Assembly (NCBI GenBank): GCA_965207075.1
Contig: CBDBLO010000002.1
Location: 704,001-768,000 of the forward strand
Origin: Nitrosopumilus sp.
GTDB lineage: Archaea > Thermoproteota > Nitrososphaeria > Nitrososphaerales > Nitrosopumilaceae
Length of the DNA stretch: 64,000 nt
Direction: 5' to 3'
Shown: piece by piece, positions 1-64,000 of the stretch
Layout of the letters: every line of letters begins with the position of its first letter
Numbering within the stretch: position 1 is the stretch's first letter
The notes under the pieces: model-generated
What the model was told of the DNA's origin: nothing
Seen by the model: only the letters and a program-made list of their open reading frames with translations
Databases searched by the model: none
Translations under genes and position numbers: made by a program

Positions 1-407
1 TATTTGTCAAACAAGCCGTTTCTTCCAATAAGAATATGCCTTCCCAAATCCCTGGTTATCTGGTCTGTTTGCGGAACGGCAACGTCAACCATGCCTACGT
101 CGACTCTATGCTCCTTGCATACGGCTTCCAGATACATGGTGGCTCTATACGTGTTAAATTCTCCAGAGGCACCCTCTGTTGTTTTTATCGTTGCATCGTC
201 CAGATCTAGACGAAGTATCTCGGCTATACTTCGTGGAATAAACGAAATATCTGCCCCCGAGTCAACCAGCCCGAAGGTGCGGAACTCAGGATTGGTCGAT
301 GCGCTGACGGGATCCCGGCTCTTCCTCATCACAATCTCGATCCTAGGTCTTTTAACCGCGTTTTCTTCGTCGTCTCGATTATGATCAGAATGGTACTCAA
401 AACGCAT
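1..407 (-). CDS. Retropepsin-like (clan AA) aspartyl protease, runs off window edge
   Basis: Manual translation from ATG 407: MRFEYH...RPRIEI...FGLVDSGADISFIP...HILIGRNGLF; catalytic DSG and C-terminal ILIGR motifs; absent from ORF track because the stop is outside the window. Confidence 0.8.
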   Translation of the reverse strand, partial: MRFEYHSDHNRDDEENAVKRPRIEIVMRKSRDPVSASTNPEFRTFGLVDSGADISFIPRSIAEILRLDLDDATIKTTEGASGEFNTYRATMYLEAVCKEHRVDVGMVDVAVPQTDQITRDLGRHILIGRNGLFDK

Positions 408-453
408 TTTGTCAGTTAGTCGATTAGTATTAACCACGCGCCAAGTCGAATGC

Positions 454-663
454 CTACAGAATTAAGGTTTGTTCTTTGTTTTTGTCCGGGATCTCCACAA
501 ATAATGGCGTCTTGTCTTTTGCGATCTTCGTGGCTTCTGCGTACACCTTGCTAATGTCTTTCCCTTGAGCGATTACTTCAGAATTCAGAATGGCCACCCA
601 CTGGCCTCTGTACTGCCCCTTGTTATTCATTGCCGTCAGGAACTGACTTTCGGGACTACCCAT
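454..663 (-). CDS. DUF5678-like small protein
   Basis: QYRGQWVAILNSEVIAQGKD motif; this family commonly lies upstream of retropepsin-like genes; start trimmed to ATG 663. Confidence 0.7.
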   Translation of the reverse strand: MGSPESQFLTAMNNKGQYRGQWVAILNSEVIAQGKDISKVYAEATKIAKDKTPLFVEIPDKNKEQTLIL

Positions 664-880
664 GGGAATCACACACCGCGACCATATAATATGATACCTA
701 CGTTGAAATTTAAGTTTGCTCTTGGATGGTTCTCTAGAAAACACGGCTGATGTGTACTTGTATGAATGGACTCTTGAAATTTGGATCCAAGATGGACACA
801 TTCGAGAATATTCCAATGTCCGGACGAGCTCAGACGTGCCCCCGATCTGCATTAGCCTCGTTTTCAGGAGAGCCCGTCTC

Positions 881-965
881 TTAATCTATGTGATGACAGG
901 CACGCATCCAGACAGTAAAGCTCGAATTGGAACCGGCCCGCGGAAGATGAGAATGGGCCCGATGA
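881..965. repeat. att-like repeat, copy 1
   Basis: About 83% identical by hand alignment to 4359-4444; ends in identical 14-mer AATGGGCCCGATGA. Confidence 0.75.
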
Positions 966-1170
966 AAACTAGCAGCTGTAACGGGCGGAACCCAGATCTT
1001 CAAGGGTCGAACCGATGTATGCCATGCGGCAGCAAACGCTCATTCAATAAGAATATGGAACTTGGAATGGGTGGAACGGCCTTGTATCTGGCCTGTCTTG
1101 TGATGGATCCGCCACTTGCGTCCATGGGCCTGCTACCGCCTTTCTGAACGCGGTCACTGCCGGCGGGCAT

Positions 1171-1620
1171 TTAGTCTTGTTTGCACAGGATTTCCTTTAC
1201 CGTCTTCACGAACCTGTCTGCCTTGCTGATCAGGTCCTCCACATCTGGGTGTGAAATGGCCCCCGGCACGCCATACTGTAACGTGTTGCGCGTCTGCCTT
1301 GCATGGCCAAATATGTTGATGATGTCCCCCTCAAACGCCCCGGCATACTCTGCCTCTATGAATTGCTGGGTAATGAGGTGGTGGGATCCCCTGTCCCTTA
1401 CCTTGTATCCCCTGCTGTACATCAGCGCCGTAGCTGCCTCCAGTATCGCGTTATAGGCCTCCTTGTATGCAGTGTCGTCTACGTCCGGATCATTCATCGG
1501 CACGATCTGTTTGCACGACCTCAGGTTGGCATCTGCGATGCTGATCTTCGAGTCAATCTCTGCACGGCTGCTCTGATAGCGCTCTATCTTCCTATTCTGC
1601 AATAGCCTGCCTAAATCCAT
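1171..1620 (-). CDS. HEPN domain protein (toxin of MNT-HEPN pair)
   Basis: AYKEAYNAILEAATALM...SHH...RQTRNTLQYG helical HEPN signature; overlaps the end of the MNT gene. Confidence 0.85.
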   Translation of the reverse strand: MDLGRLLQNRKIERYQSSRAEIDSKISIADANLRSCKQIVPMNDPDVDDTAYKEAYNAILEAATALMYSRGYKVRDRGSHHLITQQFIEAEYAGAFEGDIINIFGHARQTRNTLQYGVPGAISHPDVEDLISKADRFVKTVKEILCKQD

Positions 1621-2581
1621 CCTCGTCTCCCCTTACCATGATTATCTCATTTAGCTTCATGTGGCCTAACATCGACGATCTCTTCTTCTGGCTGCTAAAC
1701 TGCTGGTCGTCCCACACTATTGCGTTGATCTCCCTCTCTATCCTGCTCTCCAGGGACGAGACTGACTCATAAAACCTGTCCCTCGATACCTGGCCTATGA
1801 CCAGCAGGTCTATGTCGCTTGACTCCGTCTCCGTCCCCTTGGCAAACGAGCCGTAAATCAGCGCGTACCTTATGTCGTACTGTGCAATCTCTTTTGCGAT
1901 GATCCTGTCTGCAAGCTCGAACTTTAGAAATATCCGTCTTAGCTCCTCGTGTATTATGCAGTCCCTGTTTATCCTGTAAAATACCGCCGTGCCCTTCCTG
2001 GTCTTGGCGGTGATGCCCAGTGGCTCCACCCTGTTCAGCTCCCTCAGGACGGTCGATGGCGCCAGCCCTGTCCTCCGTGCCAGCTCGTTCAGGTAAAACT
2101 CGCCTGTCTGGTTCAGCAGCAGAAAGCCCAGTACGTGCACGAGCGTCTTTGACCGGAACAGCGTCTGCAGGAGGCTCTTTCTCCTGGCCGCCGGCCGCTT
2201 TTTCTCCACATGAAAGACCCTGCCCCTTACCGAGTCCAGCGCCTCTGTTTCTTGGGGCTGTACTGCCTCCCTGACACCGACGTCTATGGTAATCAGGCCC
2301 ACTCCCAGCTCCCTGCACACGTTTTCCATTCCTCGGCCCGGGGCACCGGGGATTGCCAAGTATGCGTAATTTGCAGCATTCTTAAAATGCAGGGCGGCCC
2401 GGATGGCATTGTCCAAGTTCCCTCCCCTCCCCTTTACCTCGATTATTGCCAGTTTTCCGTTCTTTTCGGCCACCAGATCCGCTATTTTGCCTCGGATCAT
2501 CCGGTTGTAATGAAGCGTCCATCCGGCATCCTCAAAGTGCCGTGCCACCCTTCTCTCATTCCCACTATAGCTTGAATCCAT
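1592..2581 (-). CDS. PD-(D/E)xK nuclease-like + wHTH + minimal nucleotidyltransferase fusion
   Basis: N-term IADLVAEKNGKLAIIEVKG; central YLNELARRTGLAPSTVLRELNR HTH; C-term YGSFAKG...SDIDLLVIG. Confidence 0.85.
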   Translation of the reverse strand: MDSSYSGNERRVARHFEDAGWTLHYNRMIRGKIADLVAEKNGKLAIIEVKGRGGNLDNAIRAALHFKNAANYAYLAIPGAPGRGMENVCRELGVGLITIDVGVREAVQPQETEALDSVRGRVFHVEKKRPAARRKSLLQTLFRSKTLVHVLGFLLLNQTGEFYLNELARRTGLAPSTVLRELNRVEPLGITAKTRKGTAVFYRINRDCIIHEELRRIFLKFELADRIIAKEIAQYDIRYALIYGSFAKGTETESSDIDLLVIGQVSRDRFYESVSSLESRIEREINAIVWDDQQFSSQKKRSSMLGHMKLNEIIMVRGDEDGFRQAIAE

Positions 2582-2593
2582 GACCTAAACACA

Positions 2594-2633
2594 TATTTCC
2601 TGATATGCAATAATCATTAGCTAATAGGAAATA
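2594..2633. promoter_or_regulatory. Inverted repeat upstream of MNT-HEPN operon (possible autoregulatory operator)
   Basis: TATTTCCT (2594-2601) ... AGGAAATA (2626-2633), with internal palindrome ATTAGCTAAT. Confidence 0.35.
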
Positions 2634-2945
2634 CCATTTTTAAGTGTTTGCTTGACCAGTAGGCTAGCGTGTTGCACAATTCTTCATCCTACTCAGCTCA
2701 AGGGGTGCGGCTCTGCGACATAGTACAGGCCGCTCTACGCCCTGCAGACTGGACAGGGAGCCGCCGTGCCTACCCGGCGATCCTGCCTTGGGGGGCCGCG
2801 CCACCTCAGGATCTGAACGCCTTGGGCCGCGAGACAGGCGTTGTTGTTGCCGCGAGTGGCGGCCGGCGCTAGGATCCAATGCAATGTTTTCCGTATTTTG
2901 CGCGGAATGGCGGAATTCCGGAATCTTGGCGAGTTAAATGGCATG

Positions 2946-4334
2946 TCATGCGGAAGGATTCGCTACCCTTCCCATGAACATTATGGTGCCGCTCTCGTCG
3001 TCGATTATGAAGAACAGGAACGGGCGGTCCGCCTTGAACGTTACCGGTCCGCTATCCGCCATTCCTATGACTGTCACTGCAGCGGCCTCCGTTCCCTCCT
3101 CGTTTACATTCACGTACGCGTCCTGGGTGGCCCTGTCTACAAACATGGTGGTATCCGATATCCCGCTCAGGTCCCCCCTCCCGTCAAAAATGAGCGTGAT
3201 GCCGAGATCCTCCAACTTGGGTATGAGATCATAGTGCGTCTTGACCTCGAACTTTGGGACGGACACCATGACGCTCTCATACTGCATGTTCTGGCGCCAC
3301 CCCTCCACCGTCTCTGCAGAGAGCGACCCCTCCAGGGACGCCATTCCGCCGTGTCCGGACGGCAGCGCGACCAGCATAGAGAGCCTGTCGCCGACGTAGG
3401 GCATGCGGAGGATCTGCATGCCGTCGTATTCGGCATAGTCAAAGCCGGCATCCACGTGCATGGTGTCCGCCTGGACGGTCCCGTTTCCGGTGTCAAAGTC
3501 GCGCGGCCGCGTATCCTCGGGGTCGAACGGCACCTCCCACGCGCCCTTGAAGTATATGGCGTTGAGTATCATGGCGAGGGTGTCGCCATCCACGTCTTCG
3601 GGTTTCAGCACCTCGGGGATCTTTTCGCGCGTCTTCTCGGACGCCCACCCGTTTATGCGGTCCAGCGCGCCGCCTTCGCCATAGTCGGTAAAGTCGACTG
3701 TCTCTATGTCCGCTTGGTACGTCTCCCTCACGATCTCCACGTATCTGGTATGTGGCACGAGCCGCTCTGCAAGCCACAGTGAGTTTGCCGTCTCAAGGGT
3801 GGCGTGCGGGTCGTCGCGGTTCAGTGACGACATGGTGTCTGAGACTGCCTGGTGCCTTGCGGCGTCGTTATCTGCCATCCCGAAGACGTTGCGGATCTGC
3901 TCGGCAGTCTCGCCCCGCGCCCCCTCGTACAGCACGGAGAATGCAGTGTGCATGCTGGCAGGCGAGAAGAAGTGGTTACCCTCCTCGCCTGCGATCTGTC
4001 TGTAAAAGTCAAAGGCAAAGGCGTTGTTGGCAGAGGCGACCTCTGCGGGGATCGGCCTTGGTTCCGCAGGCTCTGTTTCATGATGAGATGAAACCTCCGT
4101 CACGTGGTCGACCTGCTCGAATCCCCTGTCGGTCAGCGCCTCTACTGATCCGGCAAACACGCATGCAGGCGATCCTGATGGGGATGCCATCAGAATCCTG
4201 TCGCTGGCGCACACCACTTGGTCTGCCGGAATGCCCTCCTTGAGTTGCTGATATGGGGACGGAATCTCTGCGTGCGCGATCCCGGCGCCGGTTACCATAA
4301 CGGCTAGCGCAAGCAGCGGGACAGCTAAATTCAT
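2946..4334 (-). CDS. Secreted serpin (serine protease inhibitor)
   Basis: Signal peptide; NHFFSPAS, LNAIYFKGAW, hinge EEGTEAAAVT, FKADRPFLFFI, IMFMGRV; N-terminal thaumarchaeal-type SPYQQLKEGI...C...PACV domain. Confidence 0.95.
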   Translation of the reverse strand: MNLAVPLLALAVMVTGAGIAHAEIPSPYQQLKEGIPADQVVCASDRILMASPSGSPACVFAGSVEALTDRGFEQVDHVTEVSSHHETEPAEPRPIPAEVASANNAFAFDFYRQIAGEEGNHFFSPASMHTAFSVLYEGARGETAEQIRNVFGMADNDAARHQAVSDTMSSLNRDDPHATLETANSLWLAERLVPHTRYVEIVRETYQADIETVDFTDYGEGGALDRINGWASEKTREKIPEVLKPEDVDGDTLAMILNAIYFKGAWEVPFDPEDTRPRDFDTGNGTVQADTMHVDAGFDYAEYDGMQILRMPYVGDRLSMLVALPSGHGGMASLEGSLSAETVEGWRQNMQYESVMVSVPKFEVKTHYDLIPKLEDLGITLIFDGRGDLSGISDTTMFVDRATQDAYVNVNEEGTEAAAVTVIGMADSGPVTFKADRPFLFFIIDDESGTIMFMGRVANPSA

Positions 4335-4358
4335 GCATTGCCGAGAAGTTTGTCGCAG

Positions 4359-4444
4359 TTAATAGTTGTGATGACAGGCACGAATCCTGACGGCAAAGTT
4401 CGAATCAGAACCCGGCTCGCGAAAGGTGAAAATGGGCCCGATGA
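4359..4444. repeat. att-like repeat, copy 2 (probable left boundary of the ICE)
   Basis: Second copy of 881-965, 230 bp upstream of integrase; reverse complement of the core (TCATCGGGCCCATT) resembles an archaeal tRNA 3' end. Confidence 0.7.
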
Positions 4445-4673
4445 GGCTTATCTAAAAACCAAACATTTTCACAAGCGCAACAACACTGAATCAGAACGTA
4501 ACGCGCGCTACAGGGGACGGGCCCGGGGGCCCGGCGCGGGGCCCGCGGCGGCCCAGACAGCCGACTCAGGCTCCTGTGCCGCTGGGCCGAAAAAAGCTCC
4601 TCGGCCGGCGGCGAAAAATTCGGATCAACGTCCGGCCCTTAAATCGAGCCCGAGGATCAGAAGCTGGAACAGA

Positions 4674-6158
4674 ATGGCAAGAGATCCCCCAGCTGTGCTG
4701 CTGAAAGATCCTGACGTGCGCAGGTGGTACGACAACCTTCGCCGGTCCAGTAACCTCACGTGCACCGTCCGGCTCAGGCGGCTGAACCTGTTCTGCGACA
4801 GGGTGGGGATGACGCCGCGCGAGATGGCAAGGGCCGGGAGGGACGACCCGATGAAGGCCGAGAACATGCTGCTGGACCACGTGTCATGGATGGAGGAGAA
4901 AAAGTACGCGCCCGGGTACATCACGGGGATGGTGAGCGCCGTAAAGTCCTGGCTGGACTACAACCACATCGAGATCAGGCGCAAGATCAAGGTGGCAGAC
5001 TCCGACGTGCCGGTGACCATACAGGACGAAAAGGTGCCCGACAAGGAACAGCTCAAAAAGATACTGGACGCGGCGGACCCGCGGCGCAGGGCGATCATAA
5101 GCATGATGGCCTTTGCGGGGGTGAGGCCGCAGGTCATGGGGCTTGCAGACAAGAGCGACGGACTGGTGCTCTCGGACCTGCCCGACCTAGTGGTCGACGG
5201 GGGCGACACCCGCTTTGAGAGGACCCCCGCGATGGTGGTGGTGAGGCCCAAGCTGAGCAAGATCAGAAAAAAGTACTTTACATTTCTGGCCGAGGAGGGC
5301 TGCCAGTACGTGCTCGGGTACCTGCGGGAGAGGACGTCGCGCGGGGAGCGCCTGAAACCCGGCTCGCCGCTCATAACGACGGACTACGGGTACCGCCTCA
5401 CGGGATGGGGCAAGCTGAACGGAAACGGGAACAGGTTCCTGGTTACAAACGTCATCAGCTCCTCCATCAGCCCCGTCATCAAGAGCGTGCTTCCGGCCCG
5501 CCCCTACGCCCTGAGGGCGTACTTTGACAGCCAGCTGCTGATCGCCGAGAGCCACGGGTGCATGACGCACGCGTACAGGCAGTTCTTCATGGGGCACAAG
5601 GGCGACATGGAGGCAAGATACACCACAAACAAGGGCAGGCTGACGGAGCAGATGACCGAGGACATGAGGCGCGCGTTTGAGCAGAGCCAGGCGTTCCTGT
5701 CGACTGATGCCGCGCACGATTCGGAAAAGGACAGGCGCAGGATGCTGGTCGGGATGTGGAGACAGCAGGCCAAGATGTACGGGCTGGATCCCGATGCCAT
5801 GATTGCAGGTGAGGCCCTGGACGGGATGCTGGACGCGCAGCCGGTACGGCAGGCGGCCGTGGCGTCCGCGCAGGACGGCAGCGGCGCGGGACGATATGAT
5901 GATGCGGTGATACACACAGATGCCTTGGGTGCAGACAAGAGCTCCCTTGGCGCGGAGGAAAAGGCGACATCGGTGCAGACGGCAGGCGACGTCCCGGCTG
6001 CCGCCGACGCCAACAAGGCCCCCAGACAGTCTCCATTTGAGAGCCGGATTGTGGATGACGAGGCCGAGCTGCTGGCTGGCACCGCGGAAGGGTGGGACCT
6101 GGTAAGGGACCTGCCCGGCGAGCGGTTCCTGATCCGGCGCAAGATCCCAAGATCGTGA
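4674..6158 (+). CDS. int: Tyrosine recombinase/integrase
   Basis: AFAGVRPQ (R), KLSK (K), PYALRAYF, FFMGHKGDMEARY (H, Y); CTTAAAT box about 30 bp before ATG 4674. Confidence 0.9.
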   Translation: MARDPPAVLLKDPDVRRWYDNLRRSSNLTCTVRLRRLNLFCDRVGMTPREMARAGRDDPMKAENMLLDHVSWMEEKKYAPGYITGMVSAVKSWLDYNHIEIRRKIKVADSDVPVTIQDEKVPDKEQLKKILDAADPRRRAIISMMAFAGVRPQVMGLADKSDGLVLSDLPDLVVDGGDTRFERTPAMVVVRPKLSKIRKKYFTFLAEEGCQYVLGYLRERTSRGERLKPGSPLITTDYGYRLTGWGKLNGNGNRFLVTNVISSSISPVIKSVLPARPYALRAYFDSQLLIAESHGCMTHAYRQFFMGHKGDMEARYTTNKGRLTEQMTEDMRRAFEQSQAFLSTDAAHDSEKDRRRMLVGMWRQQAKMYGLDPDAMIAGEALDGMLDAQPVRQAAVASAQDGSGAGRYDDAVIHTDALGADKSSLGAEEKATSVQTAGDVPAAADANKAPRQSPFESRIVDDEAELLAGTAEGWDLVRDLPGERFLIRRKIPRS

Positions 6159-6222
6159 CGTCGTGGCATCCCACCACAAGCCCAAGGCAGGATTTGTCAC
6201 CGCAGGTCACACCGACTACATT

Positions 6223-6268
6223 GTTACCCGAAAACAATCATAGAGCTCTATGATTGTTTCCGGGTAAC
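6223..6268. repeat. 46-bp near-perfect palindrome, copy 1
   Basis: GTTACCCGAAAACAATCATAGAG|CTCTATGATTGTTTCCGGGTAAC, one mismatch in 23 pairs; identical at 47776-47821. Confidence 0.95.
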
Positions 6269-6425
6269 TTTCGCGGACTGTTCCTGCCGTCGCGTTGCCG
6301 TCGCCTCCGCTGGATCATGCCGCCCTGCATCCCGGGCGCGCCCGAGGGATCAGTCAGAAGGCGGCAGACGTCGGGCCGCCAAACCGCACGCGAGCCGTAA
6401 AACCTCCTTTTATCATATTGGAGAC

Positions 6426-6719
6426 ATGCACTACGTGGTACTTTCTGAAAAGGATCCCGAAGACAAGCAAAAGATGAAGAACGGCGTGATCGGCGTGGTG
6501 GTACTCCTCGTGCTGGGCTCACTCTCGCCCATGATAATAGAGGAGTTCACCGACGTTGACCTGGAGACGCTGTGCGAAAAGGGCCAGGACGGCGCCGACG
6601 CCGAATGTCTGGAGGAGGGGGACATAAAGGCGACCGTCCTTGAGGGCCTCGGCTACGTGTCGATCGTCATAGCCATCGTCGGCTTTGTCGGGTTTGTCAT
6701 CGTGGGCGTCAAGTATTGA
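6426..6719 (+). CDS. VirB2/TrbC-like conjugative pilin, apparently circularly permuted
   Basis: 97 aa, two TM helices, DPEDKQKMKN and GVKY pilin-like motifs; ICE context. Confidence 0.6.
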   Translation: MHYVVLSEKDPEDKQKMKNGVIGVVVLLVLGSLSPMIIEEFTDVDLETLCEKGQDGADAECLEEGDIKATVLEGLGYVSIVIAIVGFVGFVIVGVKY

Positions 6720-7147
6720 GGGTGTCAAGCGTCCTTGCGCGCCTCACAGGCGCGCTGCTCGGGCTCGCATACGTCTCCGGGTGGTGGGTTCCGGCAGGCT
6801 GGGCCTGGGGCCCCATCACGTTCTGGCTTGCGGCCTGCTGTGCGGACATGGCATACACCGTAAGGCACCGCCGATTTTTACCCAAACACGAGCGGAACCC
6901 GGTGCTCCGCGTCCTGGCGGGGCGCCTTGGCCTCGGGCGTGCCGTGCCGGCAACGCTTGCGGCCGAGGCGGCGCTTGTAGTTTCTTCGCCGTTTCTGGTT
7001 ACGCACGGGTGGGACCTGGGGTTTCTCTGCGTGGCGGCCGTCCTGGCGTGCATGGTGCACCTGTGCGGGCTTGCCGAGAGTCGCTCGTTCGTACGCAGCG
7101 CGGCCGCAGGACCCGCCAAACGGGGCCAAGGCTTGGCAGGGCCGTAA
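6716..7147 (+). CDS. Small polytopic membrane protein (DUF5658-like)
   Basis: ADMAYT...ERNPVL motif, about 4 hydrophobic segments, overlaps pilin stop. Confidence 0.5.
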   Translation: MRVSSVLARLTGALLGLAYVSGWWVPAGWAWGPITFWLAACCADMAYTVRHRRFLPKHERNPVLRVLAGRLGLGRAVPATLAAEAALVVSSPFLVTHGWDLGFLCVAAVLACMVHLCGLAESRSFVRSAAAGPAKRGQGLAGP

Positions 7148-7230
7148 TTCGTCACGGCGTCCACATCCACATGCAGGTAAACCCGCCGTTCTTGTCAAAA
7201 AATCTCGCTTAAACGCAATCGGTGTCCGAC

Positions 7231-8067
7231 ATGGTGATGATGAAGATCGGCCTTGACATCGGAACCGGCTTTGTAAAGTGCGTCTCCGACTACGGGGCGG
7301 TGCGCTTTCCGTCAATCTACGTGAGGCGCATACACGGGATGTGGACCGAAAAGGCGACGGAGGTAGTGGGCTCCCGGGCAAGCTTGCTGCTTGATACGAT
7401 GGGCGCCACTGCCATAAGCCCGATAACCCGGGGCAAGCCGGACTCCAGATACTACAAGCAGGTGGACATGCTCTTGGCCGAGGCGCTGCGCCAGATACAC
7501 AAGCTGGCAAAGGCCCCGGTCGATACGGACGCAAAGCTCCGCATCGTGGTCGGCTTGCCGTACCACGCGTTTGGCTACCGCGAGTCCATGACTCGAGTGA
7601 TACAAAAGGCGCTCAACGTGGAGACGTGCGCCGTGGTAGCCCAGGCATCTGGGACGCTGATGGACCTCGACCTTGAGAGCGCAATGGTGGTGTCCATCGG
7701 ACAGGGGACGACTGAAATAGTGGTGATAGACGACATGGAGGTGATAGACGGGGAGAGCTCCCGGTGGGCGTCAGACTTTGTGACGAAAAAGATAGGCAGG
7801 TACGCCCACCTCGATGTGGACCTGCTCCACAAGAACCAGGACGTGTGCCAGAGGTATGCAAGGGTAATGGCAGAGAACCTGTCCCGCGAGATACACGACA
7901 TGTCCGGGCAGTACGGCAACCGGTACACCATAGCGCTCTCGGGAGGCGGCCTGCTGCTTCCGGGCATGCAGGAGAGGCTGTCCGCCCGGCTAAAGGAGTT
8001 CAAGGTGGTGGTCCCAAACGATCCGGTCATGAGCAACGCGAACGGGCTCTACAAGCTCGTGGAATAG
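7231..8067 (+). CDS. Actin-like ParM/StbA family ATPase
   Basis: IGLDIGTGFVK (phosphate 1), SIGQGTTE (phosphate 2), LSGGG (adenosine), PVMSNANG. Confidence 0.85.
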   Translation: MVMMKIGLDIGTGFVKCVSDYGAVRFPSIYVRRIHGMWTEKATEVVGSRASLLLDTMGATAISPITRGKPDSRYYKQVDMLLAEALRQIHKLAKAPVDTDAKLRIVVGLPYHAFGYRESMTRVIQKALNVETCAVVAQASGTLMDLDLESAMVVSIGQGTTEIVVIDDMEVIDGESSRWASDFVTKKIGRYAHLDVDLLHKNQDVCQRYARVMAENLSREIHDMSGQYGNRYTIALSGGGLLLPGMQERLSARLKEFKVVVPNDPVMSNANGLYKLVE

Positions 8068-8574
8068 CCTGCCGCTGCGGGGTTTTCGGGTTTTGCGGGG
8101 CGCAGTATGGCCTCGTCTGCCCTGCTTTGCAGCTGGGACGGAATTTTTCTGTAGCTGGTGACATAGGCCGGTCCGCTCTGTGTGCCACATGTCATTAGGG
8201 CCTGTAAAGATCTTCTGTCAGTGATCGGGGGGTTCAAATGACTTGGACGTGTCCTTTCCAGACCCATGCTGCTCTATTGCATACCCTTCGTTTGGCTACA
8301 GGCTGTCGACTGGTGCCTGCTCTGTCTCTGACATGCGTTACAGCATTTCAAATTGTTTCTAAAACTATCTCCGGCGAGTCAGTTCTGTGCATTTTCCCTT
8401 CTCTCCACCAATCCCGATCTGGACACAAATGGAGAATGTAGGCGGAATTGCAATCTCGGTACTGTTGCGAATACGTGACATAGGCACGGCGCGATCTTCT
8501 CCGAAACGACCTTGATCCGCTTCTGCTCCGGTGGGCTGACCACAATTTATAACGTTGGGTTCGGCGGCGTGATC

Positions 8575-9639
8575 GTGGATGACATCGCCGACATAGACGC
8601 GCTTCTCAGGCTCAACGTGGGGGACGCGGGAAGGCTCAACTACATGAAGTCCAAGCTTGAGGGCGGCGGCACGCTGTACAGTTCGGACAGGACGTACCTT
8701 GAACGCCTGAAGGACGGCCTTGCGGGCGCGCCCGCCGAAGCGCCCGCCGAAGCGCCCGCCGAAGCGCCCGCCGAAGCGCCCGCCGAAGCGCCCGCCGAAG
8801 CGCCCGCCGAAGCGCCCGCCGAAGCGCCCGCCGAAGCGCCCGCCGAAGCGCCCGCCGAAGCGCCCGCCGAAGCGCCCGCCGAAGCGCCCGCCGAAGCGCC
8901 CGCCGAAGCGCCCGCCGAAGCGCCCGCCGAAGCGCCCGCCGAAGCGCCCGCCGAAGCGCCCGCCGAAGCGCCCGCCGAAGCGCCCGCCGAAGCGCCCGCC
9001 GAAGCGCCCGCTGCCTCCAAGGAGCGGGAGGTCATAATCGTAAACAAGGCGCCGCAGTCGAGCGCGGCGTGGTATCTCTTGCCCGTATTCTTCCTGATCG
9101 TGGGCGGCCTCATATCGTACCTGTGCCTCCGAAAGCAGGACCCGCCGAGGGCGCGCAAGTCGCTGATAGTGGGGGTCGTCCTGACTGCAATACCACTCAT
9201 GTTGCTCGGTGCAATGTACGGGGCCGTGGAGGACGAAATCATAGGCGAGGACGTGCACGTGCCCAACCTGACCGACGAGCAGATCAAGCAGATGGCCGTC
9301 GCCATCCCGTACGATTCGCTCATGGAGGAGCCGAAAGAACACGCGGGCAAGATAATCAAGTACGGGGGGAACGTGTTCCAAGTACAGGACAGGTTAAACT
9401 CACACGTGATGCTCGTCTCCCCCGACTTGCCGTCAGGCAACATCTGGTCCAACTTTGAAGCGGACACCAGCGCCAAGAAGCAGCTACTTGATGAACTCAA
9501 ACGAGACGTACCCAGCGCTGACGTGAGTGTGTGGGGCAAGTTCACGGGGCTACGGGATTATGACACGTGGCTTGGGGGCACAAACACCGTGCCCGAAGTG
9601 GATGTTTACATTTTGGAGAAGATCGTCATTCTAGACTAG
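8575..9639 (+). CDS. Membrane protein with (APAE)n linker and C-terminal OB-fold-like domain
   Basis: TTTATAA box at about 8546; N-term GDAGRLNY...LYSSDRTYL domain; two TM helices; GKIIKYGGNVFQV...VSVWG...VPEV. Confidence 0.7.
   Translation: MDDIADIDALLRLNVGDAGRLNYMKSKLEGGGTLYSSDRTYLERLKDGLAGAPAEAPAEAPAEAPAEAPAEAPAEAPAEAPAEAPAEAPAEAPAEAPAEAPAEAPAEAPAEAPAEAPAEAPAEAPAEAPAEAPAEAPAEAPAEAPAASKEREVIIVNKAPQSSAAWYLLPVFFLIVGGLISYLCLRKQDPPRARKSLIVGVVLTAIPLMLLGAMYGAVEDEIIGEDVHVPNLTDEQIKQMAVAIPYDSLMEEPKEHAGKIIKYGGNVFQVQDRLNSHVMLVSPDLPSGNIWSNFEADTSAKKQLLDELKRDVPSADVSVWGKFTGLRDYDTWLGGTNTVPEVDVYILEKIVILD
8728..9011 (+). repeat. Coding 12-bp VNTR (GCGCCCGCCGAA) x23 plus partial unit
   Basis: Perfect tandem copies visible in sequence. 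Confidence 0.95.
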
Positions 9640-10388
9640 GGCTTACGTGGAATTTGAGCACACAAGAAAAGTACTGTACTTTGGTTTTTTGACGACTGTA
9701 AGAGATCAAATATTTGGCATTATCGTACCGCATACGGTAACTCCTGCCGTACACTACCGTTAAGCGCGCATTTAAATTACGGTACGTCCAATACATGCTA
9801 CCGTCTTCGCGTTAGGTCAAGGTATGATGCGGAACATTGGTGCAAACACGGTTCCGCCGCGAATCAGTGATGTGCGGGGGGACGTATTCATCATTGCATC
9901 TTTACTCTGTTCAACCGATTGTAACCCTCCGACAAAGTTATATCTAACTCCTCTCCAAGGACTTAGAGAGGTGCAGGTAGCACCTAGCAACCTGATTGGG
10001 AAGTCAGGAATAGTAAATTTTTGAGGGTATTATTCAGATGGTTGCAAAAATCGCCGCTCTATATAGAGGTGAAAATATGTCCATTATATGTAAGACTGTT
10101 GCGTGTATTAGACGACTATTCGGCAAATGAGTAGAGGCCCATTTTGGGTGCTGTTTCCGGTACTGGTATGAATTCGGTATATAGTCATCGGTTCGGCACC
10201 CTCTGGTTCGTGGCTATCAGGTAGAGGCTGGCATATCATCCCGCCCCCTACCGCGACCCCGCGATGATTCATCTCCAAGTTTCTCAGGAAGTGTCAGATG
10301 ATGTCTAGCCGTGCCTAGATTCTATATCACGAATTCGCAACAGTACCGCAATCTCGAGGGCTTAAAAGGAAACCGTCGTCCTGACTGC

Positions 10389-11642
10389 ATGCCGAGGTGG
10401 CGCATCTCAAACAGAAAGGCGCCCAGGGGGCAGCTGGCAGACGTCAGAAAGATCATATGCGGCCCCGAGAGGCCGTCCGCCCGCTCGGTGATTGTGCCGA
10501 TAGAGTCGGACCTGAAGGGGGCGTCAAGCGTCGCCGGTGGATTGGCAGGGGAACAGGTACGGAGCTTTGAGATGTGGTGGGACGCGGCAGAGTCCAAGCT
10601 CCGGTTTGTCATCATATCAGACGAGAGGGACGCGGACGACTTTGAGCGGGCGTTCCAAGTCATGTATCCGAATGCGGCGTTCGATGACATGCGCGAGACG
10701 GTCCCCGCGTGGTTTGAGCGCGGGTCCGCGTGCCGCGTGTTTGACGTGGGGACGCGCCACGGCCACTATGCGGCGGTCTTTGACGAGCCGGGCGGCGGCG
10801 GAGGTGGGGAGCACAGCCTCATCACCCGGATGGCGAGCGCCGTCCAGTCGGCCAGCCACGCGTGGATCCAGTTCGTGTTTGCGCGGCTTGACTGCACGGC
10901 GTTTCTCCGCACGCACATGTCGCGCCTGGACAGCCGGTTCATGGAGATAAACCGCGGCAACTACACGTCGCTGGGGGACGAGATTACGGGGAAAAAGCCG
11001 CGCGAACACCCGGAGCTCGGGTACGACCTTACAAGCAACTACAAGGGCCTCAAAAAGCACGTTATAGCAAAGATGCAGGGCGCGCACTTGGTAATGAGCA
11101 TAAGGGGGCTGGTACAGGGCGACGGCGAACAAGACGTCGACCTCCCGTTTGACAATGTCTCGGCGCTGTCGGTGGACGGCATCGATTCCACATACGAGCA
11201 CCTGGCAAAGTTCCGCTACGGATATGACAGGTTCTGCTCCGATGCAAAAAAGTCGCAGATCAGGGTGCCCGGGCCGCGCGGCGCGCGCGACCACAGGGTG
11301 TGCATGTTCGAGTCAAGGCATCTGCCGGATCCCGACCAGTTCTTTGGCCGCGCCATATCGCAGTATTTTGACAAGGGGTGGTGGGGACTCCGCGGGTACC
11401 AGACCAGGAGGCCCCTGCCGTTTTTGATCCTGAACCCGGCGGAAATACCGCTGTTCGTGCACCTGCCCGACCCGGCCACGCCCAACGTGGAGACCACGCG
11501 CGGAGTGCGCCTCCCCTCAAAGCCGTCTGAAAAGACGGGTGCGGGCATAGGCTTTTTCGACTCGCTGGACGATCCCGGCCCGCAGCCCGGCCCTGCACCC
11601 GGAGACGCGGGGCGGGAACCTGCGGATGATGGTGGCGCTTGA
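10389..11642 (+). CDS. Conjugation-associated protein preceding VirD4
   Basis: SFEMWW...FERAFQVMYPNA...WIQFVF...LILNPAEIPLFVHLP pattern seen in N-terminal regions/partners of coupling proteins; overlaps next gene. Confidence 0.65.
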   Translation: MPRWRISNRKAPRGQLADVRKIICGPERPSARSVIVPIESDLKGASSVAGGLAGEQVRSFEMWWDAAESKLRFVIISDERDADDFERAFQVMYPNAAFDDMRETVPAWFERGSACRVFDVGTRHGHYAAVFDEPGGGGGGEHSLITRMASAVQSASHAWIQFVFARLDCTAFLRTHMSRLDSRFMEINRGNYTSLGDEITGKKPREHPELGYDLTSNYKGLKKHVIAKMQGAHLVMSIRGLVQGDGEQDVDLPFDNVSALSVDGIDSTYEHLAKFRYGYDRFCSDAKKSQIRVPGPRGARDHRVCMFESRHLPDPDQFFGRAISQYFDKGWWGLRGYQTRRPLPFLILNPAEIPLFVHLPDPATPNVETTRGVRLPSKPSEKTGAGIGFFDSLDDPGPQPGPAPGDAGREPADDGGA

Positions 11643-13606
11643 CTGCAGTCCGGACGGGGGACAGGAGGCGCCAGTGGGGCGAGATGGCCAAGTCCAAGGA
11701 CGCGGGCGCCGCGGTCATATCCCCCACCGACTTTGCAAACCACCTATACGTGGTGGGCGCGTCCGGCTCCGGCAAGACCTCGCTGATCCGCCTGCTTGCA
11801 AAGCACTTGGAGGCGTGGAACCTCAACGGCACATTCCAGAACGCGTTCATCTATGTGGACCCAAAGGGGGACGATTCCCATAAGTTTGTCAGGCAGTGCA
11901 GCCCCGACACGGTCGGGCGCGGTTCAGTGCACTTTCTGGACCCCCAAAAGACAAAGTTCTCGATCAACCCTCTGGAGCTACCCGCATACCAGGAGAACGA
12001 GCGCGAGGAATTAGTGTCCAGGTACGTCGGCTATTTCATGAAGACCATAGAGGAATGGTACCAGCAGTCGGCCACGTTCGTGCAGATGGAGCGCATATTC
12101 CGCGCCCTGCTGTTCTACGTGTACATGAAGCACGACTCCCCTACCTTCCTTGACATACACGACATGATACTAAAGATGCAGGAGAGCGGGCACGATGCCC
12201 TGCCGCAGATAGCAAGCACGTTCGGGACCCCGAACCGGGAGATGGAGCAGGCTTTGCTGAGCATAGCGGCGCTCAAGGGCGACGCGTTCGTCCCGCTGCT
12301 GAACCGCATCGAGCAGTTCGCGACCGACCCCGTGCTCAAGAGGATGTTTTCAGTCAGGAAGGGCACCGTGAACTTTGGGGAGCTGATCAAGCCCGGCACG
12401 TATACAGTGGTGCGCATATCGCCCCTGAACATGCCCCACCACGTGCAGCCGCTGGCGATGCAGGCGTTCATACTAAAGCTGTGGTTTGCCATCCAGGAGC
12501 GCGCAAACCTCCTGCTGGGTGAGGAGAGGACGCAGGTGGTGCTGGCGCTCGACGAGTTCCAGATTGTAAAGGACCTGCAGGTGCTCCAGCTCATGCTCGA
12601 GCAGGCCAGGTCGCTGGGGCTGGGGCTGATACTGTCGCACCAGACCACCGAGCAGATAAGCGACACGCAGCTCGGATTGATCACGGGGAACTCGGGGACG
12701 CAGCTAGTGGGCAAGGTAAACGGCAAGGACGCCACCAGGATGGCACAGATCTGGGATCCGCAGTTCAAGGGGGAGCTGACCCGGCTGCTTGCAAGCCAGG
12801 AATACTTTCACTGGTCCATACGGGAAAAGGCGCCTCCCGGAAAGGAGCAGCCGCTGCCCGTCCAGTTCTGGCTGGGCGCGCCGCCCGCCCTGCAGGTGTC
12901 AGCCGCCGCGTACGACGCGTTTCTGGCGGCCCAGCTTGCAAAGTACGGCCGCGGCACGGTGGAGGATACGATGGTCAGGCAGACGATCGCGGCCCGCAAC
13001 AAGTGGCTTGAGAGCATAACGGTACGGTTCCCGGCGCGCATGGAGTGGAGGATAATGGTCATGCTGCTCAGGAGGCCCCTCCAGCAGATGGAGATGGTCT
13101 CGGAGCTGCCGGTCTCAAACAGGTCCGAGGTGCTCGACATCCTCAAAAAGATGCAGGCAGACAGGCTTGTCAGAAAGACCGATCCCGGGAACCGCCTCTC
13201 AAAGTACGACCTGACGCAGGACGCCAGATCCGCGTACTTTGAGCCCAGGTTCGACGAGGTCGGCTCCGCAGCCGAGATCGAGGGCCTGACGCGGCGCGTG
13301 TTCAACGGCTATCTGAAGAAAGGGATGTTCGTCGCCGTGGCCTCGCAAAAGGTGACAAAGGGGCGCGACAGGACCGACCTGGTGGCGTACGACTACGAGG
13401 ATGACACCCCCATAAGCGTGGAGATCGAGTCGGTGGTCGAGGTGCAGAGCCACCCGGAGCACGTGCGGTACAACATGGTAAAGTGGAGGGAGATGGGGTT
13501 CGGGCAGTGTCACGTGTGGTCCAAGAGCCCCAAACTGCAGCAGATCTACGACCGGCTTTCGGACGGGGAAAAACGCGACGTCCAGATCAGGGTCATTTCA
13601 GCCTGA
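11639..13606 (+). CDS. virD4: VirD4/TraG-like coupling ATPase with C-terminal wHTH and PD-(D/E)xK domain
   Basis: HLYVVGASGSGKT, VDPKGD, SINPLE, LALDEFQ, QARSLGLGLILSHQ; C-term RTDLVAYD...ISVEIES. Confidence 0.85.
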   Translation: MTAVRTGDRRRQWGEMAKSKDAGAAVISPTDFANHLYVVGASGSGKTSLIRLLAKHLEAWNLNGTFQNAFIYVDPKGDDSHKFVRQCSPDTVGRGSVHFLDPQKTKFSINPLELPAYQENEREELVSRYVGYFMKTIEEWYQQSATFVQMERIFRALLFYVYMKHDSPTFLDIHDMILKMQESGHDALPQIASTFGTPNREMEQALLSIAALKGDAFVPLLNRIEQFATDPVLKRMFSVRKGTVNFGELIKPGTYTVVRISPLNMPHHVQPLAMQAFILKLWFAIQERANLLLGEERTQVVLALDEFQIVKDLQVLQLMLEQARSLGLGLILSHQTTEQISDTQLGLITGNSGTQLVGKVNGKDATRMAQIWDPQFKGELTRLLASQEYFHWSIREKAPPGKEQPLPVQFWLGAPPALQVSAAAYDAFLAAQLAKYGRGTVEDTMVRQTIAARNKWLESITVRFPARMEWRIMVMLLRRPLQQMEMVSELPVSNRSEVLDILKKMQADRLVRKTDPGNRLSKYDLTQDARSAYFEPRFDEVGSAAEIEGLTRRVFNGYLKKGMFVAVASQKVTKGRDRTDLVAYDYEDDTPISVEIESVVEVQSHPEHVRYNMVKWREMGFGQCHVWSKSPKLQQIYDRLSDGEKRDVQIRVISA

Positions 13607-13904
13607 GGCGTTCCAGCTTGCTCCTCCCGGGCGCCGCGCCTCCGCGCCCCTTGGACTTTTCGGACCTGCCCTTGGCGATCATCTCCGTTACGGCCGTCTC
13701 GTACTCGTCCGAGCCTGTGGGGCCCGGGGCGCCGCCGCCCGCGACGGCGCCAGTGGGCGTGATTATGATCTCCCCGTTTCGGAATGTAAGCCTGACACCC
13801 TGTCCCCTGTGAAGCTTTGCCCTCTTTACCATGGCCCGCGGGATCGTCAGGAGGAACGATCCGTGACTCTGCTGTAACCTGCGCTCGAACACCTGCTCCT
13901 CCAT
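13593..13904 (-). CDS. AbrB/MazE/SpoVT family DNA-binding protein
   Basis: RRLQQSHGSFLLTIPRAMVKRAKLHRGQGVRLTFRNGEIIITP. Confidence 0.85.
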   Translation of the reverse strand: MEEQVFERRLQQSHGSFLLTIPRAMVKRAKLHRGQGVRLTFRNGEIIITPTGAVAGGGAPGPTGSDEYETAVTEMIAKGRSEKSKGRGGAAPGRSKLERLRLK

Positions 13905-13932
13905 AACATCGTGTACGCCATATTCATTTAAG

Positions 13933-14087
13933 GCGTGGAAAGCGTGGAAAGCACGTTTTTGCCACGCGTGGAAAGCGTGGAAAGCACGTTTTTGCCACGC
14001 GTGGAAAGCGTGGAAAGCACGTTTTTGCCACGCGTGGAAAGCGTGGAAAGCACGTTTTTGCCACGCGTGGAAAGCGTGGAAAGCACG
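13933..14087. repeat. 33-bp tandem repeat, 4.7 copies (iteron/centromere-like)
   Basis: GCGTGGAAAGCGTGGAAAGCACGTTTTTGCCAC, no spacers, internal 9-bp duplication. Confidence 0.95.
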
Positions 14088-14613
14088 CCCCTGTTTTGCG
14101 GGTACGTGTAGAATATCCCACTCGCATATTGGCCTGTCACCTCAACGACAACCGCCGCCCCGTCTCGGATGTCCGCCCCCCTCGTCGGTTCCCTCCGAGG
14201 GGGGCTCTATTGTCTCCCTCCGCCGCAGGCGCCCCATATCCAACTGATAATTTCGCAGGCAGCGCACAACCCTCAATCTTTCGAGACGCGCGGTTGCCGT
14301 CCAGCGCCCCCGCGCGCCAACTGTTTGCAGGCAGGTCAGAACACATACCCCGCCAACCCATTTCGCGCCCGCGGCGCGCCACCGGTATGTCGCGCCGTCA
14401 TTTCACGTCATCCCGAAGCGGCCCAGATGTCACATTTTGGCCGGTTTCCAGTTGGCTCAAACTCGTCCGGCAACCACAGACCGCAGCACAGGCACTCTCG
14501 CTGTCCATGATTATTGATTCGCAGTCAAGTCTGTCGCGTTCTCACAAGGTGTTTCTGGCACATCCGGCGGCCTGTCCGGACTCCACCCGGAACCCGGCAT
14601 TTGCCCATCTTGT

Positions 14614-14697
14614 GGGCTTGGTCGGCTCCGCCGACTTGGGGGGCTCCAGGCACGGGCTTGGTCGGCTCCGCCGACTTGGGGGGCTCCAGGCACGGGC
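14614..14697. repeat. 40-bp direct repeat x2 with hairpin
   Basis: GGGCTTGGTCGGCTCCGCCGACTTGGGGGGCTCCAGGCAC; GTCGGC-TCC-GCCGAC stem-loop. Confidence 0.9.
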
Positions 14698-14705
14698 ATC
14701 TTCAT

Positions 14706-14878
<173 letters not shown>

Positions 14879-14912
14879 AATCTACCAAGGTCGGCTTTTC
14901 CACGGTTGAGTC

Positions 14913-15206
14913 TTATTCCCCGATTGTGTGTCGATAGGGGACTAAGTTGTTCGCGCAGTACATCCACAGGCCTGGGATAACGCGCCCGTCATCGTCATTC
15001 TGATTCAGCGACAACTGACCCCGCTCTACGAGGAACTGTACGAACCGCACGAACGTGTCGTTGTCGATGGCGCCCTCGATCCACCACCCGGCGCTGATCT
15101 TCACCCACACCGACATGGGAGCCCGGTCGGCGGCGGGTTCGGAAACGGCCGCGGGCCGCGCGTCTACGGTCGGCAGCATCGCGTTTGCGCCATACTCATC
15201 GCCCAC
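14913..15206 (-). CDS. Hypothetical protein
   Basis: 97-aa ORF with protein-like composition; no motif recognised. Confidence 0.4.
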   Translation of the reverse strand: MGDEYGANAMLPTVDARPAAVSEPAADRAPMSVWVKISAGWWIEGAIDNDTFVRFVQFLVERGQLSLNQNDDDGRVIPGLWMYCANNLVPYRHTIGE

Positions 15207-15410
15207 ATCACCGCCTTGCGCACAATAGTCGGAATCTTCGTATCAGCACCCAGCTTCATACCGCACGGCGCACTCTGGTTTCAACCAACCACAAGATCCC
15301 TAGAGTCCGCGCGCCGCGCAGCGCAAACAAAGTTACTTTGGATGGTTCGCCCACAATCCGCTGGGATCCGCAACGTAGCGCCCTAGCGGCCGTCTGGCAA
15401 CGACGGCTTG

Positions 15411-15797
15411 TCAGATCGCCCTGGAGGGGGGCGGCGCAATCTTGCTGGCAGCCAGGACCTCCCTGACATCGGGGATCTCCCACGCGTACTGTATGTGGAC
15501 GCACATGTGTTCGTCGCAGTACTCGCACCACGCCCTCGTGTCGCGGAAATACACGGACAGGATCCTGCCCGCGCGCCCAAGCCTGTTGTCAAGTATCTTT
15601 ACGTGGTCGTCGTACATGTTGATGTGCTCAAACCTCTTCTTCTCCAGTTTCTCGAGCTTTTCGCGCAGCGCCAAATCCACGAACTGGGACATGTTGGTTA
15701 TCCCTTCCCCCCTTACCGCATCAGTCTGCAGCATCTTCTCGACCTCGTCCATCATCACTTTTTTCACGTTGACCGTCTTCCAGTCCCCCTTTCCCAT
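15411..15797 (-). CDS. Ribbon-helix-helix regulator with C-terminal SWIM-like Zn site
   Basis: WKTVNV...ITNMSQFVDLALREKLE; WCEYCDEHMCVH. Confidence 0.75.
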   Translation of the reverse strand: MGKGDWKTVNVKKVMMDEVEKMLQTDAVRGEGITNMSQFVDLALREKLEKLEKKRFEHINMYDDHVKILDNRLGRAGRILSVYFRDTRAWCEYCDEHMCVHIQYAWEIPDVREVLAASKIAPPPSRAI

Positions 15798-16003
15798 ATG
15801 ATATTATTGTTATATGTTATTATTATTCTTTATGTTGACACATGAACCGCTACTAGCGGGCAGCCTCGCCACACACGCTGGCCGCACGCCCCCAAGAGCA
15901 GCAATCCGGAATGCGCATACGTGCCGGAACGGCGGCCGCCTGCCCCTTCTTACAACATATTTATCATAAAGGATAAATACAAAATTGACCATAGCGTTGT
16001 TGC

Positions 16004-16159
16004 ATGAAGAAATGGGGGACGGTCCAGGTCAGGGCGACGGTTCTTGAGAGGATCGCCTGCCATCTGAACGACAGGACGGAACCCTCGATAACGAACACGG
16101 CGCAGTTTGTGGATATGGCGCTGCGCGAGAAACTGGAGGCGCACGGAGGGGGAGTCTGA
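16004..16159 (+). CDS. Small RHH protein (51 aa), paralogue of the divergent regulator
   Basis: Manual translation MKKWGTVQVRATVLERIACHLNDRTEPSITNTAQFVDMALREKLEAHGGGV; below ORF-track cutoff. Confidence 0.75.
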   Translation: MKKWGTVQVRATVLERIACHLNDRTEPSITNTAQFVDMALREKLEAHGGGV

Positions 16160-16160
16160 A

Positions 16161-16472
16161 ATGAGCGGTTTTGGCAATTATGATGATGACAACGGCGCCG
16201 ACAAGCCGGGGAGGTGTAGTGCAGGCCGCGGTTCCCGTGATGCCGGGGCCGCGGGCCCGGCCGCCGGGCCGGGGGAGTGGTGGCGCGGGCCCGGCGGTTG
16301 CGGCCACCACATCATGCTGGCGTGCGCGGCGCGAAGGGAGGTGCGAGGCCTCGACGCGATGTTCTCCCCGCCGGGAACCATGTATACTTACAACAGCGAC
16401 CGCGGCTTGTCGGGAACTAGAGTGCGCTGCAGGCGGGACGATGACGGTGACGGGGAGGCGCGCATACGGTAA
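16161..16472 (+). CDS. Hypothetical protein
   Basis: ATG 1 bp after RHH stop; TAATG overlap with next gene. Confidence 0.45.
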   Translation: MSGFGNYDDDNGADKPGRCSAGRGSRDAGAAGPAAGPGEWWRGPGGCGHHIMLACAARREVRGLDAMFSPPGTMYTYNSDRGLSGTRVRCRRDDDGDGEARIR

Positions 16473-16657
16473 TGCCCTGTCGCGGAACATGCGACCGCAT
16501 CCGGGTGAGCAAGCCGGGCAGGCTGAGGCGGTACGAGGCGGGCCAGGTGCGCTGCCAGCAGTGCGGCGTCTGGATGGTCAGGGACGAGCCCGCGTGTCCG
16601 TGCTGCGGCCTGCGGCTGCGGCGGCGGGCCAGGCGCGGCAGTGTGCATCGGCAGTAG
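16472..16657 (+). CDS. Small Cys-rich zinc-finger protein
   Basis: MPCRGTC...RCQQC...CPCCGLRLR, a pattern common in thaumarchaeal small proteins. Confidence 0.7.
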   Translation: MPCRGTCDRIRVSKPGRLRRYEAGQVRCQQCGVWMVRDEPACPCCGLRLRRRARRGSVHRQ

Positions 16658-16859
16658 CGGCGCGTACCATGCTCAAAAGCAATTGCGGGGGGTGGTGACA
16701 GCGGCGGTGGTGGAGATGACAACGGTACGTAAAAGAAACAGGCGGTGTATACACGGGCACGCGGGCCGCGCGGGCTTGCCGGCGACTGCAGGCGGCGGAA
16801 GGGCCGGACGGTTACGCCCGTCCCTCCTTGCCGGGAAGCGGGGCCAGAAGTGTGCGGGC

Positions 16860-19800
16860 ATGCAGCGTGAGAGGGGGACAGTAGATCCCAACGTACTGCG
16901 CGCTCCGCGCGGTCTGTGCCATGCCGTCATTATCATGGCCGCAGTCGTCATAGCATCGTGCGCCGCGCCGGACGCCGCAGTCTGGGCGGACCACTCCGCC
17001 ACTAGCTGCGTACTGCGCGTGAGCGGCTCGACGCATCCAGTCACATACCAGGGCGAGCCACGACAGAATCCCGACGGTACGTACTACCCGGGGGACGCGT
17101 TCTACTACGTGTTCCGGTGGTCCGAACAGTCCGACGACCCCGACGGCTGCTCCGTCCGCGCCCCGCTCCTCGAGACGAACCGCCTGCAGCTGGACCACCG
17201 CGCCGTATGGGTCGACTCCAACGGCCGCGAAGACCGCCGCGCGCCCCTCATGCACAGGGACCTCGACCCGTCTGTGGCGTTCCTCTCCAGTACGGACTTT
17301 TACGCGGGTAAAACGGTAGCCTCGTGCAAGGAGATGTTCACAAAGCCCGGCGAGTCCCATACGTGGAGGTATGACAAGTGGGTCGTGTACGACAAGGTAT
17401 TCCTCACAAAGGACTCCGACGTACTGACGGAGTTTGAAAAGACGCTCAAGTCTAGGGGATACGGGGGCGAACCGGCCTGGGGGTGGTGGACCGACAGGAT
17501 TGACGCAAAGTCGCGGCACGTGCAGGACCTGCCGTACTGCCCGTGGGCCAAATACAAGGGAGGCAACATCAAGGGTGGCATTATCCCAGAAGACCAGAAG
17601 CTAAACGACACCACGGCCGACCTGCCCGGCGCCCCCCCGCACATGAAGCCCTACGGCGGCGGCATATTCTACGCCACGACGCACGGCTGGGGGATCACCA
17701 CGGGCGCGGGCGCGTCGCACGCCCACCTCGCCGAGACGCCGGCCGATCCCGAGAGTGTGGAGTGGTTTGAGGAGCGCGTGCGGGCGGCGTGCGGCGGACT
17801 GGGCGCGCGGTCCGGTTGCGTGTACGGAACAGCCGAGGTGCGGCCCAGCCGGGGCGTGTGCGTCTCGGATGTAGTCGGCGCGTATGGCGCCATACTGGAC
17901 GCGTGGCACAAGCGGCTGCCGCCGTACGACGTCCGGGGCGGGAGCGGAGACCGTGCGGAACCCACGCCGCCACCGCCGCCCGGGTATCCGGCGGGTTTCT
18001 GGGCGCACCTGCTGTCAAACCGCTCGCACGCGTTCGATATGGACACGGTGCCGGCCGGCATGCATCCGGAGGCGTATCAGGTGCCGGCCGGCGGCGACGC
18101 GTGCTCAGGGCCTACAACGGACGGCGCGAAGCTGGATCTTACCGTATCAGGCCACTACTGGACGCCGCAACACCGCGCCAACGGTATACCGGTGAGGGGA
18201 TTGGAAGAGGTGGGCAGGGAATCAGGACCACCGCTGCAGGACGGCAAGCTGTCAATCGTGCTGACAAAGCCGCCACTGCATCATGTGGAGGGGTATGACG
18301 CCAAGAATCTGGACGGCACCTACTACCACGAGGATCCAATATACGTGCGGCACGAGCCGTCGTGGAAATGGAAGGACGAGCGCAGCGCGCACGTCAGCTT
18401 CGAGACGCACCGCCTGCCCCCCATTGCACTCCCGGTGATTGATGAATTTGACTGCCCGCCGCAGTCGACGACGGCGGACGGGAACGTCACCACCGCGCCC
18501 GCCCCACATACGGCGGTACCGCCGTGCGAGCATGCGATTGAGGTGGACTCGCTGCTGTGGCTGGCCGAAATACTATGGTTCGGCAACGGAGACGGACTGA
18601 CGGTCCGGACCTCCGACGTATCGCACGATTTTGGCACCTACGAATTCGCGTACAACATGACTGCCTACAACCTAGGCAAACAAGTTGCAAGTGCGGTGAA
18701 CTCTACCGAGGCCAAGGTCGTGCCGTACGAGCCATCCTACGAGGCGGCATATTCATATCCCATGCTTGCCGACGCCCGTGAGTACGCCTTTGATGACCGA
18801 CACGGGATCGCCATGAGGTACGGTGGGAGCTGGCAGGAGGACGTACTCCACCCGATGCGCCGCTCGTTCATCAACGGGTGGGACGGGACGGGAGGGGGGC
18901 ATGACCCGTACACCTACAACCGCTTTGGGCAGGACCACGTGCTCGACATGGGCCGCAACTCCTCGCCCGACCACACCGCGCTGGAGCACGTACAAGACAC
19001 GCAGACCGCAATGTTCGTGCAGGATGGGCACGGCACAATCTTGTTTGAGTGGCCCGTATCTGGATGGGTGTTCTCCACGTACAACCAGACGGCAACGGGG
19101 ACGCCGGTCGCCGCCACTACCGCTGTTGCAAAGGCGGCAGTCAACGAGAACGTCACATCGCACCTGAAGATCTACAGCCGCGACTTTGCGGGCAAGGACG
19201 CCCTGTTATACGAGACCACAATGCGTTATCCGGAGATGCCGTTTACAAAACATGTGACGATACAGTCCGTAGATCATACTGGCGCCATACAGGCTATGGA
19301 TGATATCACGCTGCGGGTAGCACCATACACGGAACTGGGGGCCGAATATTTGACAGACTACATACGCGACAAGATAACATGGGATACAGGCGATCCGATC
19401 ATAACACAGATCGTCGTAAACGCCACCCATCCCATGGTGCAGGAGTGGCACGCGTCAGACGGCGTAATCAAAGCCACGGTGCTGCGTACGTCCGTACACT
19501 TTAACGACATTGCGATACAAAACGGCACTGGCCTGCCATACAGTGGCAGGTTGGCGGACCTTCACGAGTTGGCCGAACATCCGGAAACACTACGTCTCGC
19601 TGCTTCATACGATCTGGGACTGAGCGTACTGGCTCCAACGTCCCTGTACATCACGATAAACAACTCCAGCGAGCACGCCATCCATCACAAGTACTATCCG
19701 TTTGGGGGAAGTGAAACTATCAACATCAACGTCAAAAAGGACAATCCGGCAGATATATCAAGGGAGCCTGGCCGCCTCATCATAAGACAGCCCGAAAATT

Positions 19801-20060
19801 TTGGGATCATCAAGCATGTAGAGATAAACGGAACGCGTCTACAGCAACCATGCCCCATTGGCTGTACCATCATGTTCCAACCAGACGTCGCCTTGAATAT
19901 AGTACTATACAACGAATGGGGCGGGGAGGCCCACGGCGCCGTTGTTACATCGTATGTTCTTTATGCGCCGCATTCAGACGAGTCGGGGTGGCAGATTATG
20001 GGAATTGTTGTATCGTCATTTGTGATTTTATATGTGGCGTACAGAAAGACAGCAACATAA
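16860..20060 (+). CDS. Large secreted, C-terminally anchored surface protein
   Basis: Hydrophobic signal (VIIMAAVVIASCA), repeated NxDGTYY motif, C-terminal TM plus YRK; start uncertain. Confidence 0.75.
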   Translation: MQRERGTVDPNVLRAPRGLCHAVIIMAAVVIASCAAPDAAVWADHSATSCVLRVSGSTHPVTYQGEPRQNPDGTYYPGDAFYYVFRWSEQSDDPDGCSVRAPLLETNRLQLDHRAVWVDSNGREDRRAPLMHRDLDPSVAFLSSTDFYAGKTVASCKEMFTKPGESHTWRYDKWVVYDKVFLTKDSDVLTEFEKTLKSRGYGGEPAWGWWTDRIDAKSRHVQDLPYCPWAKYKGGNIKGGIIPEDQKLNDTTADLPGAPPHMKPYGGGIFYATTHGWGITTGAGASHAHLAETPADPESVEWFEERVRAACGGLGARSGCVYGTAEVRPSRGVCVSDVVGAYGAILDAWHKRLPPYDVRGGSGDRAEPTPPPPPGYPAGFWAHLLSNRSHAFDMDTVPAGMHPEAYQVPAGGDACSGPTTDGAKLDLTVSGHYWTPQHRANGIPVRGLEEVGRESGPPLQDGKLSIVLTKPPLHHVEGYDAKNLDGTYYHEDPIYVRHEPSWKWKDERSAHVSFETHRLPPIALPVIDEFDCPPQSTTADGNVTTAPAPHTAVPPCEHAIEVDSLLWLAEILWFGNGDGLTVRTSDVSHDFGTYEFAYNMTAYNLGKQVASAVNSTEAKVVPYEPSYEAAYSYPMLADAREYAFDDRHGIAMRYGGSWQEDVLHPMRRSFINGWDGTGGGHDPYTYNRFGQDHVLDMGRNSSPDHTALEHVQDTQTAMFVQDGHGTILFEWPVSGWVFSTYNQTATGTPVAATTAVAKAAVNENVTSHLKIYSRDFAGKDALLYETTMRYPEMPFTKHVTIQSVDHTGAIQAMDDITLRVAPYTELGAEYLTDYIRDKITWDTGDPIITQIVVNATHPMVQEWHASDGVIKATVLRTSVHFNDIAIQNGTGLPYSGRLADLHELAEHPETLRLAASYDLGLSVLAPTSLYITINNSSEHAIHHKYYPFGGSETININVKKDNPADISREPGRLIIRQPENFGIIKHVEINGTRLQQPCPIGCTIMFQPDVALNIVLYNEWGGEAHGAVVTSYVLYAPHSDESGWQIMGIVVSSFVILYVAYRKTAT

Positions 20061-20596
20061 AAATCATAATCCAAGAGATTCTGCATTATGATCGTTATTT
20101 ATTAGGTCACGGGTACTGAAACAAACAAGCAAGATATGGGTTAGACATGGGTGATTGATTGAAAAACAAATTAAGAAATATTGCGTGGTTACTGCTTGCC
20201 GGCACATTTGCAGCTGCTGCAATCACGGCAGTTGTGATTTATGTATTCGTGGGAGATGATGCAGGATTGGATCCTTTTCCCGATCTTTTGTATATCCGAA
20301 GCGGTTCAGGAGTGCCGGGTTGTGAGCTTGCAGAGCAGTCGTGTGTCAGCGAACCTGTCAAAGAGATTGGCGCCGGAAAGTACCTTATCTTCTCAAACAA
20401 GGATGACGTAAACCATACCATGACGTCCGGCACGCCCGAATCTGGTCCTGACGGTGAGTTTGACATCGGGCCTGTGCCGGGCCGAGTAACACAATCGTTC
20501 ATCGTTCCGGAAAGAGGCGAGTATGATTGGTTCTGCTGGAGTGGACCCCCTGTTTTGGTACCATTTCTTGCTCCAAAATCCGAATGATTCCTGCCC

Positions 20597-21430
20597 TCAT
20601 TTATTCGTCATCTCCCACAGTTCGACAAACTCTGCCGGTGTCATGTACCCGATAGAGGAGTGTATCCGCTCTTTGTTGTAGTCGGCAATGGCTTCTGCAA
20701 TGATCTTCTCTGCCTCCTGGTAATTGGCAAACTCATGCGGCCAGATGTACTCCTTTTTGAGGGTCTTGTGGAACGACTCGACGTGCCCGTTCTGCTCCGG
20801 TGTGTTCTTCCAGATGAACTCGTGCTTGCCGATGCCCAGGGCCCGGACCGCGCGCCTGAAGTCTCGGCTCGCGTACTGGTTGCCGTTGTCAGTGCGCAGC
20901 CGCAGCCTGGAGCAGTCGGGCCTTTCCGCGGCGACCGCGTTTGTGATCGAGTCGATTGCCACGTCCCTCGTGGCATGGACGTCAAACGCGTACGCGATCC
21001 ACTTGCGCGTAAAGCAGTCTATCACGTTGAAACAGTAGCACCAGCCGTCAATGCCGCACCAGACGTACGTGATGTCAGTCTCCCACAGCCGGTTCGGGGC
21101 CTCTGGCTTGAAGAGCCTGCGGCCTGCCCGGATGATGTCGTTTTTCGTCTTTTGCGGCTGGATGTAGCCTATCCTGCGGTATATCCGCTGCACTTTCTTG
21201 CGGTTTGTGGACACGCCGGTCTCGCGGGCCACCTGGGCCGCCATTCTTCTGGTTCCATACGTGGGACGCCTGGCCGCAATGCGCCTGACCACCCGGACGG
21301 CGTCCGCGTCCACCGGGACGTTCCTTGGACGCGCAGTGTAATACCATGCCTGCTTGGACATGCCGCAGTATCCCAGCGCCCTGTTGAGGCTCATGTATTT
21401 CGCTGCCTTGGTGACTGCCTCCATCCTCAT
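20597..21430 (-). CDS. IS3 transposase OrfB (DDE/rve)
   Basis: YGTRRM, WETDITY, TDNGNQY, EQNGHVESFHKTLKKE, YNKERIHSS. Confidence 0.95.
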   Translation of the reverse strand: MRMEAVTKAAKYMSLNRALGYCGMSKQAWYYTARPRNVPVDADAVRVVRRIAARRPTYGTRRMAAQVARETGVSTNRKKVQRIYRRIGYIQPQKTKNDIIRAGRRLFKPEAPNRLWETDITYVWCGIDGWCYCFNVIDCFTRKWIAYAFDVHATRDVAIDSITNAVAAERPDCSRLRLRTDNGNQYASRDFRRAVRALGIGKHEFIWKNTPEQNGHVESFHKTLKKEYIWPHEFANYQEAEKIIAEAIADYNKERIHSSIGYMTPAEFVELWEMTNK

Positions 21431-21708
21431 CTTTTTGCCCCCTCCAAAGTTTTTTTTAAAACGTCGTTGGCTATGGTGATCTCTGCGATTATGCGCTTGA
21501 GGTGTTCAATCTCCCGGACGTGGCTCTTGTCAACGTCCCCGTGGCTGGCAAGCGCCTGCTTGCCACCCTGCAGGAACTTGTCCTTCCAGTCCTGGAAGGT
21601 CGCAGGGGAGACATTGTGCTTGCGGCACAGCTCGGCGGCAGATATGCGGGTGGTAAAAAACTCCACCACCGCGTCGGCCTTGTCTTGCGGGCTGCGTCTC
21701 TTGCTCAT
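21427..21708 (-). CDS. IS3 transposase OrfA (HTH)
   Basis: AELCRKHNVSPATFQDWKDKF, C-terminal coiled coil, VLKK. Confidence 0.9.
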   Translation of the reverse strand: MSKRRSPQDKADAVVEFFTTRISAAELCRKHNVSPATFQDWKDKFLQGGKQALASHGDVDKSHVREIEHLKRIIAEITIANDVLKKTLEGAKR

Positions 21709-21818
21709 GCCCCTGCTGCCGCCTCCTGCACCCTTAAGCATTCGGTTTTGATCGGTCTCACTTTAGCGGGGTCCAGCCCACTGCACGATACATCCGTGGA
21801 TAACAGGGAGGATTATAG

Positions 21819-22781
21819 TTGGTTGATCGTCACAAATCAGAGAAGGTAAACTACATCGACTGCGAGATTTCCAGAAGACTTGAGATAATAGACTGCATGA
21901 TCAGATGGTGGACGACAAACCAGAACTACATCCACGCGGATCCAAATGTCGCTGCCAAATGCGGATGGATGATTCGGCAACTTGAAAACTACCGTAACAG
22001 GGTGTATGACAGGTCTGCGGAGTTCAGGCAATACATGATTCTTGTGGAATCATACAAGTATGATACGGAAAGCAATGAATTCAAAAACGCTGAAAGACGG
22101 GCCAACGAGCTGTATAGGAATCTATGCCGCACGTTTGATAATAACGGCCACTACTTCCAGGCGCTGGTCACGAAACGCTTTCACGAGGATGATCAATTTG
22201 AAATAACAGATGTAGAGGTGAAGGGTACCGGCTATGACTTTGATGTCGAAATTGCAGACGAGCATGGTTACCGATACTGCATCGAGGTGTGGCTGGGACA
22301 AAACAAGTACAGTTATGCGACGAAGGAGAGCACTTCAATTGTGGGAGTCTATGATGGTGTGGTTCATTCTGATCTAGGATCGGTCCCGGAACGACTGAGC
22401 GACGTTGCGTCGGATCGGGGCGGCATAAGCGCAGATCCCAAACACGATCTGCCCAAAATCTGGCGCAAATTGGCCCAGTTGCCCGACAACCGCGTGGGCT
22501 TTCTTGTCGCTTGCAGGCGGGGCGGCAGCCGAATACAGATTGGACGAACCGACTTTCCAATAGTGTCGCCGGAGTATATGCCGCCAAACAAGTGCATCAT
22601 TGTGCTGAATTTTGGCGGGGATGGGGTACCCGGGGGACGCGGCTCTGCGTTTGTAGTGCATCATCCAGACTTTAAGCTAGTCGAAGTTGCGAAAGAGATA
22701 ATCCGATCGTTAGAGTTCAAGCACGATCAGGACGTATACGCCGAAAAGACCTGGCTGCTTGAACAGTGTGGCCTAGGGTAG
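21819..22781 (+). CDS. Hypothetical protein, possible PD-(D/E)xK fold
   Basis: 320-aa ORF; YDFDVEI...YCIEVW spacing. Confidence 0.6.
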   Translation: MVDRHKSEKVNYIDCEISRRLEIIDCMIRWWTTNQNYIHADPNVAAKCGWMIRQLENYRNRVYDRSAEFRQYMILVESYKYDTESNEFKNAERRANELYRNLCRTFDNNGHYFQALVTKRFHEDDQFEITDVEVKGTGYDFDVEIADEHGYRYCIEVWLGQNKYSYATKESTSIVGVYDGVVHSDLGSVPERLSDVASDRGGISADPKHDLPKIWRKLAQLPDNRVGFLVACRRGGSRIQIGRTDFPIVSPEYMPPNKCIIVLNFGGDGVPGGRGSAFVVHHPDFKLVEVAKEIIRSLEFKHDQDVYAEKTWLLEQCGLG

Positions 22782-23678
22782 ATTCGTTTACGCATCTAGT
22801 TCCTTGTAGTGGCTGATAAGCCTGTACGTCTCAATACCAAAGCTCTCCACGTACGCCTACGTTCATCTGAGAACTTGGGCCTGAACCTTGGAGTGTTGAT
22901 TGTAGTCTGGATACCAATACACTCCACTATTTCTAGCATGTTTTTGTAGAGTTTGGCAGGATGGTATGATACTATGTTTGTATCCAAATCACGGGGCATG
23001 GCCATGATTACTTCTCGGATATACCATCGTGTACGGCTCGGGCCATACGCTACCCTAGACACGAAGTCTGTAAACTGTATCTTTTGTCCGTCATATTTTG
23101 AATTTTGGATCGGCACCATTTACTTGAAAAGCAGTATGTTGGCTACCTAGTGATCAGTATGTAGATTTGTCAGTGTAGTGAACATGTTCCCATACCCACC
23201 GATGTGGCAGCTTGTTCCAGCAACTACACATGTGAAACATGGGAAAGAAGATGATGATGGGGGGCATGCAATGATGAAAAGCACTAGAGAAACACCTCAG
23301 TGCAACATCCATTGTACACAGAAGGGGGGGGGGATCATGGATGATTATTGGAATCATTCTGGCGGCAATGAGATGATGTGTAGGATGTAAAGTGGGGTTA
23401 AATTTGACGAGAGCGCTGCGCGCGAGCTTTCTATCAGTTAAAGCGACATGATAATGAATACAGGGTAGGAATGGAAAGGGTCGAAATCCACAGTGGGTTC
23501 GCATACCTTCACAGATGACAGCAGAAGGCGATCGGGGCGTCCACAACATCCCTGCATTTTTCTTCACATTATGGATATGGAATAATATTTTTCTAAATTA
23601 TAAAAAATCAGTGTACAGTGTGAATGGTGGCCAATGCGCAAGATCACGAATACTTTAAGAACGAGAACAATCTAATCC

Positions 23679-24770
23679 ATGCAGTCCATGACTAGCAAAA
23701 ACAAGCCCAAAGTAGAAACATCTACTCGTCAGAGAAGAGCGGCTTTCAAGGCATGGAAAACGATGAGAAGAGACAGGTGGTCACGACAAGACGGTGCATC
23801 TTCCAAAATTGACAGGTTTATGACCCCAAGACAAGCCTCAAAAATCATACACCCCGAATCCATACAAGTCCGGCAAGAACAAAAAACCACTTACTCGAAA
23901 GGAATAGTAAGCCTTTTCCACAAAACTCCTCCCGATATAGCATGCGGTAGATTTTGGGAATTAAGGTGGGCGTATGGGTGCCCACTTGACTGTAGTTACT
24001 GTTACCTTCGTGGAACCATGAGGGGAAACATGAAACCCAGTCCATTAAAACCAGAGCATGTTCTTAATGCAATAGGTGCAGCATTTGCCAACATAAAAAC
24101 TCCGTCGATATTTAACACGGGCGAGCTTTCCGACTCGCTAATGTACCCAACACTCATGGAAAAAATAGTCGATAAATTTGAAGAGCAGTCGACACATAAA
24201 GTTGCACTGCTTAGCAAGATGGGCGTCAAGAATGTAGGTTTTTTGTTAGCCAAATTGCGAAAACAGACCATATGCGCATGGAGTGTAAATGCCATTGTGG
24301 TATCCAAAAGGTGGGAAAAGGCTGCGCCGTCTCCAAAGGAGAGGATCGATGCCGCAGCGCTGGTCAGCTCAGTTGGCTATGACACAAGAATAAGAATAGA
24401 CCCGATATTCCCCACATATGAATGGAAAAAGCACTATGAAGAGATAATTGAGTACATGTTCTCAAGACTTGATCCAAAAAGGATCATACTTGGGACTCCT
24501 CGGGGCCTATGGAAGACCATCAAATATGCACGGGAGGCAAAAATCGACATGTCTTGGGCTAATTTCTTTAATGAGGACTCTGGCTGGGGTAAAAAACTGG
24601 CCTTTGAGCAGAGGGGTGAAATTTACCGTTTCTTTATCGACAAAATGGCAGAGTTTGGATATGCGAAATCCAAAATCACCATGTGCAAAGAGACCACTGC
24701 GATGTGGGATAAGATGAAGCTTGACTACAAGCCGCTAAGATGTAATTGTTATGGAAGTCACTTACTCTGA
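23679..24770 (+). CDS. Spore-photoproduct-lyase-like radical SAM protein
   Basis: GCPLDCSYCYL, FNTGELSDS, ERIDAA, RIDPIF, MCKET. Confidence 0.85.
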   Translation: MQSMTSKNKPKVETSTRQRRAAFKAWKTMRRDRWSRQDGASSKIDRFMTPRQASKIIHPESIQVRQEQKTTYSKGIVSLFHKTPPDIACGRFWELRWAYGCPLDCSYCYLRGTMRGNMKPSPLKPEHVLNAIGAAFANIKTPSIFNTGELSDSLMYPTLMEKIVDKFEEQSTHKVALLSKMGVKNVGFLLAKLRKQTICAWSVNAIVVSKRWEKAAPSPKERIDAAALVSSVGYDTRIRIDPIFPTYEWKKHYEEIIEYMFSRLDPKRIILGTPRGLWKTIKYAREAKIDMSWANFFNEDSGWGKKLAFEQRGEIYRFFIDKMAEFGYAKSKITMCKETTAMWDKMKLDYKPLRCNCYGSHLL

Positions 24771-25859
24771 GACAAACTCTATTATGCATGTATCGGGATA
24801 GTTAAATCCGCCTCTCTTTCTTCCTAAAACCTTGATTTTGGGCGGCTGTTGGCTTTCTAGCACCTTTAGAATATCATTTTTATAACGGAACTTTGAGATC
24901 CAAACAAATTCTTTGATTTGTGGAACTGGCACTGTCTGCCCCTTGAATTTCTCAAAGACGAGCCTGGCTGCTTCAGACGCTGCTGATTCTTCTGTTACGT
25001 CAGTGAGATATGTTTGGTGAGGATCTGCCCTGTCTGAAAATCTATAAGTTCCTCTCGAATCAACGGCGTACATGGCATTTTTCATGACGTCCATTCCTTT
25101 CGGGTGATTGGTACCAAACACTAGGTAATACTCCGTATGTCCATCCTTCCGTACCATTTCAAATGATCGTATATGTTTCACTTTGGCAATTGTTCGTAAC
25201 TTAGATTCATAATAACCTAAGAGAAAATCCTTCCTTGCTTCCGATTCGGTTGGAATTGTTTCGTTTTGCCAGTCCGAGTCACCATACAATTCGTTGATTG
25301 CACTTTTTTGAATATCCGAAAACCGATTGACAAAATCATACATGAATGTGATTAACACTTCACAACGTTTATTGGACATAAAACGCGCAATTGTAGTCAT
25401 TGGAAAATTAGAATATCCAAACGGATCAATAAACGCAAACGTAGGTGCAAGCTCTAATTTGTCTTGATCTAGCTCATCCAGAATTTCTTCAACTGTGGTT
25501 GCAAATTCTCCCTCATATACACCGTACTGGAGGTTGTTTGGAAGATTGGGAAATTTGTCATTTAAAACATCCTTTAATTTTTGTGCTATTTTCGGATCCT
25601 TTTCAATAAAAACAAATTTAATTTCTCCAAATTTTTTTCGTAACATGTGCTCGCGTGCAGTTCGCAATGCAATTACGGGAGATCCATCTTCTCCTTGTGA
25701 ATAAACCCCGGGGCCCGCAAATCCGTCCAAATACACCACCCTGCCAAAAGTGCCAGACATAATCGGAAACCAAGCTTTTAGGTGGTTCTCCAGAATTACG
25801 TGCTTTGCTTTAGTATGTGGTTCAATTGGCCAAGTTGGGTCTGAGTCAGTTGCCAACAA
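24762..25859 (-). CDS. tcmP: Three-Cys-motif partner protein (SAM-methyltransferase-like fold)
   Basis: HTKAKHVIL, YLDGFAGPG, GSPVIAL, FAFIDPFG, YYLVFGTNHPKG..MK.AM. Confidence 0.9.
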   Translation of the reverse strand: MLATDSDPTWPIEPHTKAKHVILENHLKAWFPIMSGTFGRVVYLDGFAGPGVYSQGEDGSPVIALRTAREHMLRKKFGEIKFVFIEKDPKIAQKLKDVLNDKFPNLPNNLQYGVYEGEFATTVEEILDELDQDKLELAPTFAFIDPFGYSNFPMTTIARFMSNKRCEVLITFMYDFVNRFSDIQKSAINELYGDSDWQNETIPTESEARKDFLLGYYESKLRTIAKVKHIRSFEMVRKDGHTEYYLVFGTNHPKGMDVMKNAMYAVDSRGTYRFSDRADPHQTYLTDVTEESAASEAARLVFEKFKGQTVPVPQIKEFVWISKFRYKNDILKVLESQQPPKIKVLGRKRGGFNYPDTCIIEFVSE

Positions 25860-25910
25860 TGTGGTATATCTGTAGAATTTTTAACCATTTCTATCATAAA
25901 TAGCGCCTTC

Positions 25911-27055
25911 TGTAGTACAAAAGTAGTTCATTCCCTGGCCAAGTGCATGAGATCGGTCGAGATGTGGACAAAACGCATAAGCTTGACGTCCAGTGGAAGA
26001 AGGGTGTGTAGGTTTAGAGCCAGAGACTGGCAGGTTAATCAACTTGAAACGTCCCGACAACGAAAAGCTCAATGAAGAGCACGTGAACTAGATACTGCGG
26101 GAGAAGAAGAAAGGCGTGTTGACCAACGCCTAGATGGCCCATTGCATGGGCATCTCACCGAGATGGGTGCAGAAACTCTGGTCTAGGTACGGTCACAGCC
26201 TCAAACAACTTGAGTCGTACCCTCCCGTATAAGTAGGACACCAAGAGACGGAGCATGCGGGCGCGGGAGCACTCTGCGGTGCTGCGCGCCGGACAGGCCG
26301 AACCACTGGGATCGATGGGGCCGCAGAGGATCATAAGGGCCTATACCTGAATCAATACCCCAAACAACATGATACACAACATACTGTTGGGCGAGGACAT
26401 GACCGAAAGACACTCAAAAGAAAGCAGAAAGCGAAAATAGGTGTGGTACGAGCGCGAACGCCCCAATTCGCTGTGGCACACGGACTAGAAGCAGCTGTAC
26501 GACAGCAGGCGGCTTCCGTACCACGAAGGCAACGCGTCCAAGTTCGTCACCGGGTACGGAGTGTTCGAGAACCCAACTGCCAAGAACGCCCTTGCGGTGC
26601 TTGACGCCATCATCCGGAACCACGGCTGGCCTCGTCCATCATGACGGATCATGACTCTCCGTTTTATGTAAACGAAAAGGGGAGGTAAAGCAGGACGCGA
26701 GCTCATTTGAGAGGAGATTGATAGAGCTGGACATATGTCAGATCTTGGGAAGCGTGAAGCATCCTCAGACGAGTGACAAGCTTGATAGGCTGCACGGGGA
26801 GAACCGATGCAAGATTCCCCGGTTAGAGACAGTCGTAATGCGTACCGACGCGCCGATGGATCTGTTCATGAAATGGCACAATCATGACAGGCCGCACTGG
26901 TCACTGAACTGGGACGAACCGGATCTTCCGCACGGGCTTTTGAGCGCAAGATGCCCAAAGCGACTACAACGGAAAGCGGAGAAACCGTTATTGACGCGTA
27001 GGCAGGTGCAATGCACCATGCTCAGTAAGGAATGAACTGCTTTTCATACTCCACA
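25911..27055 (+). pseudogene. Degenerate IS481-family element
   Basis: Fragments with stops and frameshifts (SPRWVQKLW, YERERPNSLWHTD, HPQTSDKLDR) similar to 57047-58126; imperfect TIRs AAAAGTAGTTCATTCC / GGAATGAACTGCTTTT. Confidence 0.8.
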
Positions 27056-27118
27056 ATTATAAGCACGCCTGTAATCAATAGTGAACTTAAATACTAATAA
27101 TCTTAGGTAGCTTCAAGA

Positions 27119-27943
27119 TTGGCTACTAGTTCCGCAATAGAATGGACCGAGGCTACATGGAACCCCACCACGGGGTGCACCAAGATCTCCCAAGGTTGCA
27201 AAAACTGCTATGCAGCAGCGCTATCCAAGAGGCTAAAGGCCATGGGAATTCCAAAGTACAAGAACAACTTCAAGTTTACGCAGCATGAGAACGAGGTTGG
27301 ATTGCCGTTAAAATGGAAAAAACCTCGAAAGATTTTCGTGAATAGTATGTCTGACTTGTTCCATGAGGAAGCTATGATGGAATTTATTGCAAGCTGCTTT
27401 GATACTATGATTAAAGCCAATTGGCACGTCTATCAAGTTTTAACAAAACGCCCTGAAATAATGGCAGAATTTTCAAAATTATCAAAATCGTATTTTGGCT
27501 TCCAAATTCCAAACCATATTTGGATGGGCACAAGTGTGGAAAATAATGATACTACTTGGAGAATTCGAGAATTACGTAAGGTAAAATGTTATGTAAAATT
27601 CATTAGCTTTGAGCCACTTTTAGAAGAAATAAACAACGTGAACTTGTCAGGAATAGATTGGGCCATCATTGGCGGAGAAAGCGGCCATCATTATCGGCCT
27701 GTCGAAAAAAAATGGATTCAGAATCTAATTAGGCAATGTAAACGACAAAACGTTAAGGTGTTTTTTAAACAATGGGGTGGTTTTAGACCAAAAGCCGGTG
27801 GCAGGACAATTAATGGTAGAACGTATAGTGAATATCCAAAACTAAAACCCATGACAAGCCAAACTCAACTAAAATTGCAACGGCGACAAACCAAAGATAT
27901 TCAATTTGAAAAACAACAATTTAAGAAATACTGTCACCTTTGA
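27119..27943 (+). CDS. DUF5131 (phage Gp37/Gp68) radical-SAM-like protein
   Basis: IEWTEATWNPTTGCTKISQGCKNCYA, FVNSMSDLFH, LTKRP, GGESG, FFKQWGG. Confidence 0.93.
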   Translation: MATSSAIEWTEATWNPTTGCTKISQGCKNCYAAALSKRLKAMGIPKYKNNFKFTQHENEVGLPLKWKKPRKIFVNSMSDLFHEEAMMEFIASCFDTMIKANWHVYQVLTKRPEIMAEFSKLSKSYFGFQIPNHIWMGTSVENNDTTWRIRELRKVKCYVKFISFEPLLEEINNVNLSGIDWAIIGGESGHHYRPVEKKWIQNLIRQCKRQNVKVFFKQWGGFRPKAGGRTINGRTYSEYPKLKPMTSQTQLKLQRRQTKDIQFEKQQFKKYCHL

Positions 27944-27966
27944 TTCACATCAAAAAGTGTTAATTT

Positions 27967-28836
27967 ATGAGCGGTTCCAAATCATTACAAGAACAACTTG
28001 AATTAATCAACGAAAACATTTCAGCTAGTACTTTGACTAAATATGGATATTGTTATTATGAACTATTGTCGAAATTGCACCTTCTTCTCGTAAAAAACAA
28101 AATTAGAAAGGCATACTATGACGATAAAACCCTAATAAACCCAGAATATTTTGAGGATAGTCATGATATTGATTCCGTAATAATTAAACATATGGGACCA
28201 GATGCTAAAATACAACTTAATTCATTGCGTCATTTGAAACAAGCGTCCTCAAAAATGAATCTAAAAAGTTACGAAGCGACACATAGTTACTTTTATTTGA
28301 ATCAAAATGAAATAGTTCCAAACCATATCCTCGATAAATTTTGTAGAAGTAGAGGTTTTGGAAGAAATATCTGGGTTTATGATGATCCCGGCATAAAAAA
28401 CGATATAGATGACGTAATTCAAGGTAATATTCGCATCGGCGATCTTTTAGAATATCCAAAATGCTGTGTAGATTGGTTAGTTGAAACACAGACAAAATCA
28501 TTAATTGACTGTTATTGTCTTTCTATTAGCACAGCTCTCGCACAACTTAGCGATAGTGCTACTGTAGGGTTTTTGCTGGATTATTACCAAACAGATCATG
28601 TTCCGAATAACGAAGAAACAATTCAAAGCATAAGAAAGAATCATGTTAGAAAAACGATTTCAAAATATCCGTTTGTTTTTCACCATGCATGTAGATCTTG
28701 TTTAAAAAATTCAAATTCACCTACCGCAAAACTGGATCAAAGATATGGCAGATTTGCCCGTAGCATATCTCAAGAATTTTATCAACAACTAGTTAATGAG
28801 TCAAAAAAAATGGTTAAAGACCATGATAAATTATGA
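27967..28836 (+). CDS. AT-rich Cys-containing protein (DUF483-like)
   Basis: GDLLEYPKCCV and FHHACRSC motifs. Confidence 0.55.
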   Translation: MSGSKSLQEQLELINENISASTLTKYGYCYYELLSKLHLLLVKNKIRKAYYDDKTLINPEYFEDSHDIDSVIIKHMGPDAKIQLNSLRHLKQASSKMNLKSYEATHSYFYLNQNEIVPNHILDKFCRSRGFGRNIWVYDDPGIKNDIDDVIQGNIRIGDLLEYPKCCVDWLVETQTKSLIDCYCLSISTALAQLSDSATVGFLLDYYQTDHVPNNEETIQSIRKNHVRKTISKYPFVFHHACRSCLKNSNSPTAKLDQRYGRFARSISQEFYQQLVNESKKMVKDHDKL

Positions 28837-29135
28837 GGCCGTGTGAGAACTAGCCTGCAGGATCGGAAGTCGAGTACGGCCAAGAGCAAAAGTTCGTGAG
28901 CAAACATTTGTTCTAAACAGAATTTTTATTAATTATATTGATCGGCACACCTGTGGTTTAAATATACAAGGAAGAGTTCAAACAGGGCAAGCCATAACGG
29001 ATCAAGACCGGCGCGGTCAATCTGCACAGGTGCCCTCGCAAAACCCCTGAAAACGCTTGAGTGTTACTTTATTCGTAAGCGACTTGTCGGCACCATGCAG
29101 AAAAATACATTGGCATAACCGCTTAAAAACAAGCT

Positions 29136-30758
29136 GTGGATGGTGTCTTGTTGACAAGCGGAGACAACTACGTCATCTGTAGGTTCGACGACCAGGCGCC
29201 GGATCCGGACGTGGTCCAAGAGTATCTGGTCGGGCAGACGGGTGCAAAGGCCCGTGTCTTTATCACCAGAGACGGTCGCTACATCATTAGGGAGCCGCCC
29301 CTCACCACGCGCGCCGAGGCCGCGTACAGGCGGCTCATGCAGAACATACACCACTCCTTCACGTACCAGGACATATCCAGTGACGACGTCATACCGCTGC
29401 TAAAGCGCACGCTCGAAGAGGAGTCAAAGGCGACAAACGACTTTGAGGTGTGGAAGCGCGAAAAAGAGGCAGTCGAGTATTACCTGGTCCGGGACGTGGC
29501 GGGGTACGCCGAGCTCGACGTCCTGATAAGGGACCCGCACATAGAGGACATCCTGTGCCTACACTGGAACAAACCCGTGGCAGTGGTGCACCGCGAGCAT
29601 CCGCACCACACCTTGCTGGGCACGAACGTGGTATTCCAGACCGAATCGGCGCTGGAGCGACTCATCCAGCGCATATCGCAAAAGTACGGCGAACCGCCGA
29701 GTGAAACCCGTCCCATGACCTCGTTTTCCGACGAAAACGGGATACGCTACACGTTCACCGGAAACAGAATAATTACGCCGGACAGCCCGACCGCGTCCAT
29801 CAGAAAGCCGTCCGTATCTGCCGTCACCATATGCCACCTGCTGCAGAGCGGCCTGCTCTCGGTGCTGGCGGCCTCATATCTCTGGTGCATCATGGACCTC
29901 AAGGGGTTCGGCCTGGTAATCGGGGCGCCGTCGGCCGGCAAGACCACCATGATAAACGCCATATTTACCATGTCAAACCCCAACTGGCACTATTTCACCA
30001 TAGAGGACGTGCTGGAGCTGAAGGTGCCGCACCAGTACGTCAGCAGGCACCAGACCACCACCAACTCGTCGCTGCACGGGGAGCAGAGCGCGTCTGCAGC
30101 AACATCCGGCGGCAACAGCAACGCGGGAGCCGTGGCAGGCTTTGGCGTCTTTGACCTGTGCAGGCTGTCCATGAGGTTCCGCCCCGACTTTGTGGTGGTG
30201 GGCGAGATACTCGGACGGGAGGCAGACGGCCTGTTCCAGGCCGCCGCGTCCGGGTCGGGATGCATGTGCTCGTTCCATGCAAGCAGTGCGGAGCACGCCC
30301 TGACCAGGCTGGAGGCCCCGCCCATATCGCTCTCAAAGTCGCAGACATCTCTGCTCACCTACATACTTCACATGTCGTGGGTGCTGCACGACAACAAGAG
30401 GCAGCGCAAGCTCATATCCATAACGGAGATCGCCACCGAGCGGGACGGTGGCCACGTTGCGGGCGCGTCGTGCGCGGCGGATACGGGCGCAACAGCCGAC
30501 AGCAACCACGATACCAAGATGTTGAACACTCTGTTCTGGTACGATCCCGAACGAAACCGCGTCATGCCGGACAATCTGGACGAGATCATCGAAAAAAGCA
30601 CCGTTTTGCCGCGCATGGAGGTCATGCTGGGCGTCGACGACATCAGGCACGACATGGAGCGCCGCATGCATATTTTGGAGCGCATACGCGACGAGAATAT
30701 TGCCGCGGTACCAGACATACACGACGCGATAAACGGCTTTTACCACTCCGACTCCTGA
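29136..30758 (+). CDS. Type IV pilus assembly ATPase (FlaI/TadA/VirB11 family)
   Basis: DPHIEDI, SIRK, GAPSAGKTT, TIEDVLEL, RFRPDFVVVGEI, SFHA. Confidence 0.92.
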   Translation: MDGVLLTSGDNYVICRFDDQAPDPDVVQEYLVGQTGAKARVFITRDGRYIIREPPLTTRAEAAYRRLMQNIHHSFTYQDISSDDVIPLLKRTLEEESKATNDFEVWKREKEAVEYYLVRDVAGYAELDVLIRDPHIEDILCLHWNKPVAVVHREHPHHTLLGTNVVFQTESALERLIQRISQKYGEPPSETRPMTSFSDENGIRYTFTGNRIITPDSPTASIRKPSVSAVTICHLLQSGLLSVLAASYLWCIMDLKGFGLVIGAPSAGKTTMINAIFTMSNPNWHYFTIEDVLELKVPHQYVSRHQTTTNSSLHGEQSASAATSGGNSNAGAVAGFGVFDLCRLSMRFRPDFVVVGEILGREADGLFQAAASGSGCMCSFHASSAEHALTRLEAPPISLSKSQTSLLTYILHMSWVLHDNKRQRKLISITEIATERDGGHVAGASCAADTGATADSNHDTKMLNTLFWYDPERNRVMPDNLDEIIEKSTVLPRMEVMLGVDDIRHDMERRMHILERIRDENIAAVPDIHDAINGFYHSDS

Positions 30759-30872
30759 CGACGACCTATGCATGGACGGGCAGAATTACAGGTCAGGCCC
30801 GTGACACGGCAGATCCGCCTTCCGTCATTCCTGCGCCAAAACCTTAATGAGTCTGCCCGTCCCCACTAATCC

Positions 30873-32009
30873 GTGAAGACGACCTTGTTTCTGGGCGCGG
30901 GCGCGTCGGTGCTTGCAGGGATGCCGACAACAAAAGGCCTGATTGACGAGGTACGGGATCGCGTACTTAATCACGAAGCATGGGAGAGTCGGGAGGCGAA
31001 AGCTCTGGCCGAAAACATCATGACTGAGCATAGCAAGAAGGACGTCGAGAAATTATACGAGAGAATCCACCGCATGATTAGCGCCGAGAAACTGCATCGG
31101 GCCATAGCATCGTACAAGATAACGCATAACGCAAGCGGCCCGTCAAGACGTCGGATACAAACCACTGAATCACCATATGGTTCGGACAACATAACCGCAG
31201 TAGAGGAAACCACAGACATTGACGAAACCATAAGGGCCCTCGAATCACTGGAGACGGCCATACGCAACACGCTGCTGGCCAGCCTCATGGTCAAACAGGA
31301 GCGTTTTGATGCAGTAGTGTCCACATACAACAAATTGTTCACGTTCGTATCCCGCAACATAGTTACGACCAACTTTGACAACGTGCTGGAAGCCTACTGC
31401 GCACAGGCGGGACTGGATCTTGTGGACGGCTTCGAGAGATCACCGCTCGGCGACATGCGGACGTGGGGGGACGTGTGGGAGGATGCGGAGAACGCGCTAC
31501 ATTTGCTCAAACTGCACGGTAGCACAACGTGGCAGAAGGACGATGACGGAGCCGTGCTACAAATTGGCAGGCCGGGCCTGCGCAGCACGGACAGGGATGT
31601 CATGATAGCCCCCACGCTTGGCACGAAGGATTACAGCGACAGCATATTTCCCGCGTTGCTGGAGAGGTTCAAAAAAGTATTGGACGAAACCGAGACACTC
31701 ATAGTGGTGGGGTTCTCGTTCAGGGATCCCGAAATCACGCAGACGCTTCAGCGTCACCTCAGGCGCACCAACAAAAGCCGCGATCCCATGAATCTCTTGT
31801 GTGTGGATCCGAACCTAGATGGGGTGAAGACGTTGTTTAGTTCAAATGTCGAGACGAATTCGGTGTGGGGGCCGAGAAAGGATATGTTGTGGCATTTTGA
31901 TTCAGATAAAATGCCGTACGTGTATGCGTACCAAGTTGAGTTTGGCCTGGACATTATACAATCCTTGGAAAACGTATTGGAGATCGTAGATAGTGAATAC
32001 GAAGCATAG
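30873..32009 (+). CDS. SIR2-like (SIR2_2) protein, probable NADase defence effector
   Basis: LFLGAGAS..AGMPT, IVTTNFD, LKLHGS, VVGFSFRD. Confidence 0.9.
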   Translation: MKTTLFLGAGASVLAGMPTTKGLIDEVRDRVLNHEAWESREAKALAENIMTEHSKKDVEKLYERIHRMISAEKLHRAIASYKITHNASGPSRRRIQTTESPYGSDNITAVEETTDIDETIRALESLETAIRNTLLASLMVKQERFDAVVSTYNKLFTFVSRNIVTTNFDNVLEAYCAQAGLDLVDGFERSPLGDMRTWGDVWEDAENALHLLKLHGSTTWQKDDDGAVLQIGRPGLRSTDRDVMIAPTLGTKDYSDSIFPALLERFKKVLDETETLIVVGFSFRDPEITQTLQRHLRRTNKSRDPMNLLCVDPNLDGVKTLFSSNVETNSVWGPRKDMLWHFDSDKMPYVYAYQVEFGLDIIQSLENVLEIVDSEYEA

Positions 32010-32147
32010 CCCATGCACGGCGTCATGGTGAGCCTGGCACCGTTCTGGTGGCGGTTCAGGGAGTCCGCGGCTGCCACTGCCGTCGTCTCCACCCCCCCCG
32101 CCGTCACCTGCATCTGCCCCTTTTATCTTGGTCGCACGTGTGACGCC

Positions 32148-33563
32148 GTGAAGGACAGGCCCGCGTTCCTGCTGCAGGGACCAGCAATCTTGGGCATGAT
32201 GCTGCTCGGCTTTGTCGTATACGTGGGGGTGATGACCGCGTTCACGGGCGTAATACAGGGCAGCCTGGCAGACGCCATAACGGAGGTCCCCACGATGCAC
32301 GCGTACGACGATGACGGCAACCGCGTCTCTGCCGTGTCTGAGGAGGTCGCCATGGCCGCGCAGCCGCACCTTGAGCGCCGCGGCGAGCTGCGCGAACTGG
32401 CCGCACTCCACATGCAGAACGCCGACTATGAGGCGCTGACGAAAACGGACGAGGAGATCGATGCCATAAACGAGGAACTCTTAAGGATGGGATACCGCGA
32501 CACCGACAGTAGCATCGCGGCCATGTACTGGTGGTTCGCCTACCCCGCAGCTGCCATACTGGTCGCGATGACCATGTTCTCGGGCGCGGGGCACTTTTGG
32601 GAGAAGGGGTTCGGCATATGGCGCCGCGGCGCGTCCCTTGAGATGTTCCGCGCGTCTATCTTCGGGCTGGTGGCCATATTTCTGGTGCCTGAGGTATGGG
32701 ACGTGTTTGCCATATACATGACCGAGTTTGCCAGATACATGATGAACCCCGGCGGCGACCCGCATACGGTAATTGACTCGCTCTGGTGCAAGATGGGGGC
32801 CTCTGCCGCGTGCATGTACGACTTTGCCGGCGTCCTCGACCCTATATCGTGGAGCACGGCGCTCGCAAGCCCCAACGACTTCGGGCAGAGCCTGATGGGC
32901 GAGGTGCTCATGCCGTTCTTCAAGCTGATGCCGGCGCTCGTCGTGTCCCTCGTGGTGTTCGTGACGGCAAAGGTGCGCGTGCTGTTCATCAGTATAGTGC
33001 TGATCACCCTGCCGATGTGGCTCGTCCTGCGGAACGTCCCGTACCTCCAAAAGCACGCCAAGAACATGATGGACAACATGGTGGGCGCCTCGTTTGCTCC
33101 ATTTCTGTCGGCCGTAACGCTGTACGTGGGCTGGACACACGTCTCAAACGCTCCGATGCCGTCGCTGGAGGAGTGGGTCTCCGTGCTGGGGATAGTGACA
33201 CTTGCGGGCCTCTGGCCGCTCATCCTGGCCCCGTTCCTGAGCAACGTGACGGGCACCATACAGGGCGCGATTCAGACGGCTGTCGTCAGCAGCAGCAACA
33301 TGGCCATGCAGATCGGGATGGGGGGCGCCGTGGGCGCGGCCGGCGGCGCGGCGACAGGCGGGCTGGGCGGCTCCCTCAGGGGCCTTGCCACGGGGGCGGG
33401 GCAGGGCGCAATCAGGGGCATGCCGGCAGTCGACAAGCTGGTGAAGGGAGGCAGCAGCACGGACATGTTGGCCGGGGCGGACAACGGCGAGGAGGACGGC
33501 CCTGCTCCCGGAGACAGCCTCGGCGGTTTCTCCTCCGAGAAGCCTGCCGCGGGCGCAAGATGA
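32148..33563 (+). CDS. VirB6/TrbL-like polytopic membrane protein
   Basis: Many TM helices and Gly/Ala-rich C-terminal tail; ICE context; start uncertain. Confidence 0.7.
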   Translation: MKDRPAFLLQGPAILGMMLLGFVVYVGVMTAFTGVIQGSLADAITEVPTMHAYDDDGNRVSAVSEEVAMAAQPHLERRGELRELAALHMQNADYEALTKTDEEIDAINEELLRMGYRDTDSSIAAMYWWFAYPAAAILVAMTMFSGAGHFWEKGFGIWRRGASLEMFRASIFGLVAIFLVPEVWDVFAIYMTEFARYMMNPGGDPHTVIDSLWCKMGASAACMYDFAGVLDPISWSTALASPNDFGQSLMGEVLMPFFKLMPALVVSLVVFVTAKVRVLFISIVLITLPMWLVLRNVPYLQKHAKNMMDNMVGASFAPFLSAVTLYVGWTHVSNAPMPSLEEWVSVLGIVTLAGLWPLILAPFLSNVTGTIQGAIQTAVVSSSNMAMQIGMGGAVGAAGGAATGGLGGSLRGLATGAGQGAIRGMPAVDKLVKGGSSTDMLAGADNGEEDGPAPGDSLGGFSSEKPAAGAR

Positions 33564-33723
33564 ACTGAAACAGGACGGAGGACCGCGCGGAAAACCACGG
33601 GCGGAGCCAGACCGGCACGTGCAGAAAAACATGCGGGGCAAGCCTGATGCAGCCGGATGTCCAGTCCGCCCGGGGACATCCACAATAATAAAAGCATATA
33701 AGGTACTATACCGTACATACAAC

Positions 33724-34698
33724 ATGCCGGTAATACTGCGGAGAGGCGAGACTATGGAGTCCCAGCACAAGGTAAGCACCAAGTTTGGCGGCGGCATGCT
33801 GCACGTCACCGACAGGGCCCTGATAATAGAGATCAAAAAGAAGGGAATAATATTCCACAGGTTCCACAGCCAGATGTCGGGAATAAAGGCAAGGGGGATC
33901 AGAAAGATAAGGCTGCAGTGGCCCGAGGGCTCCGGCCTGTTTGACTTTGAGTTCAAGGCGTGGGGCGCGGGAAGCATCGTGCGCGCCATCATCGAGAAAC
34001 ACGACTATGCAAAAAACTACTCGCTTGACGGCGTCAGCAGGGTGATATTTACAGAACGGCAGAGAAAGGAAATGCGCAAAGCCCGCGAAAAGTGGGCCGC
34101 AAGGCAGATCCGTATCGCGGAGAAGAGGGGCGACGGGCAGGCGGCCGACGCGTGGAGGTGGCTCCTGCTCTACGCGCACGGCATATCGTGCAGCCGCTCC
34201 GTGCGGATACCGGGCCGCGTCGAGGACCACGCGTGCTGGAACGACTCCTGGATTGACGACAGGTACGCGTACACGTTCAACCACTACTGGACAAGCGGCA
34301 TGTTCGAAAAGGCCCCCGTACGCGGGGGCGGGACGGACACGGAGACGGGGGCATACCGCATACCGGTCGAACACGTGCGGTTCTTTCACGGGTACCCGTA
34401 CGTCAGCGGCGACGCGTTTGTAGACCCGGTGTACGAGCAGGGCTTTCTGGTTCCGACCATGCTGGAGTCGATGATCGACGGCGAGATGATAGTGAAGAGG
34501 TACAGGCCCCGCGACAGGCTCAAGATGGGGGTAGGGCTGGACGTCGTGGATCCCACATCCATACTGGGGTACCTCAACGATCCAAAGGAGGCTACCGTAG
34601 GGGGCAGAAGCGACTCCCCGCTCACCCCGGCCGAGGCCAGGGTTCTTCACGGGCATGGTCTTGTTCCAGACGAGGCAATCCGGCAGGTTGGCCGGTGA
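33724..34698 (+). CDS. Hypothetical protein with PH-like N-terminus
   Basis: GMLHVTDRALII beta-rich start; ATATAA box about 28 bp upstream. Confidence 0.65.
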   Translation: MPVILRRGETMESQHKVSTKFGGGMLHVTDRALIIEIKKKGIIFHRFHSQMSGIKARGIRKIRLQWPEGSGLFDFEFKAWGAGSIVRAIIEKHDYAKNYSLDGVSRVIFTERQRKEMRKAREKWAARQIRIAEKRGDGQAADAWRWLLLYAHGISCSRSVRIPGRVEDHACWNDSWIDDRYAYTFNHYWTSGMFEKAPVRGGGTDTETGAYRIPVEHVRFFHGYPYVSGDAFVDPVYEQGFLVPTMLESMIDGEMIVKRYRPRDRLKMGVGLDVVDPTSILGYLNDPKEATVGGRSDSPLTPAEARVLHGHGLVPDEAIRQVGR

Positions 34699-35094
34699 TG
34701 CACAGAACTAGAACATATTCCCACCCCTGGGAACATGCCGATAGGCGTAACGTCATACATGGGCGAGAAGGGAATGCACGAAGTGGTCTCAAAACCGGTG
34801 AAATTTTTCAAGGATTCCGTGGTTGCGGTGGAAGGGCATTATGACATCAAAAAATGTATATGTTTGCGCCGGACAAGTACGTGTGTTCCGCCGAAATGGC
34901 ATCAAACCACGCCGTCGAAGGCAATATGCGCCGCTTTGCTAGCAGGCGCGGAGCGGGCGCTCCACGGCCGCTACTTGTGGAGCCCGTTCTGAGAAGACTG
35001 TTTGCGGAGTTCGTTCCGGATCGGAACATGGCGTTTGAGATGAGCGAAGGTATTGCCGTGGTCAAGGCGGCACTCGGTTCTGGCCGAAACAAGC

Positions 35095-35562
35095 ATGGCC
35101 GTTAGGGAGTGTTATGTTTTGAACAGCATCATCTATCTGGTTTTCACTGCATCCTTGGCGTTGTGTGTTTTTGATACTCCGGCGTATGCTGAGGATGACT
35201 GGGACAAAAAACCGTCAAAGATTGAAGTGGACCGCAACGTCGTATACATGAGTGGGGCAACCATCATAAGCCTAGCAACGTTTGGATCCATTTTGGGCAT
35301 AAGGGTAAGGACAAACCGCAAGACCTTCAGAAGTCAATCAATTGCATTCGGGATGATTTGGTTGGGCACCATCGCTATAATCTGGATTCAAGGATCGCTT
35401 ATGATATACGCATGTTGTCTCAAACTAGATCCTTCTTTGCTCCATTTCTTCCTTCTTGGTACGTGTGCTACTTTAGTTGCCATAATCACGGGAGTTGTAA
35501 TTATTCATGGCCCGTCACGTGATCAAGCCTCGGATCTAGCCAAATCCGGTTCAACCTCCTAG
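35095..35562 (+). CDS. Small membrane protein (about 4 TM)
   Basis: Hydrophobic segments, lower-GC cargo. Confidence 0.55.
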   Translation: MAVRECYVLNSIIYLVFTASLALCVFDTPAYAEDDWDKKPSKIEVDRNVVYMSGATIISLATFGSILGIRVRTNRKTFRSQSIAFGMIWLGTIAIIWIQGSLMIYACCLKLDPSLLHFFLLGTCATLVAIITGVVIIHGPSRDQASDLAKSGSTS

Positions 35563-36005
35563 GGCCCATCAGATATGTATTCCGGATACAGCGCCCTGTA
35601 TATCTGCCGTCTGGCCGGCGCGTGCCTGTGCGCATCGGTACCTTCCTGATTACTGATGGCATCAATGTAGTATTGCAGCCACTTGCCGACCTGCTTGTAC
35701 ACCACACTGGATAGCCGCCGAATCTCCCAACACCCCTGTCCCGTACTATTTGCAAAGCCTCGCATGCAGGTTCGCGGTACCTGTCGCCGAACCACCGGGC
35801 CTTGATCCGTTCCAATACGCCCACATTCACAATGATTTGCGGTCTGCAAAGGCCGAACATTTGAAGCCTAGCTTGACACGGCGATTGTCCTAGCTAAAAG
35901 AGAACAAGAGGCGGCATAAGGAGATGACCTCATGAGCGTTGGATGGTGTGGTTGCGTGCGGGTACCGGTGGCGCGACATAAAAGGAGGAGCGCACACGTA
36001 ACAGC

Positions 36006-36089
36006 ATGACGCAACTCAAGAAAGGACCGGGTGGACGGCCTAGCACGAAGCCGGGCAAGCCATCCGGAGGCGGCAGGGACAACTACTAG
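36006..36089 (+). CDS. 27-aa Gly/Pro-rich peptide
   Basis: MTQLKKGPGGRPSTKPGKPSGGGRDNY; preceded by ATAAAAGGAGG, followed by hairpin and T-run. Confidence 0.5.
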   Translation: MTQLKKGPGGRPSTKPGKPSGGGRDNY

Positions 36090-36099
36090 GACACTCTTT

Positions 36100-36128
36100 C
36101 CCGCATGGGGCGGGCTTTCCTTTTTTTA
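36100..36128 (+). terminator. Hairpin plus oligo-T terminator
   Basis: CCCGC-ATGGG-GCGGG then CTTTCCTTTTTTT. Confidence 0.5.
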
Positions 36129-36301
36129 TCTGGTGTGGGCTTTGCTTGGTTGCAACCCTGACTGCCGCTAATCCTCATCTTTGTGGACCGGCCAAAAGTA
36201 CTCTTTCTTGTGAGCCCCAATCTGTACGACCTTGGACTGACAGAGCCACAGCCGGACCACAAACAGATATTCATAAATTGTAGCGCGGAGATCGTTTTTT
36301 C

Positions 36302-36712
36302 ATGGTCACCCTGACCGCACACACGGTGCCGGAAATCGTTGGCACGGCCAGGCGCCTAGGGTTCGACGAGATTGCGGACAGGCTGGACTACCTGCACAAA
36401 CTTCCGCTGGAGAACGGCGCCGATCCGATGAGCCCGGACTCTGCAAGATCGCTCGTGTTCTTTCTGATAAGGTACCACAAGGAATTGCCAGAGACCGCTA
36501 TAACGATGAACCCGGAAGGGCACGTGCACGGGGATTGGGAATTTACAAAGGACAGTAACTTGGCAGCCCAGTTCCTGCCCTCCGGGGATGTCTGGTTTGA
36601 TTATGCATCAAGGGACAAAGATACCGGGCACTTTAGGTCGCGAGAGACAGGAACGGCTGCACCTGATGACATGCTCAAAAAAGTTATTCCACTTGTTGGC
36701 CGTGCGATGTAA
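36302..36712 (+). CDS. Putative antitoxin/immunity protein
   Basis: RLDYLHKLP..GADPM...PEGHVHGDW...FLPSG pattern; 3 bp before partner gene. Confidence 0.55.
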   Translation: MVTLTAHTVPEIVGTARRLGFDEIADRLDYLHKLPLENGADPMSPDSARSLVFFLIRYHKELPETAITMNPEGHVHGDWEFTKDSNLAAQFLPSGDVWFDYASRDKDTGHFRSRETGTAAPDDMLKKVIPLVGRAM

Positions 36713-36715
36713 ACC

Positions 36716-37156
36716 ATGACCGATGTCAGCAGCCTCTCCTTTTTAGGCCGGTATTGCAGTCCAAGCACTGTCAAAGACGGCGTGCCAACAGCAGACGCCT
36801 TTTGGGTTCGCCCCATCGAGGAATACCTCTCCGTCAACGTCCTGCCCGGTGACCTCGGAGTGGAGGAGGGGCTTGCGCAGATCAGAGAGATACTTGGCAA
36901 AAAGAGGTTTGGCACGAGCCCAAACGGTCGGTTTGCAGTCTTCAATGCGGGGCGCATCATACAGTACATACGAGACTACAGGCGCGTGGATGTCAGAATA
37001 GAGCACATGCCCTCGCCTGACGATCCGACCCACGCAGGCATCGCGCCTGCAGAAATAGACGACTCGAATGCACGGTATGAATCGACACGCCTCATGGCGC
37101 GAGCATTGTCACAGTTTTTCAGAGAAAATCCCGACTCTGTGTATCCGGCACGATGA
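36716..37156 (+). CDS. Putative ART/RES-like fold toxin
   Basis: R..P..AF..YLSVN...FAVF...IEHMP..DPTHAGI. Confidence 0.55.
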   Translation: MTDVSSLSFLGRYCSPSTVKDGVPTADAFWVRPIEEYLSVNVLPGDLGVEEGLAQIREILGKKRFGTSPNGRFAVFNAGRIIQYIRDYRRVDVRIEHMPSPDDPTHAGIAPAEIDDSNARYESTRLMARALSQFFRENPDSVYPAR

Positions 37157-37287
37157 CCCCACGCCGGCACTGCACGGCCATCCCGCTTTTCTGGATCGGC
37201 CGGATCCCCCAACTAATCTAGATTTACGTACTGCCGGCGTCCTTCCGCCGGGAAGAAAAAGAAGAAAAAAGGTGGGGATGCCGCAGG

Positions 37288-37812
37288 CTACTGCGGCGAT
37301 ATTATCTTGGTCTGGGAGTACGTGCCTCCTCCGGCAATGTCGGCCCTGACCTCGACCAGATACTTTTGGCCAATGGTGAGGCGGTGGTCGCCGTCGTTCT
37401 CTGCGCTTGCCGTCGGGTTTGCCGAGCGGTCCTCCGTGTCCCCGACAAAGATCTTTTCGTTTACGGTTGCAGTGACCCCGGAGTGTATGCTGGCAGGCTC
37501 AAACGCTGCTATGAACAGGTCGTCCTCGTCGACTGTGTCGTCTCCGATGTCAAGCGTGACTATGACTACGGCGTTGCTGATGTCCGTGTTGCCGGAGTTC
37601 TTGATCATGCCCGTGATGTACGAGGTGCTGCCGGTGTTCTGGATGTTGAGGCGTTTTACCTCCACCGCATCCAAGATCAGTCCGGTCGTTACGATGTCGG
37701 TTGTGGTGGCGGCCAGGATGCCTCCGATCGACACCACTATACCGATCAGTATTATGGTGACGATCATACCGGAGATAGCCTGGCGCGGTTGGTTCTTCAC
37801 GCTACGTACCAT
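37288..37812 (-). CDS. Archaeal type IV pilin
   Basis: Class III signal KNQPRQA|ISGMIVTIILIGIVV; IKNSGNTDI. Confidence 0.85.
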   Translation of the reverse strand: MVRSVKNQPRQAISGMIVTIILIGIVVSIGGILAATTTDIVTTGLILDAVEVKRLNIQNTGSTSYITGMIKNSGNTDISNAVVIVTLDIGDDTVDEDDLFIAAFEPASIHSGVTATVNEKIFVGDTEDRSANPTASAENDGDHRLTIGQKYLVEVRADIAGGGTYSQTKIISPQ

Positions 37813-37927
37813 CTGATTTGGATAAAAGGCGCAAATGCCCGACTGCAAGGGGGCGCCAGAGCGCGCGTAAGAAAAGACGCTGCACCCCCCCCCAAACGGC
37901 TCATCGGCATGCCGCCGAAGAAAAACC

Positions 37928-39616
37928 TCAGAACGGGAGCGACGGCATCCCGGCGACTCCCGCAAGCCTGTCATAGTATAATATGCCCGCTATGACTGCC
38001 AGCAGCACCCCCGTGTGCAGGCTGTGCAGTATGGTCGCATACCTGATCTGAGAGACCAATACCATGGAGCAGAACGCCCCCACCACGACGAGCACCAGGT
38101 TCAGCTCCGCAAGCAGCCCGCCCGTGTCGTATCCCAGGTACGGGGCATCCGGTGCAGTGTCGCCCGCCAGAACGTCGAGCGCGGCGAACTGGTCAAAGCT
38201 CATCACCGGGATCATGATGATCATCATCACGACTATGACGGCCCCCATGTACCCTGTCATCAGCGGCGTTGTAGTCTTGGCGGACATCTCCCTTTTCGTC
38301 TCGATGTGGTGCGACGAAAACAGCGCCAGCCTGTCCAAAACGGCGGGCGTCACGGAGCCGCTGCGCGCCGCCTGCGCCATCAGTGTCATGACGCAGTCGG
38401 CAAGCCACGAGCCCGTCCGCACCTCCTGCAGCGCCTTTGATATCTCGACGCCCAAAAGGACGCGGGACCTGACGCCCCGCAGGACATCGTTGAACTGGGT
38501 AGTGTACGGGGCCATGGCTTCCGCGGACGCAAACGCCGCAAAAAAGCTCGGGTTTGAGCGCATCTTCTGGTTTATGTCGCGCACGAACGAGGGAACCGAC
38601 CGCTCCAAGCCCGACATGCCGGCAAGGTGCCTGCGGGACATGCAGTGGTTTGCGATGCACCACGTGGCAAGCGGGAATGCCGCAATCTCCCACCACGACA
38701 TGCCAATCAGGAGGCAGGTGATGCCGACCGCGCCCGCCGCCGCCACGGGTATCCTGCTGACGGGTATTTTGCCCGCCGGCACGGGGGATGCCGCCGCCGC
38801 CCTTGCCACCAGGGCCATAGTGATGGCAGGCACCGCCAAAATGCCGAACCCACACAGGAACAAAAGGGTGTACTGGTCCATCATTATCCCCCCCACCACG
38901 ACGAATATCGGGAACATCGCGAGCCCGAACGACCCGATGGTGGCAAGCATCTCGGCAGTCGACGCGTACGCGTCCATGCGCTGTTTGGCGGCCGTGTGGT
39001 ACTCCCGCAGCCTCTCGTGCAGGTATGCAGCCGTACCGACGCCGCCGGTTGTCTGCGATACCGCATAGCCGCGCAAAAAATCCCGGAACGCGACAGACGG
39101 GTGCGCCGTGCCGAGGCTGTGCAGCACGTCGGCAAACGATCTCGAGAACACCCGCATCTCACGCCGTATTATCAGGGACTCGCGGTACATGGCCGGGAAC
39201 ATCGAGCCGCCGCTACCGCTACCGAGCGCCTCAAAGGCCCCGTGCAGCCCGCGGCCGGTCTTTTCCATGATGTCGCAGTATATGGCAAAAAAGAAGAGCT
39301 CCGCGTCCGCGCCGGCCGCCCTTTTTCGCGCGGCATCCCGGAGCCCCATGCCCTTTATGAAAAACATGGCCGGGGGAGCCGCCAGAAACAAGAGCGAGTA
39401 CGGCGCCCCGGTGGCGGCATACAGTATAATCGAGATGCAGGCAGCCGGGATTGCACCGAGAAGCGTGGCGCCGACAGACTCCGTGGCTTTCTGGCGCGGG
39501 GAGGCAGCTATGCCGGCCGCGGGGATGTCCCGCGAGTAGCGCCCCGCCAGATATCGGTGCATCCTCCTGACAGCGCCAAACCTCAGCATGGCGTGGCCCG
39601 TTCTACCCGTAATCAT
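37928..39616 (-). CDS. TadC/FlaJ-like pilus platform membrane protein
   Basis: Two T2SSF-like cytoplasmic domains (HPSVAFRDFLRGY; LERSVPSFVRDI) separated by TM bundles. Confidence 0.85.
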   Translation of the reverse strand: MITGRTGHAMLRFGAVRRMHRYLAGRYSRDIPAAGIAASPRQKATESVGATLLGAIPAACISIILYAATGAPYSLLFLAAPPAMFFIKGMGLRDAARKRAAGADAELFFFAIYCDIMEKTGRGLHGAFEALGSGSGGSMFPAMYRESLIIRREMRVFSRSFADVLHSLGTAHPSVAFRDFLRGYAVSQTTGGVGTAAYLHERLREYHTAAKQRMDAYASTAEMLATIGSFGLAMFPIFVVVGGIMMDQYTLLFLCGFGILAVPAITMALVARAAAASPVPAGKIPVSRIPVAAAGAVGITCLLIGMSWWEIAAFPLATWCIANHCMSRRHLAGMSGLERSVPSFVRDINQKMRSNPSFFAAFASAEAMAPYTTQFNDVLRGVRSRVLLGVEISKALQEVRTGSWLADCVMTLMAQAARSGSVTPAVLDRLALFSSHHIETKREMSAKTTTPLMTGYMGAVIVVMMIIMIPVMSFDQFAALDVLAGDTAPDAPYLGYDTGGLLAELNLVLVVVGAFCSMVLVSQIRYATILHSLHTGVLLAVIAGILYYDRLAGVAGMPSLPF

Positions 39617-42600
39617 TTTGGCGCCTTTCCTCCTTCTTGGTGCCCCGCGCCGTTGTGGCCGTCCGGGACGTTATCTCCCGCCCCACCCTTGCCATCCCGT
39701 CTAGCGCGCCGCCGATCACGTACGATATGCGCGAGCCCGCCTTCCTGTATGCGATGTATCCGGTCGCCGCCGCCACGCCTGCCAGTATAACGGACATCAC
39801 GCGCGCATAGTCCGGCTCGTATACGGCTGCCAGCTCCGTGTCGCGGTGGGCCTGCATGACAAACGAGGACGGCTTGCCGGGAGCCCCCTCCCAGTATGCC
39901 AGGCGCTCCGGTATGAGGTGCGGCACTATATGGCCCGGCTCCGCCCGTATCTGGACGTCGGCCCCGTACGGGTATATGCCGCCGCCCGAGCCGCCCGTCA
40001 CGAACACCTGCACGCTCCTCTCGTATGTGGCGGTGACCGTTATGGCGTCGTCTCCGGGCCCCACGCGTATCCCGTCGTAGGCGCCGTCGCCATTTTCGTC
40101 AGCCAGGTATCCGCCTCCTCCCCCATATGCCACGTCAAGCAGGCCGTACCCCGAGTCGAGGGCCTCGGGAAACACAAACTGCAGGTGCTCCGGGTGCCGC
40201 AATGTAGTCTCAAACGGCGTGACGAGCTTGGTGCCGTTGCCCAGCGAGAATTCTATTTCGAGCCCGCTGCCGCCGTCGTCTGATACGGCGTCGACCCTGA
40301 GGAGGACCGCCATCTCCGAATGTATGGGCACCGACACGGTGCCGGGCTCGAACCCGTCTATGTGGCCCCGCACCACAATGGTGGCGTCGCCCGGGGTGGC
40401 GGGGGTGACCCGGAACACCCCGGGCGCGGCCTGCTCCACGGGCCAGGGCGAGTCCGCCACTTCATATGATGTGTACGGGAGGGCGCGGTCGGCACTTGCC
40501 GCGGCGCCACTGCCACTACTATCATCATCATCATCATCATTGTTGTTGTTGCCACCCGCAGGCAGCAAGACATCAGGCGCAACCAGCGACGACGACACGC
40601 GGATCTCAAACGGCTCGCCCGCGGCGACCCGCGGCGGGGCGTCTGCCGTGAGGTTCATGTAGTTGAGAAACGAGACTATTTCATTCTGGACGCCGCCCCC
40701 CAGGGAATGCAGGACACCCACCAGGTGGGAACCGGCGCCGGACACTGCACCTACCGTCCCGCCGTGGTATAGGAAACCCGTGGCGGCAGCAGCAGGCGGC
40801 ACCCCGCCGCCTCCCCCTCCCCCTCCCTGCTTTGTCGACGCAGCCGCCATGTCCACCCTCTCCACCGGTATCCCGAACGGGTCGACCGTATGGATGGCAA
40901 ACGGAAAGTCCTCGCCCGAGTGCACTACAGACGGCACGGCCATCTCTACCGAGACCGGGACGCCGCCCGGCGTGACGGTGCCGTATGCGGGGCCCGCGGC
41001 CCCGGGGCTGCCCTCCAGCGTGGCTACCACGCCGGTCTCCCCCGTGACTACACCGTATATGACGGCCGTATTCGATGATGACGACGTGGATGCGCCGATC
41101 GCCACGTTCTCGACGCGGCCGTCCCCGAACGCCACGGATATGGTCCTGTCCCGCCCGAACTCGCCGCGCACGTCTATTATGCGGCCCTTGCCGTCGATGA
41201 TGCTTGCCACGTACAGCGGCTGCGCCGTGGCGCCGAGCATGGCCGGAACCGGGACGAGCTGCAGGCGGTAGCCGGTCTCGTACGGGGCGGCGACGCGGAG
41301 CGTGCCGGTGGCCGTATGCCCCCCCGAGGTCACGCCTATGTCGTACGTCCCCTCCCGGCCCGCCGCAATCGGAAAGTCGTACGCGTTGGTGTACCTGGTC
41401 GGGTGGGCGACGTGGACGGGCTGGACGAGCACGTCCCCGTGCGGGGCCGCCACCGTCACGCGGTGGTAGTCCGCCCTTACCGGGATCAGCCGCGTGTACT
41501 CGGATTCCGTGTCAATCTTGGTGCCGTTCTCGTCGTATGTGACGGTATGCGCGGTCTCCGTCTCCAGGTGGTAAAAACCGACCGTCCCGCGCGCGGCGTG
41601 GCCGGTCACGTCGGGATAGACCCAGAACCGTATGTGGTTTGCAGGCGGCTTTTCTGGCAGCTCCCGCGGAAGCTGCGGGATGCCCTGGTGCCCGCCATGT
41701 ATGGCGGCGCGGGCGTGCTCGTCCACTATGCGCTGCGCGTATTCCCGGAACGTCTCGGCCTTGCCGCCGCCGCCGCCGCCGCACCCGACCGGCTCTGCCG
41801 CCGCCGCACTGCCGGCTTCCGCTACACCGGCATCGCGCGCCGTGCCGTTTTCGGGGATCTGCAGAGTGCCGCCGCCGTTGCGGTCTATATCGCCGCCGCC
41901 GCCACTGTTGCTGCTACTGCCACCACCACCACCACTGTCCTTGACATCCCCAAACACGACCGCGCCGACGCAGACGGGCACGGACGCGACGCCGTACCCG
42001 GGTATCGTCGCGGTCAGGACGACGTGTCCGGGTTCCAGCCCCGCGTAGGCAGTACCCTGCGCCACGCCGTTGCGCACTACAACCGTGCCGGAGCTTGAAT
42101 CCTTGTTTGCAGGGACGTTTTCCGTCAGCCGGACCGCGTCCACGTTGGTGGTCTGAATCTCGCCGCGTATCACGCGCGGCGGGTGGAAGGGGCTGCCCTG
42201 CACATCATAGTCATCATCATCATCGTAATTTCCGCCCTTTTCCATCCATATCGTATAGTGTACGACTCCCCCCTGCAGGATCACGTCCGGGACTGCGGCC
42301 ATGTGGACCGTGACCGCGTCCCGGTCGTATACTATGTGTTCGGTATCGGCATCCAGTCCCGCGGCCGCCGCCGTCACGGAGCCGGACCCGTTGACCTGCA
42401 GTGCGAATGCCGCGTAGGTCTGCCCCTCCGCTATGGGGACGATACGGGGGGCGCCTATCATGCCCGATGCCACGATGCGCACGTCCGTGTCGCGGACTGC
42501 CTGCACCGGGTACCCGTTGCCGTCAAGCACCACCACGACTGCGGTGATGTCCGATGCCGACGTTACATTGCCCGGCATTACCAGATCCAGGCCGCTCGGG

Positions 42601-43013
42601 CCGGCCGAGGGGGAGAACACGGTGCCTCCTGCCAGCCCCACGTCGCCCGCGTGGGTGGCGTGCACCTCGGCGGGGCCGCTCCGGACCGCCTGGATCTCAA
42701 AGAGGCCGTGGTTCATGCCGGGAGGTATGACGGCAATGGCCGGTATGCCGACAGACACGGAGCCCGTCGCCAAGTACACGGTGCGGTCCGACATAGCTCC
42801 GAATGGCGCGGGCCTGTCGGTTACGGCCACTCCCTGATACGTCTGGCCCGCGATCATCTTGTCGGGTATGTGCAGGTAGAGCGCGGCCTCTGCCGGGGTC
42901 GCGCCAAACGGCGCGGCGCGCCCGCCCTCCGCAACTACATCCATGATAGCAAGAAAAGAGACCGCGGCGGCGCCCATTGCCATCAAAAAGTACGCTGCCT
43001 GCCGCGATCTCAC
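39603..43013 (-). CDS. Large secreted Ig-like surface protein with C-terminal anchor
   Basis: Signal peptide, beta-rich repeats, GGSGGGIYPYG motif, TM plus basic tail. Confidence 0.8.
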   Translation of the reverse strand: MRSRQAAYFLMAMGAAAVSFLAIMDVVAEGGRAAPFGATPAEAALYLHIPDKMIAGQTYQGVAVTDRPAPFGAMSDRTVYLATGSVSVGIPAIAVIPPGMNHGLFEIQAVRSGPAEVHATHAGDVGLAGGTVFSPSAGPSGLDLVMPGNVTSASDITAVVVVLDGNGYPVQAVRDTDVRIVASGMIGAPRIVPIAEGQTYAAFALQVNGSGSVTAAAAGLDADTEHIVYDRDAVTVHMAAVPDVILQGGVVHYTIWMEKGGNYDDDDDYDVQGSPFHPPRVIRGEIQTTNVDAVRLTENVPANKDSSSGTVVVRNGVAQGTAYAGLEPGHVVLTATIPGYGVASVPVCVGAVVFGDVKDSGGGGGSSSNSGGGGDIDRNGGGTLQIPENGTARDAGVAEAGSAAAAEPVGCGGGGGGKAETFREYAQRIVDEHARAAIHGGHQGIPQLPRELPEKPPANHIRFWVYPDVTGHAARGTVGFYHLETETAHTVTYDENGTKIDTESEYTRLIPVRADYHRVTVAAPHGDVLVQPVHVAHPTRYTNAYDFPIAAGREGTYDIGVTSGGHTATGTLRVAAPYETGYRLQLVPVPAMLGATAQPLYVASIIDGKGRIIDVRGEFGRDRTISVAFGDGRVENVAIGASTSSSSNTAVIYGVVTGETGVVATLEGSPGAAGPAYGTVTPGGVPVSVEMAVPSVVHSGEDFPFAIHTVDPFGIPVERVDMAAASTKQGGGGGGGGVPPAAAATGFLYHGGTVGAVSGAGSHLVGVLHSLGGGVQNEIVSFLNYMNLTADAPPRVAAGEPFEIRVSSSLVAPDVLLPAGGNNNNDDDDDDSSGSGAAASADRALPYTSYEVADSPWPVEQAAPGVFRVTPATPGDATIVVRGHIDGFEPGTVSVPIHSEMAVLLRVDAVSDDGGSGLEIEFSLGNGTKLVTPFETTLRHPEHLQFVFPEALDSGYGLLDVAYGGGGGYLADENGDGAYDGIRVGPGDDAITVTATYERSVQVFVTGGSGGGIYPYGADVQIRAEPGHIVPHLIPERLAYWEGAPGKPSSFVMQAHRDTELAAVYEPDYARVMSVILAGVAAATGYIAYRKAGSRISYVIGGALDGMARVGREITSRTATTARGTKKEERRQNDYG

Positions 43014-43046
43014 GACATGTCAATTGCGGATTTGATAAAAGGCGGC

Positions 43047-43253
43047 ATGCGCGCATGTGCTTGCATTCACGTGACGGTGCCGTGGCCGCGGCGTGGCCGA
43101 TCTGCTCTATGGCAGCGCCAAGCCCAGCACTTGAACAGCTGCCCGAAATGCAACAAGCGCATGGCGCCCTCCCCCTGTTGCCCGCCCTGCATGGATCGGG
43201 GCGCTCCGGCATTACGACCGTTATCAGTGCACGTGGCAATGGAGCAAGTGTGA
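43047..43253 (+). CDS. Small Cys-rich zinc-finger-like protein
   Basis: MRACAC...CPKC...PCCPPC; TTTGATAAAA upstream; loosely like 16472-16657. Confidence 0.45.
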   Translation: MRACACIHVTVPWPRRGRSALWQRQAQHLNSCPKCNKRMAPSPCCPPCMDRGAPALRPLSVHVAMEQV

Positions 43254-43858
43254 CGCCCGGCATGATACTTGACACGTTCGAGCTGCGGGGCCGCGGCAAG
43301 GTTGCAAAGGAGTCAGTCGGGATGATATCCCAAAAGATAATGTCTGGCCAGGCAGGCGCCGTCGTGGGCGCCGCGGGGCCAATGATGCAGGGCATGAAGC
43401 AGGACGAGCAGCCATCATACGGGGCGACATACGGGGCAGCATCGACATCATCAAAGACAGGGGGAAGCGCGCCGCGGGCCCGCTCGTGTGAACCGTGGTG
43501 AAGAGGCTCGGGGGCGGGGCGTCGGGCAGGGCGGTAAACGCGCTCGTGGCTGACGGCGTCTCAAAGATACCCGGGGAACCGACATAGGAATCATGGGCGC
43601 GATCCTCCACCTCTCCTCTCCTCCCTCTTTCCCGCACCACGCGCCAGGATGGGCGACTTGCCCATGTCCGGCAGCGCACGGGCCAGACCTGGCCGCCGGA
43701 GCCGGTTCACAGCAAGTTCAGATCCCAGACGCGTCGCACGCCATGAGGGGGTGGGGGGCCTGCTCACGAGAAGCCAGCGCCCCCACGCACGCCGCTGGTA
43801 TCCGAATCTGCGGGGAGTCTGAAATTGAAATTTATTTATAGTATCATGGGTAATATAA

Positions 43859-43951
43859 CAATGTCAAAGGGCGGAGCACCCCCGTGGTGAGTAGCATGCC
43901 GCCTATGGAATGTGCTAGTGGAGGGTTCTCGGCTACACATTCTTGACATTA
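43859..43951 (-). ncRNA. Candidate DUF3800-associated structured RNA
   Basis: Starts at DUF3800 stop; closing stem AAUGUCAAG/UUUGACAUU enclosing two hairpins (AAUGUG/CACAUU; GGCGG/CCGCC). Confidence 0.6.
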
Positions 43952-44659
43952 TTATGGATACACCTTGTAGCCGTGGCCTCGGACCGCGCCAGAACTGCTC
44001 TTGAGAAGCTTGGCGCGTACGATGTCCCAGTACCGTACAAATTGATCGTTGGTCGCCCAGTGCTTCAGGGCGCAGTATGCGAATGCGTCGGCCACCTGTA
44101 TTCCATACACCCCTGCCGAGTCGGCAAAGGCGGGCTGCGTGATGCGGGTCAGTCGCTGATAACCCATTCCATGATTTGTCAGCTTGCTGTACGTTCTGAG
44201 TATTGCACTCCGCGTCCTGTTGGGACCGGTGTCGGCCTTTATGTGCCCGGATGCCATGCGGTTTTCCCTCAGAAACATGTCATACCTTTCCAGGAGAAGC
44301 GACCAGGCCATATCCAGCGGCGACTTGGCGGGTTTTTCTGATTGGAGCTTGTTTTTGTCGATTATGATCAATATTCCTGTGCATTCGGTCTTCGCGATCA
44401 TCTCATACAATTTGTCTAGCAGGTCGGTTTTTGTGTCGAGACTTATGGAGCCAAAATTGTTTTTGGAACCGTAGATATCATGCGTGTGTATCTCAGAATC
44501 AACAAAACCCCCAATAAAGTTGGACTGCTTGTATTCGAAGACCATTCTTTGTAACTTTTTGATGTGTTCGTCTCGCGCTATGACGCCCGACAAGACAAAA
44601 TGTTTTGTATGATCGGCACGGCTTGGAGAGCCGGAATCGTCCACATACATAACTGGCAT
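43952..44659 (-). CDS. DUF3800 family protein (RNase H-like fold)
   Basis: YVDDSG, HFVLSG, EIH, FADS..GIQVADAFAY. Confidence 0.9.
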   Translation of the reverse strand: MPVMYVDDSGSPSRADHTKHFVLSGVIARDEHIKKLQRMVFEYKQSNFIGGFVDSEIHTHDIYGSKNNFGSISLDTKTDLLDKLYEMIAKTECTGILIIIDKNKLQSEKPAKSPLDMAWSLLLERYDMFLRENRMASGHIKADTGPNRTRSAILRTYSKLTNHGMGYQRLTRITQPAFADSAGVYGIQVADAFAYCALKHWATNDQFVRYWDIVRAKLLKSSSGAVRGHGYKVYP

Positions 44660-45388
44660 GTATTTGTATTGGAAATTCTCGTATTTATACCCGTCGATAT
44701 ATGAACAATTGGTGAATATTGCATTAAGCAAGTAATTATGAACTAATTGAGTGTGTTTTTAGTAAGACAATGCAAAAGTTGAAGATTAGGCGCTTATGCA
44801 CGTTAATGTAGTAAAACAAAACCAGGTTGCAGTCATAGGGAAATTATTGCCAAGGATTGGAAAATTAAACTATGGAAACATGGGATAAAATGTGAATACG
44901 GAGCTCAAACTTATCACATGACAAAATAATATAGTTAGAAAAAGAGATGAAGTGGCAGAAAATGGCGGTAAGAGCATTCCCGACATCCTTGTGATCTGTA
45001 TGCCGGGGGCGCGACTGCATCGATGTCCATGCGCGCCCGGAGCAGCCTCGAAGCCGCAGTAAACTATGATGGCATGTCGTGGCGCACCGCATCAACATCA
45101 GAAGGAGGGTTTGACGGTGTGCGCCGCAGGCTCATGGCATGTCACAGAAGGGCTTGGTACTGTTTTGTGAGGGCGGCGGCCCGTACCCCGAGACAGGCGC
45201 AGGCTGTCGTGGGTTCGGATAGGTATGCGTCCAAGAGGATCGGCGCGCTTGGGCGGCCGGTCAACGGGCCGCCGAAGACGCTGACCCCGGACGGGCCGCT
45301 GACGTTGGTGCGGTGAAGAGCGATGCCGCCTGCAGTTGTCCCGTGTACCGTCGCCGCCTCCGCCACTGCCGCCGGCCCCGCAGCGGCG

Positions 45389-46867
45389 CTACTCGTTCAG
45401 CCTTCCCACGGTAAGTATGGTGTCGCCCACGTCCACGCCCGCGTGCGACGCGGCCGGGACGCCGCCTGAGAACCCGTCCGGGCTGTACGACACGGAGATC
45501 TCGCCGTCGACCGTTATGACGTCGCCTGCATCCACGTCTGCCTCAAGCCACACGTCCAGCTGCCCCCCGTACGCCCACGCGGCGCCTATGTCCCCGGTCA
45601 GCCTGTATACGCAGTTGTAATAGTACGTGTCAAAGCCCGTGCGGGCCAGCTCCACGTCCCTTGCAAGGGACTCGGCAGGCGCCGCAGTCCCCAGCGGGAC
45701 GGACTGGACGGTCCGGCCGTCGTTCTGCACCCGTATGGACGCCGAGAACGAGGGCCTGGGCATCTGCTCCTCCCACGCTGTCATCTGGTCGTCCACCGTA
45801 TCGTGGAACTCGGAGAGGCAGTCGCACGGGTTGGTCGAGTGGGCCCTGCTGTCTGTACAGCGGAATTCCGAGTCAAAGCCGTACGTGGCGCCTGCCTGTC
45901 CCGTGTACGGGGTCTCGACGCGTACTGCCATCTTGCCCGTGTACGGAACCGTTATGCTGCCGCTTATCGGGAATGTCACCCCGACGCCGTAGTCTGCGCT
46001 GCTCTGGACCACTTGGAACACGTCGGGGTGGCCCTGCAGCGGCGCAATGTCCTCCGGATGGGCCGGCGCGCCCGGGTCGTACCCGAAGTTGGCGCAGGGC
46101 TCGTACTGGTCGTGGTGGCCGGGCTTGATCTTCTCGCCCTCCACCCAGTAGTACCACGAGGGGCTTCCGGCGGGCTTTGGCGTCGCGCCCCCGAGCCCGC
46201 TGTCGGACACCAGGAAGGGACTGTCGTATATGATGTGCTTTTCCCACTTGGTGTACCACGACTCCCCGGGCTTGGAGAACAGGACCTTGCAGTATATGCT
46301 GCTGTCCGAGTGGTGGTACGCGATCACCGTGTCGGCCCCCCTCTGGCTTGCCGAGCCTCCGTCGAGCCCCATGACGGCCACGTACCCGAACGTGTCTGCG
46401 GGGGCGGCCAGCGACTGCGGCGGCGGGGCGGCCCTGTCGATCGCGAATATGGCACCCCGCGCCGTCACTCCCCGGAACATGTGGTCCTCGTCGCCTAGCA
46501 GGGCCGCCATGCTGTTCGGGAGGGGTGGCGGGTCCGTCCCGCCGCCACTGCCCGTCAGGTTCTGCGCCTGGTACGCGTGCACCGTATAGTTGACGTGCCA
46601 CGCCCCGGACAGCGCCCCGTCCTCGTAGCCCCTGAACTGTATCACTGTGACGTCCCTTGCGATGTTGTTGGTGAGTGTGATATGTGTGCCGTCATATATC
46701 TCGCCCCGCACATGTGACGACGACAGCGACGGGCTGGACGCCCCGGTGCGCTCCAGCATGTCCCGCTGGATCTCCCCGAGCTCGGCCTGCTGCTCCAGCC
46801 CCGAGTATATGCCGTACAGCCCCAGGGCGACCAGCGACACCATTCCGATTACGATTATGGGGTTCAT
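45389..46867 (-). CDS. Minor pilin/adhesin-like protein
   Basis: N-terminal hydrophobic helix MNPIIVIGMVSLVALG, ITLTNN..VTV..VTARGAIF pilin-like domain, Cys-rich C-terminal part. Confidence 0.65.
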   Translation of the reverse strand: MNPIIVIGMVSLVALGLYGIYSGLEQQAELGEIQRDMLERTGASSPSLSSSHVRGEIYDGTHITLTNNIARDVTVIQFRGYEDGALSGAWHVNYTVHAYQAQNLTGSGGGTDPPPLPNSMAALLGDEDHMFRGVTARGAIFAIDRAAPPPQSLAAPADTFGYVAVMGLDGGSASQRGADTVIAYHHSDSSIYCKVLFSKPGESWYTKWEKHIIYDSPFLVSDSGLGGATPKPAGSPSWYYWVEGEKIKPGHHDQYEPCANFGYDPGAPAHPEDIAPLQGHPDVFQVVQSSADYGVGVTFPISGSITVPYTGKMAVRVETPYTGQAGATYGFDSEFRCTDSRAHSTNPCDCLSEFHDTVDDQMTAWEEQMPRPSFSASIRVQNDGRTVQSVPLGTAAPAESLARDVELARTGFDTYYYNCVYRLTGDIGAAWAYGGQLDVWLEADVDAGDVITVDGEISVSYSPDGFSGGVPAASHAGVDVGDTILTVGRLNE

Positions 46868-46877
46868 GAAAACATGC

Positions 46878-47633
46878 TCACCTGACAAGCGTATACTCGT
46901 GCACGATCCTCGGGTCCGCGGATATGCTGTGTGAGTCGTACCACCTGCTATACTCTGGAAACGGCATGTCCGGCATAATGACGGTCCGAGACTCTGCGGC
47001 CGTGTCGTATCCCAGCACGAACCTGTCCCCGGCCTGGGAGGTGATCGAGAGGGGCACGCTGTAAAAGTATGTATCGATCTCACCCCAGTACGCCCCCACC
47101 TCCAGGCCCTGCTCCCCGTACGGGGCAAGGTGCAGGACGGTGTCCTGTATGGAGTCTGCGAGCCATACATCCCACGCCGACGTGGGGCGTACGGTCATCG
47201 TGTTATAATCAAGGAGCATCACGGTGCCCCTGCCGTCAAAATCCACCGCAACTATCCAGACGGGGCCGTACGCGTGGTGTGTCATCCGGTGCACAAAATC
47301 CATGCGCAGCGTATAGCAGGGGTCCGGATAGGTCGCCTCCGCGGCATGCACGCTGTGGCATATTTCGTACGTGTATGAGTCGCCTGTCTCCAGGTTCTCG
47401 CCCAGGCGCCAGGTCGGCGGCAGGGAGGCGGCGGCAGGCTGGGCGGCCTCCTCTGCTGCTACCGCCGCAGCCCCGCCAGCGCCAAGGCACAGCACGGCCG
47501 CAACCACGGCCATGCAGGCAGGGAGTAAAAGGAGGAGGATGGGGCGGCGGTAGCAGCAGTCTAGGACGCGGGGCGTCCCGAACGCCCCCCTCAATGGGCA
47601 CATGACGTCGGGCTGTTGGTTCACTGTCTGCAA
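46878..47633 (-). CDS. Secreted hypothetical protein
   Basis: Signal-like MAVVAAVLCLG; GENLETGDSYTYEIC; start uncertain. Confidence 0.65.
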   Translation of the reverse strand: MQTVNQQPDVMCPLRGAFGTPRVLDCCYRRPILLLLLPACMAVVAAVLCLGAGGAAAVAAEEAAQPAAASLPPTWRLGENLETGDSYTYEICHSVHAAEATYPDPCYTLRMDFVHRMTHHAYGPVWIVAVDFDGRGTVMLLDYNTMTVRPTSAWDVWLADSIQDTVLHLAPYGEQGLEVGAYWGEIDTYFYSVPLSITSQAGDRFVLGYDTAAESRTVIMPDMPFPEYSRWYDSHSISADPRIVHEYTLVR

Positions 47634-47775
47634 GGCCGCTTTTTGTTAAAAGCGTGAATTTTCAAATGCAGGCGGGCGGCCGGTTCGCGGCAGCTGCGCG
47701 CCGGCGGCATCCTGGCGCCACGCGGCGCGGCCTTGGCGCCAGTCCCAAAAGCCGCGTGCCCTGACGGGGCCAAAA

Positions 47776-47821
47776 GTTACCCGAAAACAATCATAGAGCT
47801 CTATGATTGTTTCCGGGTAAC
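47776..47821. repeat. 46-bp near-perfect palindrome, copy 2
   Basis: Identical to 6223-6268. Confidence 0.95.
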
Positions 47822-48020
47822 TAGCCGAATCCCGCATGCGGGAGACCCGTTCCGGAATGATGCACGCGAGCTCGGCGCCAGCCGCTGCATCCTGTGGCGG
47901 CGGCAAAGGTCACGTCGGCAGGGTCGCGCCCCGTCAAAATCTGTATAGCCGGGATCCGGCGGCCCGGTACGAGGAGTCCCCGCACGCAGGCGGTACATAA
48001 CGGATGCAGGACCGCGTGGA

Positions 48021-48206
48021 TCACTTGTCGGGGGCGGCAACAACGTCCGGCACGGCCCGCAGCACCAGGGACCCGTTCCTGGTCTTCTGGACGTAGACAT
48101 AGGTGTGTCTTTTCCACCCGAGTTCCCTGACGAGCTCCGCGGGAAGGCTCACGCCCCACGACCCCCCGTTCTTTTGGATTATCTTGCGAATCAGCACCGC
48201 CGTCAC
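48021..48206 (-). CDS. AbrB/MazE/SpoVT family protein
   Basis: RKIIQKNGGSWGVSLPAELVRELGW...GSLVLR. Confidence 0.8.
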   Translation of the reverse strand: MTAVLIRKIIQKNGGSWGVSLPAELVRELGWKRHTYVYVQKTRNGSLVLRAVPDVVAAPDK

Positions 48207-48382
48207 AAATACGGAAAGCGTAAAAGGGCAAAAGGGCGGGCGCGCACCCTCCGGCACACTTGCCCCCGTTATGGCAATTCCGTGATGTGGGCCGTATGTG
48301 TGGGGAGCATAATACGGTAATCTACCCATATGGCAAGTAAATTACGAAAACATCAAATACAAAAAGCACCATTGTCACGTGC

Positions 48383-64000: not shown

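Follow-up and report, generated by a model that had tools for sequence, protein, structure and literature searches.

The window, by which we mean the whole analysed stretch of 64,000 nucleotides from Nitrosopumilus sp., an ammonia-oxidising archaeon, contains within an integrated conjugative element a gene for a TraG/VirD4-like ATPase, together with an overlapping upstream ORF, a small convergent ORF and repeat structures. In window coordinates, the features are:

10311..11642, plus strand: upstream 443-aa ORF, corresponding to the N-terminal ~400 residues of one-chain TraG/VirD4-like relatives (BLASTP)
11639..13606, plus strand: 655-aa ORF with ATPase, winged helix and nuclease-like domain (ORF translation, Pfam, NCBIfam, relatives)
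11639..11642, plus strand: TTGA overlap, the split point relative to fused relatives (sequence and frame translation)
11687..12928, plus strand: FtsK/HerA-superfamily P-loop ATPase domain of the TraG/VirD4 type, residues ~17-430 (Pfam and profile matches)
13034..13219, plus strand: MarR/ArsR-like winged helix-turn-helix, residues 466-527 (model of residues 440-655, fold search)
13274..13594, plus strand: PD-(D/E)xK-fold (restriction-endonuclease-like) domain, residues 546-652 (confident model, fold search)
13376-13378, 13421-13423 and 13427-13429, plus strand: putative metal-binding triad D580, E595 and E597, respectively (conservation and model position)
13593..13904, minus strand: 103-aa ORF in convergent orientation, weakly matching the AbrB/MazE (SpoVT-AbrB) type (Pfam, NCBIfam)
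13933..14097, no strand: array of ~5 direct repeats of 33 nt (iterons), with GCGTGGAAA occurring twice per repeat (repeat analysis)
14705..14879, no strand: inverted TTGTCGAC repeats flanking a (GGCA)25 tract (repeat comparison with the sister element)

Judged by sequence, the gene at 11639..13606 is a member of the archaeal TraG/VirD4-like family (pNOB8 ORF1025 type; arCOG04816). The ATPase domain carries the Walker A motif GASGSGKT at residues 40-47 (11756-11779) and matches Pfam AAA_22 at residues 34-80 as well as TrwB_AAD_bind at residues 275-343 with 26.9 bits (cut-off 20.5); the VirD4-like models of NCBIfam score far under their cut-offs on this ORF. Against solved structures, the family profile finds EssC/FtsK (4nh0_A, E 4.9e-8), HerA (8wiv_A, E 7.4e-8) and TrwB (1e9r_A, E 3e-7). 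By tblastn, the ORF aligns with TraG of seven plasmid records (pYN01, pARN3, pT33-3, pARN4, two S. tengchongensis plasmids and pNOB8) at 94-98% coverage and 25-27% identity (E 1e-34 to 7e-45); the haloarchaeal plasmids among the tblastn matches listed align with the ATPase part only. The closest known proteins are TraG of pNOB8 (1025 aa), pARN3, pHVE14, pSOG2, pKEF9, pING1, pTC, pMGB1, pAH1 and pT33-3 of Thermococcus nautili (1370 aa), along with the arCOG04816 ATPases found in thaumarchaeal integrative-conjugative elements. They have the same domain order and the same invariant C-terminal residues, and the window protein and some of its relatives differ by being split into two ORFs. With the bacterial coupling proteins (TrwB of R388, VirD4, TraD, TraG) the window protein has the P-loop ATPase of the FtsK/HerA superfamily in common, but it differs from them in having no N-terminal membrane segment and in its large soluble N-terminal domain, to which no family is assigned. 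Relative to the TrwB/VirD4 class, compared here for the ATPase part on the bacterial side, it has an extra C-terminal module of a winged helix and a nuclease-fold domain. A VirB4-like ATPase is encoded beside the ORF in the same conjugative element, and the position of the gene within the conjugation gene set is kept in three elements of this genome. The host harbors five paralogues, which allows for a comparison inside a single host.

The window protein represents a thaumarchaeal family member in naturally split form. Most relatives consist of one chain of ~1040 aa, of which the 655-aa ORF makes up the back two-thirds and 10311..11642 supplies the front; at the locus there is no single chain of ~1000 aa including the N-terminal domain, and the split falls in the linker that precedes the ATPase. 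The two ORFs lie in different frames and share the four nucleotides TTGA, which contain both the stop codon (TGA) of the 443-aa ORF and the start codon (TTG) of the 655-aa ORF. Using BLASTP, residues 29-423 of the 443-aa ORF align with residues 5-393 of a 1042-aa relative (P0010) at 53% identity, and the 655-aa ORF aligns with residues 401-1042 of the same protein. A reading of the split as a pseudogene is unlikely: some relatives at 90-92% identity and others at 67-76% have the split form of 653 aa, all with intact frames, and the sister element in the same genome likewise has the split form with an intact frame. Because several relatives have the same split, we regard it as a variant rather than as decay, and it indicates that the protein can function with its N-terminal domain and its ATPase-nuclease part on separate chains. 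Neither Pfam nor NCBIfam gives a match for the 443-aa ORF, and no membrane segment is predicted in it. Its highest Kyte-Doolittle mean over 19 residues is 1.13 and that of the 655-aa ORF is 1.17 (usual threshold for a membrane segment 1.6), that is, the N-terminal transmembrane anchor of coupling proteins is found in neither ORF. The ESM Atlas offers a lead only for the 443-aa ORF (DUF8128, at 0.93).

The C-terminal module combines two predicted folds. In the winged helix, the recognition helix spans residues 495-507 and the wing strands span residues 511-513 and 523-525. The domain of residues 546-652 has the core alpha-beta-beta-beta-alpha-beta fold according to both the model and the fold search, and the model puts acidic residues where strand 2 begins and within strand 3, the positions at which this fold carries its metal ligands. 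Of 49 aligned relatives, 45 retain the triad D580/E595/E597 (RTDLVAY...ISVEIES) and the other four lack one triad residue each. The triad is invariant in a set of 14 sequences that covers Nitrososphaeria, plasmids of Sulfolobales (eight) and pT33-3 of Thermococcus, together with Q570, S598, E601, H605, E607, N612 and K615; altogether, 13 columns, including nine polar or charged ones, are invariant across lineages at ~30% identity. The polar set Q570, D580, E595, E597, S598, E601, H605, N612 and K615 is close to invariant in three archaeal lineages. The position of the strand-3 lysine is occupied by E597, resulting in a motif D...ExE in which D580 and E595 are conserved. Each of the ten TraG proteins of archaeal conjugative plasmids examined carries the module, as detected by a profile HMM built from 49 domain sequences (E 2.2e-28 to 9.4e-20). 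The three-domain anatomy and the nuclease fold of the 655-aa ORF are confidently modelled. The initial annotation had proposed this order of VirD4-type ATPase, winged helix and PD-(D/E)xK-fold domain, and it is borne out, with acidic residues that are conserved; its proposal that a single polypeptide cuts the DNA and pumps it is an inference, its assignment of a (D/E)xK motif has to be corrected to D...ExE, with the canonical lysine replaced, and its assumption that a single ORF joins ATPase, winged helix and nuclease is right with the qualification that this ORF is without the N-terminal ~400 residues encoded upstream at 10311-11642.

Among solved PD-(D/E)xK nucleases, AF1548 (1y88), PaqCI (8em1), NucS/EndoMS (2vld, 5gke) and Can2 (8bao) are nearest in fold. 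They have the core fold and the placement of the acidic residues in common with the window domain, but identity amounts to just 9-12%, the window domain has glutamate for the strand-3 lysine, and the protein context is different. The closest folds also include Hjc and type II/IIS restriction enzymes. When the two-domain model is used in the fold search, the list is filled by winged-helix matches and leaves the nuclease part unaddressed. Profile and sequence searches against solved structures add nothing for the nuclease domain: the single-sequence search of the tail gives a chance-level match only (SPT5, E 1.3), the full-family profile recovers the ATPase and MarR parts only, and the profile restricted to the nuclease domain (A3) yields nothing meaningful (best match a glyoxalase, E 0.066). 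Residues 540-655 match no family in Pfam, NCBIfam or PHROGs. The sole family-library match is PHROG 7035 (969 positions, function unassigned; E 1.4e-5).

In six-frame searches of the 2.23-Mb genome for HUH, Rep_trans and HD relaxases (MOBF, P, Q, V, T, H), the models Relaxase, TrwC, MobA_MobL, Mob_Pre, Rep_trans and TraI_2 give no match at E <= 0.1. Replic_Relax (PF13814) has none in the genome either, leaving seven relaxase Pfam families blank; no relaxase model matches among the 36 window ORFs scanned. The earlier statement that no HUH relaxase is recognised in the window is borne out, and the absence of recognisable relaxases holds genome-wide for these seven families. The proposed likeness to MOBC relaxases is upheld in architecture and fails in sequence. 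A review (PMC12857230) describes TraX of pAD1, which binds five direct repeats, as having an N-terminal winged HTH and a restriction-endonuclease-type active site, with no covalent intermediate observed; the module of the window protein has no conserved catalytic tyrosine, which fits this property of TraX. In the MOBC relaxases (TraX, the pTEF1 protein) and in the window module alike, a winged HTH precedes a restriction-endonuclease-type domain, but MOBC proteins are free-standing and ~260 aa long, whereas the window module, with motif D...ExE, forms the tail of an ATPase. In pTEF1 the relaxation gene adjoins the coupling-protein gene; in the window both functions would share one protein. Sequence kinship of the window domain with MOBC/Replic_Relax is undetectable: neither the protein, nor the domain, nor any of 16 relatives matches PF13814 at E <= 1, and hhalign against the pTEF1 replication-relaxation protein, which itself matches PF13814 at E 2e-6, returns probabilities of 3.1% and 0.9%, with the single-sequence template limiting the power of this comparison. 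CloDF13, which we take to encode MobC, has no MobC annotation in its record, and six of its ORFs of at least 150 aa are without a Pfam match at E <= 0.01.

Our preferred reading, which we put forward tentatively, is that the window protein serves a thaumarchaeal integrative-conjugative element as its TraG/VirD4-like DNA-translocating ATPase, and that its tail probably cuts or nicks DNA and replaces a relaxase. The C-terminal winged helix is predicted to bind the DNA of the element, and the PD-(D/E)xK-fold domain would cut or nick it hydrolytically so that transfer can start. D580, E595 and E597 would bind metal, and K615 or H605, contributed by the following helices, may stand in for the missing strand-3 lysine. 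The cut would affect one strand at a specific site (a nick) and not both strands, after which the ATPase would pump the cut DNA; the 443-aa and 655-aa chains would need to assemble. Extended to the whole family, it is possible but doubtful that the tail of archaeal TraG/VirD4 proteins is the missing archaeal relaxase, namely a hydrolytic, non-covalent and site-specific nickase built into the DNA pump that has arisen independently of, and converged with, bacterial MOBC. One hexameric machine would then recognise, open and export the element.

A rather less probable alternative is that the nuclease is active and is no equivalent of a relaxase, instead making or processing double-strand ends or branched DNA for an FtsK/TraB-style dsDNA translocase, or processing the excised circle, with an activity similar to NucS, Hjc or restriction enzymes. 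The profile of the ATPase, which fits TrwB no better than FtsK/EssC and HerA, argues for this possibility, as do the absent membrane anchor and the fact that NucS/EndoMS, Hjc and the type II/IIS enzymes, the closest folds, cut both strands or branched DNA. In addition, Krupovic et al. 2019 (PMC6563490) repeat the suggestion that archaeal conjugation may move double-stranded DNA.

Also unlikely, and more so, is a dead nuclease fold that serves as a DNA-binding or docking module, for example by keeping a partner protein or the substrate DNA at the ATPase ring, while a host enzyme or an unrecognised protein of the element makes the cut. Inactive PD-(D/E)xK-fold domains are well known, and the glutamate in place of the strand-3 lysine (ExE), the four relatives with an incomplete triad, and the host HerA-NurA proposed as a source of single strands (Beltran et al.) are all compatible with such a role; the presence of non-nuclease rows among the fold matches, for example the RNA-polymerase subunit 8q3b_E, points the same way. 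However, the invariant and largely polar or charged columns form a pattern typical of an active site and not of a scaffold, and the modelled acidic residues coincide exactly with the metal-ligand positions of the fold. That the gene is a cargo defence ATPase-nuclease (similar to Hachiman HamA, Upx or Can2-type effectors) which degrades incoming foreign DNA and has no role in transfer is very improbable, given the near full-length homology to conjugative-plasmid TraG, the module in each of the plasmid TraG proteins examined and the conserved place in the conjugation gene set. The pT33-3 homologue is moreover reported to be needed for conjugation (review, PMC12857230).

Sulfolobales conjugative plasmids have been known since the 1990s, thaumarchaeal integrative-conjugative elements since 2019 and pT33-3 since 2023. 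We found no description of the module in print. Two rows in the supplement of Krupovic 2019 carry the annotation TraG/VirD4 ATPase and do not mention a nuclease domain; the table of the pTC paper uses the same label and likewise mentions none. The tail is likely to make this ATPase the DNA-cutting enzyme so far missing from archaeal conjugation. A conserved nuclease-fold domain on an ATPase that is reported as transfer-essential makes the opening of DNA in archaeal conjugation experimentally tractable and, if the domain is active, would show that one machine can combine coupling with DNA processing, tasks for which bacteria have separate proteins.

The convergent 103-aa ORF (Pfam MazE_antitoxin E 0.0039, 17.6 bits, under the cut-off of 24.7; NCBIfam E 9e-4) separates the ATPase gene from the iterons. 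This position is kept in the sister element, where a 50%-identical copy adjoins the sister VirD4-like gene. As a candidate cis site of the element, the iteron array at 13933..14097 could be an origin, a centromere or a transfer site. By analogy to TraX, the 33-nt iterons were considered as the binding site of the winged helix and rejected as the most likely reading: at the same distance, the sister element carries an unrelated 33-nt repeat in 7.9 copies, yet the recognition helix of the sister protein differs by one conservative residue, and the iterons are therefore probably not read by the winged helix. For the same reason, the repeat region lends no support to the substrate at 13924-14900 that the initial annotation had suggested. 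The inverted TTGTCGAC repeats with the (GGCA)25 tract are the only repeat structure common to the element and its sister, and are therefore a candidate conserved cis site. Runs of at least six GGCA units are confined to these two places in the 2.19-Mb contig, and clusters of at least three TTGTCGAC words are found there as well as at two other sites, near 445.8 kb and 2017.5 kb.

The initial annotation described a coupling ATPase continued by a winged helix and a PD-(D/E)xK-fold domain (together the tail, or module), encoded as follows:

11639-13606, + strand: 655-residue ORF; ATPase, winged helix and nuclease-fold domain

This architecture is upheld by a confident structural model, by fold searches and by Pfam matches to the ATPase. 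The P-loop ATPase comprises the first ~430 residues (Walker A GASGSGKT, residues 40-47) and is matched by Pfam TrwB_AAD_bind (26.9 bits, cut-off 20.5) and AAA_22 (28.6, cut-off 27); TraG-D_C stays slightly under its cut-off, and the VirD4-like and TraD matches in NCBIfam are weak. Matches of the family profile to solved structures, namely an FtsK/SpoIIIE-type chain (E 4.9e-8), HerA (7.4e-8) and TrwB (3e-7), point to an ATPase of the FtsK/HerA superfamily that the best-scoring family model classes as 'VirD4-like'. It is no close relative of bacterial coupling proteins.

Close protein relatives carry the source labels Thaumarchaeota or Nitrosopumilus, and most of the 120 matches listed are 980-1090 aa long. 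The 655-aa ORF corresponds to residues 401-1042 of one such single-chain relative (P0010, 1042 aa; 74% identity, BLASTP), and the upstream ORF 10311-11642 (+) to its residues 5-393 (53% identity, BLASTP). The two ORFs lie in different frames with a TTGA start/stop overlap. Since a 650-657-aa split form is also kept in relatives at 90-92%, 75-76% and 67-69% identity, as well as in the sister copy (from a second conjugative element of the same genome), the split is read as a working two-chain variant, not as decay. The proposal of one polypeptide that both cuts and pumps the DNA is thereby modified: ATPase and tail do share a chain, but the N-terminal part of the relatives is encoded by the upstream ORF. 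Neither the 443-aa product of the latter nor the 655-aa chain contains a membrane segment. The N-terminal domain has no family match; in the ESM Atlas it is nearest to bacterial DUF8128 clusters (score 0.93, 195 shared features), a lead to its identity.

The tail (residues 440-655) has only 98 matches among 1.84 billion representative proteins, mostly C-terminal in proteins of 620-1260 aa; a few are proteins of ~200-230 aa, which may be fragments. Its AlphaFold model, built from an alignment of 53 sequences, is very confident (pLDDT 96.1, pTM 0.90), and residues 546-652 follow the order helix, three strands, helix, strand. Since winged-helix matches took up the fold-search lists, residues 539-655 were also modelled alone (pLDDT 94.8). 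Foldseek with this domain gave a list of the same kind as the other fold search, with a top E-value of only 1.5e-3 (NucS). The predicted PD-(D/E)xK fold class is well supported; kinship with any single family of that class is not.

The PD-(D/E)xK fold carries metal ligands just before strand 2 and in strand 3. In the tail, D580 (motif RTDLVAY) directly precedes strand 2, and E595 and E597 (motif ISVEIES) lie within strand 3. The acidic residues are conserved: of 49 aligned sequences, 45 retain all three, the other four departing by one substitution each, or two in one case. An alignment of 14 nuclease domains, to which this genome contributes five, Sulfolobales plasmids eight and the Thermococcus plasmid pT33-3 one, has Q570, D580, A583, E595, I596, E597, S598, E601, H605, E607, N612, K615 and F621 invariant throughout, although the plasmid domains share only 29-39% identity with that of the window. 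No tyrosine is invariant among the 14 domains. The motif itself reads D...ExE: D580 and E595 occupy the ligand places, but a glutamate (E597) stands where the lysine is expected. The conserved K615, H605 and N612 are located in helices after strand 3.

No HUH relaxase had been recognised in the window, and six-frame searches extend this to the whole genome, with no match for Relaxase, TrwC, Rep_trans, Mob_Pre, MobA_MobL or TraI_2 at E <= 0.1, nor for Replic_Relax at E <= 1. Krupovic et al. 2019 (PMC6563490), Beltran 2023, the pTC paper and a December 2025 review (PMC12857230) likewise describe archaeal conjugation with no relaxase known. According to that review, pT33-3 lost conjugation when its VirB4- and VirD4-like genes were mutated. 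It also describes TraX of the bacterial plasmid pAD1, a MOBC relaxase, as a winged HTH followed by a restriction-endonuclease-type active site; the binding sites of TraX are five direct repeats at 70-120 bp from where it nicks, and a covalent intermediate was not observed. The likeness to MOBC proposed earlier thus extends to domain order, but not detectably to sequence: hhalign of the tail with the single sequence of the replication-relaxation protein of the pAD1-like plasmid pTEF1 gave probabilities of 3.1% and 0.9%, and the Pfam model PF13814 (Replic_Relax), which finds the pTEF1 protein (E 2e-6; its gene lies close to a coupling-protein gene), has no match to the window protein. Judged by sequence, the tail is not a demonstrable MOBC member; by analogy, it may work like one. 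The anatomy and conservation of the tail are solid, and its relaxase role is a reasoned inference: that it is the nuclease initiating transfer has a little less than an even chance, and that it is a true nickase-relaxase is rather unlikely. The literature searched, including two rows of the supplement of Krupovic 2019, yielded no published description of the module in the portions accessible.

The module also occurs in archaeal conjugative plasmids. A tblastn search of 72,556 plasmids with the 655-aa protein matched 63 records. Coverage of the query reached 94-98% in seven plasmids of Sulfolobus or Thermococcus, and the haloarchaeal plasmids among the matches listed aligned with the ATPase part only. 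The module HMM finds TraG of all 10 archaeal conjugative plasmids examined (E 2.2e-28 to 9.4e-20). Within the phylum, 13 of 401 sampled genomes carry the module, hence a patchy, mobile-element pattern. VirB4/HerA-like, T2SSE/FlaI-like and T2SSF/TadC-like genes also lie inside the window, the set that Krupovic et al. 2019 (PMC6563490) give for thaumarchaeal ICEs. The source genome (2.23 Mb, two contigs, 95.4% complete) has five TraG/VirD4-like paralogues. Besides the element in the window, at least two others repeat these genes in unchanged order, so that a minimum of three elements in one 2.2-Mb thaumarchaeal genome have the conjugation gene set in common. Elements and paralogues lie at ~714-758, ~1147-1272, ~1721-1783 and ~1919-1951 kb of its 2.19-Mb contig; for a single genome, this number of related ICEs is unusually large.

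The stop codon of the ATPase gene is followed by ~330 bp, about five 33-nt iterons, a 40-nt duplication, and TTGTCGAC repeats flanking (GGCA)25:

13933-14097: 33-nt direct-repeat array, 4.7 copies
contig C2 of the source genome, ~1,777.6-1,777.8 kb: sister 33-nt direct-repeat array, 7.9 copies, ~340 bp downstream of the VirD4-like gene
14705-14879: TTGTCGAC inverted repeats around a perfect (GGCA)25 microsatellite

The iterons of both elements agree in period and position and are unrelated in sequence, which suggests element-specific iterons serving as origin, centromere or incompatibility determinant. As the recognition helix of the winged helix differs by one conservative residue between the elements, the likelier reader of the iterons is a factor that varies along with them, for example the AbrB-like neighbour, whose copies in the two elements are 50% identical. 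The sister element has the same TTGTCGAC/(GGCA)n structure with (GGCA)11. Within the 2.19-Mb contig, GGCA runs of at least six units are confined to these two sites, and two further TTGTCGAC clusters lie near 445.8 kb and 2017.5 kb.

Several further genes were noted. The 375-aa ORF 8512-9639 (+) contains a long perfect (AEAP)n tract (repeats at 8720-9037), in which ARAGORN falsely predicts four overlapping 'tRNAs' whose anticodons have four bases; no copy of this ORF was found elsewhere in the genome. The divergent small ORFs 15411-15797 (-) and 16004-16159 (+), neither with a significant Pfam match, look like paralogous small DNA-binding proteins; their common ...QFVD(L/M)ALREKLE... segment gives rise to a 52-nt inverted repeat (83% complementary). 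The 363-aa ORF 20660-21751 (+), with three genome copies at 99.7-100% identity and no Pfam match, lies inside the element and probably represents an insertion sequence or another gene that has moved recently. A SIR2_2-domain gene (30873-32009, +), absent from the sister element, and a DUF3800 gene (51976-52737, +) lie within the element and may be defence cargo. A full-length serpin gene (2946-4334, -; Pfam Serpin E 7.8e-111) lies just outside or at the element edge and adjoins a nucleotidyltransferase-domain gene. An rve-type integrase-core gene (57047-58126, +) and a DDE_3/HTH transposase gene (59989-60996, +) lie close to the window's right end, where GC drops to 36-49%, and may mark the element border or IS insertions.
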